Source: a virus | Lineage: Duplodnaviria > Caudoviricetes | Virus record (IMG/VR): IMGVR_UViG_3300033233_001970 | Length of the DNA: 64,000 nt | Reading direction: 5' to 3' (one strand) | In this document: positions 1 through 64,000 of the stretch, in pieces | Layout: every line of letters begins with the position of its first letter | How positions within the stretch are numbered: position 1 is the first letter of the stretch | Program-made: the position numbers and the translations under genes | The notes under the pieces: model-generated | What the model was told of the DNA's origin: nothing | The model's database searches: none | The model's input: only the letters and a program-made list of their open reading frames with translations

Positions 1-369
1 TCTACGTCGAACATTGGAACATTTACAACGGCGACTACTGGTGCTCGCCAGAGGTATGGTGGCCCGCCTACGAGTTGATCGAGCCAAATCACATAAGCGA
101 CACGCATCTAGGGGCTGACCAATGCCGTTGCCTGACAACTGGTGGACAACAAATCTAGAGGATGAGCCTTGCGACGGTTGCGGCGCCAAACCGTCGAAGC
201 ATCGCGGCCACGGATCGTACACGTGCAAGGCGGCTTTGCCTATTAGTTCTCGGTCGATGACCAATCACAAGGCAGCGTTCGATCCTGCCTTTTGATTGAA
301 CTGTGATTCGCATGATTGATCACGGTTGCCACACGCTTCAGCGTGGGGTACACGATGGTTATCCCAATC

Positions 370-843
370 ATGCGAAAAGAACCCATCACGTTTATCATGC
401 CGAGCGGCGGCACCGCCGTCCTCCCCAGCATCGACGCGCTCCTCGAACTCGAAGATGCGCTCGTTGAGCGGCAAGGCCGTCGCGCACGCCGCGATGCCCA
501 TCAAGCCACCCGCGACGCGAACGGCGCGACGGTGTCGCCGATCGTCAACACCGCGCCGGACGCCGCCTGGACGATGTTCTGCGGCTTGCTGGCCGGCGAC
601 AAGCGCAAACCGCAGCGCAAGCTCTTGGCGGTGGTGCGCGCGAAGAAGAAGTGCACGCTCGACGAGTTGATGCCGCTCTTCGACACGAAGAAGGGCCAGG
701 CGGTCGGCGGGCGCATCTCCGGCGTCTCGAAGAACGCCGACAAGGCCGGCTTTCCGAAGAATGCCGTTTTGATCTTGAACAAAGTCGAGCGCACGGTTTC
801 CGCTGGTCCCGCTCTTCTCGCGAACGACCCGCCCGCTCCGTGA
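370..843 (+). CDS. hypothetical protein
   Basis: Open ORF with host-like codon usage; start chosen at MRKEPITF; no recognised motif. Confidence 0.55.
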   Translation: MRKEPITFIMPSGGTAVLPSIDALLELEDALVERQGRRARRDAHQATRDANGATVSPIVNTAPDAAWTMFCGLLAGDKRKPQRKLLAVVRAKKKCTLDELMPLFDTKKGQAVGGRISGVSKNADKAGFPKNAVLILNKVERTVSAGPALLANDPPAP

Positions 844-1169
844 CTCTCGCAAGGTGCCGATCATGACGACAAAATAGGCAACGCCCAGCCAGTTCACCGA
901 TTTCCCAATCATGCTCTGGCTGAGCGTGGTCCGGCCGGTTTGCACCGTGTAGGACGTGCGGAGTATCCGCCGCGCGTTCCATCGGTGCAAGCCTTTTTCT
1001 AGGTCAAAACGCACAGATTGGAAAAAGCGCATGGATATCTCCATCTTGCGCGCGCTCGATTTCCGCTGTCCGCTCACCGAGCTGCTCCGCTTGTGGTGGG
1101 TGACGGACGGCACGTCGAACGCGTAGGACATGAAGACCGAGGTCGAGGGCCGGTACCGGGTATCGGCCC

Positions 1170-1367
1170 TCACTTCTTCGCCTCCGAGCGTCTCGGGCGG
1201 TCCCAATAGGGGCTCTTGCACGACCCGCAGACGCGCGGACGGTCTTCTGGCTTCGGTTCCTTCGGCTTCTTGCCGGCCTCGGGCTGGACGAAGCCACGCG
1301 GCACCCACTCGTGGCCACAGCGTGAACATCGGTAGCCCCAAATCTTGATCTCGACGAGCGTAGTCAT
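1170..1367 (-). CDS. small zinc-ribbon protein divergent from the transposase
   Basis: CSRCGHEWVPR...VCGSCKSPYW, two CxxC pairs. Confidence 0.7.
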   Translation of the reverse strand: MTTLVEIKIWGYRCSRCGHEWVPRGFVQPEAGKKPKEPKPEDRPRVCGSCKSPYWDRPRRSEAKK

Positions 1368-1400
1368 CTACTGGGCGCACGATACGTTGGCGCACGCTCC

Positions 1401-1429
1401 TTGACAAGTATGTACCTAGCCAGTATATA
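1401..1429 (+). promoter_or_regulatory. sigma70-like promoter of the transposase, probably leaderless
   Basis: TTGACA 1401-1406, 17 nt spacer, TATATA 1424-1429, ATG at 1437. Confidence 0.5.
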
Positions 1430-1436
1430 CATTGGC

Positions 1437-2675
1437 ATGGAGCAAGCCATCCTCGATCCGCGCCAAGCAAGAGGGCTCGCGCTCGCGAAAAACGCGAAGA
1501 TCAAGAAGCTCACGAGCCGTTTTTGGCTCGTTCCTTCGCAAACGTCGAAGGAGAAGTACGTGGTCGATCCCGAGAAGGGCACGTGCAGTTGTCCAGATCA
1601 CGAGACGCGACAGGTGAAGTGCAAGCACCAGTGGGCTCTCGAATACGCGCGGCACGAAGTGACCGCGCCCGATGGATCGACGGTCGTGTCAGAAACCTTG
1701 CGCATCACTTACGCTCAGGATTGGCCGCGCTACAACGCGGCTCAGCAGAACGAGAAGGCGGAAGTCGAGAAGCTTCTCCGCGCGCTCTGCGAAGGCGTTT
1801 CTACGCCCGCGCAAAAAGGGCCTGGACGCCGCTATTTGCCGCTTTCCGACGTCGTTTTCGGCATGACGATGAAGGTCTACACGACCGTCTCGGGCCGGCG
1901 GGCGACGACGGACATTCGCGAGTGCGCGGCGAAGAAGTTGATCGACGTGGCGCCGCACTACAACACGCTTTTCGTCGCTATGGAGAAGCCGGAGTTGACG
2001 CCGATCTTGACGGGGCTCGTCGAGGAGTCGGCGTCGCCGCTCGTATCGATCGAGTCGACGTTCGCGCCGGACTCGACCGGCTTCAGCACGAGCAATTTCG
2101 CGCGCTGGTTCGACCACAAATACGGCGGCGACCGGGAGCGCGAGCGCAAAGAGCACACGTGGGTGAAGATGCACGCAATCGTCGGCTGCAAAACCAACGT
2201 CATCACGGGCGTCAAGATCACGAACCCGTTCGGTGTCGACACCGCCGACGCGCGGCACCTCGCTGGGCTCGTCGAGACGACCGCAAAACGGTTCTCGGTC
2301 GACGAGGTCGTGGCGGACAAAGCGTATCTCAGTCGCGAAAATCTCGAGAAAATCGATGAGGTCGGCGCGCGAGCCTTCATCCCGATGAAGGAGAACTCGA
2401 AGGCTGGGCGCCATCCGCTCTGGAACGAGCTTTTTCACTATTACAACTATCGACGGCCCGATTTTCTCGCGCACTACCACGCGCGATCGAACGTCGAGGC
2501 GACGTTTTCGATGATCAAAAGAAAGTTCGGAGATCGCGTTCGCTCGAAACTTTTCGTTGCGCAAGTGAACGAGCTGCTTTGCAAATCGCTTTGCCACAAC
2601 CTCGCCGTACTCGTGCATTCGTTTCACGAACTCGGCGTAGAATCGAAGTTTTGGAAAGACGTGGAACGAACGTGA
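1437..2675 (+). mobile_element. DDE transposase (IS4/IS5-superfamily-like) with N-terminal SWIM zinc finger
   Basis: SWIM CSCPD..CKH; catalytic motifs DSTGF, WVKMH, ADKAY, YHARSNVEATFSMIKRKFG. Confidence 0.9.
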
Positions 2676-2730
2676 ACTACGTCGTTTTTCAATGTGCAAT
2701 GCATGTGCATCACGTTTTCGCGAGCGCAAC

Positions 2731-3004
2731 ATGATTGCGAGCGATCTCACACGTGAAGAACAAGATCACGTGCGCACGGCTTTGCGTTTTCTTCGGACAA
2801 AGTGCGGCGGATGGGCGCCGCTCGCTAAGGCTGTTCGGGATCACGCTTTCGCACGTCGTCGCTGGCCGCGTCGTAAGCCCAACGCTCGCGTTCCGCGTGG
2901 CGCGATTCGTGGACGTGCCGTTCGATGACCTCGTGTCCGGAAAGTATCCCGCTCCGGGCGCGTGCCCGATGTGCGGTCACGTAAAGGAGGAGGTGTCGCC
3001 GTGA
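2731..3004 (+). pseudogene. frameshifted XRE-like HTH protein with C-terminal CPxC
   Basis: MIASDLTREEQDHVRTALRFLRTKCGGWAPLAKAV continues in another frame as ITLSHVVAGRVVSPTLAFRVARF..CPMCGH; shift near 2838. Confidence 0.65.
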
Positions 3005-3237
3005 GTCTTCGGCTCGTGAAGCCGATCCCGCCCGAGCCGGTCTTTCCGAAGCTCGCAAAGCGGCTCGTCTTCCCGTTGATCGCCGTCACCGGCGGCAAGA
3101 GCCGGATGGCCGTCGTCGGGCGTGTGCACCGAAGAATCAACGTCGAGCGCGAGCTGTACTTGCTGACGCTCGACACGGCGAAGGAGCGCGGCATCTGTCC
3201 CGATCCCAGCAACGACAACGCAGCGCTCTACACATGA
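3001..3237 (+). CDS. hypothetical protein
   Basis: GTG start overlapping the previous stop, upstream GGAGG. Confidence 0.5.
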   Translation: MSLRLVKPIPPEPVFPKLAKRLVFPLIAVTGGKSRMAVVGRVHRRINVERELYLLTLDTAKERGICPDPSNDNAALYT

Positions 3238-3479
3238 TCGCGATGCGCTCGCTTCGGTGCCACAAACTTCACAACAAGCTCGATCCCGAGCCCGGCCGCG
3301 ATGCGCATGAGCGTGTCGATGGTCACGTTCTTCGTGCCGCGCTCGATCTTGGCGAGGTTCGTCGGATCCATGCGGATGCGCTTCGCGAGCTGCACCTGGG
3401 AGACCTGCATCGCGTCGCGCGTCGACCGCAACTGCTTTCCGATCGCGATCAGCGCTTCTTTGGTCCCGTCGTCGGCCAC
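3228..3479 (-). CDS. XRE-family HTH transcriptional regulator
   Basis: IGKQLRSTR..VSQVQLAKRI..TNLAKIERGTKNVTIDTLMRIAAGL. Confidence 0.88.
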   Translation of the reverse strand: MADDGTKEALIAIGKQLRSTRDAMQVSQVQLAKRIRMDPTNLAKIERGTKNVTIDTLMRIAAGLGIELVVKFVAPKRAHRDHV

Positions 3480-3560
3480 GCCGACACGAGACCCATTGCG
3501 CGGCGCTGTCGAAATGGTCTTATAGGACCATCCATCGGTGGACCTTTCGGGGAGGTTTTC

Positions 3561-4334
3561 ATGCGTCGAATTGTTGCTCTGCTCTCGCTTGCTGTTGCTT
3601 CCGTCGCGTGCTCGTCGTCGTCATCGCCAGGCGGCGGAGAGGTCGACAGCGGCACGCAGGACAGCGGAAGCGGAAACGACAGCGGGACATCGTTGACGCC
3701 GGACACGTTCGTGGCGCAGTTGCCGGCCGCGTACTGCTCCGTCTACTTCCGGTGTTGCAAGACGACGGAGATCCCGCACGTCGGGATCCTCTCCGCGAAC
3801 AACATCACGACGCAGGCGCAGTGCACGGCATCGAGCGCCGTCGCGAGCGCGCTCCGCTTCCAGTGCTTGCCCGCCGAGGTGAATCAGTATCACGCGATGA
3901 CCTTCGACGCGCAGAAGGCGGCGGCGTGCCTCAGTGATATCCAGAACGCTCCGTGCGGCGGCGGGTTGGTCACGGAGCTTTGGGGCTCGACGAACTGTCA
4001 GGGAGCATTTGTCGGAAGTCTGCCGCTTGGAAGCCAATGCAGCGCGAGCCACTGCACCGTGAACCTAGCGTCGGCGTCCAAACCGAACAGCGAATGCGCG
4101 AGTGGTGACTGCAACAGCTCGGGCGTGTGCGCGAACCCGTCGCCCATCGGCGGAACGTGCTCGACCGACTCCGATTGCGTCTCGGGGTCGTGGTGCAGCT
4201 CGCTCCGCACGTGCACCAAGGCTACGGCGGCCGGCGGCGCCTGCACGCAGTTCGATCAATGCGAATTTCCGCAGGCTTGCTTCACGTCGCCTGGTGGCGG
4301 GAACGCCTGCGAATTGGTTTGTACCGGACCATGA
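3561..4334 (+). CDS. Cys-rich myxobacterial-type lipoprotein
   Basis: Lipobox ASVAC, DSG-rich linker, AYCSVYFRCC, FDAQKAAACL, repeated G..C..D.DC modules; GGAGG RBS. Confidence 0.85.
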   Translation: MRRIVALLSLAVASVACSSSSSPGGGEVDSGTQDSGSGNDSGTSLTPDTFVAQLPAAYCSVYFRCCKTTEIPHVGILSANNITTQAQCTASSAVASALRFQCLPAEVNQYHAMTFDAQKAAACLSDIQNAPCGGGLVTELWGSTNCQGAFVGSLPLGSQCSASHCTVNLASASKPNSECASGDCNSSGVCANPSPIGGTCSTDSDCVSGSWCSSLRTCTKATAAGGACTQFDQCEFPQACFTSPGGGNACELVCTGP

Positions 4335-4597
4335 AGTTCGACCTCGCAACGCTCCTGCTCTGCGCGTTGATGGCCTGCACGACCGCCGTCTTCGGATGCG
4401 ACGCGTTCGGTCTCGAAAAATCGTCGCTGAAAACGCGTAGCGCGAACGACCTGAAGTGCGACGCGAGCAAGCTTGACGTGAAAGAAATCGGCAACCATTC
4501 GTGGACGGTCGCCGGCTGCGGCCAGACGGGAAACTACACGTGCATTCGCGGCGAAGGCATCGGCGAAAGCCAGTGGTCGTGCATGAAGGAAAAATGA
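4331..4597 (+). CDS. small lipoprotein
   Basis: Signal peptide with Cys; RSANDLKC..VAGCGQTGNYTC pattern. Confidence 0.75.
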   Translation: MKFDLATLLLCALMACTTAVFGCDAFGLEKSSLKTRSANDLKCDASKLDVKEIGNHSWTVAGCGQTGNYTCIRGEGIGESQWSCMKEK

Positions 4598-4632
4598 GCT
4601 GACGACTCGCGAGCGTCGCTACCATCAACCGC

Positions 4633-4932
4633 ATGGGGCTCCGCGCATACCAGACCTGGCTCGCGATCACGTACATCGTCTTCGGTGGCGCGCTTCTGCT
4701 CGCCGCCTTCTTCATCTCGATCGGATCGAGCGGCGAGCCGTTCGTGGTGCTCGCCGAATGGATGACGATCGGGCTCGGGCTCATGCTCCTACTGGCCGGC
4801 TTCATCGGCGTCGGCGCCGCGATGGCCGGAACGAGCACGGCGAAATGCATTCACTGCGGCAAAGACGCTCGCGTGCACATCGGCTTCTTCAGCGGAAGGC
4901 CCGAGCTGCGACGAAGCGACGCAGGGAGCTGA
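4633..4932 (+). CDS. two-TM membrane protein with C-terminal CxxC
   Basis: Two hydrophobic segments, then CIHCG. Confidence 0.65.
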   Translation: MGLRAYQTWLAITYIVFGGALLLAAFFISIGSSGEPFVVLAEWMTIGLGLMLLLAGFIGVGAAMAGTSTAKCIHCGKDARVHIGFFSGRPELRRSDAGS

Positions 4933-5297
4933 CGCTCGACGATTTGCACTACGTCTGCACTACAACGACCTCTGGAAGAGGCCGGATTCATTGAATGATT
5001 TTAGCTATTTCCATTCGCTGCGAAGCGATGGATAATTCGAGCAGGAGATCATCATGATGAAAAGCAACGTCGGTGCGCAACTCAACCCGCAGCTCTCGCC
5101 GAAGAGCGCCGGGCTTGGCGGCTGTGGCAGCGGCATACCGAAATCATCGGTCAGATACTTGGGCGCCGCGTCGTCGAAGACCTTGTGCACAACTCCGGGC
5201 GAGGAGGAACGTTCGACGATCTCTTCATTCAGGACTTGGCTGTCGCGTGCATGAATTACTACGTCCGAAAAGGGTTACCGCAACGGCGTGAAGACTC

Positions 5298-5972
5298 ATG
5301 AAAATCGACGGTCCCTCAAGAATCCACGATGTGATCGCGTCCTTGCCTGAGTCGATGGATCGTCGAGACGTCTTCTACCTCGTGCACATGGACGCCAAAG
5401 GCACGTACATGGGCGTCAGCGAGCTTTCGCGCGGTCGCGCGCCCACACCGAAAGAAGTTGTGGACGCTGCTGAAGCCGGAGGCGGAGATCTCTTCGTCAT
5501 CGCACGCAACAAACCGGCGTCGTTCGATTCGAGCCCTACGAATGCCGATGCGAGCCTTGTCCGAAAGCTCGCGGGCACGCTTCCGGTCGACGTAAAGCTC
5601 GCCGACTACGTCATCGTCGGCGGCGATACGTCGTTTTCATTTCGACGCGATGGTCCAGACAATGAGAACCCTCGCTCTTCGTCAGAAGAAAGTTTTCTCA
5701 AATGGACGCGATTATCGTCGGATTATTGGAGTGCTGCCGGTAAAGATCTCGGTGCCGACAAGCCGTACGAAATCGTGTACCAACTGCATCGCGAAAACGG
5801 CGCCATCAGAATCACGCATTCTTCAAAGGGAGAAAGCGAGAGTCATGTCGTGACGCTCAGCGGATTGGATTCTCCGATCACGATGGAAGATGCGAAGCAA
5901 TGGGTGGAGCGACATCACGCGAAGTTGATTCGCACGTTCGTGACGAAGGGCGGGCATAGGTTCGAGCCATGA
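5298..5972 (+). CDS. RadC/JAB-domain protein with degenerate metal site and C-terminal extension
   Basis: FYLVHMD..SELSRG..PKEV..IARNKPA..PTNAD..LADYVIVG..FSFR; HNHPS replaced by RNKPA. Confidence 0.7.
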   Translation: MKIDGPSRIHDVIASLPESMDRRDVFYLVHMDAKGTYMGVSELSRGRAPTPKEVVDAAEAGGGDLFVIARNKPASFDSSPTNADASLVRKLAGTLPVDVKLADYVIVGGDTSFSFRRDGPDNENPRSSSEESFLKWTRLSSDYWSAAGKDLGADKPYEIVYQLHRENGAIRITHSSKGESESHVVTLSGLDSPITMEDAKQWVERHHAKLIRTFVTKGGHRFEP

Positions 5973-6232
5973 TTAGCGACACGCCCTGTCCTCGCTGCGG
6001 TTGCTTCATTGTCAAGAAGTTTGAGTGCGGATGCGGCGCGGTACACAGCGACTACTGCAACAACTGCGGACGCTGGACGACGCTTCTGCCGACGGAATAC
6101 GCGGCCCTCGGCGACATCGACGCTCGTTGCGAAGCCGGTCGTGTGCCACACGAGCATTCTTCAGAGGAGAAGACAGCTCGCATCGCAGCGCATATCGCCC
6201 GTCTTCGGCGTGAACATCAGGTAGGGAATTGA
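5969..6232 (+). CDS. zinc-finger hypothetical protein
   Basis: CPRC, CGCG, CNNC; overlaps the previous stop. Confidence 0.6.
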   Translation: MISDTPCPRCGCFIVKKFECGCGAVHSDYCNNCGRWTTLLPTEYAALGDIDARCEAGRVPHEHSSEEKTARIAAHIARLRREHQVGN

Positions 6233-6444
6233 TGGGCAAGTCACAGAATCAAAAGGCAAAGCGACTCTAAAAGGCAAAGCCGTGCAAGGCTTGCTACGAC
6301 GCCTCGTGGTGTCCAGAATGCCAGTACCCGCTTCGCACACGTGATGGCACAGGACACGTGTGCCCCTCACTCGAGCAGCGCGCGAAGGACGAGAAGGAAA
6401 TGAGAAAAATGTTCACGGAAATCGGGATGGAGTATCCCGAATGA
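6232..6444 (+). pseudogene. zinc-finger ORF with in-frame TAA at 6268-6270
   Basis: MGKSQNQKAKRL*KAKPCKACYDASWCPECQ in a single frame. Confidence 0.55.
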
Positions 6445-8565
6445 TTCGCGCATGGTGCGCAGCGCTCAACTATCTAGGCGGATTTGGCGTCGGTTTTCTC
6501 ATCATCGTCGCACTGCCGATGACAGCGCTTGCGCTCGCGAACCGTGCGTCCTGGTTTCGGCCGAACCGGATAGAAAGATTTTTCGATGAAACACGCAGAA
6601 GCGATGACGGGTGGTTTCGGCTCGATTGCCGAAGATTTGAAAACTGAGAAAACGAAGTACGACATGGCCGTGACGGTAACGCTCGTTTTCAGCGACGAGT
6701 CGCACCGCGAAGCCTGGCTCGAGATGCAGGGGATCGTTCCTGACGTCGAGGTGCCGCCGAAGAACAAGGACGGCGAAATCGAGCTCCCAGAAGATCGTGA
6801 TTTGCGTCGAAAGATCACGAAGCGCATCGACTACAACAGGCGCCAACACGGGCCGGATCTTTCGTATCTTGTTGGTCCGCTTGGCGGGTCGAATCCGAGG
6901 CGTATCCCGTAAGGACAACGATCGCCCAATGAATCGCGCGGCTTCGAGGACGTATGATCTTCACGTGTAAAATTTGCGGACGCGAGCACGAGGGAGTGAG
7001 CAATATGTCCCCTGGCGTCGCTTCGGAAGAAACTGAGAAACTCAGAAACGCGTGGCTTATAGCGGAAGAGAAGTACGAAAAATCATCGAACGAGCACACG
7101 GAGAAGCTTCGCGACAAGGCATGGTTCGCGTATATGGCGACGAAGTCTTCCGGAGTCGAAAAACTTCCCGACACGATCACGACCAAAAATGGCAGCGACG
7201 GTTACTATCTCACGTGCGCGGAGGGTCACGAATGAAACCCCAACTCACGCCCCAGCAACAAGAGGTCTATGATCGATTTGCGGAAGTCGTCGACGTACTC
7301 CTCCGAATGCCGTCGGATGATGTGGAAGCCGTCGAGTCGAGCCTCACCGCGCGCTACGTGACGCACAAACACGATTTCGATGTCATCGAGGGGATGCGTT
7401 GGATGCTGGCCGAGCTTCGCCGCGTCGAGGACTGGCCCTACGAGACGTACGGACGCGGACGCGATGACGAGTCGATTTGGGATCGTACAGTTCATGAAGC
7501 GATGTGGGAAAACAAGTTGAAGCGAAGCGCGTGAAACACGGAGGCGCACATGACAGACGAATGGATGCGCGTAGGTGATGTTGTCCGGCACAAAGGTTCG
7601 GGTCGTGTAGGCAAGATCGGCCGGTTCGCCCACGACGGAACGACGGATGTTTGGGTTGACGAAACCGGGCCGTACAAGCAAAGTGATTTCGAAATTCTTC
7701 GGCCATCGACTCCAAAACCTGGCGAACCTGGTGGGCCGGAACTAGAAACGCCGGACGCCGACGGGTATACGTGTCATTGCCGAACATTTTCGGAGTGCAC
7801 GCACAAATAGACGGAGCTCATGGCGGAAAATCGATTCGAAGTTTGTCTGCGATGCACGGACGCCCGCTCGTCCGGCGATCTCGAGCGAGCGCCATTCCGA
7901 CGGCTGTCGAAGCCGTACATGCTGGCCCGTGGCACGTACGTGAAGCGCGCTTCGGCGGCGCTCATGACGGTGGATTACCACCAGCTTCCGGAGCTCACGA
8001 AACGAGAAGACCTTCACGTCGGCGACGAGGTCTATATCATGGACATCGTTGGTGAGGTTCGGCTCGCCAAGGTTGACGACGTGAACGGAGATGAGGCGCG
8101 CGCGTCGGACGCAGGAATGGTGTTTTTGTTGGAATTCGGGAGCGCATGGGTCTGCCCGAGCACGGTTCTTCGAGAGGTGTGGGAAGGTTGGCAGAAAGGA
8201 ACAAGACTGCCGTGAGCAACGACACGCAAAAACGAAAGAACGGAAGTCGCTACCTGCATGCGCTCGCGCTTTCGGCAGAAGGTCTCGAGCGCGAAGCGCA
8301 AATCGAATGGCTCCGGCTCGCTCAAGAAGAGCTGCACGAAATCGAAATGCTTCTCGCTTCGAGATCAGGCAGATACGGACTAAAGAAAGAAGAGATGAAG
8401 CCTCAGATCGCCGCGACACTCGCTTCCATCGCGGATATCTTGGGCGCGAAGAACAAAGATACGGTACGCGGCGTCGTAGGTTCGTTTCTCGACAACAGCA
8501 AATAGGTACTTGTACAACTTATACATGGACGCATAACGTGTGACGGAGCGCTCGAGAGAAATATC

Positions 8566-8808
8566 ATGAGCTGGAACTACCGTGTTTTTCGTCATCCCGA
8601 CGAAGACGACCAACAAGTCTTCGGTATCCATGAGGCGTTTTACAACGACGTCGGTGAGGTCGAAGGCTGGACCGAAGATCCGATTCTCGTCAGCGAAAGC
8701 GTCGAAGGTCTCTTGCAGGAGCTCGAGCACCTTCGCGAAAGCGTGAAGAAAGACGTCATCGATGTGCGTCCCGAGGCGGTTACGCTTCCAGGGAAAGAAG
8801 CGAAGTAG
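8566..8808 (+). CDS. conserved phage hypothetical protein
   Basis: MSWNYRV..GIHEAFY..GWTEDP pattern. Confidence 0.75.
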   Translation: MSWNYRVFRHPDEDDQQVFGIHEAFYNDVGEVEGWTEDPILVSESVEGLLQELEHLRESVKKDVIDVRPEAVTLPGKEAK

Positions 8809-9544
8809 TTGTGAACCCGTATCGAGCGATGGCAGAACCGCGCACGTTGGCGCACGCGCCGCCCGCAAGCTTTCTCGATCGTTTGTGGTGGTGGCTTCAC
8901 GGAGGCTCCAAACGACTGCACGCAGCGCGTGTTCGCCGAGAAGGCCACCCAACGGTCGCGATCAGAGTGCTGGTGGGCGCGCGCATACGGCAGCCATGAT
9001 CACGATCGATCTCATTCATCGAGTACCGGATCCGCACGAAAGAAACCGGATGTACGCGAACATCGCAAGAACACTTTCGAGACCAAGGTGACTACCCTCG
9101 ACGAGCTCCTCGTACGTCACTCGGAAACGATGAGGGCGCCCATAGGACACCTGGCCTGTCTCGGTGCCGGTGATTTGCATTTCGCGCCTGTGTCGGATGC
9201 CGATCGAAAAACCATCCGACCGACGTACGGAACGTTGATTGGTTTTTTCTGTCAGGCGCATCGTGGCGCAAGCGGACCGTTCGTGTACTGGCCTGGTAGG
9301 AAATACGAAGAATGAATTGGCGCATCGGGTTGTACGTATACCTGCTCCTCGGCGCAGTGTTCGTGCTCTGGCAGTCACGAACTTGGTGGCGCGAAGCATC
9401 GCGCATCGCGCATGAGTTGAATTGGAACAGCGGGTGGACGACCAAAACTGGCGTCGTCTTCATCGTTCTTGTCTCACTCTATTTTGATGTCGTACTCTGG
9501 CCGCGCTGCGTATGGCGTTGGTACCGCTCTCGAGGAGAGTCGAA

Positions 9545-10000
9545 ATGAAATTCATCATCTACCCGCGCCGCGAAATAGAAACGGTCAAACCGCACGAAGA
9601 GCGGCACCTCATCATCAGTATCCGAACGCCTGGTGATCCAAAAGAAGCCAAACTACCCATCAACGAGCGAACGATGGGCGTACTGCGTCTTCTGTTCGAC
9701 GACATTCCGGATGTGCCGGAAGGCGTAGAGGAAGAGCTCGTCAAACAGCAACGAGATCTTGGCGGTCGCGATCTCTTATTTTTCGACAAAGTCATGGCGC
9801 GCGAAATATTCGATTTCGTTCGGCCTCACAAAGAAACGGTCGGAACGATCATCGTCCATTGCGACGCCGGAGTATCGCGCTCGCCAGCGGTAGCGGCAGG
9901 GATCGCGAAGATGGTGTTCGAACAGAACGACATGGTTTTCTTTGACGAGTATTACCCAAATAGTCGCGTGTACCGTATTTTGACGGCGGACGAGACATGA
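9545..10000 (+). CDS. protein tyrosine/dual-specificity phosphatase
   Basis: IIVHCDAGVSRSPAVA (HCX5R); FDD motif; PNSRVY. Confidence 0.85.
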   Translation: MKFIIYPRREIETVKPHEERHLIISIRTPGDPKEAKLPINERTMGVLRLLFDDIPDVPEGVEEELVKQQRDLGGRDLLFFDKVMAREIFDFVRPHKETVGTIIVHCDAGVSRSPAVAAGIAKMVFEQNDMVFFDEYYPNSRVYRILTADET

Positions 10001-10617
10001 GCGAAATAGAAGAACTGCGAATCAAGCTAGCCGAAGCTCAAGAGCTGATTGACGCAGTCACGTCCGACGCTCCTGACGCGAGCATGAATGCAGCGCAGAA
10101 AAGATTCCGCATACGCGTGATCGATGTCATGGATAAGCAGTTTGGCCTCAGAGGTAGAATTGCGCTCGCCGATGAAGAAGAATTAACGGATTCTTTTCAC
10201 GCGTCGATCGATGAGGGACATGACGAGGAAGACGAGAAAATGAGCCTCGGCGGGATTCGGCCGATCGAAGGCGTCAATAAATCCGACAAGCTTCAGCGCG
10301 TCATCAATTCGATTCCGCAGCCCTTGTGGGACGAATGGAACGATCGTGACTCCACAAGGGAGTTTTTGCCTTTTACGGATGGCATCATGGATCGGCTCGC
10401 TGGCGAACGTCTTGATGATGAAGATTGGTACGCGCTCGGCGTAACTCACGGTCGTAGCGGAAAACCGATTATGTATGCTGTCGATCCAGGAAAAGAATAC
10501 GGTCCAGACATGATATTTTTCTGGGTGGGCGACGAATCGGAAGCCGAGGAAAGAGCTAAAAAGGGCATAGAAGCGATCATCCGCAAGAGAACAAACGATC
10601 CAAGAAGGCCAGTTTGA
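9997..10617 (+). CDS. acidic hypothetical protein
   Basis: 206 aa ORF translationally coupled to its neighbours. Confidence 0.65.
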   Translation: MSEIEELRIKLAEAQELIDAVTSDAPDASMNAAQKRFRIRVIDVMDKQFGLRGRIALADEEELTDSFHASIDEGHDEEDEKMSLGGIRPIEGVNKSDKLQRVINSIPQPLWDEWNDRDSTREFLPFTDGIMDRLAGERLDDEDWYALGVTHGRSGKPIMYAVDPGKEYGPDMIFFWVGDESEAEERAKKGIEAIIRKRTNDPRRPV

Positions 10618-11360
10618 ATGCGTAATTCATCGAAACTTAATCACATTTCCAAATCCATCGGCTCCGAACGACGAGGCCGCGTTCAAGTGAGAGACGGCTA
10701 CTTCGGCGCCACAGAGACGGCGCGCAACCAACAGCCCGATCCATCCAAGGCCAAGTTCCGCGATCTCGGACGCGATCTTGGTCGGCGCGCGCGCGAGGTT
10801 GCTCAGCAGCTCGACGAAGCGACCGACGAACTGAACGAGAGTCTTCGCAAAGCAGAGACGCTCTTTGTCGAAAAGCTCGGCGCAAACGCCCGTGGACGCA
10901 CCTCCCTCTGCAAAAACGAAGACGGCTGGATCGAGCACTTCGTTTTTCGTGACGGAAAATTCAGGTTCGAAAACGGATGGCCAGGAGAGGCGCTAAGCAG
11001 CGTTCCGCTCCTCAGCGCGAGTCGCGAGATTCGTACGCTTGCAGGAGGCCGAGTTCGAGATCTCTGGGAAGCGTGCGGCGGAATGAAGGGGGAGCTTGAA
11101 CCATGAAAATCAACGTGCGAAGAGTCAACGGTTCGCTACGTCTCGAGCTCGACGCGGAGACGGTATCGGAGGCGGCAGGGCTCAGCAAATTCATCGACGC
11201 ACTCAACGGCGGAACGATCAAGGAAGACGAAGACAACATCGCGTTCGATCGCGCGCTTCGAGTGGAGAGTGTCGGCATCGGCATCGAAGCCTTAAACTCG
11301 ATCGCCATCGAAACAGCACACGGATGGCCGTTCAAAGATGTGCCGTAGAAAAGAACTCAC

Positions 11361-11855
11361 GTGATCCACTGGCGCACCATCCCAGGTTTTTCCCGTTACG
11401 AAGCCTCCGACGACGGCCGCATCCGTCGCCGCCGCACAGGCTATCTCCTGTCGCTCAGACATCGGGACAACGGCGGCTACGTCGATCTCATGGTCTACGA
11501 CAACGTAGGTGTCCGCCGCAAACGCAAGCTGCACAACCTGGTACTCGAGACGTTCGTGGGCCCGCGTCCGACGCCGCGCCATCATGGTGCTCACACGCCG
11601 GACAACGATCTCACCAACAACCGTCTTTCGAACCTCGCGTGGAAGCTCCCGGAAGAGAACGAAGCGGACAAGAAAATGTGCGGAACCGCGCCCAAGGGAG
11701 GCCGTACGTGGCGCCCCTCAAGGGAGCGCGTTCGTCGCGTAAAAGCGCGCGTCGCCGCAGGGGAATCGTACAGCGCGGTCGCGCGTGACGAGGGAATGCA
11801 CCGGCATTCGGTCTCGAGGATTGTGCGCGGACTGAGAAGAGCTCGAGCAGCGTAG
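11361..11855 (+). CDS. NUMOD4/HNH homing endonuclease
   Basis: WRTIPGFSRYEASDDGRIR, HNLVLETFVGPRP, NNRLSNLAW, C-terminal HTH. Confidence 0.88.
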   Translation: MIHWRTIPGFSRYEASDDGRIRRRRTGYLLSLRHRDNGGYVDLMVYDNVGVRRKRKLHNLVLETFVGPRPTPRHHGAHTPDNDLTNNRLSNLAWKLPEENEADKKMCGTAPKGGRTWRPSRERVRRVKARVAAGESYSAVARDEGMHRHSVSRIVRGLRRARAA

Positions 11856-12006
11856 ATAGACGAAAATGGAACCCGTCTACCAAAAAGAATGGAACGGCTG
11901 GCAAGCGATCTTTACCTTCGCAATAGCGGTAGTTGTCGTTGTTGGCGGAATTCTTCTTATTTGTTGATTTGTAGACAGAGCACGACCGTCCAGTTATGCT
12001 GCTCGT

Positions 12007-12297
12007 ATGGCAATGACCCAAACGGTGTGGGCGGCGGTTGGCGCAGCTTTCGGCGGAGGGCTCGGCGGCGTCATTGGTTTTCTTGTCGCCGACAAGGCCA
12101 AGCCCGAGAATCGCGCTCCACTCATGGCGGGAGCGTCGACCATCGGCGCCGTCATCGGCGCCTCGCTTCTCAGCGGCATGGGTAAAGCGGATTGCCCTGC
12201 GTGCCCCGGCGCATCGTTGCCAGCTACACCGGCGTCACCACCGGCGCCGTTGATAGCGCCGGCACCGACAACGCCTCCGCCGCGCAGTATCCCGTAA
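12007..12297 (+). CDS. glycine-zipper membrane protein with Pro-rich tail
   Basis: GAAFGGGLGGVIG, GAVIGA. Confidence 0.6.
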   Translation: MAMTQTVWAAVGAAFGGGLGGVIGFLVADKAKPENRAPLMAGASTIGAVIGASLLSGMGKADCPACPGASLPATPASPPAPLIAPAPTTPPPRSIP

Positions 12298-12357
12298 GCT
12301 CTCTCATAGGCTAGGTTGGCCAGATTTCGGCCGACAAACGCGCGGCTACCGGAAAAC

Positions 12358-12386
12358 TTGACACAAAATGAAATAGTGACGACACT
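12358..12386 (+). promoter_or_regulatory. conserved phage promoter, copy 1
   Basis: TTGACA-CAAAATGA..; 17 nt spacer; GACACT. Confidence 0.7.
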
Positions 12387-12410
12387 GGCCCGCGTACCAA
12401 GGGGAAAATC

Positions 12411-13373
12411 ATGGCCAGAACACAAAAGGGTGACGGAATCGTCACCGCTGTCGAAACGATCACGCCCGAAATCGCGAAAAAATACCTCGCGAAATCCAAG
12501 GGCAACCGCAACATCAGCAAGGCCGCTGTCGCGTCGCTCGTCGAAACGATTCGTCACGGCGGATGGTTCGTCACGCACCAGGGCATCGGCTTCAATGTCA
12601 AAGACAACCTGATCGATGGGCATACACGCCTTACCGCGATCATCGAGGCCAATGCTCCTGTCGACGTGATGGTGACGCGCGGTCTCTCGATGAAGTGCAT
12701 CGACGTGACGGACACGGGGACTTCCCGATCGGTCGCGCATATTCTTCAGATGGGATACGGCGAAGAAAATTCGAAACGCAAGCAAGCGCTCGCCACGTCT
12801 CTTCACAAACTCGAACACTGCAAGGGCACCAAGCTGACGGTCGACAGGTACCGAGAGATCGTCAAGCGCCATCAAAAGGGATGGGATTGGCTCGTCGATA
12901 CGTTCGGGATCGCTTCTGGCCAAAAGAGCAATCTGACGGCTGACGCGTTGTCGGCCCTCGTGTACGCGTACCCGGTTTCGCCGGACAAGGTGATGCGGTT
13001 CGCAACCGCGCTCCGATCGTTCGACGCGGCCCATCACTCGTCGGTACGCGCCTGCATCAACACGCTTTCGCGGTTGCGAGCGACGCGTCGTCCAACCATC
13101 CGAGAAATCGCCTTCAATGTTCTCCGATGCCTTCTCGCGTACATTCATCACGAGCAGCTCGTCAAGGTGCAAGGCAGCATCGACGGTTACGAACGCTTCC
13201 GTACCGCGCGTCACAAGGCGGGGCTCAGCACCGTGTACCGTGACGACGACGCGAAGTACGGTCTTCGTACCGAAGCGCCGATTCACGACGGCGGCGCCAA
13301 GGTACCCATTCAAAAGGCGCGAGGTCGCGGAGCGTCCAAAGCGCAGATGGAGCTCCCGCTCGATTTGCAATGA
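12411..13373 (+). CDS. ParB/Srx-like N-terminal domain protein
   Basis: ITPEIAKKYL..NRNIS..GGW..THQGI..LIDGHTRLTAII. Confidence 0.75.
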   Translation: MARTQKGDGIVTAVETITPEIAKKYLAKSKGNRNISKAAVASLVETIRHGGWFVTHQGIGFNVKDNLIDGHTRLTAIIEANAPVDVMVTRGLSMKCIDVTDTGTSRSVAHILQMGYGEENSKRKQALATSLHKLEHCKGTKLTVDRYREIVKRHQKGWDWLVDTFGIASGQKSNLTADALSALVYAYPVSPDKVMRFATALRSFDAAHHSSVRACINTLSRLRATRRPTIREIAFNVLRCLLAYIHHEQLVKVQGSIDGYERFRTARHKAGLSTVYRDDDAKYGLRTEAPIHDGGAKVPIQKARGRGASKAQMELPLDLQ

Positions 13374-14012
13374 AACACGTATTGGCAAAAATCGATCGCC
13401 TGATCGTTCGGTTCCTATTTATCTTCCTGACGATCGAACGAACACGGTGCGGCGAGCCCGAATGTCGTTGCAAAAATCACGAAGTGATTGGTGTTAGTTC
13501 GTTTGGCTGGTATACATTTGCTGTCTTCGTGCTCGCTATGATGCTCCATTCGTGCTGGCAGACTCGTTGAGGTCGTTGATGAGCGCTGAGAATGGCGAAT
13601 CAGAGCTAAATCGACTCAAGGTCGAGAACGCCACGCTTCTCAAAATTGTGCAGGTGTTCGCCAATTTTCATCCTGACAGGGTGAAAAAGAATCACGCAGA
13701 ATGGATCGCTGCGAAAGTGGCGAACGCCCGTGATCAACTTCGATTCATCGCTCAACAGAAGAAGGCGTTCAAAGCGCCCGACGACATCATCGAGCGCAAG
13801 ATTCTTCATATCCAACAAATGCTTACGTATATGGATGAGCCTTCGTCATCGGTCGTCATTCGTCGCGCGAGCCGCCGTACGTACGAGGCGTGGGTCGAAG
13901 ATTGCGAGAAGACCATCGGATACGCCGATGGGACGACGGCCAATGACGCCGTGGTGAAGCTCTACGAGCTCGTTCGTTCTGTTGTCATGGAACGACGGCG
14001 TGAAGAAAAGAA

Positions 14013-14669
14013 ATGAGCCGCATGACTGAAATCGTCTGCTCGTTTTGCCAGGCCAAGCAAGAAGACACATCCAAAATCATCGCAGGCGCGCAACCCGACG
14101 GTGGATCGATCTATATCTGCGACCAATGTGTTGGGCTCGCTGCTGACATTATGGGTTTCTCAACGATCGATATAGAAGCTGCTCGGCTCGAGGAACGCAA
14201 ATGGATCATAGAGTGGCTTCGTCGATGTCAGGCTGACGACGGCATACCAACCGGCATCGAACGAGGCGCACACGTTCCGTACCCCCAAGATCCTGAATGT
14301 CCAGGATCGGATTGTCCGATGTGCAGCGGCGAAGCGTGCAGCAAATGCGGCGCCGGCACATCAACGAGTGCTCCACGGAACTGCGAACACGATTCGGCCG
14401 AGAGGCACGAGATTCCTGTTTCGGAATACGTGACATGGGCCGTCAAGGACCCGCCCGATCTTCAATGGGATAACGTCATCTGTTCAGATGGCGACAAGCC
14501 GCCCGGCATCGGTACGGATCTTCTGAAGCTTGGACTCGAGCTTCATAAGAGAGGAAAAGCAGAAATGACAAACGAAACGAAGGGCCAAAACAGAACGGTC
14601 CGCGCTCGTGAAGATGCTGCTCGACAGCGGCGCGCTACCGTCAGACATTTGTCACTTGATGTCGATTGA
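14013..14669 (+). CDS. ClpX C4 zinc-finger domain protein
   Basis: CSFCQAKQ..KIIAG..YICDQCV. Confidence 0.75.
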   Translation: MSRMTEIVCSFCQAKQEDTSKIIAGAQPDGGSIYICDQCVGLAADIMGFSTIDIEAARLEERKWIIEWLRRCQADDGIPTGIERGAHVPYPQDPECPGSDCPMCSGEACSKCGAGTSTSAPRNCEHDSAERHEIPVSEYVTWAVKDPPDLQWDNVICSDGDKPPGIGTDLLKLGLELHKRGKAEMTNETKGQNRTVRAREDAARQRRATVRHLSLDVD

Positions 14670-15791
14670 GTACAACACGCTTTCCGAAAAAGGTGGTTCC
14701 ACCAAAGCTCTGTACAAGAAGATGGCCAAAACGTGCGAACAGGCCAGGAATTTGTTTCTCGAAATTTCGATCTGAAATGATTCGCTGGATCAAATCGAAA
14801 CCACCGGCCGGATGGGGCGCCACTGAGCTCGAAGCCGTATTTGGTCGCGTACTTTGCGTTGTTCGTCGCGCAGCGACGTTTCGGTGCGAGCGATGGAGAT
14901 GGCACGTCGTCAGCATCCAGGATACGGAAAAGTTAGCGATGCCTCTTTCGAGAGTCAGCGCGCCGCCTCTTTACCGCGCCGATGCGCGAGGCAACGCATC
15001 GTCGATGGAGGCCGCGTGTCTCGCCGCAGAGAACGCAGCCAAGGACGTCGAGAAGCATCTCGCGGAAATGGACAAGCTTTACCCATTGAAGCCAAAGCGA
15101 AAAAAGCGGTGAACACGTGAAAATCACCATCAAGCCCAACGTGACACGCATCACCTTCAAAATGCACGTCGACGGCAAAGAGAAAGTCGTCGCCGAATTC
15201 ATTCGCAAAGAGAAGATTGACAATCTTCTGAATGACGACGGTTCCATCGGCCAATTTCTGCGCGGCCTGCGCGACAGCGTCAACGATCCAAATACGGATG
15301 GGTACAAGCGACAGTGAGTCCTTACCGCGAAACGGAGCGCCCGACCGAGATTGAAGATCCGGAAAACCAGATGGTTCTTCACGGAGTCCGTATTCGGGCG
15401 TGGCGATCATTTTATCAGCATGCGCTCGACGCGCTCACGAAGACATTGAGTACGTGGACCGCCGAGGACATCGCGAAGCGCGCGGAGGAAATTGCCGACG
15501 CGGCGTACGGTCGGTGGCTCCCGAGGCATGCGGCGTCGATTATTGTAGAGATAGAGATCGGCGAGGCGCAACTAGTGGCGTTTCGCAAAAAACTGTGAGC
15601 TGCCCCTCCTGCGCCAAAGCCAAACGCGTCGTCAGGCACCTCACGACAGATCCTCATTGGATGTGCCGATTCTGCGACGAGACGTTATGTGTCAGGTGTT
15701 ACGTGAAGCACACGTCCGAAAAGCACGAACCGCCTCCACTTTCGCTCAACTGCAAGTGCTGCGACGACATGGCGACTATTCTGGAGAAATC

Positions 15792-16151
15792 TTGAGACGC
15801 TACATCCTGAACGCTCAGCGCGAGCCTGTGCCGGAGCCTGATTTCCTGGCGTACGCGATGTGGATGAACGCCGCGTGGGAGGCAGATCCGCCGTTGGTGG
15901 TCGTTGCCAAAACGAAAATTCGCAGAGGTCTCGAAGTTTCGACCGTGTTTCTCGGGATCAACCACAATTGGTCCGATCGCGGGCCACCCGTCCTTTTCGA
16001 AACGATGGTCTTCCGAAAGGGTGTTGGCGTGGAATGCCGGCGCACCTCAACCTGGATCGAAGCCGCTGTCGAGCACGAGCGGATGGTGGCGTTCGTGAAA
16101 GGTTCGAATGTTGTTAGGCTTCCTGCTTCTACAAAAAAGGTTGTGAACTAG
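15792..16151 (+). CDS. conserved phage hypothetical protein
   Basis: VSTVFLGINHNW..PVLFETMVF pattern. Confidence 0.7.
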   Translation: MRRYILNAQREPVPEPDFLAYAMWMNAAWEADPPLVVVAKTKIRRGLEVSTVFLGINHNWSDRGPPVLFETMVFRKGVGVECRRTSTWIEAAVEHERMVAFVKGSNVVRLPASTKKVVN

Positions 16152-16173
16152 GCTCGATCGACCGTGAAAAACC

Positions 16174-16202
16174 TTGACATAAAATGACTAAGTGAGGATA
16201 CT
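16174..16202 (+). promoter_or_regulatory. conserved phage promoter, copy 2
   Basis: TTGACA-TAAAATGA..; 17 nt spacer; GATACT. Confidence 0.75.
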
Positions 16203-16209
16203 GTTCGCG

Positions 16210-16318
16210 TTAGCGACGCGCTAGGCCAGCATGTCGCTGAAAGTGCTCGACGCTCTGTCGTTGATGGCCCACCGAGGTTCGAGTCCTCTAAAGGGAAAGA
16301 CGACGGAGCGCCGAGCGC
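16210..16318 (+). ncRNA. structured leader or ncRNA with a tRNA-like T-loop
   Basis: Stems 16210-17/16233-40, 16243-49/16312-18 and 16251-62/16299-310; internal GAGG-TTCGAGT-CCTC hairpin. Confidence 0.65.
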
Positions 16319-16344
16319 GAGCTTCACAGTTCAAGGGGAAAATC

Positions 16345-18087
16345 ATGAGCGTGACGTGCGAAGGCTGTAGAGCTCCGGTCGAGCATCCGCAGGAACACCT
16401 CGGCGGCGTGCGATTCGTATGTGGTCTGTGCGCCGCTGCGAGCGGATTCCCGCGAGGAATGGGCAAAGACGGATCGTGCTCGTTCTATGAAGGCAAGAAG
16501 GGCGACGCTTTCGCGCGCCGAGTTGTCGATCACCGCTCCGCCGCTTCGAGCAGACGCCTCCGCGCCTCGACCGAGCTGCACAAGGCAAAAGATGTCCCGC
16601 ACGCGTGCGCCGGTTGCGGGTGCGACGTTTTCCATAGCTTGGCCGCTCTAGAGAACCGCGTCGCCTGCGTGGCGTGCGCAAAAGCCACGCCGGGGCTCGA
16701 TCATATTCGAGGAACGGGCCGTGACGGCGCCGTCCTCCTTCATGATTCGCGAACGATCGTCGATCATCGTACACGTACGATTATCGATCATCGTACGGAA
16801 AAAGAATTCATACTTCCGCGATCCACCGTGGACGCAGCCAAGTATGGCTGGCATACGTCGCTTTCTCCCAGTTTGGGCATCGAACCATGCTCCGCATGCG
16901 GCGCCGCCCCGTGCGACTGTCACGAGAAAATCTGGAACTATGCGTACCGAACGTCGCCGTCCGAATGGAATTGGAACTTCGAACGACCTGTCGCTCGCGC
17001 GTACGCTGTAGAAACGAAGGGGCCAGAGCTCGAGCTCGATGACGAAAAACGCGGCCCTATTCAGCGTATGCGTGACGGATTGCCGTGCCGCGACTGCGGC
17101 GCGGTCAAATGCGACTGCAACGAAGAAATCTGGAACGTGCCGGTTTGCGTGGACGGTCAATGGCTATGGTATCTCGGCGTCGGTAGGACGGTAACGCTGC
17201 CTCGATCGGAAGCCAAATGGGGCCAAGAGATCGCTCTCAAGAATCATTCTTTCCAGCGAAATGATTTCTTGGTCGGTTCGGTACGTCGTGTTCGCGATGG
17301 GCTTCCGACGTCGCGACCCAGCAGCGCCAAGTTCTACCCATCGGTGAAGCAATCGCGCGTGGCTCGGTCATGCGGTGAAGCGACGCTCGTTTTCGATGCC
17401 GTGAAGGCAGCATTTTCGGAGAAAGTTCAAGACATACAAATCTACGTTCACCGCGTCGTAGACCCTGCGTCGCTCAGCGAATCCAGTATAGGATATCGAC
17501 CGTTTCCTATGGCACCCATCGAGGATGGTGCAGGGCTTTACGACTACATTTTGCGCAACATCCACAAGACGTCCGAAGCGGCAGAATACAAAGTATATTT
17601 CAGGGAACCGAACGGAGCCGAGCGTGGTAGAGGACACGCGCGTATGCCGACGGTACCGGAGGTGCTGCCGCTTCGTAAATTGGCCGAGCCGCATTACATC
17701 CTACCCGGCGAACCGATCGGGATGTTCCTTCACGTACCGCCCTGCCCCATCTGCGAACGAATCGATCATGTCTGTTTGGTCGACAACAATCACGTCACGT
17801 GCGGGAAGCCCGCGCCATTCTTCGCCGGTAAAAATCCCATGTGCGCGGGCCACATGTACGATTTCAAAGAGATGATGAGCGTCGTTTGCTCTCCCGATCT
17901 CTGCGACGAGTGCAATGGCGCGCTTCAGCGAGCTTTTAGGCCCGCAGTGTACGCGCTTGCCGTCAAGAAGAAGGCCGATCGATACGATAACTCGTACGTC
18001 TTCGAAGAGGCGCGCAACATCCACAAACTCTGCGACGTCGAATGGATGAAATACGCGCTCCGTAAACGAGCGCTGGTCCCGAGATGA
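16345..18087 (+). CDS. large Cys-rich protein with internal duplicated zinc modules
   Basis: RBS AAGGGG before ATG 16345; repeated PCxxCGAxxCDCxExIWN and VDHR motifs. Confidence 0.7.
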   Translation: MSVTCEGCRAPVEHPQEHLGGVRFVCGLCAAASGFPRGMGKDGSCSFYEGKKGDAFARRVVDHRSAASSRRLRASTELHKAKDVPHACAGCGCDVFHSLAALENRVACVACAKATPGLDHIRGTGRDGAVLLHDSRTIVDHRTRTIIDHRTEKEFILPRSTVDAAKYGWHTSLSPSLGIEPCSACGAAPCDCHEKIWNYAYRTSPSEWNWNFERPVARAYAVETKGPELELDDEKRGPIQRMRDGLPCRDCGAVKCDCNEEIWNVPVCVDGQWLWYLGVGRTVTLPRSEAKWGQEIALKNHSFQRNDFLVGSVRRVRDGLPTSRPSSAKFYPSVKQSRVARSCGEATLVFDAVKAAFSEKVQDIQIYVHRVVDPASLSESSIGYRPFPMAPIEDGAGLYDYILRNIHKTSEAAEYKVYFREPNGAERGRGHARMPTVPEVLPLRKLAEPHYILPGEPIGMFLHVPPCPICERIDHVCLVDNNHVTCGKPAPFFAGKNPMCAGHMYDFKEMMSVVCSPDLCDECNGALQRAFRPAVYALAVKKKADRYDNSYVFEEARNIHKLCDVEWMKYALRKRALVPR

Positions 18088-18842
18088 GTCATCAGACCGA
18101 TTCCGACGACACGTTCAGTTCTATCCGCGTGATGACGTTCGCGGATCGGGATGACTGCGCTCTCGTTTTTATTCGTCCAGACGGCGTCTATCCTCCTATC
18201 AAGTTCTCTCATCCGATCACGTTAAGTTCGATGCGGCTTGCCATGAAGGAGGCAGGAATCCCGCCTTACAAGATTCGTGTTGGCTCCATGGCTTATGTTG
18301 GCCGGATGACCTCTGCTATTCGTCGTATCGAACGGGAAGAGAGCGCTGAGCGCGCCCAGCGCCACAAAGAACATGAGGCGTCCCTTGCCGTCATTTTGAA
18401 GACTAGCGCATCGACGCTCGAACAAGAACGTGCGGCTCTAATCTTGGAAAAACATCAGGTCGACGACGAGCTCCGTCGAACCCAGGTACGGCTAAGCGAA
18501 GCGCGCGCAACCGCCTATACGTCAGGCCGTTACATGGATCCGTCGCATTATCGGCAACAGGAGCGTAAGGTCGTTCAGCTCAGAGAGCGTTCCCTCGCGA
18601 TTCAATCGGAGTTGGGTAAACTCCGAATCCGCATCAAAACGGAGAATAGGCAGCAAGAAGAAAAGCGAGAGGAAAAGCGTGGAGGAAAAGAATCCTTCTA
18701 CGCCGAATTCCATCAGATTGCTTATGAGGTGCTTCCGCGAGAACTGTTCCTCAAAATCGGGCGTCTTGCCGGAGAGCGTCTTGACGCAAAAGAAGAGGCG
18801 CAGGACGAAGAAACTGAACACAACGGTGCGGAGGAATCATGA
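18084..18842 (+). CDS. coiled-coil hypothetical protein
   Basis: E/R/K-rich heptads; coupled start. Confidence 0.65.
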   Translation: MSHQTDSDDTFSSIRVMTFADRDDCALVFIRPDGVYPPIKFSHPITLSSMRLAMKEAGIPPYKIRVGSMAYVGRMTSAIRRIEREESAERAQRHKEHEASLAVILKTSASTLEQERAALILEKHQVDDELRRTQVRLSEARATAYTSGRYMDPSHYRQQERKVVQLRERSLAIQSELGKLRIRIKTENRQQEEKREEKRGGKESFYAEFHQIAYEVLPRELFLKIGRLAGERLDAKEEAQDEETEHNGAEES

Positions 18843-20138
18843 ATTTCAGGATCGCAATGCTTGCACTGGCTCTCGTCACCTGGACGTCGGCCGCAAGCGC
18901 AGGAACCGTGACGCTTCGCGACGGCTCAAGCCTCCTCACGAGCTCCGATGTGGCCGTGCTCTCATCGAGCGCCAAGGATTGGCCGTTCGATCTGCATATC
19001 ATCGTCGCGAACGTCCCGAACCGATCGGACTTCCTGACGGAAGCGGTGACGATCTCTGTCTCGCGCTGTGGGAAGCGGAGCGCCTGAGGGATCGTCTTGA
19101 AATCGCGATTACACTACCAGAGCGATGGGGTTCAAAAAAAACGCCAACGGCGAATGGATGGGCTAAAGCACTGAGACGGAGCCGCTCGCACGGTACGCCG
19201 TTTTGCGATCGGATTGGCTTCGTCTTCTTCAGCTTCTCGGCGTCGCGTCCAAGTTTCCGTCGGGAAGCTCATTAGAGCTCGCCGAGGCGGAGCAGCGCAT
19301 TGCCTCGATTCGCGTTGACGAGCGTACCAAGACCGAGCGGGAGATCGCAGCGTATGCGAGAGCCAATTATTACGCGACTGGAACTGGTATCACGATTGCC
19401 GGCGAGATTGAATCTGGTGCATATCGTTCCAAATTCGAGACGTGTACAACGTGCGGCGGATCCGGATGCAGATTCAATGTTCGTTACGGTGACAAGAGAG
19501 ACGAGCAGTGGTGCGAACCATGCAAAGGCACCGGCCACCTGAAGACGGAGACCTCATGAGCCACGAACCGCCCGATCCGTTTCAAGAATTGCAACTCGAG
19601 ACTCTTCGCCAGCGTGACGAAGAGATCAAAAGACTTCGCGAAGTTCTCAAGGGTCTGTACGAACCGCTCGAGAACATTCGATACCATTATCCGTGTCCCG
19701 ATCCCGCCGACGGCGGCTGTATTCCGTCAGCCGCGTGCGCGTACGAACAAGCTAGGATTGCAATTCGCAGAATCGAGCGCGCTTTGGTGGCGACGTGAGC
19801 GAGCGTTTCGGAATTTGGCTCATCATCAGCCATTGGGGTTCGGAAAATGGCGGCGATGATCTTGTCGGAACGCGCGAAGAGATGGAAGCCACTGCCAAAG
19901 AGTGGCGATCTCATCCGGCCTCTGGGTGGGCTTCGTATGAAGCCGAGCCATACGTCGAGGTGGAAAAACGTCAAGAGCAGCTTGCGTGGGAACGGCAACG
20001 AATGAAAGAGCTCGAGATCCAGGCGCGCCTCGCGTGCAAGTCGTACGAGGATGTCGGTGGTCTTGGCGACGAATTTAAGCACCGCATGCGCGTGATGAAC
20101 GAAACGCTTCAGAAGCTCACGGATCTTCGCGGAGGTAA

Positions 20139-20987
20139 GTGGTGACCACCACGTGCGCAGAGCACAAGTACACCGATCCTGGATCGTGTGTATTTTGCGA
20201 GCTGGAGTCAGCGTATGAAGCTGCGATTCGAGCTCGAGCTGAAATCGGCGACCTGAAAGCCGAGCTTCGTATGGCCCGCGAAGCGGCGTCGACCGAGCAC
20301 ATTCCGATTCTGGCAAAAATTGCGATGAAGATGACTTCCGCGCTCACGTGGTACGCGGACAAGGAAACGTACGAAGGGCACGCCGCTGGACACGAATGGG
20401 TTGCGCCCATCGAGAACGACAAAGGCGATCGAGCTAGAGGCGCACTCCAAGGCGTAGCAGTCGACGAAGCCGAATTACGTGAGCGCAACGAGCAATTTGC
20501 CAAGCTCACGAAAGAACGTGACGACGCCAACAAGCGCGCCGCCGAAATGCATCGTCGCGCGCAGGCCAACGATGGCGCCACAGAACGGTTGACTATACTT
20601 CAATCGAAGATTCCTGGGATTATCGAAAAAGAGCGGAAGGATGTTCGGGACAAGCACATCCAATGGACGCGACGAACGGTCGCACGGATCCGATCGTACG
20701 TAGAAGCATTGCGAGCGACGGGAGTCCCGACGCATGCGGAAGGACACGAAGGTGATCGTTTCTACACGGAAGGGCGAGAGCAAATTTTGCTGGCCAGGCT
20801 CGTTACACAACGTGACGAAGCGATTCGGTTGCGCGGTCCGATGTGCCCGGAGCCAGGATGCGGCTTGTCGTGTGCGTACTGCGACCGAAAACAGCTTCGC
20901 GAAGCCTTGGAGTGGATCGAGGCGAACGAGTCCGAAGGCAAGGCGCTCGTGAAACGGGCGTTCGCCGGGACCAAGGATTTGCCATGA
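20139..20987 (+). CDS. phage coiled-coil mosaic protein
   Basis: ALTWYAD..DKGDRARGAL module shared with the next gene. Confidence 0.65.
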   Translation: MVTTTCAEHKYTDPGSCVFCELESAYEAAIRARAEIGDLKAELRMAREAASTEHIPILAKIAMKMTSALTWYADKETYEGHAAGHEWVAPIENDKGDRARGALQGVAVDEAELRERNEQFAKLTKERDDANKRAAEMHRRAQANDGATERLTILQSKIPGIIEKERKDVRDKHIQWTRRTVARIRSYVEALRATGVPTHAEGHEGDRFYTEGREQILLARLVTQRDEAIRLRGPMCPEPGCGLSCAYCDRKQLREALEWIEANESEGKALVKRAFAGTKDLP

Positions 20988-21406
20988 GTTACGCCGCCGC
21001 CATGGAGTCACTCGAAACGGCGATGGCGCTGGTCGACTCGCTGACCAATCAGCTCCATTCCTGCATCTTGCGCGCGGAAGCGGCCGAGGCGCGGGTCGAG
21101 GCTGCGGAGACGTTGCTTGCTCGATACAAGGACGGACTCAGCGCGCTCGTAGCTCCGCTAGCCTCCATGTTCGATATAGTCGCGTCGGAAGCGTACGAAA
21201 CGGGCGTGGCTGACGGTTGTGCGGACGCCGGCAAGACTGCCGAAATCACGAAGCTGCGAACTGCGCTCGAATGGTACGCCGACGAGTCGAACTACCACGA
21301 GACGCTCGGAAACGACGCTCCGTGCGAGGTGCTTAGTCGCAATACGGTGGAAGAAACGCACATCGCCGATCGTGGCGATCGTGCCCGTAAGGCGCTTGGG
21401 CGATAG
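20984..21406 (+). CDS. phage hypothetical protein
   Basis: ALEWYAD..DRGDRARKAL module. Confidence 0.65.
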   Translation: MSYAAAMESLETAMALVDSLTNQLHSCILRAEAAEARVEAAETLLARYKDGLSALVAPLASMFDIVASEAYETGVADGCADAGKTAEITKLRTALEWYADESNYHETLGNDAPCEVLSRNTVEETHIADRGDRARKALGR

Positions 21407-21416
21407 GGGCTTCGCG

Positions 21417-21752
21417 ATGCCGTACGATCTGATGAAGCTCCAATTCAGTACGGTCTTGGCGAAACGAGAAATCGAATCGACGCGCAACCGGCTAAAACGG
21501 TTCGATCTCGACAAGGACAGAGACGAGCGTCGTGCGCAGCATACATGCCCACGGTGCTGGTACTTGCGCGGCGCCAGGATCGTAGGGCATGGGTACACGA
21601 GATGGACGTGTCGAAGTTGCGGCGTCGAAGACACGCACAGTAACACCGGCGTTCCCGAGCTCTGCGATTCGTGCTGCGAGAAATACGGCGCTTGCCGCGA
21701 ATGCAGCGGCGACGTCAACTGCAAGGCGCGCAAGAGGCTCGAGAAACGGTGA
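21417..21752 (+). CDS. multi-CxxC zinc-finger protein
   Basis: CPRC, CRSC, CDSCC, CREC. Confidence 0.65.
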   Translation: MPYDLMKLQFSTVLAKREIESTRNRLKRFDLDKDRDERRAQHTCPRCWYLRGARIVGHGYTRWTCRSCGVEDTHSNTGVPELCDSCCEKYGACRECSGDVNCKARKRLEKR

Positions 21753-21780
21753 CCGTCACGCGCTCGGCAGATGATAAATC

Positions 21781-21809
21781 TTGACACAAGATGAACAAGT
21801 GCGGATACT
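21781..21809 (+). promoter_or_regulatory. conserved phage promoter, copy 3 (leaderless, ATG 21817)
   Basis: TTGACA-CAAGATGA..; 17 nt spacer; GATACT. Confidence 0.72.
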
Positions 21810-21816
21810 GCCGTCG

Positions 21817-22179
21817 ATGAGCAAACTCGACGATCCTAAGCTCTCGTTTTGGTGCCTCGCATGCCCGACGCGCGTGCATGTGGAGGTGGAAGCGGCAAAA
21901 GGGCACGACACGGATGACATTAGTCTCCACGAGTGTCCCGTTTGCCACGACTCGATGTGGGATCTTCGATCGCTCATCAAGAGCGGGTTCGAGAGCGGGC
22001 CGAACGACGAGAACTACAAGGTTCCGCGAGGGACATCGGGAACAGACGCCGAAGCGCACAAAAAGCTTCTCGATTTCATTGTCAACGGAGAGGCGGAAAT
22101 CGAAAAAGCGCGAGCCGAGCGACAGCTCGAAGTGGCGCAGAAGAGACTCAGCGATCTGAAGAAACGAAAAATAGGATGA
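21817..22179 (+). CDS. zinc-ribbon hypothetical protein
   Basis: CLAC..CPVC. Confidence 0.6.
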   Translation: MSKLDDPKLSFWCLACPTRVHVEVEAAKGHDTDDISLHECPVCHDSMWDLRSLIKSGFESGPNDENYKVPRGTSGTDAEAHKKLLDFIVNGEAEIEKARAERQLEVAQKRLSDLKKRKIG

Positions 22180-23310
22180 CCGAAGAATCGTCTTGCGAAA
22201 ATTGCGGTCACGAAAAAGACGATCACCCGAACCGGTTCTGCTCGAACTACGAGCCGAGAGATCCGCGCGACGGCAAGCCGTGGCCACCGGAAGAAGACTG
22301 CAAGGGGTGCCCGAACCACAAGGATGGCCCACATAAGCTCGGTTGCCTGATCCATGGCAAAAATCAGCTCGTGATTCAGGCGAAAGGAAGGCCCGTGATG
22401 AGTTACAACCCGCTCACGGACGAAAAGAAGTTGTTCACACAAGTGGAATTCGTGAAAGAAGCCAAGGCTGCGCTCGATACATGGTTGGTCGATTTCACCA
22501 ACGAGTACCAAACGCAGTCGCACACATACGATGAGTGGTCGAAAGCCTTCGATCGTTACATGTCGTGGGAATTTATGGCTACAAAAGACGATGTCGAAGA
22601 CGAGCAGGCGGCGAAGGACTTCATGAACGAGATGGCGGCTCACCTGGCGCCAGATTACCGCGACGGAAAGGTGCCGAAACTCACCGCACTCTTTCACAAC
22701 GTCCGCGCTCGAGAGCGCCAAGCCATCGAAAAGCGCCTCACCGAAACGGTGAACTACTGCATGGAAGGCGTGAAGGAAATTGTCGGACGCGCGCAACTCG
22801 AATCCGAAGACGATGAGGAAATCCTGATCGATCGAACGCGCGCCATGACGCAAGCCATCAGCGCGCGTAACATCGTTCGAAATATCATCGAAGAGCGTAA
22901 TGGTTCGCTCGATGGGTTTACACCGGTCAAATGGATTCCCGGTGTCGGATTCGTTTACGATGAGAAGGCGGAGCCGTGAACACCGAAAAATTCCGAGATC
23001 CTGCTGCCGCAGACACGAACACCGAATCGTTGCCAAATCTAGGCGAACGGGCGGCCGAGCTCGCTCAACGGATCAGTGACGGTCGTTTGCCGTTGGATCA
23101 AATCCGAGATTACGTGCACGGTATGCTCCTGGCGGCGTATATGGATGGCCAGATTTTCGACGCCGCATTGAGGCGAGCAGCCGCCGCCAACGACATCGCA
23201 TCGTGGGTCGAGGAACGCGGTCTCAACCCGGACAGCATCGCCGACGTCCGCTACGACATCGATTTCTTCAAAAGGGAGTACCTTGCCAGAGAAATTCGGA
23301 GACGTTGGCC

Positions 23311-23814
23311 GTGAAACTGAATGGCAGCCTGGACAGCCTAAACAAGCTGTATGTCTTCGCCAGAGATCTTGGTCTTCAGGTTGCCTTCGGCTCGGAGAAT
23401 TCTAGGACAACCAGAATTAGCAGGCGCTACGTCAGGCACGAGATTCAGATCGAACTTCGGCCGAAAGATCTGTTTCACATGTCCGGATCAGATCTCCAGG
23501 ACAGTATCGGAAGGAATTTGGCTCACGAGCTCGGTCACTACATCGTCGCTCCTAAAGGCAGACGACACCGGAAGGACTACGGCATTCCGGGAACGAGTAC
23601 GAAGAGGTGGGCGATAGATGAGGGAAAAGCGATCCTCATCGAGAATTACCTGCTCAAGCGATTTGGGTTCGGTTGCCGAATGAGGCTCCTGAAATATCCT
23701 GTTCGATCCAACAGGCATCGATCTGTTCGAGAACATCATCGAGAAATCGAGAAATGGTGGCGAGAAGATGGCGAGCGCAAAATCAAATCAGTGCTGATGA
23801 ATGGACTAGAATGA
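23311..23814 (+). CDS. HExxH metalloprotein (IrrE/ImmA- or EpmC-like)
   Basis: NLAHELGHYIVAPKGRRHRKDYG..DEGKA. Confidence 0.6.
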   Translation: MKLNGSLDSLNKLYVFARDLGLQVAFGSENSRTTRISRRYVRHEIQIELRPKDLFHMSGSDLQDSIGRNLAHELGHYIVAPKGRRHRKDYGIPGTSTKRWAIDEGKAILIENYLLKRFGFGCRMRLLKYPVRSNRHRSVREHHREIEKWWREDGERKIKSVLMNGLE

Positions 23815-24529
23815 AAACATCTCTTCGCCAAAAAATCTCGAAGGCGCTCAAGTCCTCCTCCGTACAAAACTTGACGGGCGTAAAAAGCGCGCACGGTTTT
23901 GCCCGTGATCTCGATGCCAGGCTCCGCGCGGGCGATTTCGAACGCAACGTCACGTTCGTGCACCGAGACGGCAGCATTTGCTCTTTCGAGAATGCCTTCG
24001 CGTTTCGGTGGAAGCAATACACGATGATCTTCACTGAGCATCATCGATTCCATGTTCACCCGACCGAGGATCTTCTTTATGTGCGAGTGAATGGACCTCG
24101 CGAGCCGATCGAAAAATTGTGATGCAGACAAAGATCGATCATCCGCATCCGCATTCGCTTTCGGATCGGTGCTCGACGTATGTGGAACACGTCGATCGTG
24201 AATACGAAGATGTGTACGACGTCCCATGCAATCACCTGCGAGGCGATCACGACCGGAACGGTCGTTACTGCGAATGTCGGAAATACAAATGCGCGATGTG
24301 TAAGGCGGATAGGTGACAGCCTACGTCGTTCTATTGGATGCGAACTGGCGAAACAAAGAGGAACTGCGCATCACGCTCGACGGAGATCAATTCACACAAT
24401 TCGAACGCGAGGCGATTCGGCAATGGCAAGAAAAACATGCGACACGCGAACAGCCACGCATGTTCGGGATGTTCTTCGATTACACATGATCCGGCAAACC
24501 GCACGCCGGCATAGCTCTAGGAGATTGTG

Positions 24530-25171
24530 ATGCCGAACTGGTGCACCTGTAAGCTCACGATTCTTGGCCCCGCCGCCGACGTCGCCGCGCTCGTCGAGAA
24601 GGCGCGTGGCGGAACACAGCACTACGCCATGTCGAGATTCGATCTGGTAGACGTGAAGCGTGAGCGTGAGCGCTGCGAGGCCAAAGGCAAGCCGTACGTT
24701 CCATACCACGAGAAGGTGATCGATTTTTCGTTCCATCGGCTCGTTCCCATTCCCGACAAGATCATGAAGCAGGAATACGATCCTGCCGGCTACGACGCCG
24801 AGGCAAAACTATGGGGCGTCAAATGGGGTGCAAGCGAAACGAAGCTCGTTTGGCACAAGGGCGAGCGAGCCGACTACATGTTCAACACGCCGTGGGCCCC
24901 ACCGGGAACATTCTTGGAGACGCTCTCCAAGAAGATGCCGCGCTTGACGTTTGCGCTGTCGTTCGGTGAGGAGTACCCGACGCGCGGACGATTGCTCGTC
25001 AGGAAAGGCAAATTTGTCGAGAAAATCGTACAGCGACCGGAAGGAAAAAACGACTACCACAAAGATCCGAAGTACAAGCTCATCGAGAAGAACGAAGACA
25101 AGGCGTACGCGTTCTCCGAGAAGTGGCGGAACAAATTTCTCGAAGAGCACGAGGCGTGGGTAAGGCGCTGA
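24530..25171 (+). CDS. DUF1281/YubB-like ferredoxin-fold protein
   Basis: MPNWC..L.ILG, WGVKWGA, FNTPWAPP. Confidence 0.75.
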   Translation: MPNWCTCKLTILGPAADVAALVEKARGGTQHYAMSRFDLVDVKRERERCEAKGKPYVPYHEKVIDFSFHRLVPIPDKIMKQEYDPAGYDAEAKLWGVKWGASETKLVWHKGERADYMFNTPWAPPGTFLETLSKKMPRLTFALSFGEEYPTRGRLLVRKGKFVEKIVQRPEGKNDYHKDPKYKLIEKNEDKAYAFSEKWRNKFLEEHEAWVRR

Positions 25172-25721
25172 AGACATGATCAAGCGAACCACCGATTTTG
25201 GACGTGATCTCAAGAAATGGCTTTGGGACTACGTGAAGTTCGCGAACAAGTACGGTACCCACGACTTCGATGAAGAAAGCTACGACCACGACGAGATCAT
25301 GCAATCGCTGAAGACCATCACGTCGACCGTGAAAAGACTCGAGTCCGCGAAGAAGAGGATGGAGAAGCGGAGATCCAAATGAAAAAAGAAATCGTAGGAA
25401 AACGCGAAGTGAACATCTTGATCGAGTTCCTGCACCTGGGAACCGGAAAGATCGTCCGCGATGAGCCGTTCCCGCCTCCGAACGAAGCGCGCCGATTTGC
25501 GCGTCACGCTGACAAAGTTCGGCGCAGGCTGAAGAAGACCAGGAACCCGCATCGCGGACGAAAGTGAGCCGCCACCCGCGAGCGCTCGAGTTTCTTCTCG
25601 TCGCAGCGAGAACAAATCCGACGCGAGAAACTATGGCCCTTGTCGCGCAGTTGGTGGGATGTCCTCCGTGCCCGACGTGCGACTACGCGCTCCCGAATTG
25701 CCGATGTCGCGAGAAAGAAAA

Positions 25722-26096
25722 ATGAAACGATTTCTCCTGTTGTTTTTGTTCGTCGCTGGCTGCGCCGGTACGAGCCGCAGTTGCTCATCATGCAACGCGG
25801 AGAGCTTCGGCGCGAACTGGGTTGTCGTGCAGTACCGGTTCGACGGTATCCCGATCAACTGCTGGAAGATTTCCGATAGCTCTATCACGAACGAACCGCA
25901 TTCCGATGGGATCTATTGGGAAGATCACGGTCAGCTCGTTCATATTTCAGGCTGGTACAACCGTGTGCAGGTCATGGGCAATGATTACGAGCGCGCCGCG
26001 AAATCGATTGGCGTCGAGATTTCTAGATGCTCAAACGGCGCGTATGCAGCGCCGACACCGGCTCCATCGGCTTCATCCTCCGGAGGAGCGAAATGA
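25722..26096 (+). CDS. lipoprotein
   Basis: MKRFLLLFLFVAGC lipobox. Confidence 0.75.
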   Translation: MKRFLLLFLFVAGCAGTSRSCSSCNAESFGANWVVVQYRFDGIPINCWKISDSSITNEPHSDGIYWEDHGQLVHISGWYNRVQVMGNDYERAAKSIGVEISRCSNGAYAAPTPAPSASSSGGAK

Positions 26097-26334
26097 ATCA
26101 GACGAAACCCGAAACGTGTGAGTGGTGCCACGTCTCCGAATACCTCGCATTGTCCGAAGGTCCGGGTCGTGTAGTAGGCGCCGTCGCGCGCAGCATCATG
26201 GGTGTCTACGTGCCGCTCCCGGACGACTTCAAATTCTGGTGGTGCACCAAATGCAATCATCGGTGCATGACCGACGAGCTCAAAGAAGCTTTTCTTGCGG
26301 TGGAGAAAGCTTCGTTCGTGGAAAGGAAAGGCGC

Positions 26335-26757
26335 ATGAACAACGACTACAGAGAAAACGCGGCCCCGCCTGTCGACGAGACCGAGATCGCGAAAGAGAAG
26401 CTGCGTCAAGCGGGCGAAACCAAGCGCAAGCTTATCGAGGAACGCGAGGAGACAAAGCGACACTCGATGACCGATAACGGCAATTACGCGCACAATTTCA
26501 CGCGCCTCTTCGCCACGATCGTCATGCTCGCTGCAATCGGCGGCGGAACGTGCGTCGGCGTACAGGCATTCGAAGTGAAAAAGATTCAAGTGACCCCGGT
26601 CCCTGACGGCCTATGTCGCGACGAGCTGCTCGCGTTCGGCGCGACGGGCATCGCGATGCGCTGCAATCACCCTGCGCAAGTCGCTGAGCCTCGTGGAGAC
26701 AACCGTCTCTTCTGCAAATGCTCTACGGCACCAATGCCGAGCGCGTCGGCGCCATGA
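26335..26757 (+). CDS. single-TM Cys-containing membrane protein (paralogue A)
   Basis: ETKRKLIEEREETKR, TM, C.DE..C.HP..C.C. Confidence 0.7.
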   Translation: MNNDYRENAAPPVDETEIAKEKLRQAGETKRKLIEEREETKRHSMTDNGNYAHNFTRLFATIVMLAAIGGGTCVGVQAFEVKKIQVTPVPDGLCRDELLAFGATGIAMRCNHPAQVAEPRGDNRLFCKCSTAPMPSASAP

Positions 26758-27019
26758 CGAAAGCTGTACGCGAAAAGCTCCGCGCAGAGATGGAAGTTGC
26801 TGTTGCGCGAACCGATCGCATCGAGTGGTTCGATTGGTTTGTAAGCCCCGCAGCTATGCTAGCGGGGCCGTGTCTGATCGGGTTACCGACATTCGTTCGC
26901 GTGACGCCGCTTGCAATACTTCTCGTATGGTTCGGTATCCGTATCTGGGTTCGCCGTGCTGAGCATGCAGCTACGTCGGCATGGTGGGATGAAATTCTGG
27001 ACACCGCAGGAGTCAAACC

Positions 27020-27784
27020 ATGATCGAACAAGACCCGGAAATCGTACCCGCCTACGCCGTGAGCGAGATGCAGAAGTGGGGCTGCCCATCCTGTGGATTT
27101 CGATCTGGCACGACGCCTATGAGCCAAGGTGGAGCCGCTCACTGGCGTTGCGGAGACGCCGACTGTGGCAAAGGTTGTGTCATCCTCAACGACGATCTCG
27201 AACGTATCCCGGACTCGTGGCTCTCGGTTCAAGGCGTACGGACCAAGCACCCGCGCGAGGGCACTCCGGCGCGAGGACGGCCCGATAAGCGTCCCGAGGA
27301 AGGCGGAGACTACTTTCGTCCGCGCCAGATCGGGAAAGACATGGTTCCGTCATGCTTCGTCTGTGGTGCTGATCGGAAAGATACGTATTCGCACAACGTC
27401 GCGGCGTTCGTGCAATGCAAAGAAGCCGGAGAACGGCTTGTCGAGCTTTTCAAAGGTCGAGCGAGACTCGATTACCGCGACTTCGAACCTGATCGCATTC
27501 AATTGAAAATCGGTACCTGCCAGGATCACCTTCCAGAGCTCGAGGAGCTCCAACGCCGTACGTACGTTCTTGGACGCCTCGACGCGAAACATTTGGCGGA
27601 AGTGATCCGTGGAGAGAAGTGCAAAATTCGATACCGCGTGAGTCGTCGCCCGTCCGGTGAGTACGAACAGGCGTTCGAAGAGATTTTCACGACGACCGAC
27701 GACGACGAGATGAACAAATTCATGAAGGACTGGAGCTACGACAAGTTCCAACCGAAAATCGATTCCGCGCTGGTGGAGCCATGA
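27020..27784 (+). CDS. zinc-ribbon hypothetical protein
   Basis: CPSC, CGDADC, CFVC. Confidence 0.7.
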   Translation: MIEQDPEIVPAYAVSEMQKWGCPSCGFRSGTTPMSQGGAAHWRCGDADCGKGCVILNDDLERIPDSWLSVQGVRTKHPREGTPARGRPDKRPEEGGDYFRPRQIGKDMVPSCFVCGADRKDTYSHNVAAFVQCKEAGERLVELFKGRARLDYRDFEPDRIQLKIGTCQDHLPELEELQRRTYVLGRLDAKHLAEVIRGEKCKIRYRVSRRPSGEYEQAFEEIFTTTDDDEMNKFMKDWSYDKFQPKIDSALVEP

Positions 27785-28185
27785 AAAAGACCGAGAACCT
27801 GAAGATGAAGCTCGTGATCAAGCGGAAGACTTGGTTGCGTGGCGCGACCGGCGGTTCTGGCTCTAGTTGTCTTCTCGATGACAAAGGACGAATGTGTTGT
27901 CTCGGTTTTTTCGGTCGAGCTCGCGGGCTAAGGCCGAAAGAAATCAGGAATGTCGGAACACCTTCCGGAGTCTGCGAATACGACGACAAAGCCGTAGTTA
28001 AAATTTTCGGACCACTCGTCGTGTTGCAAGAGTACAAAGAAAGCGAAGGTTACGTCGAAGACAGCGATCTTGCCGATCATCTCATGACCGCGAACGACGA
28101 CGAAGATATCAGCGACAAAAGTCGCGAAACGAAGATCAAGAAACTGTTCGCCAAGATTGGCGTGAAAGTGACGTTCGTCGAATGA
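27781..28185 (+). CDS. conserved phage hypothetical protein
   Basis: WLRG..SCLL..GRMCCLG..AND pattern. Confidence 0.7.
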   Translation: MKKTENLKMKLVIKRKTWLRGATGGSGSSCLLDDKGRMCCLGFFGRARGLRPKEIRNVGTPSGVCEYDDKAVVKIFGPLVVLQEYKESEGYVEDSDLADHLMTANDDEDISDKSRETKIKKLFAKIGVKVTFVE

Positions 28186-29268
28186 GCGCGTGCCTTCACC
28201 CTCGCCCGAGCGTTTGTCCGGATTGCGGCGTCCCGACCGTGAGCCTCGGCATCTCGCGCGAATCGCTCGTGTACTTGCTTACCCTTGCGGGCCAGTCCCT
28301 CGTCGGCGATCCGGTCGTGCGAAGAGAGGCTGTTGCGGAGGGATGGGATGCCGTGAAACGGATCGACGCTGCGAAAGAAGGAAGTTCGGAGATATTGACA
28401 TGAACGCTCCCTACCGAACGCCTGCGGAGCTAGCGTGCTCGTGCGCTGATTTGGTACCGAATCCGTGCTGGTCATGCAGTCCGTGGATTGGGCACAAGGG
28501 GCCATGCCCGACACCAGAAAATCACCGTTGTGTTCGACATGGCACGAGCGCGTGCAACAATTGCGGACGGATCGTCGATCACGGGAACGTCTCGTCAGAT
28601 GGCGTGTGCGAACACACCGACGCGGATATCTACGCGCGATCGAAGCGTTCGCTTGTTGTTCTCATTGTTGGTATTTGTAGTATTGCGCTCGCCACGCTCG
28701 CGCTGGTGACTGTGTGGCGATGACCAGTTTCCGAAACCCGGAGTGTGCGATGAGCTTCTATCGCGAAGCCATGCCCGACTACGTGGCGCGATGGCCGATG
28801 CAGTACGCGCACCGAGAGCGCAAGAAGGAGAAGGGGCTTTGTATCAACTGTTCGGAGCCGGTGGCCGGCGGGACGAGACGCTGCGCGAAGCATCGCGCGA
28901 TGCACAACAAGGCCGCACGCGCACGGAATGCGAAGCGATGAACACCAGTTCGTGTGTAGTGGTGTCGTTTCGCACGCGAAGTGAACGCCAGTGAAAGAGC
29001 GTCGCTACGCCGAGGGGCTCTGCCAGCAATGCGGCTCGCCCGACATCTCGCCACGGTCGGCCACCGGAGTGCGCTGCACGCCGTGCCTTGACCGCTCGAT
29101 CGAGTTGAAGAAGGCGCGCCGTCAGCGTCTCGGGAAGATCGCCTATAGCTCGGCGCGCGAGAGGGCGTGGCGTGACGCCGGTCTCTGCATCAAGTGCGGC
29201 GCGCCGCCCTGCCAAGAGTCGACGGTGTACTGCGCCGCGCACCGAGAGATGGCGAACCGCGCCCATCA

Positions 29269-29519
29269 TTCGGAAACTTCGTGGCCGACATGGGGGGTGT
29301 TGCCGACGCTCGAACACGAGATCGACCGCATCGATCCGAACGGCGACTACACGCCAGTCGAGCAACAAGCGCACGAATCGTTACCTGACGATCGAAGGGG
29401 AGAAGCTCACGATCGCGCAGTGGGCTCGCCGCGTCGGCATCTCCAGCACTACGATTCACGGACGACTGAAGAAGGGCGACTCGCCCGAGCGAGCGATCAG
29501 GAGGGCAGGAGCGAAGTGA
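29269..29519 (+). pseudogene. HNH endonuclease remnant
   Basis: FGNFVADMG / HEIDRIDPNGDYTP / NKRTNRYLTIEGEKLTIAQWA spread over three frames. Confidence 0.75.
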
Positions 29520-30404
29520 ATACCAGTTCAAACAGCCGGAAAGCGAGGACCAGATGACCAAGCAGTGGCACGTGGTGACGCGGCAGTTCCAATACCAGAA
29601 TGGCGACGGCGTGATTCGCGAGCACCAGGACTTTCTCGTCGGCGTCCGCTATCCGGTCGGCGAGAACGGGCGATGCCTGCCGAACCCCCAGCCGGCTACG
29701 TGGGTGCCGAACGTCGAGGACGCTTCGATGTGGGATGACGCTGAGAGTGCGGCCATCGTTGCCCGGTGCACGCGCGACACCATGGCGCGGGCGGTACTGC
29801 ATCCGGTGCAGTGGTGAGCAATTCGCCAAGCTCTTCAATTTGGAGTGCGGCATGAGCCACGATCGGCCGCGCGAGGATCACGGCATCCGTCTTCACGGCT
29901 TCCGCGTGTGGGCGCCCGACGATGGCGACCGCCCGGAGACAGGCCCCAACATTCGCGCCTACTGCGCATCGGCCGCTGCAAAGGATTGGGTCGAGCGCAA
30001 CTGGTCGGACCTCGACAACTGCGAGTCGATCGACGTGCGTGTCGAGGACGAGGTTGGCAAGATCCACGACTTCACGGTCGACGCCGAGCAGACCGTTTCA
30101 TTCAGCGCGTTCCCCATGAGGATGAGCGATGCCGCATCCAAGTAACCAGAACCGGAAAAAGAAGACGACGGACATCGTGTTCCGGTTCGCGAACGCCAGG
30201 CTCGCGAACCACTTCCTGGCGTACATGAGCGATGGCGGTGGGGAGTACCGCTTTCTCGACGGGCCGGACGTCAAAGACGTGCGCTTTGAGTACCACACCG
30301 CGAACGATGGCAAGTTCGGCCCCATCGTCGATGTGACCGGGGAGGTCGTAGATGACGACCACACCAGTGAACCGTGTCCAACAACTTCAAAAAATGAAAA
30401 AACG

Positions 30405-30656
30405 ATGAAAACCAAAGGTCTCCACACGTATCGACTCAAGGACAATCCCGAAGAGGAGCGTTTTGCGAAAGCCTGGGACGAGCATAACAGGCACGGAACC
30501 GTGCTTGCGCACCTGCTCGACACAAGATCCGTTCAAACCGGACGGCCCGTGGATCCAACCGACAGGGACGAGGCCGTGGCCGCGACCGTCGTCCAGTGGC
30601 TCGGTTCGCCGGTGGGCCAGGGCTTCTTGTCCGATCTTGGCTACACGCGAAAATGA
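30405..30656 (+). CDS. conserved phage hypothetical protein
   Basis: NPEEERFAKAW..AATVVQWLGSPVGQGFL. Confidence 0.65.
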   Translation: MKTKGLHTYRLKDNPEEERFAKAWDEHNRHGTVLAHLLDTRSVQTGRPVDPTDRDEAVAATVVQWLGSPVGQGFLSDLGYTRK

Positions 30657-31400
30657 ACAAAGACGTCGAAACCATCGTTCATCACGTGAGGGAGCTCGCT
30701 GAGCGCGAGCGCCTTTTGGGCCGCACGGGTCGTGCCTACGATCAACTTGCTTCTTTGGTCGAAGCGGCGGGCGATCTCGAGCGCGAGCTCGCCGCACATC
30801 GTTCTTTGCTTCGTCTTTCGGTAATCGAACGGGACGAAGCGCGCGCTGAGCGTGACAAAGCGCGCGCTGGACTCACCGTAGCGGAGCATCTTCTCAAGAA
30901 GATCGAGACTCATCTCCGCGACGAGCTCGATCGTGGTTACGTCTTGTCGTACGAACCTCTCGCCGGCCAAACGTGGCGCCATCGCACGAACGAGGCGCTC
31001 GGTTGGGCTGAATCTGCGCGAGCCGCGACGCAAGTCGCGATTGAGAAAAATGAAGAAGGCGCGTGATGAAAATTCACTCCACACCTGCCGAAAACATCGC
31101 CTACCTCACGGAATGCATCCTCGCCACACGCGAGTATTTGCTCGGACTCAAGCGCCCGTCGCAGCACGAGATCCATCGTCACGAAAACATCGCCGCGTTT
31201 GGATTCTGCTCCCTGGCCAACGCGTGCGAATACGATCGTGAATTGATACGCCACTCGGCCGAAAATTTTCCACGGATATTGGAGGCCATCAAGCAGTTGA
31301 ACAAATTCATGGCTTCGGGCGATCTTTCTGCCGGACCGGTGACGCCGTGGTGGTCGGATACCGTTGTCGTGTCGAGGATATTGGGCTGGAAAGATCCGTG

Positions 31401-32333
31401 ATGGAAAAAGAAAATCCGTTCTACTCCACCACCATCACGCTTCCGATTTGTCCCACGGACGATCCGGAAATCACGTGTGTCATGTGTGGTCAGCTAAAGT
31501 GCGATCTCGAGATTTATGCCGCAGGCAACGGCCGTAAGGTATGGAGCGGGTTGCATACGAGGTGCTGGCCACGCAACGCGAAGACGACGAACGAAGCTTC
31601 TGCGGCACGGCTTGCGAGGGCCGATGGGATTGCGCAGCGTACTGCTACCGACGTCGAAACGCGCGTATGGATAGAGTGGGCGGAGGACGCCATCGCTTGC
31701 CTCATTGCTGACGTTCGTGACGCCGAACGCGAGCTCGAGCGCGAACGAGATTGGTCGGAACAAGCTGTAGAAGCGTACAAACAGGAAGCAGCGAAAAACG
31801 CAAAACCAGATGACGGCGAAGCGAAAGACGCCGCGCCGCGATCGGTACCGATGATCCTCACGTGTCCGGCGTGCGGTGTGCGCCACGTCGATGAGGGCGA
31901 GTTCGCGACGAAAACGCACCACACGCACGCTTGTCAGAAATGCGGAATGGTTTGGCGTCCAGCGATCGGTCCGACATGCGGCGTGCAGTTCCTTCCGGGC
32001 TTCAAGAATGAGGCATCGAAAAACATGAGCGTTGACATTGAGAACATTCCCAGACCGGACGGCGTAACGCTGACGCGCGAAGAATACGAACGGTTCCTCA
32101 AGAATCACGCGCAGTCACGACCTATCGGAGTCTACGGCGAAGCAAAAGAGGTGATGGGGCATCTTCTCGCGGCCGAAGCCGAGTATTTGAGAAATCGCGG
32201 CTGGATTCCGGTCGTCATGCGTGAGCAACCTGGCAAGGTCTGGTGGCAGGAGCCTGGCAAGAGCAAATTCGGGCATCGTCAGGCGATTTTGTTGCAGAAG
32301 GCGCGCGACAATTTCGATGAGGGACTCACATGA
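31401..32333 (+). CDS. mosaic zinc-binding protein
   Basis: CVMC; CPACGVRHVD..HHTHACQKC. Confidence 0.6.
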   Translation: MEKENPFYSTTITLPICPTDDPEITCVMCGQLKCDLEIYAAGNGRKVWSGLHTRCWPRNAKTTNEASAARLARADGIAQRTATDVETRVWIEWAEDAIACLIADVRDAERELERERDWSEQAVEAYKQEAAKNAKPDDGEAKDAAPRSVPMILTCPACGVRHVDEGEFATKTHHTHACQKCGMVWRPAIGPTCGVQFLPGFKNEASKNMSVDIENIPRPDGVTLTREEYERFLKNHAQSRPIGVYGEAKEVMGHLLAAEAEYLRNRGWIPVVMREQPGKVWWQEPGKSKFGHRQAILLQKARDNFDEGLT

Positions 32334-34267
32334 GCCGAAGGGTTGATACCACGCTGGACGATGTCCTGAGCATGGTCGCGTGCGCTGAAGACTACGGTCA
32401 CGGCGGTCAGATCGCGATGCACTTCTTCTGGACGCTCGTCGGCGAGAAAGTAAGTGACAAAGAGATCGCGGCATTTCTCAAAGATCAATATCTCTCGGAC
32501 AAGGCGCGCGAAAGAGGCTATGGCAAGGAAGACGCGGATAACGCTCGACGAGCGATTCAGGAATGGCGCGTCAAGTACGAAGGCGAAGAACGATGAGAAA
32601 ATCGACTGTCGGGCCGGAGCGCGCGTGGCTCACCTTCGACGAGCAAGGATCGTTCGTCATGACAAACGCTACGGCGAAGGTGCCGCTGGTAGCTCGCGCG
32701 TTCAGCCTAAGAAAGAAGGTGGGTGATGTTGGTATGGGAAATTGCATTCTCGCCGATGATTTTTTTGTTTGGCATATGGTGCGGCCATCGCTGGACGATC
32801 CGCCGGATCGATCATCGTTGGTACTGCGGGCGCGAGCACCGTGCTTGCGAAGAGTGCGAACCACGGCGCGCTTCTGGAAAGGCGGAATGATGGTCGACTA
32901 CAAGGGACGGAAGTCGCGCAAAAAAACGCACAAACGCTACGATGATCGCGAGAATTGTCCTGACCTGCGCGCGTTGGCGCTTTGCTGCCATCTTCGCGGC
33001 GACGTCGAAGACGCCTACCTCACGAGCAAGCCCGAAGAGGTCACATGCGGACGATGCCTTCGAATCATGGATCCACCGCTGTCTCGTGCGAAGGGGCCAC
33101 CGAGCCGACCGTTTTCGAGGCGCATCTCCGATCGCATCGGCGATGATTACACCGGCAGCAAGCGCGCGTGAGGTGACGGACGATGAGCAAACCAAAGATA
33201 TCGAAGTGCGCAATGTGCGCAACGTGCGGAGGATACGGGAAAGTCGGAACGCTCTGCGGGCGCCCAGTAGATCAAACGTGCACCGGCGGCATCTCGTGCC
33301 AGCTCACGGCACCATGCCCCGCGTGTAGCGTCTCAGTCGACACCGACACGAAGCGGCCATCCCGAGCGGCGACCGGAGAGAAAACATGAGCGATCCGACC
33401 GTCTCGGAAGTGGTGCGAAGGTGGCGCGCCCAAGATCGCTACATCGAATTGTCGCCATCCGATCTCGACGGACTGATCGAGATGGTCGAAGCCGAGGCGG
33501 AGGTACGCCGGTCGCTTCAGGCGCAAGTGCGAGCGCAGAACGTGGAGCTCGAACGCATCCGCACGGAGCGGCAGGAAATCATCAGCCAACGACAACAGGC
33601 GAGGGGCGAGCGCGACGAAGTGCGCGCCATGCTGCTCATTCTTGCGGACGCTTCCGAGAACTACGCCTTGTCCGAACCAGATATGCCGAGTCACGACGCG
33701 ACGGAAGATGCTTTCGACGTCGCACTTTTCAGCGCGCGGCACATCTACAAAGAGACCGAGCACCGGTCTGCCGGTCTGGAAACGGGGGAGTGATGTTCCA
33801 CAACCAAACGCGCGAACCGATTTACGATTCATACCGCTACGTGATCCCGGTCGGCGGGTCACGAGCTCGCGTTGGTGAATGCACCTGCGAGGTGCCGTGC
33901 AAGGCGTACCGTTGCAAAGGCTGCAACACGTCGCGGCCGTGGTGCTGCGGCGGAGCGCCCGATGTGCGGTGTAACTACTGCGTGACGGGAGTTGCGCCGC
34001 CGAGACCACGGCAACGGTTTACTAGACTGGCGGACCCGGAAGAATCGCGATGAGCCGCACGCGAAAAGAAGGCAAGCGCAATATGCACGGTCCGGGAAGA
34101 GGACACGGCGGGCGCGAAGAGGCCGGAGTCGGGGTCATGGCGATCAAAGATTGGGGTGCGTCTGAAAAAACCGCGCGAAAGAACCGTCGGAAGCTTGTAC
34201 GTATCGGCAACAAGCGGCGTCGCGTCCTCGGCAAGAAAGCCGTTCGTCAGCAGGATTGGAGGAGCAA

Positions 34268-34582
34268 ATGAGACATGGCAACGGTCTCCCGTTCGCAGCC
34301 AGCGTTGACCGACCTGCGATGATCCGAATTGGTGAAGCCGTCCGCGAGCTACGTGAAGAGCGTGGGATCACTCTTCGCGCGCTCGCGAAGACGCTCAACT
34401 TGTCGCCGCCATTTCTATCCGACTTGGAGCACGGCCGGCGTCGCATGCCGCGTGTGGAGGACTTCGCAAACGCGCTCGGTGTGAAACCGAGGCATTTCTA
34501 CGATCTCGCGGGCTGGTGCCCGCATTGCGACGGAACAGGGTACGCGGTCGGTGGCGCGGACCGGCGATCGAAGGTGAAGTGA
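34268..34582 (+). CDS. XRE HTH protein with C-terminal CxxCxGxG
   Basis: IGEAVRELREERGITLRALAK..FLSDLEHGRR; CPHCDGTG. Confidence 0.82.
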   Translation: MRHGNGLPFAASVDRPAMIRIGEAVRELREERGITLRALAKTLNLSPPFLSDLEHGRRRMPRVEDFANALGVKPRHFYDLAGWCPHCDGTGYAVGGADRRSKVK

Positions 34583-36504
34583 TGAGCACGAGCATGATGC
34601 AGTATCTCATCGTTGTTTTCGCCACTTTCGGATTGGTTGTCTATGGCATTGGCCGGTTGCGCATCGTGATGAAGAAAAAGCTGTCGGAAAATAGTCTGCT
34701 GCGAACGAACACGACCGTACCTGCGAGCGGCCCATTTCGGACAGCGCCACCGTTAGATGATGGCGCGAAGGATGTCGTCGGTCCCGTCATGACGTTGCAA
34801 CCGAAGAAACTCGTCCTCGCTTTCAAGGAAATACGTGAGGTCGTATGTCCGGCGTGCGACGAAAAATGGAAATGGTGGTATTTGCCTCAGCTCTGTACGT
34901 GCAACGAATGCGACAGGCTTCACTTTCATCAGAAGCATGCCTATGTAGACGCAAAGGATGGCAAAGGCGTTACGTACGGCAAAGTCCCATACGGTGACGA
35001 AGATTATCAAGGTTGCGGTTTCGAGTGGCTTGTTTATGCCAAGCACGTTTCGACCGGCACCGACCCGCAACAGCGTCTCGATCGGCGACCAAGAAAGAAG
35101 GCGCGTGATGCCTGAGTGTCCCGAACACAAAGGTACAATCTTCGGGTGCATGGCGTGCGCGTACAACGAGGCAAGAGCGGAAGTAAACCAGCTTCACGCT
35201 TTGCTCGGGCCGGGAATCGTTGCGCGTATCGAAGCTTTCTCGCGCACACGCATCGAAACTTCTTTGTCAAGCGCACGCCGAAGAATGGTTGCGTCAACTC
35301 GGCGGTCGCATCTCGCGTCCGCGCATCTTCCCGCCAGGCTCATCGTATCCGTGCACTGCAAATTGGCCGTTCGCAGGGGCGGTGCCGGGATGAGGTTTGT
35401 TTACCGCGCGGATGCAATTGTCGACATCATTCAGAAGGTCACGGGCTTTGTGCGCGATCTCGGTGTGCCGGTACGAAGCGGCTCCTTTCGCATTCACGAG
35501 GATGGATCGATTGGTCTTTTGCTTTCCGGAGAACGAAAAAAGAAGCGGTACACGATCGAGGCGTTCGACGTCGCGAACATTCGAGGCGTCCAGGGTCGCG
35601 CCGAGCTTGTGGCGCTTATTGGATCGGTTTTTCAGGGCGAGATCATCGATCCTGATGCCCGATCGGTGACCGGAGAGAAGCGATGACGCCCAAGGAGCGA
35701 GCGAAGGTTGAGGATCTAGATCTGAAACTTGCGATGGGCGTCGAGCAGACAACCCTCGCCGTCAGTCGCATCCTCCAGTCCGCCGTAAGGAATGAGTGGG
35801 AGAAGGTTCTCGCCGATCTCGCCTTCGCAAAAGAAGTCGCGTCGCTCTCGAAACGCAACTTCAAATCACGAATGCGTATCGCTGTTGGGCTACGGAAGAC
35901 GTCGACCAGCGAGGAGTGGAAGCGATGAGTGTTATTTGCGAGCACGGTAACTCGGCGGCCGTGTGCCGATCCTGCAACGAGCGGCGCATCGCCGCGCTCG
36001 AGGCGGAGAACGCGCGGCTCCTAGAAGCCATCGAAGGGCAAAAGGCGCTGGCGCTGTACGGCTACCAGGTACGCGACGAAGAGAACATGCGGCTTCGCGA
36101 AGCGCTGCGGGCGATTCTCGATCTCAAAGGTGCGCCGATCGAGTGTGACTGGAAAGCCGGTGTGATCGCCAGCGCGGCGCTCGCCGAACAAAAGACCAAG
36201 AAAGAAGGCGTGTGATGCGCGCAACCGATCACGAGACGGACGAAACACCTCAGCGCGCGAGCCTCGAGAAAAACGGGAAAACAATGAACGCTTGTGACCA
36301 CGGCGTCATGTTCAACGAAACCGAAGCCAGAAAACTCATTGAGGGCTGGGCCGCCGCAGACGAGGTCGAGTTCATCATGGGATGCCCTGCGAGCGCCGAA
36401 GTGCGCAAACGATGGCCTCGGCTCAACGGCTCATGCCCGAAGGGCTGCGGATACGTCGGTATCGCGTACGCATCGCACGAACACTACACCTATGGAGATT
36501 GGTG

Positions 36505-37041
36505 ATGGTCGATCCGCGTCGCGAAAAGAAACCCGTCAACACGCTGCCGCCATCGCCGCCGCTCCATGTGACGCTCGAGGAAGCGCGCGCGTGGCTGCGG
36601 AAGATTATGTGGCAGAAGAAAGTACCGTGCCCGTGCTGCAAACAAGATGTCAAAGTCTACAAAAGACAAATTAATCGCACGATGGCGAAAGCTCTTATTC
36701 GTCTGCACTTCTTCGATGAAGAGTGGGTGCACGTCCCGAGCGTTATCGGATTTTCAAGAATGGGCGGCGATTTCGCCAAAATGGGCTGGTTTGGGCTCGT
36801 CGAGGAAAAAGATGAGATCAAAGACGACGGCAATCCGCACGCGGGCTTTTGGCGTATTACGGAACTAGGCCGTCAATATGTGCGTGAGCAAGCGAAAGTT
36901 CCTTCTTTCATTCTGATTTACAACAACAGAGTTTTGAAATCATCGGAAGATCAGATTGGAATTCGCGACGCGCTCGGAAAGAAGTTCAACTACGACGAAT
37001 TGATGCGCGAAGCGATTGAGAGTTCGGGGAAGACGAAATAA
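36505..37041 (+). CDS. CPCC zinc-ribbon / winged-helix-like phage protein
   Basis: CPCCKQ..YKR, GGDFAK..FGLVE, GFWRITELG. Confidence 0.7.
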   Translation: MVDPRREKKPVNTLPPSPPLHVTLEEARAWLRKIMWQKKVPCPCCKQDVKVYKRQINRTMAKALIRLHFFDEEWVHVPSVIGFSRMGGDFAKMGWFGLVEEKDEIKDDGNPHAGFWRITELGRQYVREQAKVPSFILIYNNRVLKSSEDQIGIRDALGKKFNYDELMREAIESSGKTK

Positions 37042-37042
37042 C

Positions 37043-37114
37043 GGCTGGGCTTGGTTTGGCTAGGCATGGCAAGTCATGGCTGGGCGCGGCGAGGCAAGGA
37101 CTCTTTAAGGGGTA
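37043..37114 (+). repeat. GGY-NN pentamer array 1 (11 units) plus terminal hairpin; candidate guide RNA
   Basis: Phased 5-nt units 37043-37097, NN = TG TT TT TA AT AA AT TG GC GA AA, then GGACTCTTTAAGGGGT. Confidence 0.9.
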
Positions 37115-37124
37115 AGGAACCATC

Positions 37125-37724
37125 ATGAAAATCACAAAATTGAAAGCAGTCATCAAAGGAATTCGTCCGCTTCTCATGCACAACGGTCGTTTGCGCGATC
37201 CGCTCGATCCGCATTCGAAAGCGCTGTCCTCGGCGGTGAAGAAGGCAAAAACGTCAAAGGCAGATGACGACATTCTAGAATCCCAGCGCACGGAGTTCAT
37301 CGGCGGTTTCTACTTCGATGAGAAGTGTGGGCCGTGCATCCCTGCCGACAACCTTCAAGCAATGCTTACCGAGGGCGCACGGAAGCGAAAGCTCGGTAAG
37401 CAAGTCGAAGCGCTGGTGCAAGTAACGGAGCCGTCTGACGGCGCTATCGGTTACAAGCTCGAATACAAGGGGTCGCGCGATCCCGAGAAGATGTTCGAGG
37501 ACGAGCGTCATCGTTTCACGAAGTCATGCAAGATCGGTCAGTCGGCGGTGATGCGAACACGCCCGCGCTTCCCCGATTGGCAACTCGCGTTCGACATCGA
37601 GATCACGGAGGGCGGCCCAACGAAGGAGCAGATCCAAGAGGCTCTCGAAGATGCGGGCTTGCTCATCGGACTCGGCGATTGGACTCCGCGTTACGGGCGA
37701 TTCGAGTTGGTGTCACTGAGCTAG
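37125..37724 (+). CDS. stand-alone RAMP-superfamily (Cas7/Csm3-like) protein
   Basis: N-terminal strand IKGIRPLLMH, IPADNLQAML helix, RTRPRFPDW, C-terminal G-loop GLLIGLGDWTPRYGRFELV. Confidence 0.78.
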   Translation: MKITKLKAVIKGIRPLLMHNGRLRDPLDPHSKALSSAVKKAKTSKADDDILESQRTEFIGGFYFDEKCGPCIPADNLQAMLTEGARKRKLGKQVEALVQVTEPSDGAIGYKLEYKGSRDPEKMFEDERHRFTKSCKIGQSAVMRTRPRFPDWQLAFDIEITEGGPTKEQIQEALEDAGLLIGLGDWTPRYGRFELVSLS

Positions 37725-37727
37725 CAA

Positions 37728-37823
37728 GGCGCGGCAGGGCCGGGCACGGCATGCCGGGGCTAGGCTTGGCACGGCTCGGCTCGGCATGGCCAGGCCAGGC
37801 AGGGCAAGGACTCTTCAAAGAGT
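37728..37823 (+). repeat. GGC-NN pentamer array 2 (16 units) plus terminal hairpin; candidate guide RNA
   Basis: Units 37728-37807, NN = GC AG CG AC AT GG TA TT AC TC TC AT CA CA AG AA, then GGACTCTTCAAAGAGT. Confidence 0.9.
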
Positions 37824-37840
37824 ATGCAAATGAAAATCTT

Positions 37841-37916
37841 GGCTTGGCGTGGCGCGGCGAGGCAAGACACGGCTGGGCGGGGCAAGGTCAGGCGAGGCAA
37901 GGACTCTTAAAAGAGG
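37841..37916 (+). repeat. GGY-NN pentamer array 3 (12 units) plus terminal hairpin; candidate guide RNA
   Basis: Units 37841-37900, NN = TT GT GC GA AA AC TG GG AA CA GA AA, then GGACTCTTAAAAGAGG. Confidence 0.9.
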
Positions 37917-37922
37917 ACAATC

Positions 37923-38336
37923 ATGAACAAGAATGAAATCGACACGATCGTTATGGAAATGGTTGACGAGTTGCTCAAAGTAGAGCGATTCACTCGACAA
38001 GATTTCATGAATCGTTGGCCATACCATCCGGCCGTGTTCGGCGACCTGCTCACGCAAGCTTTCGACATTGTTCGAAACGATCATGGAATTGAGTTTCGTC
38101 CTGGTCCTTACGGTAGCGTGCAACGCGCAAATTACAAAGAGACGATCAATCGCTCGCATCGTCAGCGAAAAGCCGCGCTCAAGAAACTCGAACGAAGCGC
38201 AGCACGAGCGGACGTATCCGCGAAAATGGCTACCACAACGAAAGAGCGAGAAACAGCAGAGAAGATGGCTGATCTTCAAAAACTTCAGCTCACTGCGGCG
38301 AAAGTACGATCGCGTAAACGACTTTCGGCTGTATGA
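37923..38336 (+). CDS. hypothetical accessory protein inside the RAMP/array cassette
   Basis: GAGGA RBS; sits exactly between arrays 3 and 4; basic helical C-terminus. Confidence 0.75.
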   Translation: MNKNEIDTIVMEMVDELLKVERFTRQDFMNRWPYHPAVFGDLLTQAFDIVRNDHGIEFRPGPYGSVQRANYKETINRSHRQRKAALKKLERSAARADVSAKMATTTKERETAEKMADLQKLQLTAAKVRSRKRLSAV

Positions 38337-38344
38337 AATCGCAC

Positions 38345-38415
38345 GGCTTGGCCAGGCTGGGCGCGGCTGGGCGAGGCCAGGCTGGGCAAGGCAAGGCAGG
38401 GACTCTTCAAAGAGA
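38345..38415 (+). repeat. GGC-NN pentamer array 4 (11 units) plus terminal hairpin; candidate guide RNA
   Basis: Units 38345-38399, NN = TT CA TG GC TG GA CA TG AA AA AG, then GGACTCTTCAAAGAGA. Confidence 0.9.
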
Positions 38416-38637
38416 TTCGGCAATAAGTGAGAAGTGCTCGGGGCTGATGTGGCCGCCGATATCATATTTTACACCCGCCGAAGGCGTGGCTGCTGGAATT
38501 GCCAAGGAACGAATGGCCATCGAATCCCTCTGCCGATCCCTCCACGAGCCCGATGGACGAGTTTACGCGCTTCGTACCTTGGAGTTGATCGGCAGCAACG
38601 CCGCTGAGCGTACGCGTCGAGAAAAGTCGGAAAGGAA

Positions 38638-39273
38638 ATGAGCGACAAACCCGTCTGGCCGCGCGGTAAGCCGATCCCGAGCTTCGAAAGCTACGCGGAC
38701 GAGGTGAAGTTTTGGCACTCGTACGACTTCGATGATGGAGGCGAAGGTTGGGAAGAGGTACCGAAGGCGTGTCCGTGTCCGCAATGCCGTAAGCCAGTTG
38801 ACATCGGCCCGACACCGCCGGACCAGTGCCGCCATTGCATGATGCTGGCGACCGAGGCCGCGTCGGACGATCTCTTGATCTACTGTTTCGGTCACGAGGG
38901 CCAGTATCACGAGTTTGGTGATTCGGACTGGTCAGGGGAAACGGCCAAGCGATGGGCAAAGGCCAACAAGGTGCTGAGGCGTGCGTGGGAGCCGCCATCG
39001 GCCGGAGCGGCGCACGGGCTCGGTTTCGCTCCAGGCGAGCACGAAGAAGCCGTCGAGGACTACGAATTCGACGTCCGGTTCAACGCAAATTTGACCGATA
39101 GTCTCGCCGTTCTTCTTCGTCGCGTGCTCAAGGATGGCGAAGCCAGAGACCGCGCTGAAATCGTGAAAATCATCGAAGAACATCGTGAGAAATGGCGCAC
39201 GATGTACGAACAAGATACGACCGCTCAGATCGTCATCGGCGAGCTCGGGCGTGTGATCATGCGTATTCGTTGA
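38638..39273 (+). CDS. mosaic protein with CopG-antitoxin-like N-terminus and zinc finger
   Basis: IPSFESYADEVKFWHSYD; CPCPQC..CRHC. Confidence 0.55.
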   Translation: MSDKPVWPRGKPIPSFESYADEVKFWHSYDFDDGGEGWEEVPKACPCPQCRKPVDIGPTPPDQCRHCMMLATEAASDDLLIYCFGHEGQYHEFGDSDWSGETAKRWAKANKVLRRAWEPPSAGAAHGLGFAPGEHEEAVEDYEFDVRFNANLTDSLAVLLRRVLKDGEARDRAEIVKIIEEHREKWRTMYEQDTTAQIVIGELGRVIMRIR

Positions 39274-39283
39274 GCGAAAAATC

Positions 39284-39311
39284 TTGACACAAAATGACAA
39301 AGAGTTAGTGT
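39284..39311 (+). promoter_or_regulatory. conserved phage promoter, copy 4 (leaderless, ATG 39318)
   Basis: TTGACA-CAAAATGA..; 16 nt spacer; TAGTGT. Confidence 0.65.
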
Positions 39312-39317
39312 GACGTC

Positions 39318-39716
39318 ATGGTCGAGAGACTCGAACGCCTGGTGCTACGCGAAATCGGTAAATGGGGCCGCATTTCGCCCAAAAAGCTCTGCATCAACCT
39401 CTCTGAACGCGGCGAGTCGTTCAACGACGTACGCGACACGACGAACCGTTTGTGGAGCCAGGGCGAGATTCGTCTTCACGATCAAATGTGGCAGATTGAC
39501 GATCACTTCACACGCTCGGTGAAGGAACTGAAGAAGAGGAAACAGCCCATAACGCTCCGTACGCTCCGGGCGTACGTTGGGATGACCGACGAAGAGGGCC
39601 AACGCGTCCTCAGGCTCCTCAGGAGAAAGAAGCTCGTGACGTTCGTGCGTGCGAAGAAGTGCAAGACCTGCGGCCACGTCCTCGACAAGAACGAAGGGTG
39701 GGTTTGGGCCGGATGA
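39318..39716 (+). CDS. tandem winged-helix-like protein with CxxC
   Basis: Two short helical repeats, then CKTCGH. Confidence 0.55.
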   Translation: MVERLERLVLREIGKWGRISPKKLCINLSERGESFNDVRDTTNRLWSQGEIRLHDQMWQIDDHFTRSVKELKKRKQPITLRTLRAYVGMTDEEGQRVLRLLRRKKLVTFVRAKKCKTCGHVLDKNEGWVWAG

Positions 39717-40468
39717 CGCCGCGAGAAGCATTTGCGTTTCTGATGGCGCAAGCAAGGCACAAGGATGCCTCGCCGGAGCTCATCGAAGCTGTGGGTATCG
39801 TGCAAGATCACACGACGCGATTGGAGCAATTTTCACAGCTCGTTATTTCGTCGATACGAAGCGCCGAGCGTGATTTGCCAGAGCTCGCCACGATGAACAA
39901 ACATCCGTGGATCCTGAAGAAGAAGCAGTCTGGATGATGACACCGATGCCCTACCGCGAGCAAACACCGGAGCGCATGGACGCGCGCATCTCCGATCTCG
40001 AGACCAAGGTCGAAGAGCTTCTTAATGTCGTCACGAAGCCGCCGAAGGCTGCGCCGCAACCGTCGAAACCGATGATTTTTCGGCAATGGCATCTCGCGCT
40101 CGGAGCAGGACTCGCTCCGATTGCGGTTGGCGCGTTTCCGGCGTGGTTCGCGTCGGTTTACGGAACATCTTCACCGTGGTTCGTTTGGCTTATCGTTTTT
40201 GACATTACCGTATGGCTAGGATCGTACGGTGTATTGATTGGCGTCACCTCAAATTCCAAACGGTGGAACGCGCCGGTGAACAAGGAATGAAAGATTCGAA
40301 TGTCGAACGCGCAAAAAGAGAGCTCATACGCGCGGTCGATGCGCTCTACGCCGCAGCCGCCGCCCTTGAGAATCTCGAGGAGCACGACGATTTCTGCGCT
40401 CAAGACGTGAAAGATTCAATCAGGCGCGCTATGGGCGAAGCCGAGGACGCGCGCAACGCCATCGACAC

Positions 40469-40681
40469 ATGAAAAAAGAAGATTTCAAAATCGGCTCAGA
40501 ATTTTTCACAGCCACCGGTCGATGGCGCTGCACCGACGTCGGCACGAGGGTTGTGGTCGCTATCAAGATCGATCCAGATCAGGACGAATCTTGGCGCAAA
40601 GGGCCACCGTACGCCGTCGCCGAGGTCGTCTTCGATGAATACGATTCTACTGGATGCTCGGAAACGAGGATAGAAGAATGA
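40469..40681 (+). CDS. conserved hypothetical protein
   Basis: GRWRCTDVGTR..GPPYAVAEVVFDEYD. Confidence 0.7.
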   Translation: MKKEDFKIGSEFFTATGRWRCTDVGTRVVVAIKIDPDQDESWRKGPPYAVAEVVFDEYDSTGCSETRIEE

Positions 40682-41958
40682 CTTCTGATGAAAAGAAGCC
40701 CGATGTTTTCGACGCGGCATTGGCGGCACCGACGGCACCAGAAAAAGAGTCGCTCGACTTCCGAAAATGCGTTTGCAAATCCTGTAACGAACCCGTCAAG
40801 TTGATGCTGATGCGCGGCCCCAAAGGCGGGTACGTGACGCTCGGCGGCGGAGCACTCACGCTCGGAAGTCTCTCGAAGGACGTTCTTGTCGTCTGCAACG
40901 CGCACTTTCAGAAAGTGATTCTCGACAAGGAAAATACGGAACGATGGGTCGCGCTCACGAAGAAGCAATTCGGATGGACTGCGCACGCGCACGGCATGAC
41001 ACTCCGAACACTCAAGAAGAAGCTCGTACGGAGCCGCAACCAAGAGGTCAGGAATCGGAAGAAAAATCGAGATTTGCACACGTGCTACAAGCCCGTCTTG
41101 CCTCTTCCGTCATGGGCAGGATGGTTGCTCGGCGGGATGTTGGCGCCGATCATGGGTGCGATTGCGTACCAGTTCTACAAGAAAAAGGCTGCGTGAACAG
41201 TCCCTACCGCGAAGACGGAACCGATCGGACGGCCGGTGAAATGGATAGACATGACTGAGAAAAATTCGTTCGACACGTGGTTGGAACAACCGATCGGCTG
41301 TTCGTCGCAGCTCGCGTGGTCGATCATCATGCAGACGTTGAGCGCCGCCTGGAACGGAGGCGTTATTCTTCGTTTCATGTGGGGCTGGTTCGTCGCTCCA
41401 ACGATTCATGCGACGCAACTCTCGTTCACGATGGCCGCAGGCGTTTATCTTGTCGTACGACATCTCGTTACGCATCAACCAGACGTCAACCGACCCGGAC
41501 CTGTCGTGAAAAACATCGTCGGCAGCTTCATGTGGATGTTTTTGCCGTCCACGCTGCTTTTCGGCGTTGCGTGGCTTTTCCATCACGGGATTTGAAATGG
41601 GACACGCGAACACCACGAACATCAGCCAGTGCTTCAATCGACTCATTCATCGTGGCGGCGTATCGGTCCGTGAATGCATCGAAGAGCTCAAGCGGCGTGG
41701 CGAAGCGGTTCACGCTTCAGAGGGAGATCTGGACGAGCCCTACATGCTCGGCATGGTCGTCGAGCAGATTGTTTCGTGTCTTTTCGAGGAATGCCTCATC
41801 GAGCCGATCGATTTGACACGCAAACAGAAAGCCATCTTCAACGCTTGGAAGCGTGAAGAAAACGGAGATTGGGACAGCGGAGACGATGGCGACGGAGGCG
41901 AGTACGGAATTTTCGATTCCATCAAGTGGCGGGCCACAATTCGTTATTTGGAAAACTG

Positions 41959-42852
41959 ATGAAACACCCGAACCCACTCATGCTCGTTCGGATCGCGCAA
42001 GGCGATGCTTACGGTCTCGCGACCGAATACATCAAGTTCCCGAGAGACCAGGCCATCTACGACAAGGCGCTGAAGTTCGAGTCGTACGGCCAACATCCGA
42101 CGCATTCGCTCAAGCCTGGCTGCTACAGCGATGACACGCAGATGTCGATCGGTGTGACGGAGGTGCTGCTCGAAGAAGAGGGTTACTTCGTGCTCACCAG
42201 TCGTTTCGCTGAAGCGTTCGTGCGCTGTTTCAAGCGCGATCCGCGCGATGGCTATGCGCGAGGTTTCCAAGCGTTCCTTGAGACGGTCAAAGACGGATCG
42301 GACTTCATCGCGAGGATCGATCCAAAATCCGACAAGAACGGCGCGGCCATGCGTTCGGTGCCGCTCGGCGTGCTCGCGGATCCCATTCATGTGCGGTACA
42401 TGGCCAACCTCCAGGCGAAGCTCACGCACGACACGTTGCAGGGCGTGGAGTCGTCGATTCTCGTGGCGCTGATGAGTCACTTCGCCCTTCACACGGACGA
42501 ACCATTGAGCCGTCTTCCCGAGTGGCTAGAAAAGCAATTACCTGCCATAGTGCCGAGATTCATCGCGCCCTGGGAAGGAGGTCCGGTGAAGGTTCCAGAA
42601 GTTGGCATCAACACGGCGCGTGCTGTGATGACGCTTCTCGCGACGGAGACGAGCCTGATTGGCATCGCGAAGCGAACGATCGAGTGGGGTGGCGACACCG
42701 ATTCCGTGCTCGCGGTCGCGTGGGGCATCGCGAGCGCGCGTTTTCAGAACGAGCAGCTTCCGATGTTCTTTGACGGCGGGCTCGAGAATGGTCCGTATGG
42801 ATACAAATTCCTGAAAGAGCTCGGCACCAAGCTCATGGGGAAATATGCATGA
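41959..42852 (+). CDS. ADP-ribosylglycohydrolase (DraG/ARH family)
   Basis: GDAYG, YSDDTQM, NGAAMR, LTHD, GGDTDS. Confidence 0.92.
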   Translation: MKHPNPLMLVRIAQGDAYGLATEYIKFPRDQAIYDKALKFESYGQHPTHSLKPGCYSDDTQMSIGVTEVLLEEEGYFVLTSRFAEAFVRCFKRDPRDGYARGFQAFLETVKDGSDFIARIDPKSDKNGAAMRSVPLGVLADPIHVRYMANLQAKLTHDTLQGVESSILVALMSHFALHTDEPLSRLPEWLEKQLPAIVPRFIAPWEGGPVKVPEVGINTARAVMTLLATETSLIGIAKRTIEWGGDTDSVLAVAWGIASARFQNEQLPMFFDGGLENGPYGYKFLKELGTKLMGKYA

Positions 42853-43370
42853 CGAGAACGCCGCCTTCGTCGAAGCCGGAGCAAACGGCGAGAGGAACGG
42901 AACTTCAAATTTGTCATGACTGCAAGGCCAAACCCGGCGAGCTTCACGGGTCTGGTTGTGACGTCGAGCGATGCATACTTTGTGGCGGTCAGCTCATTTC
43001 GTGTCACTGCGTGTATACGGTCAACGGTATGGACTCGAGCACCCTCGAAGAAAAACATCCCGACATTTACAACAACGGCGCGACCGACGCGATGTGGGAA
43101 AAATATGATGCCGAGGTGAAAAAGTACGGCGGCCCCGATGCGTGGACGGGAATTTGGCCAGGTGTCGAGCAATGCATCTAGTTTGGCTGGTATTCGCGCT
43201 GGGTAAGCTGCAAAACCGGAAAACCCATCGAGCTTCGATTCGGTGGTGAATCAGGAAAATGGGAAGAATGCAAGGCGGCCGATGAGGGTGCGGGTCCGGA
43301 TCTCAACCGTCTCAACGCCTGGAGCGTGATTTGGAGTCGCGAAAAAAGACGATGGGTACTGCCGTCGTGA
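42849..43370 (+). pseudogene. zinc-binding phage protein with in-frame TAG at 43179-43181
   Basis: CHDC..PGELH..GCDVERC..CGGQLISC; the frame continues WPGVEQCI*FGWY..PDLNRL. Confidence 0.65.
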
Positions 43371-43677
43371 TTGCCGTGATCGCCGCCCTCGACTAAAGGA
43401 ATCCGCGCATGGACAGCCCCTATCGAAACATCGGTCCCAAAACCGACAATTACGACCCAGAAAAAGATATCGAAGTTGTTGCGGAGGAGATGACAACGAG
43501 AGTCGTGCGACTTACTTGTGAGAAGCCAACGTCCGCAGTCCAAACGGCCACGGTTCAAACAAGAGATGTCCGACACGAGCCGCCTTGACCCGAGCGGAAT
43601 GGGAAGAAATCAAGACGTTTTGCGACGCGGCGTGGCGTCAGTACGAAATCAAGTTTCCGGATCAATAGGAGAAAAAA

Positions 43678-44391
43678 ATGAGTCTCAGCAATAAGTTGAA
43701 TCAGTTGGCGGCTTCCTTCGCAAAGTCGGTGCTCGACGCCATCCGTGGTGAAAAGCTCGAAGAGATTGTCGCCGAGCTCGGTAGCAGCGACATCATCGTC
43801 ATTCCCGACGTGAAGGCGGCGAAGTCGGTGAAGTCGGCGCAGGTAGCGCCCAAAAAGCAAAATGCGCCGGCACCAAAGAAGACCGCTGCTCCCGCGAAGA
43901 AGAGCTCCGGTCGCCTCGCTCGCAGGAGCGACGAAGACATCGCCTCGATGGCCGATGCCATTGCCAAGCTTTGCGCCAAGCATCCTGACGGTCTCCGCGC
44001 CGAGCAGATCCGTGTCGAGCTCGACGTGGACGCGAAGGAAATGCCGAGGCCGATCAAGTACGCGCTCGACAACGGGATGCTCCGTACGACGGGACAGAAG
44101 CGTGCGACGACGTACTTCGCCAAGGGCGCCAAGGGCAGCAAGGCGGCACCCTCGAAGGCCAAAGCGGCAAAGGTCGCGAAGCCGGTGAAGAAGGCGAAGC
44201 CGGTCAAGGCCAAGGCTGCCAAAGCCGAAGCGCCCAAGAAGCGCGGTCGCCCCAAGGGCAGCAAGAACGCGAAAAAGGCCGAGACTTCGTCCAAGAACGG
44301 CAAGGCAGCAAAGGTCTCGAAAGAGGAGCTCGCGGCGATGACGAAGATCGCGTCGGAGTCCACGTCGACGGAAGAAGCTAAGACGGAGTAG
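43678..44391 (+). CDS. histone-H1-like / AT-hook DNA-binding protein
   Basis: K/A/P-rich tails, GRLARRS..HPDGLRAEQIR..GQKRATTYF core, KKRGRPKG AT-hook. Confidence 0.82.
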   Translation: MSLSNKLNQLAASFAKSVLDAIRGEKLEEIVAELGSSDIIVIPDVKAAKSVKSAQVAPKKQNAPAPKKTAAPAKKSSGRLARRSDEDIASMADAIAKLCAKHPDGLRAEQIRVELDVDAKEMPRPIKYALDNGMLRTTGQKRATTYFAKGAKGSKAAPSKAKAAKVAKPVKKAKPVKAKAAKAEAPKKRGRPKGSKNAKKAETSSKNGKAAKVSKEELAAMTKIASESTSTEEAKTE

Positions 44392-45125
44392 TGTGAAAAC
44401 GACGTCGCGCAAAGGCGCGAACGTCTGCAACGCAGGGGAAGAGGTCGTCTTCGTTTACTACGAAGGCGGTCATGATCCTTGCCACGCAGTCGTCAAGCGC
44501 ACGGATGGCCCATGGTCCGCGAACCGTGTCGGCTTCTGTGGTTATGAGCCCTCTTACGGTCCGATGCCGTATTGCATCGAACCGGACGGCGGGCTCTGCC
44601 ACATATGCGCGAAGCACGTCGAGAAGCGAGGCGGCAAATGGGTCGTGAAGAAACACGTCGGCGCGCAGCCGTTCGGGCGCTCGAGACGTCAAGCTTGCGA
44701 TGACTCCTCTTGGGCAGACGACGATTAGTCTTGACAAAAGACGGTACAAGACGGAAAAACATAAGCATGCGCGATAAGTTGAGTTCGACCTATGGGCCCG
44801 ACGCGCCGTGCTTCAGTTGCGAGCAGAGGCCGCAAAAGTACCTGACTGGATTGTGCGAAGGATGCCATCGAGTCGCCTGTAGGATTGGTGGAATTCACGC
44901 TGATAGTGATCAGATCGTCATCCTGTCGGACAAGTGCCCAGATTTCAATCAACGAGCGATCGAATGGCTTGATGACGGGCTCGAGCAAATTCAGGGAATC
45001 GCGCAAATGGTCGTTGACGGCAATTTGCTCGGAACGGATCGCAAAAGACTTGCTGAAATGATTCTCGAGATCGCGGTTCATGCCAGAAAACGAGCCGTCG
45101 ACACCTATCTGAAGGAACCATCGAA

Positions 45126-45620
45126 ATGACACAGGACGAAAGTGTTCTCGAGGCCATTCGTACGCACATCAAGCAGTACGGAAAGCCTCCGCCCGACATG
45201 AAGAAACTCATGGCGATGACGAAGCTGCCGATGAAGACCATTTCGAGATCGGTAGGCCGACTCGCCGATCGCGGTGCCATCATCTACTCGTCGCGCGATT
45301 ACAGTTCGATCCAGATGGGAGTCGAGCTGAAAAAGAACATCGAAAAAGAAATGCTCAAGTCGGTACCAACGGCGCCAAAGAGAAAGTACAAGCGTACGTC
45401 TCCGGCGGCGAAGACCAATGGCCACGCAAAGGAAAACCCAGGTCCATTCGAGATGGTTCAGCCTCCCGACGTCAAACGTGTCGTAGACGTACTCGTGGCC
45501 ATAGACGCGCTCGAGGCTAAGCGCGACGAGCTCATCGGGCAAAGAAAGCGCGTAGACGATGAGATTCTGTTGATCGGAAAAGCGGTAGCTTTGCTATCTG
45601 GTCAAACTGGTCAAAAATGA
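45126..45620 (+). CDS. LexA-like winged-helix DNA-binding protein
   Basis: VLEAIRTHIKQYGKPP..TISRSVGRLADRGAI. Confidence 0.65.
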   Translation: MTQDESVLEAIRTHIKQYGKPPPDMKKLMAMTKLPMKTISRSVGRLADRGAIIYSSRDYSSIQMGVELKKNIEKEMLKSVPTAPKRKYKRTSPAAKTNGHAKENPGPFEMVQPPDVKRVVDVLVAIDALEAKRDELIGQRKRVDDEILLIGKAVALLSGQTGQK

Positions 45621-45799
45621 AAACGAAAAATCCATATTTCACGGTTCCTGAAGCTGCCGATCACGCGAAGGTATCGAGAAGTACCATCGAGCGATGGCGC
45701 AGGAAAAAGAAGAACGCTCTTCCTGTGTACCGAAGAGGCGGTCGGGTACTCATCAGTCGGAAAGATCTAGACGCGTTTATCGAGCCGAAGAGAATGTGA
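45617..45799 (+). CDS. excisionase-like HTH (HTH_17) protein
   Basis: FTVPEAA..VSRSTIERW..LP.YR.GGRVLI.RKDLDAFI. Confidence 0.85.
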   Translation: MKTKNPYFTVPEAADHAKVSRSTIERWRRKKKNALPVYRRGGRVLISRKDLDAFIEPKRM

Positions 45800-46282
45800 C
45801 GGTGCAAATGAGCCTCAGAGACGCCTCGGACGACGGGAAAGGCTTTCCAGGTTTGACCATGAAAGAGCTCACCCAGGCGTGCTCCAACATCGGATTTGAT
45901 CTGACATGCGGAGCGTGTGCGTGCGTATTCTTTACCGGACATGGCGGCGTCTACCCGCACGACGATGCTTGCAAAACAAATCGTTCCGAATCCGATAAAG
46001 GCAAATGAACTGTCAGCATCCGAGGATTACCGGCGTCTGGTGCGCTGATTGTTTTTCGCCGAAATCGATGGAGGAGTTGGAAATGGCACTAAGTAAAGGC
46101 GTCACACTCAAAGGCGCGACGGCAGGTGCGTTCATCGAGATGATGACCGGCAAAGCCCCGAAAAACGAAGACGACGAGTATCTCCGGTACGCGACCGCGA
46201 TCTACATGGAGATGAAGGTCGAGAACACGACCAAGGCCGTGAAGCTGCTCAAAGAGCTCGTGACGTTGAAGGCGCCCAAGTC

Positions 46283-47059
46283 ATGAATCACGAAATGCAC
46301 GACAGCCTCGTTCAGAAGTCGAAGAGCGATACGCAGTATCGAGATTACGGTGTTTCGGGCGTCAAGGTGCATGACGACGGAATTGAGCTCTATATGGCGG
46401 ACAGTGGCTTCATTTACTTGACCAACCTCACGGACGCGCCGTTACCGAAGAAGGGCGACAAGGTTCGTTTCTACGGCAAAGGATTGGGATACCAAGTTCG
46501 AGGGATTGCCAAACTGTCCGCCCATCTCGGATTCGTCGAGTACGTCTACTACTACGAGACCGAAGCGGAGCATCAGGCTCGGCACGAGCGCGAGGTCGCA
46601 GAGTCCAAGACGAAGAAGCAAAAAGACTTCGCCGAAAAGATCGGCGAATTTTCTACCGACGTCGCCAAGCTTCCCGCAGCGTTCCAGAAGCGAATCGAAT
46701 TCTTCATGCGTCGGCAGGAATGGGGGCCGGAATTCGGACCGTACGAGCTCTTCTCGTGTAAAGAAGCGGCGAAGATTGCGCGGGCATGCAAAACGCCAGA
46801 GCAGGTCGCGACGTTCGCGAAACCGAATCTCGGATCGTACAAGAAAGATTCCGAGTTCCAGAAGTTGGCGGTCTCCGATCTCGAATACGAAGAGCATTCC
46901 GGGAACACGTTCGGCATGGCGTGCAGACTCGCGTTTCTGTACCTGAAGGATCCTGATCTGATTCCGAAGGAGCACGGCGCGTTGTGCCCGCTCGTTGGTT
47001 GCCAAGACTACGGGTGCTGGGCAGCAACGGAAGCGGCAAAAGCGGAAAAAGAAGCATGA
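46283..47059 (+). CDS. hypothetical protein
   Basis: 258 aa coupled ORF; HSGNTF, HGALCPLVGC. Confidence 0.7.
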   Translation: MNHEMHDSLVQKSKSDTQYRDYGVSGVKVHDDGIELYMADSGFIYLTNLTDAPLPKKGDKVRFYGKGLGYQVRGIAKLSAHLGFVEYVYYYETEAEHQARHEREVAESKTKKQKDFAEKIGEFSTDVAKLPAAFQKRIEFFMRRQEWGPEFGPYELFSCKEAAKIARACKTPEQVATFAKPNLGSYKKDSEFQKLAVSDLEYEEHSGNTFGMACRLAFLYLKDPDLIPKEHGALCPLVGCQDYGCWAATEAAKAEKEA

Positions 47060-47361
47060 CTCCCGAAGAGCTCAAATCCGCGCACGACCGGAGCTTCCGA
47101 AACAAGCCCAACATCGAGGTGAGCTCGATGTGCGGATGTTTCTTTTGTGGCAAGACGTGCAAGCCGTCCGAGATCAAGGAATGGGTTCGGCGAGACGATA
47201 CCGCGATTTGTCCCCGATGCGGGATCGACTCACTCATCGGTGACGCCTCTGGATTGCCGGTGACGGACGTGCCGTTCCTGAGAGACATGTTCGATCATTG
47301 GTTCGGAACAGGGACGACGGAAGACGGTAAAAAAGTGGGCGCGTGCAAACGCAATTGGTGA
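47056..47361 (+). CDS. conserved zinc-binding protein
   Basis: CGCFFC..EIKEW..TAICPRCGIDSLIGDASG. Confidence 0.8.
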   Translation: MTPEELKSAHDRSFRNKPNIEVSSMCGCFFCGKTCKPSEIKEWVRRDDTAICPRCGIDSLIGDASGLPVTDVPFLRDMFDHWFGTGTTEDGKKVGACKRNW

Positions 47362-47764
47362 GTTGCGCAGGAGCAAACAAAGTTGGAAACTCGAACGACC
47401 AAAATGGCTGACAAGACCATCACCATCCTCATCGGTACGACCAAAACGACGCTCACGATCCAAGAGTGGATTGCGCTGAAAGATCGTATTTCGGTCGCGC
47501 TCAATCGATCTAAGGTGCGATGCGGCGCCTGCGGGCGGCTTACGCTTCCGTTTGCCCAATGCGAGGCGTGTGGCTGCTCACGATGAAGAGCATCGATCCG
47601 CCGCAAATGCCAAAGATCGGCGATGAGGTAGAGATCGCGGCAGACAGCGGCAAGTGGATTCCTGGTGTTGTTACGAAAGTTGACGGCGACTACGTGATGG
47701 GCAGCACGGATTGGTTCGTGTTTTCGCACACGATCCGATCGTATCGCGTGAACTGGAGGTTCAG

Positions 47765-47971
47765 GTGAGCGACACCGAATTGGGAACCTGCGATTTCTGT
47801 GGAGATCGCTATCAACGTGTCGCTGTTTCGGAGCAAGCTAAGGAATCAGGCGCGCGCATCTGCGCGGCTTGCGTCGCGTGGGCAGGCGAACAGCTTAGCC
47901 TGAAGGTCGGCGTGAAAGAGGTGCGCGGACCGCAGCCCAAGAAGGGCGTCGGTGACGGCGACTGCTCGTGA
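47765..47971 (+). CDS. small ClpX-type C4 zinc-finger protein
   Basis: CDFCG..ARICAACV. Confidence 0.5.
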   Translation: MSDTELGTCDFCGDRYQRVAVSEQAKESGARICAACVAWAGEQLSLKVGVKEVRGPQPKKGVGDGDCS

Positions 47972-48905
47972 GGGACTGACGATGGTAGAGATTACCGCCA
48001 TGCTCTGTGGGCTCGCTTTTATTGTAGGTTATCTTATTGGATACAGGAGGCGAGCAATCAACGACGCCCGATCAGGTGTCGCCGCCAGAAGCGATGGCCC
48101 ATACAGGACAGCATCGGAACCACCGGACAGCGTTACGAGCGTCGAAATTGTGCGCACCGAGATGTCTACTGGCGATGCAAAACGGAACCTGCGTTACGAG
48201 AATGCGCTAAGGGTTATCTCACTCAGTCCTGTGCAATATACATGTGAGCAATTTCTCGTAAGAATCGCGAAAGACGCGATCGTTCGTGGACCAGACAACT
48301 ATGAGCATGCGTTACAAGCGATTGTTGCTCGCCGATCGGCTCCCGATGTACCTAATCACGGCCATCTCATCGAGATTGCAAAATTGGCACTTGGATGACA
48401 CGAACGCCGTCGCGAAAGAAAAAAGAGCGCACGATTTCTTTCGACCTCGCGGAAGCGATCGACGAGTACACGGTCGCGCTCAAAATTCACGAAGAAGCAG
48501 TACGCGAAGAACGCGTCACTTCATCCGTTGACGACAAATCTTCTCAAAAAATGCAACGGAGCGCGCGCCCTTCGAGACATAGCTCTTGCCAATCTCAATG
48601 CTGTACTTCTCGGGGACGAAGCATGAAGAAACGAGATGTTCAGGCTGGTGTTGTCAAGGCAAGCCAGAAGAAAACGAAAGAGCTCTACGATCGGATGCGC
48701 ACGGTCGAGTTGCAGTACCGTATTTTGCAGCAAGATTTCATCGAAGCTTCGGGTTGGGTAGAGCTCGGCAACGGTTACTGGATGAAGCATCAAGATTGGC
48801 TGGCCAGCAAAGACACCGGCAATGGTCTCAGGCGCGAAGAGGCCGCGAAGATGGCGTCGTACGAGTTCGATACGCGCATGAAAATCGCGTCGGCGCGTCG
48901 TCGGA

Positions 48906-48935
48906 GGGGAAACTCATGAAGGGGAAACTCATGAA
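48906..48935 (+). repeat. 15-nt tandem duplication of RBS and start codon
   Basis: GGGGAAACTCATGAA x2. Confidence 0.85.
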
Positions 48936-49287
48936 GGTTATCGATCCGAAAACCGATCGCCAAAAACTTCTCATCGACTTCCCGCTAGGCGTCTACGAGC
49001 ACTACAAGGGCGGCCTCTACACGGCCTACAGCGTGTCTTTGCACGAAGAGACGCTCGAGACGCTCGTCCACTACTACGCGCACGAACACAAAACCCGTTG
49101 GACGCGGACGTTCTCGAATTTCAAGGAGACCGTACGTAGTCCCGAAACAGGTCGAGATCGGCCTCGTTTTCGTTTCGATCGGGCAGCGACACAGCTCGAG
49201 TTTCTCGTCGCGTCGCAGAACGAGTACCTTGCTGGCCAGCTCGCGAAGTTCGCGGAGGCGACGGATTACTTTTCGAAGCTGGGTTGA
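48931..49287 (+). CDS. DUF1653-domain protein
   Basis: GVYEHYKGGLY..HEETLETLVHY..WTR..NF. Confidence 0.75.
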   Translation: MKVIDPKTDRQKLLIDFPLGVYEHYKGGLYTAYSVSLHEETLETLVHYYAHEHKTRWTRTFSNFKETVRSPETGRDRPRFRFDRAATQLEFLVASQNEYLAGQLAKFAEATDYFSKLG

Positions 49288-50070
49288 AAAGAGGATCAGA
49301 TGTCAGAAAAGAATCCTTTTTCGCTCATAAGCGCGGTGCTCGGCATGCTTCCAATGATGAAGTTGCCAACGAGCGAAACAGACTGCAACGACCTGAGCGC
49401 GTGGCGTGTGAAAGAGATGCATCCCGAAATGCTTACGGCGGAAGACATCGTCGAACGTACGTTGGCTGTCAAGGAAGTCATCAAAGAGATAGAGCGAGTC
49501 GCAACAGGCACGCCTAAAAAGTGGTGCCGTATAGAAAATTGTCCTGGTTACGCTATGGGGGCGGACGGTCCGCTCAAGGGTCGCGATCTTTGTAGAGCGC
49601 ATTGGGAAACCCAAGAGTCTTTTGCTGCGGCAAAAAGGCACGAGGACGTCGAGCTCGAGATGCACGCTCGGGCGCTTTTCTTGACCGATCCGGAAATCGT
49701 GGAATTCATCTCTCGCAAAGGAGAAGCTGATTTCCGCACGTTCATCGATACGTCGCCATTTCTCAACGTGACGTTCGGTCAGGGCCCGCTAGGCAAAGCT
49801 GCTGAGGTTGCGTGGAATCGAAACGAGCTAGGATGCCGCGAAAGAGCAAGAAGCCGCGCCCGCGCCATCATGAGCATCTTTCGATCGGCGGCCAAGTAAA
49901 TGCCCAATTCTCGACGAGAAGTCGTGTGCGTCAACGTGAAAGATCTCGGAGCGTCGCTCACGGTTGGCAAGGTCTACGAGATTCTCGAAGAGAAAGAGAG
50001 CATGATTCGCATCGTGGACGACACGGGGGGCGACTACTGGCACGACGCGAGCCGATTTGAGGTGAAGTAA

Positions 50071-50574
50071 ATGGACCGGCATTTCTTCAAAATGATGGGG
50101 ATGGAAGAAGAAGCGGCACGCGAAGCAAAGGTGAACGTAGGGCTCAAGTCTGCCCTCGAATCGGACCTGGAGACTTTCGTCGAAAGAACGCCGGTCGAAT
50201 CGTTTGGAAGCGCGCAAGGTCGGTATCGTGCGCGTATCAAGAAATTCGTGCAGGACAAACGACCCTATCCGCGCCTACGCCATCACGTCCTTTGGCTCCT
50301 TCACAACTGCGTCGCGCACCCTGTACTCGCCGTGTTGCCAGATCATGCGACCGTAGAGTTTCACGAGCTGACAAGCCAATGGCTCAATCACCGCGAGCCA
50401 AACATAAACCAATACCGAATCCTTCATTTCAAGGTTCCAGCGATTCCCGATCGCGCGCTTTGGTTTCTGCACAACGCCGTCGCGCATGTGGGCATCGGTC
50501 TTTTCCCATCGAAAGCGACATTCGACTTTCATGACTGGAGCGCTGAAAAAATGAACGTTCCAGGATGGGTGTGA
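50071..50574 (+). CDS. hypothetical protein with duplicated WxLHNxVAH module
   Basis: LWLLHNCVAHP..FHE and LWFLHNAVAHV..FHD. Confidence 0.65.
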   Translation: MDRHFFKMMGMEEEAAREAKVNVGLKSALESDLETFVERTPVESFGSAQGRYRARIKKFVQDKRPYPRLRHHVLWLLHNCVAHPVLAVLPDHATVEFHELTSQWLNHREPNINQYRILHFKVPAIPDRALWFLHNAVAHVGIGLFPSKATFDFHDWSAEKMNVPGWV

Positions 50575-50767
50575 TCGTGACCGCGCACCCTTGCTACCTC
50601 TGCGGCGCCGGCTCCACGCCCGTCGCGCTTTGTTGGACGTGCCGAAGCGATCTCGAGTTTTTGAACCAGCCAGAACCGGACATGGAGTCGACCGAGGAAG
50701 AGATTCGCGCGTGGGCGAAGGCGAACAAGGTCACGGTCTTCTCGTGTGGAAAAAAGTGAGGTAAGTG

Positions 50768-51361
50768 ATGCCTACAGGATATACGGAAATCATCGAGCGT
50801 AAACCCGACCTCACGTTTCGAGAATTCGCTCTCCGGTGTGCGCGCGCCTTCGGCGCGCTCATCATGATGCGCGACGATTCGATGGACGCGGAGATCCCTG
50901 AAAAGTTCGAACCGAGCACGTACCACCGAGATCAGCTCGAAGAAGCAAAGAAGAGGCTCACCGAGACCGAACGCATGACGCTCGACGAGGCTCGTAAAAT
51001 GGAGCTCGAGTCGCATCAGTCGACGCAGCGATCGAACAAGAAATATATGAAGGAGTACGTGGAGAAAAATGCTCTCTACCAACGCATGCTCGATAAGGTG
51101 AACTCCTGGAAACCGCCGTCGAACGATCATGTGAGAATGAAGGAATTCATGGTCGAGCAGATCGATACGTCGATGGGCAAGGCTTACCAGGTGAAGGAGT
51201 GTAGGTACTCACCAAAAGAATGGCGCGACCGAGAAATCGCAGACGCAAAACACGACGTCGAGTATCACGAAAAAGAATGGAAAGAGGAGCTCGATCGAAC
51301 GAAAGTCCGAAACAAATGGCTTTCGGATCTCAAGTCGAGTCTCGACAAGTTCGAAGAATGA
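50768..51361 (+). CDS. conserved phage coiled-coil protein
   Basis: MPTGYT..TFREFALRCARAFGA..W.PP..H..KEFM.EQI. Confidence 0.8.
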   Translation: MPTGYTEIIERKPDLTFREFALRCARAFGALIMMRDDSMDAEIPEKFEPSTYHRDQLEEAKKRLTETERMTLDEARKMELESHQSTQRSNKKYMKEYVEKNALYQRMLDKVNSWKPPSNDHVRMKEFMVEQIDTSMGKAYQVKECRYSPKEWRDREIADAKHDVEYHEKEWKEELDRTKVRNKWLSDLKSSLDKFEE

Positions 51362-51575
51362 GCGACGTCCATTCGCGCAAGCAAGAGGCGCTCGAGCTCG
51401 CTGAACGCGCACGGAGAGAAACGAGAATTGCGGAAATCGTTCAGCGTGTGGTGATGTATCTGGGCGTCTACAAGTGCCCTGTCACGCAAACGGTCGGCGG
51501 CAAAACGATCACGTTCTCGCCGAACGAGAGCCAAAATCAGATGATTGAGAAGATTCGATCGGCACTGGAGAGCAA

Positions 51576-51983
51576 ATGAACCCATTTCGCGAAACAGCCG
51601 AAGACGGCGTCAACAAAACCGAGGTCGTATGTGCTCGGATCCGCGAAAATGCGGAGACGAAACGCAAACTCATCGAGGAGCGTGAAGAGACAAAACGCAA
51701 AGCGATGAATGGTCCAGAGTACGTCGTAGCTAGATTTCTCTTCACGATTGTGACGATCGGATTTTTCGTCCTCGTCGGACTGACGACCAATTCGTACATC
51801 GAGAGCCACAAGCCGGTGTCGCAGATCACGTTTTGTCACGACGAAACACACGGCAATGTGCAAGTGGGTCACGACAAGTGCAGCCACCCGCAGCACGCCG
51901 GTCGTGTCGAAAACAACATCCTCGTTTGCACCTGCGTTCGAGCTGCGTCAGTGCCGTCAGGGAGCGCGACGGATACCCGATGA
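51576..51983 (+). CDS. single-TM Cys-containing membrane protein (paralogue B)
   Basis: ETKRKLIEEREETKR, TM, CHDE..CSHP..CTC. Confidence 0.7.
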   Translation: MNPFRETAEDGVNKTEVVCARIRENAETKRKLIEEREETKRKAMNGPEYVVARFLFTIVTIGFFVLVGLTTNSYIESHKPVSQITFCHDETHGNVQVGHDKCSHPQHAGRVENNILVCTCVRAASVPSGSATDTR

Positions 51984-52418
51984 GCAGTCCGCTCAAAGAT
52001 TTGCTCGAGAAGATGGTGGGCTTGCGTCACGGCTACATGCTCGAGAAAGTGGTGCATGGTCGATCGCGCGGAACGCAAACACAGGCTCCGGACGATCACG
52101 ACTCTTATTGTCGAGCTTGAAAAGATCAAGGCTGTGACGATTCAGGCAACCGGCATTGGTGAGATGATTATCGAGGCAATCATCGAAGGCGACTGGTCAG
52201 AAGCCGAGACGATCGCGGCTGATCTCGAAATTCCGGTAGACGAAAAAGACGTCTTTGGTCGAGACGCGCGTCACCGCGCACTATGGGAGAGTTTCACGAT
52301 CGCGACGCGAACGGCGATTGCCGAAGCCAGTCGCTTGCAACCAGGTGTGAGACCGCGAAGGAACTAGCGCCCGAACGCGACTTGCACTACAACCGAGAGC
52401 CGTCACAAAGGGGAACAG

Positions 52419-53123
52419 ATGGCCATCGAACTGCCTCCTGGTATCACATGCCCGGATTATCAGACCGATCCCAACGATCCGAAAGGAAGACGTTGCCTTC
52501 ACTACGCCGCAGGCGGCGAATGCAGGCACGAAGTACGCGTTCTTCGGCTCGAGACGGTCTGCATCGAGTGGGAAAAGGCGAAGCTAAAGGCGGACGCCGC
52601 CAAGGGTGACGTACAACTAACGAAGGTCGACACGAGTACCCTACGGAGCGCTGCCGAGGTCGCCGTCAAACCTCCGGTGATGCCAGCGTTCAAAACGCCC
52701 TCCGCCGCGTCGCTCATCGCCCTCCCGCCAGGAGCGAGGCCATCCGTCCAGCAGCCTCCGCAACCACCGAACGGCGCTTTCGCGCTCGGAGCGTCGCCGC
52801 CACGCCAAACGGCCGCTGAGCGCGCCAGGGCGGCCTTTACGGGGGTCGAGACCGTCGAGCGGAAGAAGCTCGGCATCCTCGAGCCTCCAGCCTTCACGGC
52901 GGCGAAGGAAATCTCACCCGAGTCGATCGAGGCGCTCGAGAAGGCGGTGGAGGAGATCCATCTCGTGAGCGAAGATTTGGGAGATTTGTGGATCGTGAGA
53001 AAGAAAACCGGAAAAGATAGGCTGGAATTGAGCTTTTCTGAGATGTCTACACTTAGGCTTCTAGTTGATTCATTTCCTGGTGCACGTATCATCAGTGTGG
53101 TACGACCTGATGACGATCGATGA
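52419..53123 (+). CDS. hypothetical protein with Pro-rich linker
   Basis: 234 aa ORF, Cys-rich N-terminus. Confidence 0.65.
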   Translation: MAIELPPGITCPDYQTDPNDPKGRRCLHYAAGGECRHEVRVLRLETVCIEWEKAKLKADAAKGDVQLTKVDTSTLRSAAEVAVKPPVMPAFKTPSAASLIALPPGARPSVQQPPQPPNGAFALGASPPRQTAAERARAAFTGVETVERKKLGILEPPAFTAAKEISPESIEALEKAVEEIHLVSEDLGDLWIVRKKTGKDRLELSFSEMSTLRLLVDSFPGARIISVVRPDDDR

Positions 53124-53956
53124 AAAAGTATACAAAAGATGTGATTGAACGCGTTTTGGCATGCATCCAGAACAATCCTAGCTTTACACGCGTCGTTGTC
53201 GCGGAAAAGTGTCAGGTGCCACTCACGCTTGTTTACGATCTCGCTCGTGGGCGAATACGGAACGTCAGCGCGGTAATAGGTCGCAGGAAAGGCAATCAGC
53301 GACTTACCGCAGAGGACATGTCGCTGGCTACAGTGATGCGGTCAAGAGGGGCGACGTATACTGAGATCGGTAAACATTTAGGCATTAGTAAAGGGCATGC
53401 TCGAAGAATAGCGTTGGACGGCAAGCGAAAAGAAAGCGGTGCCGAGCGTAAACCGAGAACGAAACTTACTAAGGGGAAAATAATTGAACGGTTCCTGAAA
53501 TTGGTGCGAAAGGGGCGCCCGGATGCTTGTTGGCTGTGGCAAGGAATGATTAATGAGGCCGGTTACGGCTGTTATGGCGGAGACCTAAGCCAAGAATATT
53601 TTGGTAGCAATCTTGCGCATCGTATCATTTTTGAGATTGAGCACGGACAGCGCCCTGTCGTCGTTATGCACAAATGTGACAATCCTCCGTGTTGCAATCT
53701 GGCACATTTACTAGGCGGAACGCACGCGGAGAACGCAGAAGATTGTCGAAACAAAGGCAGAAACAAATTACCTCCGGCCTTACAAGGAGGTACGAATCCA
53801 ATCGCAAAGCTCAGCGAAGATCAGGTACGTAAAGTTATTCTTCGTTTAGCCAACGGAGAAAGTCAAACGGAAATAGCGACGGAGCTTAATGTGAGCTCGT
53901 CTCTTATTACCGGAGAAGCGTGGTCGCATGTTTCTCGAGAGCTGGGCAAACTATGA
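53120..53956 (+). CDS. HNH endonuclease with HTH domains (lower-GC insert)
   Basis: CWLWQG..GYG..AHR..VMHKCDNPPCCNLAHL..GTHAEN..KGR. Confidence 0.9.
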   Translation: MKKYTKDVIERVLACIQNNPSFTRVVVAEKCQVPLTLVYDLARGRIRNVSAVIGRRKGNQRLTAEDMSLATVMRSRGATYTEIGKHLGISKGHARRIALDGKRKESGAERKPRTKLTKGKIIERFLKLVRKGRPDACWLWQGMINEAGYGCYGGDLSQEYFGSNLAHRIIFEIEHGQRPVVVMHKCDNPPCCNLAHLLGGTHAENAEDCRNKGRNKLPPALQGGTNPIAKLSEDQVRKVILRLANGESQTEIATELNVSSSLITGEAWSHVSRELGKL

Positions 53957-54888
53957 TGATCGATCTCGAGGATATTCGGCAACGGATCGAAACCGGACCA
54001 GATGACGCGCTCCGTGATCTCGCGCACAAACTCCTCGCCGAAATCGATCGCAGGATTGCTGAGGACAAAGCAACCGATCGCGATCACTTCGTCTCTTCGC
54101 TGAAAAGAAGGCGCTACACCACGGACGAAATCAGAAAAATACTTGTAGCGTACGAGCGGGGCGACAAGTTCGAGTATGAAGAAACAAAGTGCCGAACTTG
54201 CAAAGGCGAAGGCCGGTCGTGGGGAATGACTGGCTGCATGGGAGGCGGGCGTAGCGAAGAGTGTACGGCGTGCTTCGGCAGCGGCAAAGATCGTTACAGC
54301 ATCAAGGTGCCTGCATGACTGCCTGGTTCTACAAGAATTCCCGCATGCTTGCGTCCCTGTCGTTTTTCACGACCTTGACGGTTTTCGTTGTGTTCGAGGT
54401 CCCGATCGCCGTTGCGCTGATCGTTTCGATCCTTACTATCTTCGGCGCGAGCGCGTCGTTCGCTGCGGGTATCGTGTACGAGCGAGAAGGTGAGTAATGA
54501 TCGACGTTTCGTTCATGTGCATCGATCCGCGTCGCGGCGAAGCGGTTGAAATCCGAAAGGCGACGTTACCGGCGATCCCGCGCATAGGCGACAAGGTGAG
54601 GTTTGTTGGCCAGGAATTTGGTGATGATTCGTATGGAACGTGGGACGACAAAGAGCTCGGATGCAAGTCCGGGATGTCGAACTTCGAAGTGTTTGATGTC
54701 GTTTGGGACGATCCTGACGAGAGCGGCGTAAGCATCGAAGTTTACGTCGGGCCTCCGCCGAGCGATTCCGGGTTCGAACCATTCTGCGGCTGCTCCAAGG
54801 AGCAGCGCGACAAATGGAAACCTGGGGACGATGGCCGGTGTGAGAATTGCGGCAGGAAGCGTCGCGATAGCGCGAGAGGAGAATAGTT

Positions 54889-55263
54889 ATGTGCGTTGTA
54901 TCCATGGTGTTTGATCACTACGACCCGCTCATTCCGCAGCCGCAGTGGCCACCGCCACAACCGAGACGGACAAGACCGTTCCATCCGCCGTCGCCGTTCG
55001 AGCCGTTTCCGATGGATCCAACGCCGACGTTCTCTCCGCTGACCAAAGAGCAACTCGATTCGATGATGAAGATCATCGAGCAGTTCAAGAAAGCAGTCGA
55101 AGCCGCCAAGACCGTCGACAAACTCACGGGGCAACCTGACTGCGCCGATCCCGAGAAGGAAAAACTTCTCGCGCGTGTTGCGGAGCTCGAGAAGCAGATC
55201 ACGAAGATGAAGAAGCCGCGAAAGGCGAAGAAACGTGCGCGCGGAAAGAAACGCGCACGATGA
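54889..55263 (+). CDS. conserved phage hypothetical protein
   Basis: MCVVSMV..AAK..D..TGQPDC..EK. Confidence 0.7.
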   Translation: MCVVSMVFDHYDPLIPQPQWPPPQPRRTRPFHPPSPFEPFPMDPTPTFSPLTKEQLDSMMKIIEQFKKAVEAAKTVDKLTGQPDCADPEKEKLLARVAELEKQITKMKKPRKAKKRARGKKRAR

Positions 55264-55722
55264 TCGTGGGTGAGCAGGAGCTCGCGGCCGTCGAGCACCT
55301 CGCGTACGTCAGGGCTCTTCAGGAAGCGATTAGGATTTGCGAATCGCAAGTCATTCCCGAAGAGCTCACGAAGGATGACGAATACCGACGTGGTCAGCGT
55401 CGCGGATCACACGACTGCGTAAGTGTGCTTGAGCGACACCTACGGTTTCATCTGGATCAATCATGACCGTTCATAAAGGTATCTCCGCTGGTTCCGAACT
55501 GCGAATAGCCCCGTGCGACGGATGCGGGAAAGAAGCGCCGTGTTACGTACGGGTAGGCACGGCTGGTAAAGGCGATCCGCAGAAAACGACTTGGTTTTTG
55601 CAGCCTCCCGGATGGTGGTCAGGCAACTACTACGTCAAATCGGGTGTTCACAAAGGCGTCATGATCATTCTTTCACGATGCCCCGACTGCATCGACGAGG
55701 CCGCGAAAGGAGGCGAGACGTC

Positions 55723-56163
55723 GTGATCGAATTCGTTCAAGGCGATATTTTCAAGTCCGGCGCCGATGCGCTCGTCGATCCTGTCAACTGCGTCGGCACG
55801 ATGGGGAAGGGATTGGCGCTCGAGTTCAAGAAGCGATTCCCGACGCCGTCCAAGATTTACATCGAAGCGTGCAAACGTGGAGAGGTTCGTCTTGGCACGA
55901 TGCACGTTGTCGACGGCTACGAAAAGCCGATCATCATTAGTTTTCCGACCAAGCAGCACTGGCGCGATAGTTCGAGGCTTCAGTCCATTGTTTCTGGCCT
56001 CGACGATCTTCGGCTGGTTATCCAAGAGAAACAAATCAAGTCGGTGGCGGTGCCGGCGCTCGGATGCGGAAACGGCGGCCTTCGATGGGCTGACGTGAAG
56101 CCTGAAATTCAGAGCGCGCTTCACGGAATCGACGCGCGCGTACTGGTGTACGGGGGAAAATGA
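55723..56163 (+). CDS. macrodomain protein (DarG/TARG1-like)
   Basis: GDIF..ADALVDPVNCVGTMGKGLALEFKKRFP, FPTKQHWR, VPALGCGNGGLRW. Confidence 0.92.
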   Translation: MIEFVQGDIFKSGADALVDPVNCVGTMGKGLALEFKKRFPTPSKIYIEACKRGEVRLGTMHVVDGYEKPIIISFPTKQHWRDSSRLQSIVSGLDDLRLVIQEKQIKSVAVPALGCGNGGLRWADVKPEIQSALHGIDARVLVYGGK

Positions 56164-56907
56164 AAAAGCTCTACACAGTAACGTTCGAAACGGAAATCGT
56201 CGTGGTTGCTGAAGATGATGATGTACGAAGGAATCGACGGTCTCGAGCCGAGCCATGTGAGACCAATGAGCTATCTGCCTTCGGATTGGGATCTGGACGC
56301 CATTCCGTTCGGAAACCGAGAGAAGTCTGATCCAGACAGGTCCGTAGGAAAATGGATCGAGCTCGGCGCGGCACCTGAATACAAAACCAAGGTTGCCAAA
56401 TGACGTGCTTGAAGTGCCATGGATTCGGCATCTTACCCAACCGCATGTGGGCCGTGAATAACGGTGACGATCCCGACGATTTCCCGATGTGCGCATGCGG
56501 AAAACCGAGTCGGCTAGAAAGCGGAGACTGCGGTGAAGGTCACGGCGCTGTTTACTGCGACTGCGAAATCGGTCGACGGAGAAAAACATGAGTCGTGTCC
56601 GTAACGAAAAATTGTATTTCGCGTGGCATCATGTCTTGGACAAAAGGTACGAGCGACTCCGGAAGATGTTTTGGTATGGGATCGCCGAGCTCGTCGCAGC
56701 GGCGGCAGCCATTGTCGCTTGGCCTTTGATGATGTTTCTGAGACCAAGCGCCTATTGGTCTATCCTGATTGTGGTTGCCTTTGTGATCATGTTTCAGTTC
56801 AAGCGTACGACGAGCAAATGGTACGACGAAGAGGTTCGTAAATTTCGTCTTGTGGCCCGTCACTGCAATTCGCTACACGAAAAACTCACGGGTCGACGGA
56901 GATCGCA

Positions 56908-57990
56908 ATGAGGGTACCGGATGCGATCACCTCGAAGATCGAATCCGAGGTGCGGCCCGTTGTTGAGAAATTCTCCAAGCTGAAGTCTGCGCTCGAGACG
57001 TACGAAGCGGAATTCAGGCAAGCCGCAGAACAAAACGTCAACAACGCGATTCTCGTGGCGCTCGGACAAGTGCCGGCGCCAAATGGGATCGATCGTCTCG
57101 CGGATGTACGAAAAAATCTTTGTGAGGTGTTGAGGGAAGTAGCGACGATCGTCGATCCGCTTCCGATCACAACGTCGACGCCGGAACCGAAACGTGTTCC
57201 GCCACCGAAGGTCGTACGCAAGGCGCAGCCCGAGGACATCGAATCCGCCAAACGTCTTCTCGTTGAGATTGAGGAGCTCCGAACGGGAGTCAAGGATCAG
57301 CACCACGCGCGCCTCTCACCGCTCCTCCAGGCCGTCGTGGCGGAAGTGCGTGGCCTTCTCGATCGGCTTCCCGAAGATCATTTCTACAGCGATCGTCTCT
57401 CGAAGAGCATCCCTGTTCTCGGCTCACTCAAAAACGAAGGCGGCGTAAAAGAGTTCATCAAAGGTCTCGCGTTTCATTCGGAGGGCGATTGGTCACGAAT
57501 CGCTCACACGAACCGGCGCAAGGTGGCAGCGTTCGACAAAGATACGGAGAAGAACGTTGTCGACGTTCGACAGATTCAAAAGGCGAAAGCGGCGGAGCCC
57601 AAAAAGCCGAAGGAAGAAGTCGCTGCGTCGAATTACGACTGGCCCGAGTTCCCAAACTTGAGAGAGCTCACGAAGCCGGTTCTTCTTGCGGGCGGAATGG
57701 TGATTCCTGAAAAGTTCGACTCCATCTACGAACGTACCGGCATCAACGTCGAATGGCATGAGATCGATCACAATAACCCACGCGCGGTCGACACATTGCT
57801 TACCAGAATCAAAGGCGGCAAGGTGGGAGCCATCATCTGCATCGAAGGCTTCATGAAGCACGGCACGTTCAAACCGCTCGTCAACACCTGCGTACTCGCG
57901 AGCGTACCGATGGCGATGGGTGGCAAGGGCGGGATCGCGGCGATCACGACGGCGCTCGAGGAGCTCGAGAAGAAACTGGGAAAGACGTGA
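56908..57990 (+). CDS. hypothetical protein with DUF2325-like C-terminal domain
   Basis: VLLAGG..VEW..IKGG..GFMKH. Confidence 0.6.
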   Translation: MRVPDAITSKIESEVRPVVEKFSKLKSALETYEAEFRQAAEQNVNNAILVALGQVPAPNGIDRLADVRKNLCEVLREVATIVDPLPITTSTPEPKRVPPPKVVRKAQPEDIESAKRLLVEIEELRTGVKDQHHARLSPLLQAVVAEVRGLLDRLPEDHFYSDRLSKSIPVLGSLKNEGGVKEFIKGLAFHSEGDWSRIAHTNRRKVAAFDKDTEKNVVDVRQIQKAKAAEPKKPKEEVAASNYDWPEFPNLRELTKPVLLAGGMVIPEKFDSIYERTGINVEWHEIDHNNPRAVDTLLTRIKGGKVGAIICIEGFMKHGTFKPLVNTCVLASVPMAMGGKGGIAAITTALEELEKKLGKT

Positions 57991-58258
57991 ACTTTATCGA
58001 ACACATCGTAAAATTGGTCAGTATTCTGCAAGATACGAAAGACGCGCGCGTCGACGACGTCGACACCTGGGAACGATTGCCAGAAGACACGAACGAAGTC
58101 TGTTGGCGAACGGATTGGGGTTGGAGCAAAAAAGATCCGCATTGCGGAAAGAAAGCCGTCTGGATCAAACGAGGCACATGCGGCTGCGGAGCGTGCGACA
58201 TGACGATCCAGCACTGCGAAGAACACCAAGACGCGTACCTCGCAGAAAAGAGTGAAGT

Positions 58259-59071
58259 GTGGAGCCGGTGAAGCTCGACGGTGGCTACGCCCTTCTCGCT
58301 GACGCGAGCGAGCCGGCGACGCGTGCTCGAGTGCGGGAGATAACGGGATGCGTGCCGCTAATCCTGACCGATCCGCCGTACGGTAAAATACTGTCCGCGA
58401 AATGGGATCACGTTATCGAGAAGGAAGAAGACTTCGTCGAATGGATGATCGACTGGACGCGGACGTGGAGCGACATGCTTTTGCCAGGAGGCATGTTCGC
58501 GGTCTGGGGCGGAATAGGCACTCCAGGATTTAGACCTTTTTTCCGATATATCCCAGAAGTTGAGAGGCGGTCCGAATTGAAACTGTCCAACCTCATTACC
58601 TGGTCCAAAAAAAGAGCGTACGGCACCGCTACAAATTTTCTGTTTACTCGCGAGGAGCTAGCCCTGTTCACGCTCGGCGACGTAAAACGCCCGCGATGTT
58701 TCAATATTCCACTTTTGGAAACCAAGCGGCCGTATCCAGGTTTCAACGCTGACTATCCAGCAAAGAGCGAGTATTACAGACGAACCAACGTCTGGACCGA
58801 TATAACCGAACTTTTACGCGGCAAAGTTCATCCGGCGCAAAAAGCTCAACGCGTTATGGAAATACCTATTGAGGTATACACTCAATCTGGTGAGTGGGTG
58901 GTCGACATGTTCGTTGGATCTGGCACGACAGCTTTGGCGGCCCGCAAGCTCGGACGACGTTTCTTCGTTATCGAAAAAGATGAGAAGACGTTCGAAGAAA
59001 TGGTCGAGCGTCTTCGATCGGGAACCACGACCGAAACCGGAGCCGTTCAAGACGGATGGGACGAGCTATGA
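58259..59071 (+). CDS. N6-adenine/N4-cytosine DNA methyltransferase (beta class)
   Basis: DPPY, ITWSK, TNVW..HPAQK, DMFVGSGTT, IEKD. Confidence 0.92.
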   Translation: MEPVKLDGGYALLADASEPATRARVREITGCVPLILTDPPYGKILSAKWDHVIEKEEDFVEWMIDWTRTWSDMLLPGGMFAVWGGIGTPGFRPFFRYIPEVERRSELKLSNLITWSKKRAYGTATNFLFTREELALFTLGDVKRPRCFNIPLLETKRPYPGFNADYPAKSEYYRRTNVWTDITELLRGKVHPAQKAQRVMEIPIEVYTQSGEWVVDMFVGSGTTALAARKLGRRFFVIEKDEKTFEEMVERLRSGTTTETGAVQDGWDEL

Positions 59072-59249
59072 AAAAACCTGCGTCACGCGTCGTAAAAGCC
59101 GAGCGCGCCGTACTGCGCGAAGCGATACGCTGGAACAACTGGATTGACGATTGCGTCGGGTGGGGAGACTACCTTCGACGCATTCGCGCCCTACGCACGG
59201 CCGTGAAAGAACTGGTCAAGGCTCGTCGTCGAGAAGAAGGAAAACTGCA

Positions 59250-59981
59250 ATGAGCAAACCGAAAATACTCCAGCTCCGCCGGCACCACGACGACGAATAC
59301 TGGGATGGCGTCACCATCACAGCTCTTGGCGCCTGTCTCGACATCAGCCTTGTTCCTCGCTTTAAAACGAGCGGCATGTCCGGAGACGAATGGCGCGTTC
59401 ACGCGAGGTTCGCACTCAGCGATCGAAGCGGCATCTTCTTCGGGCGAGATTTTCAAAGCGTCAACGGCGCGCTGAAGTATAGCCCCTACTTCGTCTGGAC
59501 CGAAGGCAGAGGGTTGCTCAAATGTCCAGACGCGGTTCTCACCGTTCTTCGCAAGGATCACGTCTTGTGGTCGGGGAAATTTCCTACCTTCGCGGACGCG
59601 GCTATTGGGATGGCGTGGCACCTCGTCATCGCGGGCGAAGAATCGAAAGATTGGAAGCATCTTACGGATCGACAGGAGCGCGAGCTCTGCGCCCAACCCG
59701 GATGCGCAGAGGCCCCCGTTTGTCTCTACCGGCTCAAGATGCTTCAAGAAGGCAAGAGTTACGACACGCTGATGCCGCCGAAATACGATTTTCAGGCGAA
59801 TCACATTTGGTTCTGCAAACGACACGCGCATCGCGGCAATTGCGGACTCGAGGACGCGGACGAGAACTACGAAGTGATCGAAGGCGCCCCGTCGGAAGAA
59901 GCAGACGTTCAATCGAGAGACGTCCGCGAATCGGCGTTCGGAGGTGTTATCGATCTGTCCGGATCGGAGAACGAAAAATGA
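59250..59981 (+). CDS. hypothetical protein
   Basis: PRFKTSGMSGDEWR; CAQPGC..FCKRH..RGNCGLED. Confidence 0.7.
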   Translation: MSKPKILQLRRHHDDEYWDGVTITALGACLDISLVPRFKTSGMSGDEWRVHARFALSDRSGIFFGRDFQSVNGALKYSPYFVWTEGRGLLKCPDAVLTVLRKDHVLWSGKFPTFADAAIGMAWHLVIAGEESKDWKHLTDRQERELCAQPGCAEAPVCLYRLKMLQEGKSYDTLMPPKYDFQANHIWFCKRHAHRGNCGLEDADENYEVIEGAPSEEADVQSRDVRESAFGGVIDLSGSENEK

Positions 59982-60369
59982 TTGGTTCGCTCTACACGAA
60001 GTTCGCGAACAAGATGCGAGCGGAAGCCAAGAAGTCTTCGTGGGAGAAACCCGTTTTTGACATCTGCGGGAAATGGAAATTCGGGCTCAGCTACGATACG
60101 CGGGAACACATCAACAGCGTTGGAGGGATGGAGTCCGCCCTGTTGGCGCTCAACACCATCAGCATGAACGCGGATTCGTCACGTTTCCCTACGGAACCAC
60201 CGGATTGTGGATACTGAGCGCGCGCATCCAGACACCGGGTTCGACGGGCGAGGATTGGAAGCAACTCGGCAACATCACGGCTGCCATGGGCGCGCCCGCG
60301 CGGCCCGTTACACCGATCGAGACGACGCCGCCTGACGCGATTCATTACTGGGTCTGGACAGAACCATGA
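59978..60369 (+). pseudogene. frameshifted hypothetical gene
   Basis: MIGSLYTK.. appears to continue in another frame as GLWILSARI..HYWVW near 60190. Confidence 0.45.
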
Positions 60370-60984
60370 GCCATCGAACGATTCCTGACGACGATCTCGC
60401 GAAGATGCGTGTCGAGATCGATGAATTCGCCAATCGGTTCGAGCTCACAAATGACGAGAAGGACACGGCCCGAGTTGTCATCGCCGCGCTCTTTGTGGGT
60501 ACCGACACGGATCTCGTCGCGAAAGTGACAGGGCTAAACCGAGACAAATTCGTTCGGCCGAAGGCGAAGAAGTTACGCGAAAACGGTATATGGGTTGGGA
60601 ATCAAGTGTGTATGGAGTCGAATCCGGAGGACGAATCCGATGAAAACTTCATGACGGAAATACTTCTCCATGTTCTCGTGGCCAACGGATTGGTAGAGCG
60701 CGAACCGGCGAAATTGGTGGAGTCATGAGATATCGTATCATTTTCCTCGACGGCGACCGCGAAACAGGCGGTTGGCACGATTGCCCAGAATTATGCGTTT
60801 GGAAAAACGAGCGTGCGGTGCCTTGCGTCGGAGATCAGGTCTTCGTTGGAAATAAAGAAGATTCGAGACCGCAATGGCGCTACGTGAAGGAGGTCGCGTG
60901 GAGCCTTCCGGAGAAGGGTAGAAGACTGATTCAGGTTGTGGTGACGATCAAGAGATGGCCGCCGCTGCTGGATTTGAAGGGATC

Positions 60985-61644
60985 ATGATCAACGAAACAC
61001 GAACGAAGCTCGCCGAATTTTGGCGCGACCTTGTTTGTCGGCTCGACGGAAACGACGCCGAGGCCGAATTCGTGTACTGGGAAATTCTCGCCAAATATTA
61101 CACAGAGCCGCACCGTCACTACCACACGCTCGAGCACATCCTAAAGTGCTCGAAAACGCTTCACGAGCTCGTGGCTCCGTACACGATTCAGCGGCCTGAA
61201 GATCTCATGCAGATTGCGCTGTTTTTCCACGACGTCATTTACGATCCGAAACGCAAAGACAATGAAGAGAGGAGTTCGGATGTCTGCGTCGGCGCGTGCG
61301 CGCTCGTCGGGATCGATCGTACGATCGCGGGTCAGGCTGCGCGCATCATCCTCGCCACAAAGCACACGGGCATCGTCCCGGAAGACGATCGTCTCACGCA
61401 GTGGGTTTTGGATGTCGACTTGTCGTCGCTCGGAGCTCCGCCAGAGGAATTCGACCAAGACAGCGCCAACATCCGCAAAGAATACAATTTCGTACCCGAC
61501 GACGATTACAGAAAGGGGCGCGTGAAGATCCTTCAGAGTTTTCTCGATCGTCCTCGAATCTACTTTACGGACGCGTGTCACGATCGGTTCGAAGAGCAGG
61601 CGCGCGCGAATCTCGAGCGAGCGATCCGAGAGCTCTCGACGTGA
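60985..61644 (+). CDS. HD-superfamily metal-dependent phosphohydrolase
   Basis: YTEPHRHYHTLEHI, FHDVIYDP, DNEERS, ATKH, DVDLS, IRKEY. Confidence 0.88.
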   Translation: MINETRTKLAEFWRDLVCRLDGNDAEAEFVYWEILAKYYTEPHRHYHTLEHILKCSKTLHELVAPYTIQRPEDLMQIALFFHDVIYDPKRKDNEERSSDVCVGACALVGIDRTIAGQAARIILATKHTGIVPEDDRLTQWVLDVDLSSLGAPPEEFDQDSANIRKEYNFVPDDDYRKGRVKILQSFLDRPRIYFTDACHDRFEEQARANLERAIRELST

Positions 61645-62294
61645 GAATTCCGAAGCAAGCCGAGCGCATCGGTCGGCTCGTGATTCTGGGCGATGCCGGA
61701 GTCGACGGCTTCGGCCGAAAATTGGTTCGAGTCAAATGCGAATGCAAAACGATCAAGGTTCTCGTAGAGCGCAGTCTTCGTCACAACAAGACGCAGTCAT
61801 GTGGGTGCCTTCAAGTCGAGAGTGTGAAGAAACGTAATACGAAGCACGGTCACGCGGCAAACGATAGCGCTACACCCGAATACGAAGCGTGGCGGACGAT
61901 GATGCACCGCTGCTACGTGAAAACAACGGATAGCTATCCGTACTACGGTGGCAAAGGAATTGGCGTTTGCAAGAAATGGCGAGAGAACTTTGTGGCATTT
62001 CTCGCCGATCTCGGAAACAGACCTTCTGACGATCACGTGCTTTGCCTGCTGGATAAGGACAAAGATTTCAAACCAGGAAACGTAAGATGGCTAACGCTCT
62101 CGGAAGCCAATCGAAAGAAACGAAGCAACACGTTTTACACCGTCAACGGTGTCACCAAGTGTTTCGTGGACTGGGCGACAGAATACGGAATCCCAAAGAA
62201 CACGCTGCATTACCGTGTCGTCACGAAGGGGATGCCGATGCGTGACGCGCTCGATATCGGTAGAGGACGACAGGGAAAGGTGTTGCCAGAATGA
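61641..62294 (+). CDS. HNH-endonuclease-like protein with degenerate active site
   Basis: CECK..SCGC..KHG..EYEAW..RC..YGGKGI..FLADLGNRP..PGNVRW; HVLCLLD replaces the usual DRID. Confidence 0.75.
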   Translation: MRIPKQAERIGRLVILGDAGVDGFGRKLVRVKCECKTIKVLVERSLRHNKTQSCGCLQVESVKKRNTKHGHAANDSATPEYEAWRTMMHRCYVKTTDSYPYYGGKGIGVCKKWRENFVAFLADLGNRPSDDHVLCLLDKDKDFKPGNVRWLTLSEANRKKRSNTFYTVNGVTKCFVDWATEYGIPKNTLHYRVVTKGMPMRDALDIGRGRQGKVLPE

Positions 62295-62472
62295 GTAATT
62301 TTCGCGCAGTCTGCGATAGTTGTGCTTCGCTCGTCGCTCGTCAGGTTTTTGTTACGATGGCGATAATGGATACGGAGTGCGAATCATGCGGCGCGACGAT
62401 TCGTAGCGGCGACGCAAATGCAGCAGATCCGGAACAATGGAAAGAGATTCTCGTTGCCAGAAAGCGATCGTC

Positions 62473-62973
62473 ATGACCGAAGGCGTTTTCCGCCCATTTC
62501 CGACGAGTCAGTCCGAGATCGAAGAGCTTCGTCAACTGGAGCTCGACGCGTCCAAAGCGCCGTGGGTGACCGACCCGCCGCCAGGAAGCTCAGAGTTCCG
62601 GCGTCGCATTGACCGTCTCTACCAGGGCGGCAGCGAGATCGTGGCGGCGGGGGCCGCGCACAACGACGCGAATCTGATTGTTCTTGTGCGAAACATGCTC
62701 CCTCGACTTTTGGCGACGCTGGACCAGCACCGGTACATTCTCGAGCGACTCAGGGACGGCGTCGGCCTCAAATGCGATGGTGAACGGTTCACATGGTTCC
62801 CGGATCCTGTCACGGGGGCACCTGTTCGGCGTTTTTCGGGATGCAACATCTATCGTAACGGAAATCCTGCGGATCCGGAGGAGAGATGCCTTTCGTGCGA
62901 GGCGGAAATGATCCTCGAACAGATGGACGCCTGGACGCCTGGACGGTTGACACTTGTAGTGCAAGCGAGATAG
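62473..62973 (+). CDS. Ead/Ea22-like phage protein
   Basis: ASKAPW..DANLIVLVRNMLPRLL. Confidence 0.55.
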   Translation: MTEGVFRPFPTSQSEIEELRQLELDASKAPWVTDPPPGSSEFRRRIDRLYQGGSEIVAAGAAHNDANLIVLVRNMLPRLLATLDQHRYILERLRDGVGLKCDGERFTWFPDPVTGAPVRRFSGCNIYRNGNPADPEERCLSCEAEMILEQMDAWTPGRLTLVVQAR

Positions 62974-63018
62974 AACCGTCGTCGCAGCGCGCGAGTGGGA
63001 TCGCGCGCAAGGGGAACC

Positions 63019-63312
63019 ATGACGGACGGGATGACGAACACGCAGGCCCTCATCGTCGAGGAGTGCGACATGCTCAAGTCACTCTTGCTCGAAAAGAACA
63101 AAAACTACGGTAATTCCGCAACTCAGCCTCTTAGGATTTTTTCAAAAGCCGATCCTGAAGAGCAGCTTCGTGTACGACTCGACGACAAGATTTCGCGCCT
63201 CTCGCGCGGCGCCGGAGTCACCGCTGCCGAGGACACCGAGCAGGACTTGCTTGGATACCTGATTCTGCTCCGCGTGATGCGTAAGCTGAAGCAACGAGGG
63301 CTCGAGCCGTGA
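63019..63312 (+). CDS. nucleotide-modification-associated (DUF1599/Nmad1-like) protein
   Basis: LLEKNKNYGNSA..RVRLDDKISRL..DLLGYLIL. Confidence 0.78.
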   Translation: MTDGMTNTQALIVEECDMLKSLLLEKNKNYGNSATQPLRIFSKADPEEQLRVRLDDKISRLSRGAGVTAAEDTEQDLLGYLILLRVMRKLKQRGLEP

Positions 63313-63848
63313 TGCGTCGTCTTGTCGAATGGGCCGCTTCGAAGCTCCAGAACCCGCGCATCATCTCTGACCGCAATGGCACGTCGCCGTACCTATCGCG
63401 GTTCTACATCATCGGCGCGCCGAAGATGCCGGACGGCTCTTCGCCATTTGAAGTCGGCGGCGCCCCGAAACCGGACGCCGTATGGCCGAATAAAGAGCTC
63501 GGTGTGTACCTGCACCACTTCCATCGTGGCGACGACGAGCGCGAGCTACATAACCATCCTTGGCGTTGGGCATTTTCGATCATTCTCGCGGGCGGGTACA
63601 TCGAAGAGCGGCGCGGCAAAGACAATGTCGTGCGTTCACGCATTGTGCGTCCAGGAACGATCAACATCATCCGATCGACGGATTTCCACCGTGTTGATCT
63701 TCTGGATGGTGATGCCTGGTCGCTTTTTGTGGCGGGACCGAAGTTCAAAGGGTGGGGTTTCTGGAATCGAGATACAAACGTATTTCTGCCGTGGCGCCAG
63801 TTCATCAACGAGCTGCGCGGGCCGACGGTATTTGCGAGGGTGTCGTGA
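63312..63848 (+). CDS. cupin-fold phage protein
   Basis: LHHFHRGD..LHNHPW..SIILAGGYIE..FHRV..WGFW. Confidence 0.75.
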   Translation: MRRLVEWAASKLQNPRIISDRNGTSPYLSRFYIIGAPKMPDGSSPFEVGGAPKPDAVWPNKELGVYLHHFHRGDDERELHNHPWRWAFSIILAGGYIEERRGKDNVVRSRIVRPGTINIIRSTDFHRVDLLDGDAWSLFVAGPKFKGWGFWNRDTNVFLPWRQFINELRGPTVFARVS

Positions 63849-64000
63849 CGCACAACGATAGTTCCGTTCTGAGCAGTTTCTTGGAAATCGAAGGTCTCCG
63901 TGCCGAGCTCGAGACCGAGCGGCTCCGAACAGAGAAGATGAAGAACGCGCTTCTTCCCTTCACGAAATTCATCATTCATCAGGAGGCTAAGCCGACGGCC

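Follow-up and report, generated by a model that had tools for sequence, protein, structure and literature searches.

A probable complete VIPR locus with four guide arrays in a large element from a sediment metagenome

The segment at 37043-38415 of the window (the whole stretch of DNA analyzed here, 64 kb of a contig of ~246 kb) is, with a probability we put at about 0.88, a complete VIPR locus, likely aimed at competing phages or mobile elements of the same sediment. The defining features of VIPR that sequence analysis can test are present at the locus, with differences at some of the residues that contact the RNA. By analogy with the characterized systems, we infer that the guide RNAs are made and assembled into filaments, how they would recognize DNA, that the outcome is repression, and what kind of target they have. 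Since VIPR was published in 2026, the locus adds a member to a known system and is not itself a new one.

VIPR, for Viral Interference Programmable Repeat, was described in April 2026 in two bioRxiv preprints, one of which was revised in June 2026 (10.64898/2026.04.26.720920, PMC13142463; 10.64898/2026.04.26.720927). Its protein, Vipr, is a minimal RAMP, and its guide RNAs (vrRNAs) are tracts of GGY-NN repeats, at least 4 and typically 9-16 of them, that end in an invariant tail (10.64898/2026.04.26.720920; 10.64898/2026.04.26.720927). In the published structures, one Vipr protomer is bound per repeat and the GGY is sequestered (10.64898/2026.04.26.720927; PDB 36pp). Discrete vrRNAs of ~100 nt are transcribed and co-purify with Vipr. 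Pairing with double-stranded DNA is through the NN dinucleotides, every third target base being skipped, and it leads to repression of transcription, chiefly in competing phages and satellites, an effect that the accessory gene vap enhances (10.64898/2026.04.26.720920; 10.64898/2026.04.26.720927). The published loci are without cas genes or CRISPR arrays, and ~71% of them are viral or proviral, a context that is not obligatory (10.64898/2026.04.26.720920; 10.64898/2026.04.26.720927).

Organization and genomic setting of the cassette

The locus lies entirely on the + strand, in the order vrRNA1 - vipr - vrRNA2 - vrRNA3 - vap-like gene - vrRNA4, and its features are as follows.

37043..37113, + strand: vrRNA1, with 11 GGY-NN units at 37043-37097 and a tail of GGA plus hairpin at 37098-37113
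37125..37724, + strand: vipr, encoding a minimal RAMP of 199 aa
37728..37823, + strand: vrRNA2, with 16 units at 37728-37807 and a tail hairpin at 37808-37823
37841..37916, + strand: vrRNA3, with 12 units at 37841-37900 and a tail hairpin at 37901-37916
37923..38336, + strand: vap-like accessory gene, encoding 137 aa with a winged helix and a helical hairpin
38345..38415, + strand: vrRNA4, with 11 units at 38345-38399 and a tail hairpin at 38400-38415

Genes and arrays follow one another closely. The arrays start 2 to 9 nt past the stop codons of the genes before them, and for two tails the distance to the next start codon is 7 to 11 nt; vrRNA1, for instance, is set 2 nt downstream of the preceding gene's stop codon and 11 nt upstream of the vipr start codon, and vrRNA2 starts 4 nt past the vipr stop codon. 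The likely ribosome-binding site of the vap-like gene that comes next shares bases with the purine-rich 3′ arm of the vrRNA3 hairpin.

The initial annotation of this DNA had proposed a layout of array 1, a 199-aa reading frame, arrays 2 and 3, a 137-aa reading frame, and array 4, with 11, 16, 12, and 11 units, and a phased scan reproduced it. Its tally of the constant triplets is likewise exact: the 50 units comprise 45 GGC, 2 GGT, and one each of GTC, GCC, and GAC, so that GGY is found in 47 of 50 and Y is almost always C. The NN positions of the four arrays use 14 of the 16 possible dinucleotides. Phased GGY runs unbroken for up to 11 units; in 100 dinucleotide shuffles the longest run averaged 3.1 units and never exceeded 4. 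As the annotation had also maintained, no such array occurs elsewhere in the window; besides the four arrays, a scan of both strands of the 64 kb turned up a single phased stretch, of 5 units, 4 of them GGY, at 8051-8075. The common array ending that it reported (..AAGRG) corresponds to the motif GGACTCTTnnAAGRG, which occurs at 4 sites in the window (0.10 expected) and exclusively at array ends. Three of these copies are exact, and the one after array 1 (37098-37112) is off by one base.

A duplicated vipr start (ATGAAAATC) was considered as the origin of the linker between arrays 2 and 3 and rejected: this 9-mer occurs 5 times in the window, which makes the duplication argument weak. At 37125 and 5298 it coincides with the start codons of open reading frames, where it would read M-K-I.

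The claim that neither CRISPR nor cas1 lies nearby held as well, with no CRISPR-like repeat array in the 64-kb window and no PADLOC defence or cas family among ten open reading frames, some in the locus and some near it, spread across 29.7-42.8 kb. No Rfam 15 family matches at the locus. A search for sigma-70-like promoters between 35500 and 39500 found none, which fits a long polycistronic transcript.

The source is a sediment metagenome; the only sequencing runs listed as containing the stretch are two sediment metagenome DNA runs, with no RNA run among them. A second assembly, a 198-kb contig, matches 20.6 kb of sequence around vipr at 100% identity, and the entire cassette lies inside this segment. 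Small + strand open reading frames that match no family crowd the window, and its other genes encode HNH endonucleases, a DNA methylase, a RadC-like protein, an ADP-ribosylglycohydrolase, and a transposase. Virion genes (capsid, portal, terminase) were not found in the 64 kb. The carrier looks like a large unclassified element, either a large phage or another mobile element.

The Vipr protein and its accessory partner

The product of vipr is made up of an RRM core, a helical-bundle insertion, a thumb beta-hairpin at residues ~130-149, and a Gly-rich loop at 178-192. The initial annotation had called this reading frame RAMP-like and suggested a comparison with Cas7/Csm3. Structure comparison finds the fold to be Cas7/Csm3-like, and sequence searches identify the protein as a direct homologue of the solved Vipr of phage SUSP1. 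As a single sequence, it matches PDB 36pp_D with an E-value of 2.2e-29 over residues 7-195. A family profile of 54 relatives matches the same entry, ‘SUSP1 Vipr protein’, with an E-value of 3.7e-54 over positions 4-190 of 193, and chain D of PDB 36pp is the one solved structure that this profile matched. The name ‘VIPR’, which the annotation had offered, is therefore right, given this homology and the two 2026 preprints.

In PHROGs v4, the protein matches phrog_4652 (function unknown) over its full length (E-value 8.5e-45), so that phrog_4652 appears to hold phage Vipr proteins, still unnamed there; Pfam and PADLOC 2.0 have no model for it. A word-indexed search recovered 89 relatives, of which 54 entered the profile alignment (A1). 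Searching with the A1 profile retrieved 8,085 clusters (50% identity) at E <=0.001 and 1,611 at <=1e-30. A Vipr homologue is present in 130 phage records.

From contigs encoding Vipr homologues, we obtained seven independent metagenome loci (L001, L002, L005, L007, L009, L010, and L011) whose Vipr proteins are 48-82% identical to that of the window. A search with a second alignment (A2) returned no locus-level relatives from IMG/VR or from GTDB genomes.

The nearest characterized relatives are the type II VIPR systems of Escherichia phage SUSP1 and a Pseudomonas fulva prophage, a statement of nearness and not an assignment to one of the types (I-VII). The Vipr proteins are homologous and can be aligned end to end (199 vs 202 aa), although the protein here is only 32.5% identical to those of close SUSP1 relatives (Felixounavirus). 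In SUSP1 Vipr, H17, R138, D177, and W178 hold G1 and G2, and R179, E71, and M72 contact Y3, in a pyrimidine pocket that excludes purines (10.64898/2026.04.26.720927). K33 contacts the backbone at the skipped base, and the K33A mutation abolishes repression (10.64898/2026.04.26.720920; 10.64898/2026.04.26.720927). The residues that contact G1 and G2 are conserved in the window protein, in which H19, R146, D185, and W186 align with H17, R138, D177, and W178. Across the 54 relatives, H19 and R146 never vary and the conservation of D185 is at least 90%; W186 is invariant among the 14 closest. At the remaining contacts, the alignment places D75/N76 at the SUSP1 pocket residues E71/M72, and S35, unlike in SUSP1, at K33. 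Unlike both SUSP1 (R179) and P. fulva (R177), the window protein has Thr (T187) in place of the Arg that forms the cation-pi contact with the pyrimidine. Position 187 is T or S in 13 of the 14 closest relatives, which marks the substitution as a trait of the clade and not a lesion. The dN/dS of vipr, 0.05-0.12, indicates purifying selection.

The 137-aa product of the second gene comprises an N-terminal winged helix (1-69) and a C-terminal helical hairpin (70-128). Its homologues adjoin vipr in all seven metagenome loci (alignment A3), and a profile search with the family brought in ten relatives in all, none of them named. The best match in a viral structure library is a 267-aa protein of Gordonia phage Trine encoded beside Trine vipr (E-value 2.4e-4, TM 0.65). 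The eighth-ranked structural match is a 146-aa Felixounavirus protein of the same length as the product of the vipr neighbour in phage wV8, and structural likeness is seen to vipr-adjacent genes in phages Trine and adrianh. Compared with the SUSP1-type accessory group, the family profile gave no significant match (hhalign E-value 0.78). We call the gene vap-like, and most like the winged-helix vap1 of type II, because of its structural match and synteny; the sequence profiles do not match.

Conservation of the arrays and of their tails

The annotation had suggested inspecting the flanks of homologues for pentamer tracts, and these are present throughout the sample. Same-strand GGY-NN arrays stand beside vipr in 7/7 metagenome loci, with 2 to 8 arrays each, and also in 3/3 phages: wV8 (a close SUSP1 relative), Trine, and Medea1. 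When the 338 units of the window and the seven metagenome loci are pooled, the information content is 1.5-1.8 bits at positions 1-3 and 0.02-0.10 bits at the NN positions. The figures for positions 1-3 are circular in part, since GGY itself served to find the arrays; the randomness of NN is not circular. The Vipr of L001 is 82% identical to that of the window, yet no NN series is common to the guides of the two loci, from which it follows that the guides have turned over and the frame has been kept. In L010, the vipr locus sits between capsid and tail genes.

The tail of the window clade consists of GGR, a stem of 4-5 bp, and a tetraloop that is mostly UCAA-like. Pairing is kept despite different stem sequences: CUCU/AGAG in the window, CGCU/AGCG in L001, GCGC/GCGC in L005, GCGG/CCGC in L009, ACACU/AGUGU in L010, and UCCU/AGGA in L011. 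The tail of L007 is a longer GAAA hairpin. We scored covariation in 24 distinct tails picked by register and not by pairing, dropping exact duplicates, setting aside the L007 tails as a different, long-hairpin class, and retaining five clear non-tail sequences. The score is 0.36, compared with 0.18 in shuffles, and 1 of 500 shuffles reaches it; two-sided changes occur at all 4 stem pairs, and the true register beats all slid registers. G-U pairs are found in tail 1 of the window and in several L001 tails, and they fit + strand RNA only. At -2.4 to -3.3 kcal/mol the hairpin is weak, but it is predicted in 4/4 full-length RNA folds. The tail opens with GG and a purine, which the published pyrimidine pocket excludes, and this would fit an end-of-filament signal.

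The locus shares several features with the SUSP1 and P. fulva systems. Its vrRNAs have 11-16 units each, inside the published 9-16, and an invariant structured 3′ tail; it has a small putative DNA-binding accessory gene and no cas genes; and one vrRNA lies upstream of vipr, the others downstream. It differs from them in having two vrRNAs between vipr and vap and one after vap. The tail, a 16-nt hairpin of GGA, 4-5 bp, and a tetraloop, contrasts with the ~40-nt pseudoknot tail of SUSP1 and is closer to that of Pseudomonas phage Medea1, which is GGG followed by a GCUG-AAAA-CAGC hairpin. Unlike those of SUSP1, the P. fulva vrRNAs are reported without a pseudoknot, and this, together with the similar Medea1 hairpin, means that the mini-hairpin tail is not new.

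Membership in type III CRISPR-Cas (Csm/Cmr) was also considered and rejected. The likeness in fold is real, but the 64 kb contain no CRISPR repeat-spacer array, and no Cas10, Cas5, Cas6, Cas1, Cas2, or other cas genes were found among the ten open reading frames compared with PADLOC. The Cas7/Csm3 backbone subunits of type III, VII, and III-E CRISPR-Cas are 12-18% identical to the Vipr protein described here. The systems differ further in periodicity, which is 5 in VIPR, with three guide bases sequestered per subunit, and 6 in Cas7/Csm3, and in target, which is double-stranded DNA addressed by a gapped code in VIPR and RNA read contiguously in Cas7/Csm3 effectors.

Proposed mechanism, targets, and alternative explanations

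The locus is probably transcribed as one RNA, from which the guide RNAs would be released or protected. By homology to SUSP1, one Vipr protomer would bind each GGC, H19 and D185 contacting G1 and R146 and W186 contacting G2, giving filaments of 11, 16, 12, and 11 subunits with a 3′ cap formed by GGA and the tetraloop hairpin. Target binding would produce an R-loop triplex and block transcription, and the winged-helix Vap-like protein may enhance the repression. The most likely targets would be competing phages, or else other mobile elements, of that sediment community. The initial annotation had envisaged much of this scheme, with the arrays as guides, the RAMP gripping GGC and displaying NN, and binding or repression of competing phages as the putative output, and on both counts it agrees with the published description of VIPR.

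We searched for targets of the guides under the 1-nt skip rule. Within the 64-kb window (of the ~246-kb contig), no self-target scores above shuffled controls, the best scores being 15/22, 19/32, 18/24, and 15/22, and skip lengths of 0, 2, and 3 give chance-level scores there. When 37 guides from the window and the related loci were cross-tested on those loci, no match exceeded ~80%, a level reached with short guides and expected by chance. Exact 1-nt-skip patterns were not found in IMG/VR for the four full guides or for vrRNA2 units 6-16, in JGI metagenomes for vrRNA2 units 3-14 and vrRNA3 units 1-11, or in GTDB genomes for vrRNA2 units 6-16; these external searches are weak negatives, since an exact match was required and no mismatch allowed. 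The absence of self-targets from the window agrees with the published VIPR systems, in which there is no self-targeting at >=80% NN match (10.64898/2026.04.26.720920; 10.64898/2026.04.26.720927).

These searches bear on what the guides are for. A working VIPR whose guides regulate genes of the element itself or of its host, as a form of life-cycle control, and not those of competing mobile elements, would account for the lack of exact external targets in IMG/VR, JGI metagenomes, and GTDB genomes; the self-target scan, moreover, covered 64 kb of the contig. We nevertheless regard such a role as improbable: no site in the window stands out from the shuffled controls, the published systems do not target themselves and have their targets in competing phages and satellites, and searches that needed exact matches say little about external targets. 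It is less probable again that only a remnant of a VIPR system survives here, decaying or inactive, in which the substitutions T187 and S35 and the degenerate units (GTC, GCC, and GAC) have ended productive binding of RNA or DNA. The residue equivalent to K33, whose replacement by Ala abolishes repression in SUSP1, is Ser here, the cation-pi Arg is replaced by Thr, and 3 of the 50 units lack GG. Decay is hard to reconcile, however, with the low dN/dS of vipr, with the recurrence of T or S at 187 among the closest relatives, with four arrays and tails that are all intact, and with the identity of the cassette and its surroundings in a second assembly, and degenerate units inside working vrRNAs have been described as common (10.64898/2026.04.26.720920; 10.64898/2026.04.26.720927).

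We give least credence of all, and very little, to the idea that the pentamer tracts act as DNA, as two-tetrad G-quadruplexes or protein-binding iterons, and merely neighbour a RAMP-like gene. GG runs at three-base spacing could in principle form G-quadruplexes, but the tracts lie beside vipr and on the coding strand only in every relative, and their tail stems covary and include the G-U pairs that fit + strand RNA only. The SUSP1 and P. fulva tracts, furthermore, are transcribed and co-purify with Vipr (10.64898/2026.04.26.720920; 10.64898/2026.04.26.720927), and the structures place one protomer on each repeat. On balance, a complete VIPR locus directed at competing elements is the reading we prefer.

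More tentatively, and with considerable doubt, the clade might represent a distinct VIPR sub-variant. This suggestion comes from the T or S at 187, the nearly exclusive use of C at Y, the 16-nt GGR-tetraloop tail, and the interleaving of guides with genes. The purine-rich 3′ arm of the tail hairpin may also double as the Shine-Dalgarno sequence of vipr or vap. If it does, a transcript cut or folded into a guide could not be translated into the product of the next gene, and the supply of guides would be balanced against that of protein.

VIPR is a recently described RNA-guided DNA-binding system with a gapped code and a proposed ancestor of CRISPR RAMPs, and the present locus is an intact four-guide cassette of this system carried by a large uncultured sediment element. 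It leaves the concept of VIPR unchanged. Its differences from the characterized members are of second order: the order of genes and guides, the strict GGC, and the changes to Thr and Ser. The Vipr family is much larger in metagenomes, with the 8,085 clusters found here, than in the published survey of 2,664 unique NCBI Vipr sequences (10.64898/2026.04.26.720920; 10.64898/2026.04.26.720927). The locus also provides natural variants at residues essential in SUSP1, namely Arg to Thr in the pyrimidine pocket and Lys to Ser at the skipped-base contact, along with a minimal tail of 16 nt. Such variants and the short tail could help to define the smallest working VIPR for engineering.

Genes neighboring the VIPR locus

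Two genes on the 5' side of the VIPR locus, an RNA-guided system whose guides (vrRNAs) consist of GGY-NN pentamers and a 3' tail, have weak zinc-ribbon matches:
31347-32333 (window): 328-aa ORF with a weak match to PF07282
36382-37041 (window): 219-aa gene immediately 5' of vrRNA1, a member of phrog_2693

The 328-aa ORF matches PF07282, the Cas12f1-like TNB zinc-ribbon domain, below threshold (E-value 4.9e-4; 20.6 bits, cutoff 26.3), and searches of this ORF against PHROG and PADLOC returned no match. The ORF could represent a remnant related to TnpB or Cas12, or no more than a zinc ribbon. A weak zinc-ribbon match also occurs in the 219-aa gene, which is assigned to phrog_2693 (E-value 4e-40), a family of unknown function. 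In the related loci no homolog of this gene adjoins vipr, the gene for the Cas7-like protein, and the 219-aa gene therefore probably lies outside the VIPR system. The majority of the larger window ORFs that were tested match neither Pfam nor PHROG, and the 64 kb window (1-64000) yielded no tRNA genes and no Rfam families at gathering score.

Variation of arrays and tails among relatives

Repeat and tail features were located in two phages that carry a vipr homolog and arrays, Escherichia phage wV8 (L012) and Gordonia phage Trine (L013):
2259-2316 and 3652-3709 (L012): two copies of the direct repeat 'DR_4', annotated in GenBank
3188-3245 and 3297-3355 (L013): vrRNA tails with a tRNA T-arm-like motif

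The GGT-NN arrays of wV8 flank the vipr-vap pair and end at 2257 and 3655; both 'DR_4' copies start at, or just past, these array ends. Well ahead of the description of VIPR, these vrRNA tails had apparently been recorded as repeats with no explanation. The Trine tails contain the T-arm-like motif CCGGGGTTCGACTCCCCGG, which hints at tRNA-maturation enzymes as processors of these vrRNAs. Since the annotated start of Trine gp40 (267 aa) falls within the arrays, the Arg/Gly-rich N-terminus of this protein probably results from a mis-called start. The final array of the metagenomic relative L010 (5083-5225) comprises 21 units, compared with 9-16 in published systems, and terminates not in the usual mini-hairpin tail but in a GC-rich hairpin and T run that looks like an intrinsic terminator.

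Tail hairpins and translation of the downstream gene

The 3' arm of the tail hairpin lies close to a start codon at four sites in the window and two metagenomic relatives:
37901-37925 (window)
1779-1804 (L001)
2921-2946 and 4118-4142 (L011)

This arm is purine-rich (AAGAGG, AAGGAG or AAAGGA), and the start codon of the downstream gene follows 7-8 nt past it. By sequence and position the arm looks like the Shine-Dalgarno element of that gene. In L010 and 3' of window tail 1, the ribosome-binding site is just beyond the hairpin rather than within it. Given the resemblance of the arm to a Shine-Dalgarno element, hairpin folding or guide cutting on the one hand and translation of vipr or vap on the other could be competing processes.

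Follow-up and report, generated by a model that had tools for sequence, protein, structure and literature searches.

The window, that is, the whole 64-kb stretch of DNA analysed here, reads as phage DNA: nearly all plausible genes lie on the + strand, and their matches are to PHROG families of unknown function. It carries four tracts of GGYNN pentamers, all on the + strand and 11, 16, 12 and 11 units long (n = 50 units), that are interleaved with two genes, for proteins of 199 and 137 aa; one tract lies upstream of the 199-aa gene and three lie downstream. The parts are as follows, with names taken from the VIPR system to which we assign the locus below, so that each vrRNA is putative.

37043..37097, + strand: vrRNA1 guide tract (A1); 11 GGYNN units, NN = TG TT TT TA AT AA AT TG GC GA AA; unit 7 degenerate (GTC)
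37098..37112, + strand: vrRNA1 tail; GGA plus a small predicted hairpin, CUCU-UUAA-GGGG
37125..37724, + strand: vipr, between tracts 1 and 2; 199 aa, phrog_4652 match, predicted Cas7-like RAMP protein
37728..37807, + strand: vrRNA2 guide tract (A2); 16 units with 32 informative nt, NN = GC AG CG AC AT GG TA TT AC TC TC AT CA CA AG AA; unit 6 degenerate (GCC)
37808..37822, + strand: vrRNA2 tail hairpin, ACUCU-UCAA-AGAGU
37841..37900, + strand: vrRNA3 guide tract (A3); 12 units, NN = TT GT GC GA AA AC TG GG AA CA GA AA; unit 6 degenerate (GAC)
37901..37915, + strand: vrRNA3 tail hairpin; its 3′ arm AAGAGGA overlaps the likely Shine–Dalgarno sequence of the 137-aa gene
37923..38336, + strand: candidate vap (vipr-accessory protein) gene; 137 aa, modelled as a winged-helix-like N-terminal domain plus a long helical hairpin
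38345..38399, + strand: vrRNA4 guide tract (A4); 11 units, none degenerate, NN = TT CA TG GC TG GA CA TG AA AA AG
38400..38414, + strand: vrRNA4 tail hairpin, identified by a motif match and an MFE fold

Rfam and tRNA scans of the whole window gave no match. The DNA comes from a sediment metagenome, within contigs of 198–246 kb (source assembly ENA ERZ27248239). Its first 6 kb (positions 1–6000) have a GC content of 0.59–0.61, against 0.54–0.58 across most of the remainder, and an ORF at 1401–2675 matches transposase PHROGs; this part may be inserted DNA or the border of another module. Just upstream of vrRNA1, at 36382–37041, a 219-aa gene matches phrog_2693 and, weakly, a zinc ribbon. In two related loci, L059 and L060, the genes upstream of the arrays differ in length (129 and 29 aa in L059, 280 aa in L060); judged from these upstream gene lengths, the 219-aa gene is probably not part of the VIPR system.

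Fixed triplets and variable dinucleotides

The triplet of the unit is GGC in 45 of the 50 units and GGT in two, the remaining three being the degenerate GTC, GCC and GAC, and the dinucleotide that follows takes 14 of the 16 possible forms, CC and CT being absent. Re-extraction returned, letter for letter, the four NN strings given in a preliminary description of this sequence; its count of dinucleotides was confirmed too, as was its remark that A1 is AT-rich in GC-rich DNA (17 of its 22 NN bases are A or T, in a window of 54–61% GC). A pattern of five GGCNN units with up to two mismatches matched the window 41 times, every time within the tracts, where shuffled sequences gave an expectation of 0.21; no GGCNN-like tract lies elsewhere in the 64 kb.

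Across 81 distinct arrays of at least eight units from 27 related loci, the G, G and Y positions have entropies of 0.26, 0.36 and 0.79 bits and the two N positions 1.92 and 1.98 bits, that is, nearly random dinucleotides against nearly fixed triplets. The preliminary description had also seen the last units converge on purines, and this extends to the family: purine dinucleotides (RR) make up 69% of last units and 58% of penultimate units in the 81 arrays, compared with 39% overall, so the last one or two NN are partly constrained and hold less information than the free positions. In L059 and L060, whose Viprs are 82% and 76% identical to the one in the window, arrays occupy the same places, with one before vipr and several after it, but have different numbers of units, and the NN strings of these relatives resemble those of the window no more closely than shuffled strings do.

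The protein and its neighbour

Three preprints from 2026 (bioRxiv 10.64898/2026.04.26.720920, 10.64898/2026.04.26.720927 and 10.64898/2026.10.15.759431) describe VIPR (Viral Interference Programmable Repeat), a CRISPR-like system of RNA-guided DNA silencing (10.64898/2026.04.26.720920). Its Vipr protein, a stand-alone RAMP, comes mainly from phages, and its RNA, the vrRNA, has 9–16 GGY/NN units and then an invariable tail; base pairing to double-stranded DNA is through the NN and passes over every third target base, which in natural targets is mostly a codon wobble position (10.64898/2026.04.26.720920). Binding silences transcription, and changing the NN alone reprogrammes specificity (10.64898/2026.04.26.720920). 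Each unit is bound by one Vipr protomer, which sequesters the GGY (10.64898/2026.04.26.720920, 10.64898/2026.04.26.720927); cryo-EM traces the single skipped base to a thumb-bundle pocket common to the family (10.64898/2026.04.26.720927). The authors drew the VIPR types from a tree of 667 systems and give another repeat consensus for some of them, and the VIPR of Escherichia phage SUSP1 targets the phage's satellite (VIPR preprints, 2026).

A profile built from 41 homologues of the 199-aa protein, searched against the PDB with hmmsearch, matched a single solved structure, 36pp, through its chain D, 'SUSP1 Vipr protein' (36pp_D, E 5e-54); as a single sequence, the protein matched SUSP1 Vipr over residues 7–195 (phmmer, E 2.2e-29), at ~32% identity. 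Homologues were present in 130 phage records, mostly Felixounavirus. The AF2 model of the protein had a pLDDT of 96, and the top 50 Foldseek matches to it were Csm3/Cas7-type chains, with E values down to 8e-6, the best of them being subunits of type III and type VII CRISPR complexes. On homology and predicted structure, the gene product is a Vipr with a Cas7/Csm3-like fold. We could not assign a host from Vipr relatives in GTDB: the only matches were at ≤45% identity and were spread over many phyla.

In SUSP1 Vipr, H17, R138, D177 and W178 contact G1 and G2, while R179 contacts Y3 (10.64898/2026.04.26.720927). Four of these five listed GGY-contact residues are kept in the window's protein, where H19, R146, D185 and W186 align with the G1/G2 contacts and T187 takes the place of R179. 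H19, R146 and W186 are invariant among close relatives; the wider family keeps H19 and R146 without exception and D185 at ≥90%. A coupling of T187 to the preference for C over T at Y3 was considered and rejected, R-bearing Viprs likewise preferring C.

The 137-aa gene keeps its position in L059 and L060, at 69% and 48% identity. Its protein matches no Pfam or PHROG family and shares no similarity in sequence with the product of the gene next to vipr in wV8, a Felix-O1-like phage. The model (pLDDT 87.5) predicts an N-terminal helix-strand-helix-helix-strand-strand order followed by two long helices, and its fold matches are winged-helix proteins (MAGE/Nse3, ScpB, MarR/SarA and BrxR), all weak (E ≥0.02). 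In some VIPR types, vap genes encode winged-helix-like DNA binders (VIPR preprints, 2026); the modelled fold is consistent with these, although not proof, and we regard the 137-aa gene as a candidate vap.

Tail hairpins and the downstream start codons

Directly 3′ of all four tracts lies GGACTCTTNAAAGAG. With up to two mismatches this motif matches the window five times, against 0.32 expected; four of the matches lie behind the tracts, and the fifth, on the - strand at 14943, is unrelated. A tail hairpin is present in the MFE folds of all four tails. Its stem pairs are CUCU/AGAG here, CGCU/AGCG or GGCG in L059 and CCC/GGG in L060, and more distant relatives have still other tail stems, the pairing being preserved despite changes on both sides. 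A count of hairpins in 80 tails gave 59, against 45.9 ± 4.3 in shuffles, by a criterion too lax for the count to carry weight. We also considered CTCTTTAA as a boxA/nut-like element and the tail as a promoter, and rejected both: no sigma-70-like sites were present, and the motif is the putative vrRNA tail.

Between the end of the vrRNA1 tail and the vipr start codon lie 12 nt, and between the end of the vrRNA3 tail and the start codon of the 137-aa gene lie 7 nt. The 3′ arm of hairpin 3, AAGAGGA, is also the likely Shine–Dalgarno sequence of the 137-aa gene, so a single transcript may serve as both guide RNA and mRNA leader, in the case of vrRNA1 with vipr as in that of vrRNA3 with the 137-aa gene. 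Because these tails end so close to start codons, one of them overlapping a Shine–Dalgarno sequence, filament assembly or processing could set translation; the vrRNA would then double as a 5′ leader, with assembly of the Vipr filament or 3′ processing controlling how much Vipr and accessory protein is made, an idea that we think unlikely to be right as a whole. Autoregulatory coupling through a leader is absent from the main text of the VIPR preprints (10.64898/2026.04.26.720920, 10.64898/2026.04.26.720927).

The bases ATGAAAATC, at the first three codons of vipr (37122–37133), recur in the linker between tracts 2 and 3 (37823–37840), which suggests that the array grew by copying a tract along with its tail and a short run of the bases beyond.

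A probable phage-borne VIPR system and the alternatives

We read the locus, with a probability of roughly 0.88, as a phage-borne VIPR system composed of one vipr, four vrRNA genes and a candidate accessory gene for a small protein with a predicted winged helix. Membership in VIPR rests on protein homology, on the architecture of the arrays and on the tail, and the hypervariable NN among relatives and the lack of a self-target in the window also speak for it. Counted against it are the target searches that found none, the ~32% identity to SUSP1 Vipr with T187 at the Y3 contact, the hairpin tail in place of a pseudoknot, the loss of GGY in 3 of the 50 units and the lower information of the last one or two NN; among sequencing runs, the stretch occurred in the source DNA run and in none of RNA. 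From the papers we infer that the RNAs are transcribed and processed, that the skip rule applies in this clade, that silencing follows and what kind of target is hit. By analogy with SUSP1 and P. fulva, each tract and its tail would be made as a small RNA of ~70–110 nt; one Vipr protomer would sit on each pentamer, holding G1, G2 and Y3 flipped out and presenting N4 and N5; and the filament would read double-stranded DNA as NN-x-NN-x, with two bases paired and one skipped. A gapped R-loop or triplex would form and block transcription of a competing mobile element. The NN dinucleotides would be the guide, with 22–32 informative nt per RNA, and the GGY triplets a handle for the protein. The preliminary description had proposed just such a code, with NN pairs as a gapped target sequence in which one base is skipped and codon wobble is tolerated; by homology this is the published VIPR code, and a reading of the sequence without other information had recovered the logic of a real RNA-guided system, in which the NN guide is noncontiguous and one base is skipped.

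Searches for natural targets of the four guides found none, and no match exceeded chance. In the window, no site matched any guide at ≥80% with skips of 0–2, the best scores being those of unit-order shuffles, and the skip-3 matches were the tracts themselves. The lack of a self-target agrees with the published systems, which show no self-targeting (10.64898/2026.04.26.720920). Public collections were scanned by exact nine-unit seeds (18 informative bases), and matches were judged by their remaining units. Among viral contigs, the A2 seeds (units 1–9 and 8–16) and the A3 seed had no match; units 2–10 of A1 and A4 had three, in phages of 36–40% GC, that matched in the seed only (18–19/22); and A3 with its degenerate unit left wild had one (18/24), out of wobble phase. 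Among metagenome and genome contigs, the A2 and A3 seeds had 9, 9, 4 and 19 matches, which outside the seed were at chance level (3–7/14); the best totals were 25/32 and 22/24, and translations in the NNx frame were full of stops. Four related IMG/VR phage records held no guide match at ≤3 mismatches, and 75 guides of relatives, searched against 342 kb of DNA with skips of 0–2, equalled the shuffled background. These seed scans are weak: with 22-nt guides, only near-perfect matches would, by our estimate, exceed chance in such collections. Since search power was low and many published guides are unassigned (10.64898/2026.04.26.720920), the blank neither supports nor refutes the NN code.

The locus might instead belong to the VIPR family and follow another reading rule or act on another substrate, with a different skip length, an RNA target or part of the tract as guide. 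The distance to SUSP1 Vipr (~32% identity, with R179 replaced by T187), the simple hairpin tail in place of a pseudoknot, the other repeat consensus forms of some VIPR types (VIPR preprint) and the empty search under a one-nucleotide skip all leave room for this, but the GGYNN pentamer, the unit numbers and the residues that contact G1 and G2 match the characterised systems, the thumb-bundle pocket behind the single skip is common to the family (10.64898/2026.04.26.720927) and the target searches had little power for any rule; we judge a different rule improbable.

A further possibility is that the tracts are only binding sites for a multimer, be it a TRAP-like ring or filament or the origin of assembly of a helical coat, in which case the NN would only space the triplets, free of constraint and without a target, and the tracts would serve as a cis-regulatory leader or a protein sponge for the downstream genes. 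TRAP sites, in the Bacillus trp leader, are 11 (G/U)AG triplets with 2–3-nt spacers, one subunit binding each triplet, and the tracts share with them a conserved triplet every 5 nt in about 11 copies. The 5-nt period over 11–16 units, the target search that found none and the tails lying 8–27 nt from the starts of vipr and the 137-aa gene, one of them overlapping a Shine–Dalgarno sequence, fit such a site. However, in TRAP sites the spacers are uninformative and the protein is an unrelated ring, whereas the protein here is a predicted RAMP and the variable bases would be the functional part: the adjoining protein is homologous to one shown experimentally to use the NN for DNA recognition. Relatives with up to six or seven tandem units have no gene behind each, and unconstrained spacers would drift slowly, whereas the NN are wholly different between relatives with 76–82% identical Viprs, which points to rapid turnover by guide replacement or selection. 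TRAP-like, sponge and origin-of-assembly readings of the 5-nt period were dropped once the neighbouring protein matched Vipr, and we hold a mere multimer site to be very improbable.

A slippage microsatellite or another non-functional simple repeat would account for the 5-nt tandem period, but is scarcely credible: the units are not homogenised, as the preliminary description had already remarked, the NN entropy is near maximal, the tracts keep to one strand and have a fixed 3′ motif, and the position next to vipr is conserved in many viral contigs. The architecture shared by these loci already speaks against such a repeat.

Taken as a VIPR system, the locus resembles type II VIPR, the clade of SUSP1 and P. 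fulva, in architecture, the types themselves being defined on the tree of 667 systems. As in SUSP1, there is a stand-alone Cas7-like Vipr of ~200 aa, with an accessory gene directly after vipr if the candidate vap holds; GGYNN tracts of 11–16 units lie one upstream and several downstream of vipr, each with a fixed 3′ tail; and the context is a phage, with no cas genes or CRISPR array nearby. Unlike in SUSP1, the vrRNAs are interleaved with two genes, and the proteins are only ~32% identical. Y3 is C in 45 of 50 units here but mostly T in a Felix-O1-like locus, and the accessory protein has no sequence similarity to the vipr neighbour of phage wV8. The tail is a ~15-nt hairpin abutting ribosome-binding sites, whereas that of SUSP1 is a ~40-nt pseudoknot, so processing and capping may differ.

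With class 1 CRISPR–Cas, in which Cas7/Csm3 assembles on crRNA, the locus would share the RAMP fold, one protomer per interval of the RNA repeat and a thumb by which bases are flipped out at a regular spacing (10.64898/2026.04.26.720927). It differs in having no repeat-spacer array, adaptation genes, other cas genes or nuclease: no CRISPR-type repeats occur at 35–41 kb, and no Cas families were found in the neighbouring ORFs scanned, which cover part of the window. The VIPR guide is also discontinuous, two of five nucleotides pairing rather than five of six as in class 1 CRISPR, and is not a captured spacer.

VIPR as a kind of system is already known from the 2026 preprints, and the locus is a new example of it, adding a divergent clade of uncultured phages from sediment and anaerobic-digester metagenomes. 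By sequence comparison, four features set it apart from characterised type II systems: low protein identity, C instead of T at Y3, a hairpin tail of minimal size and an accessory protein that is unrelated; the minimal tail and the different accessory protein could help to define the minimal requirements for vrRNA capping and processing, and the targets of the four guides would reveal the rival elements that compete with the phage.

Nineteen IMG/VR stretches share the pattern of three units plus GGACTCTT, and several of them carry a Vipr homologue, then 4–7 tandem units of a tract plus a conserved ~33-nt tail, then a small gene. A blastn search with tracts 2–3 also matched Mycobacterium phage Donkeykong (NC_051648.1; L087), in a GGCNN tract of ~350 nt with 1-nt register shifts that is annotated as a CDS, gp48 'hypothetical protein' (1925–2275). 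The next gene there, gp49 (2263–3009, 248 aa), encodes a divergent Vipr homologue (hhalign probability 98.5%, E 2e-15), and what is annotated as gp48 is probably not a protein gene but a staggered vrRNA array. In three actinobacterial contigs with Vipr relatives (L021, L024 and L026), several vrRNA tails end in GGGGTTCGA(C/T/G)TCCCC, which resembles a tRNA T-arm and may be a tRNA-like processing signal. In three IMG/VR loci (L011, L013 and L015), the inner tracts keep a short hairpin tail, and in the tail of the last tract a long GC-rich hairpin precedes a T run, as is typical of an intrinsic terminator, an arrangement that fits a single transcript per array.
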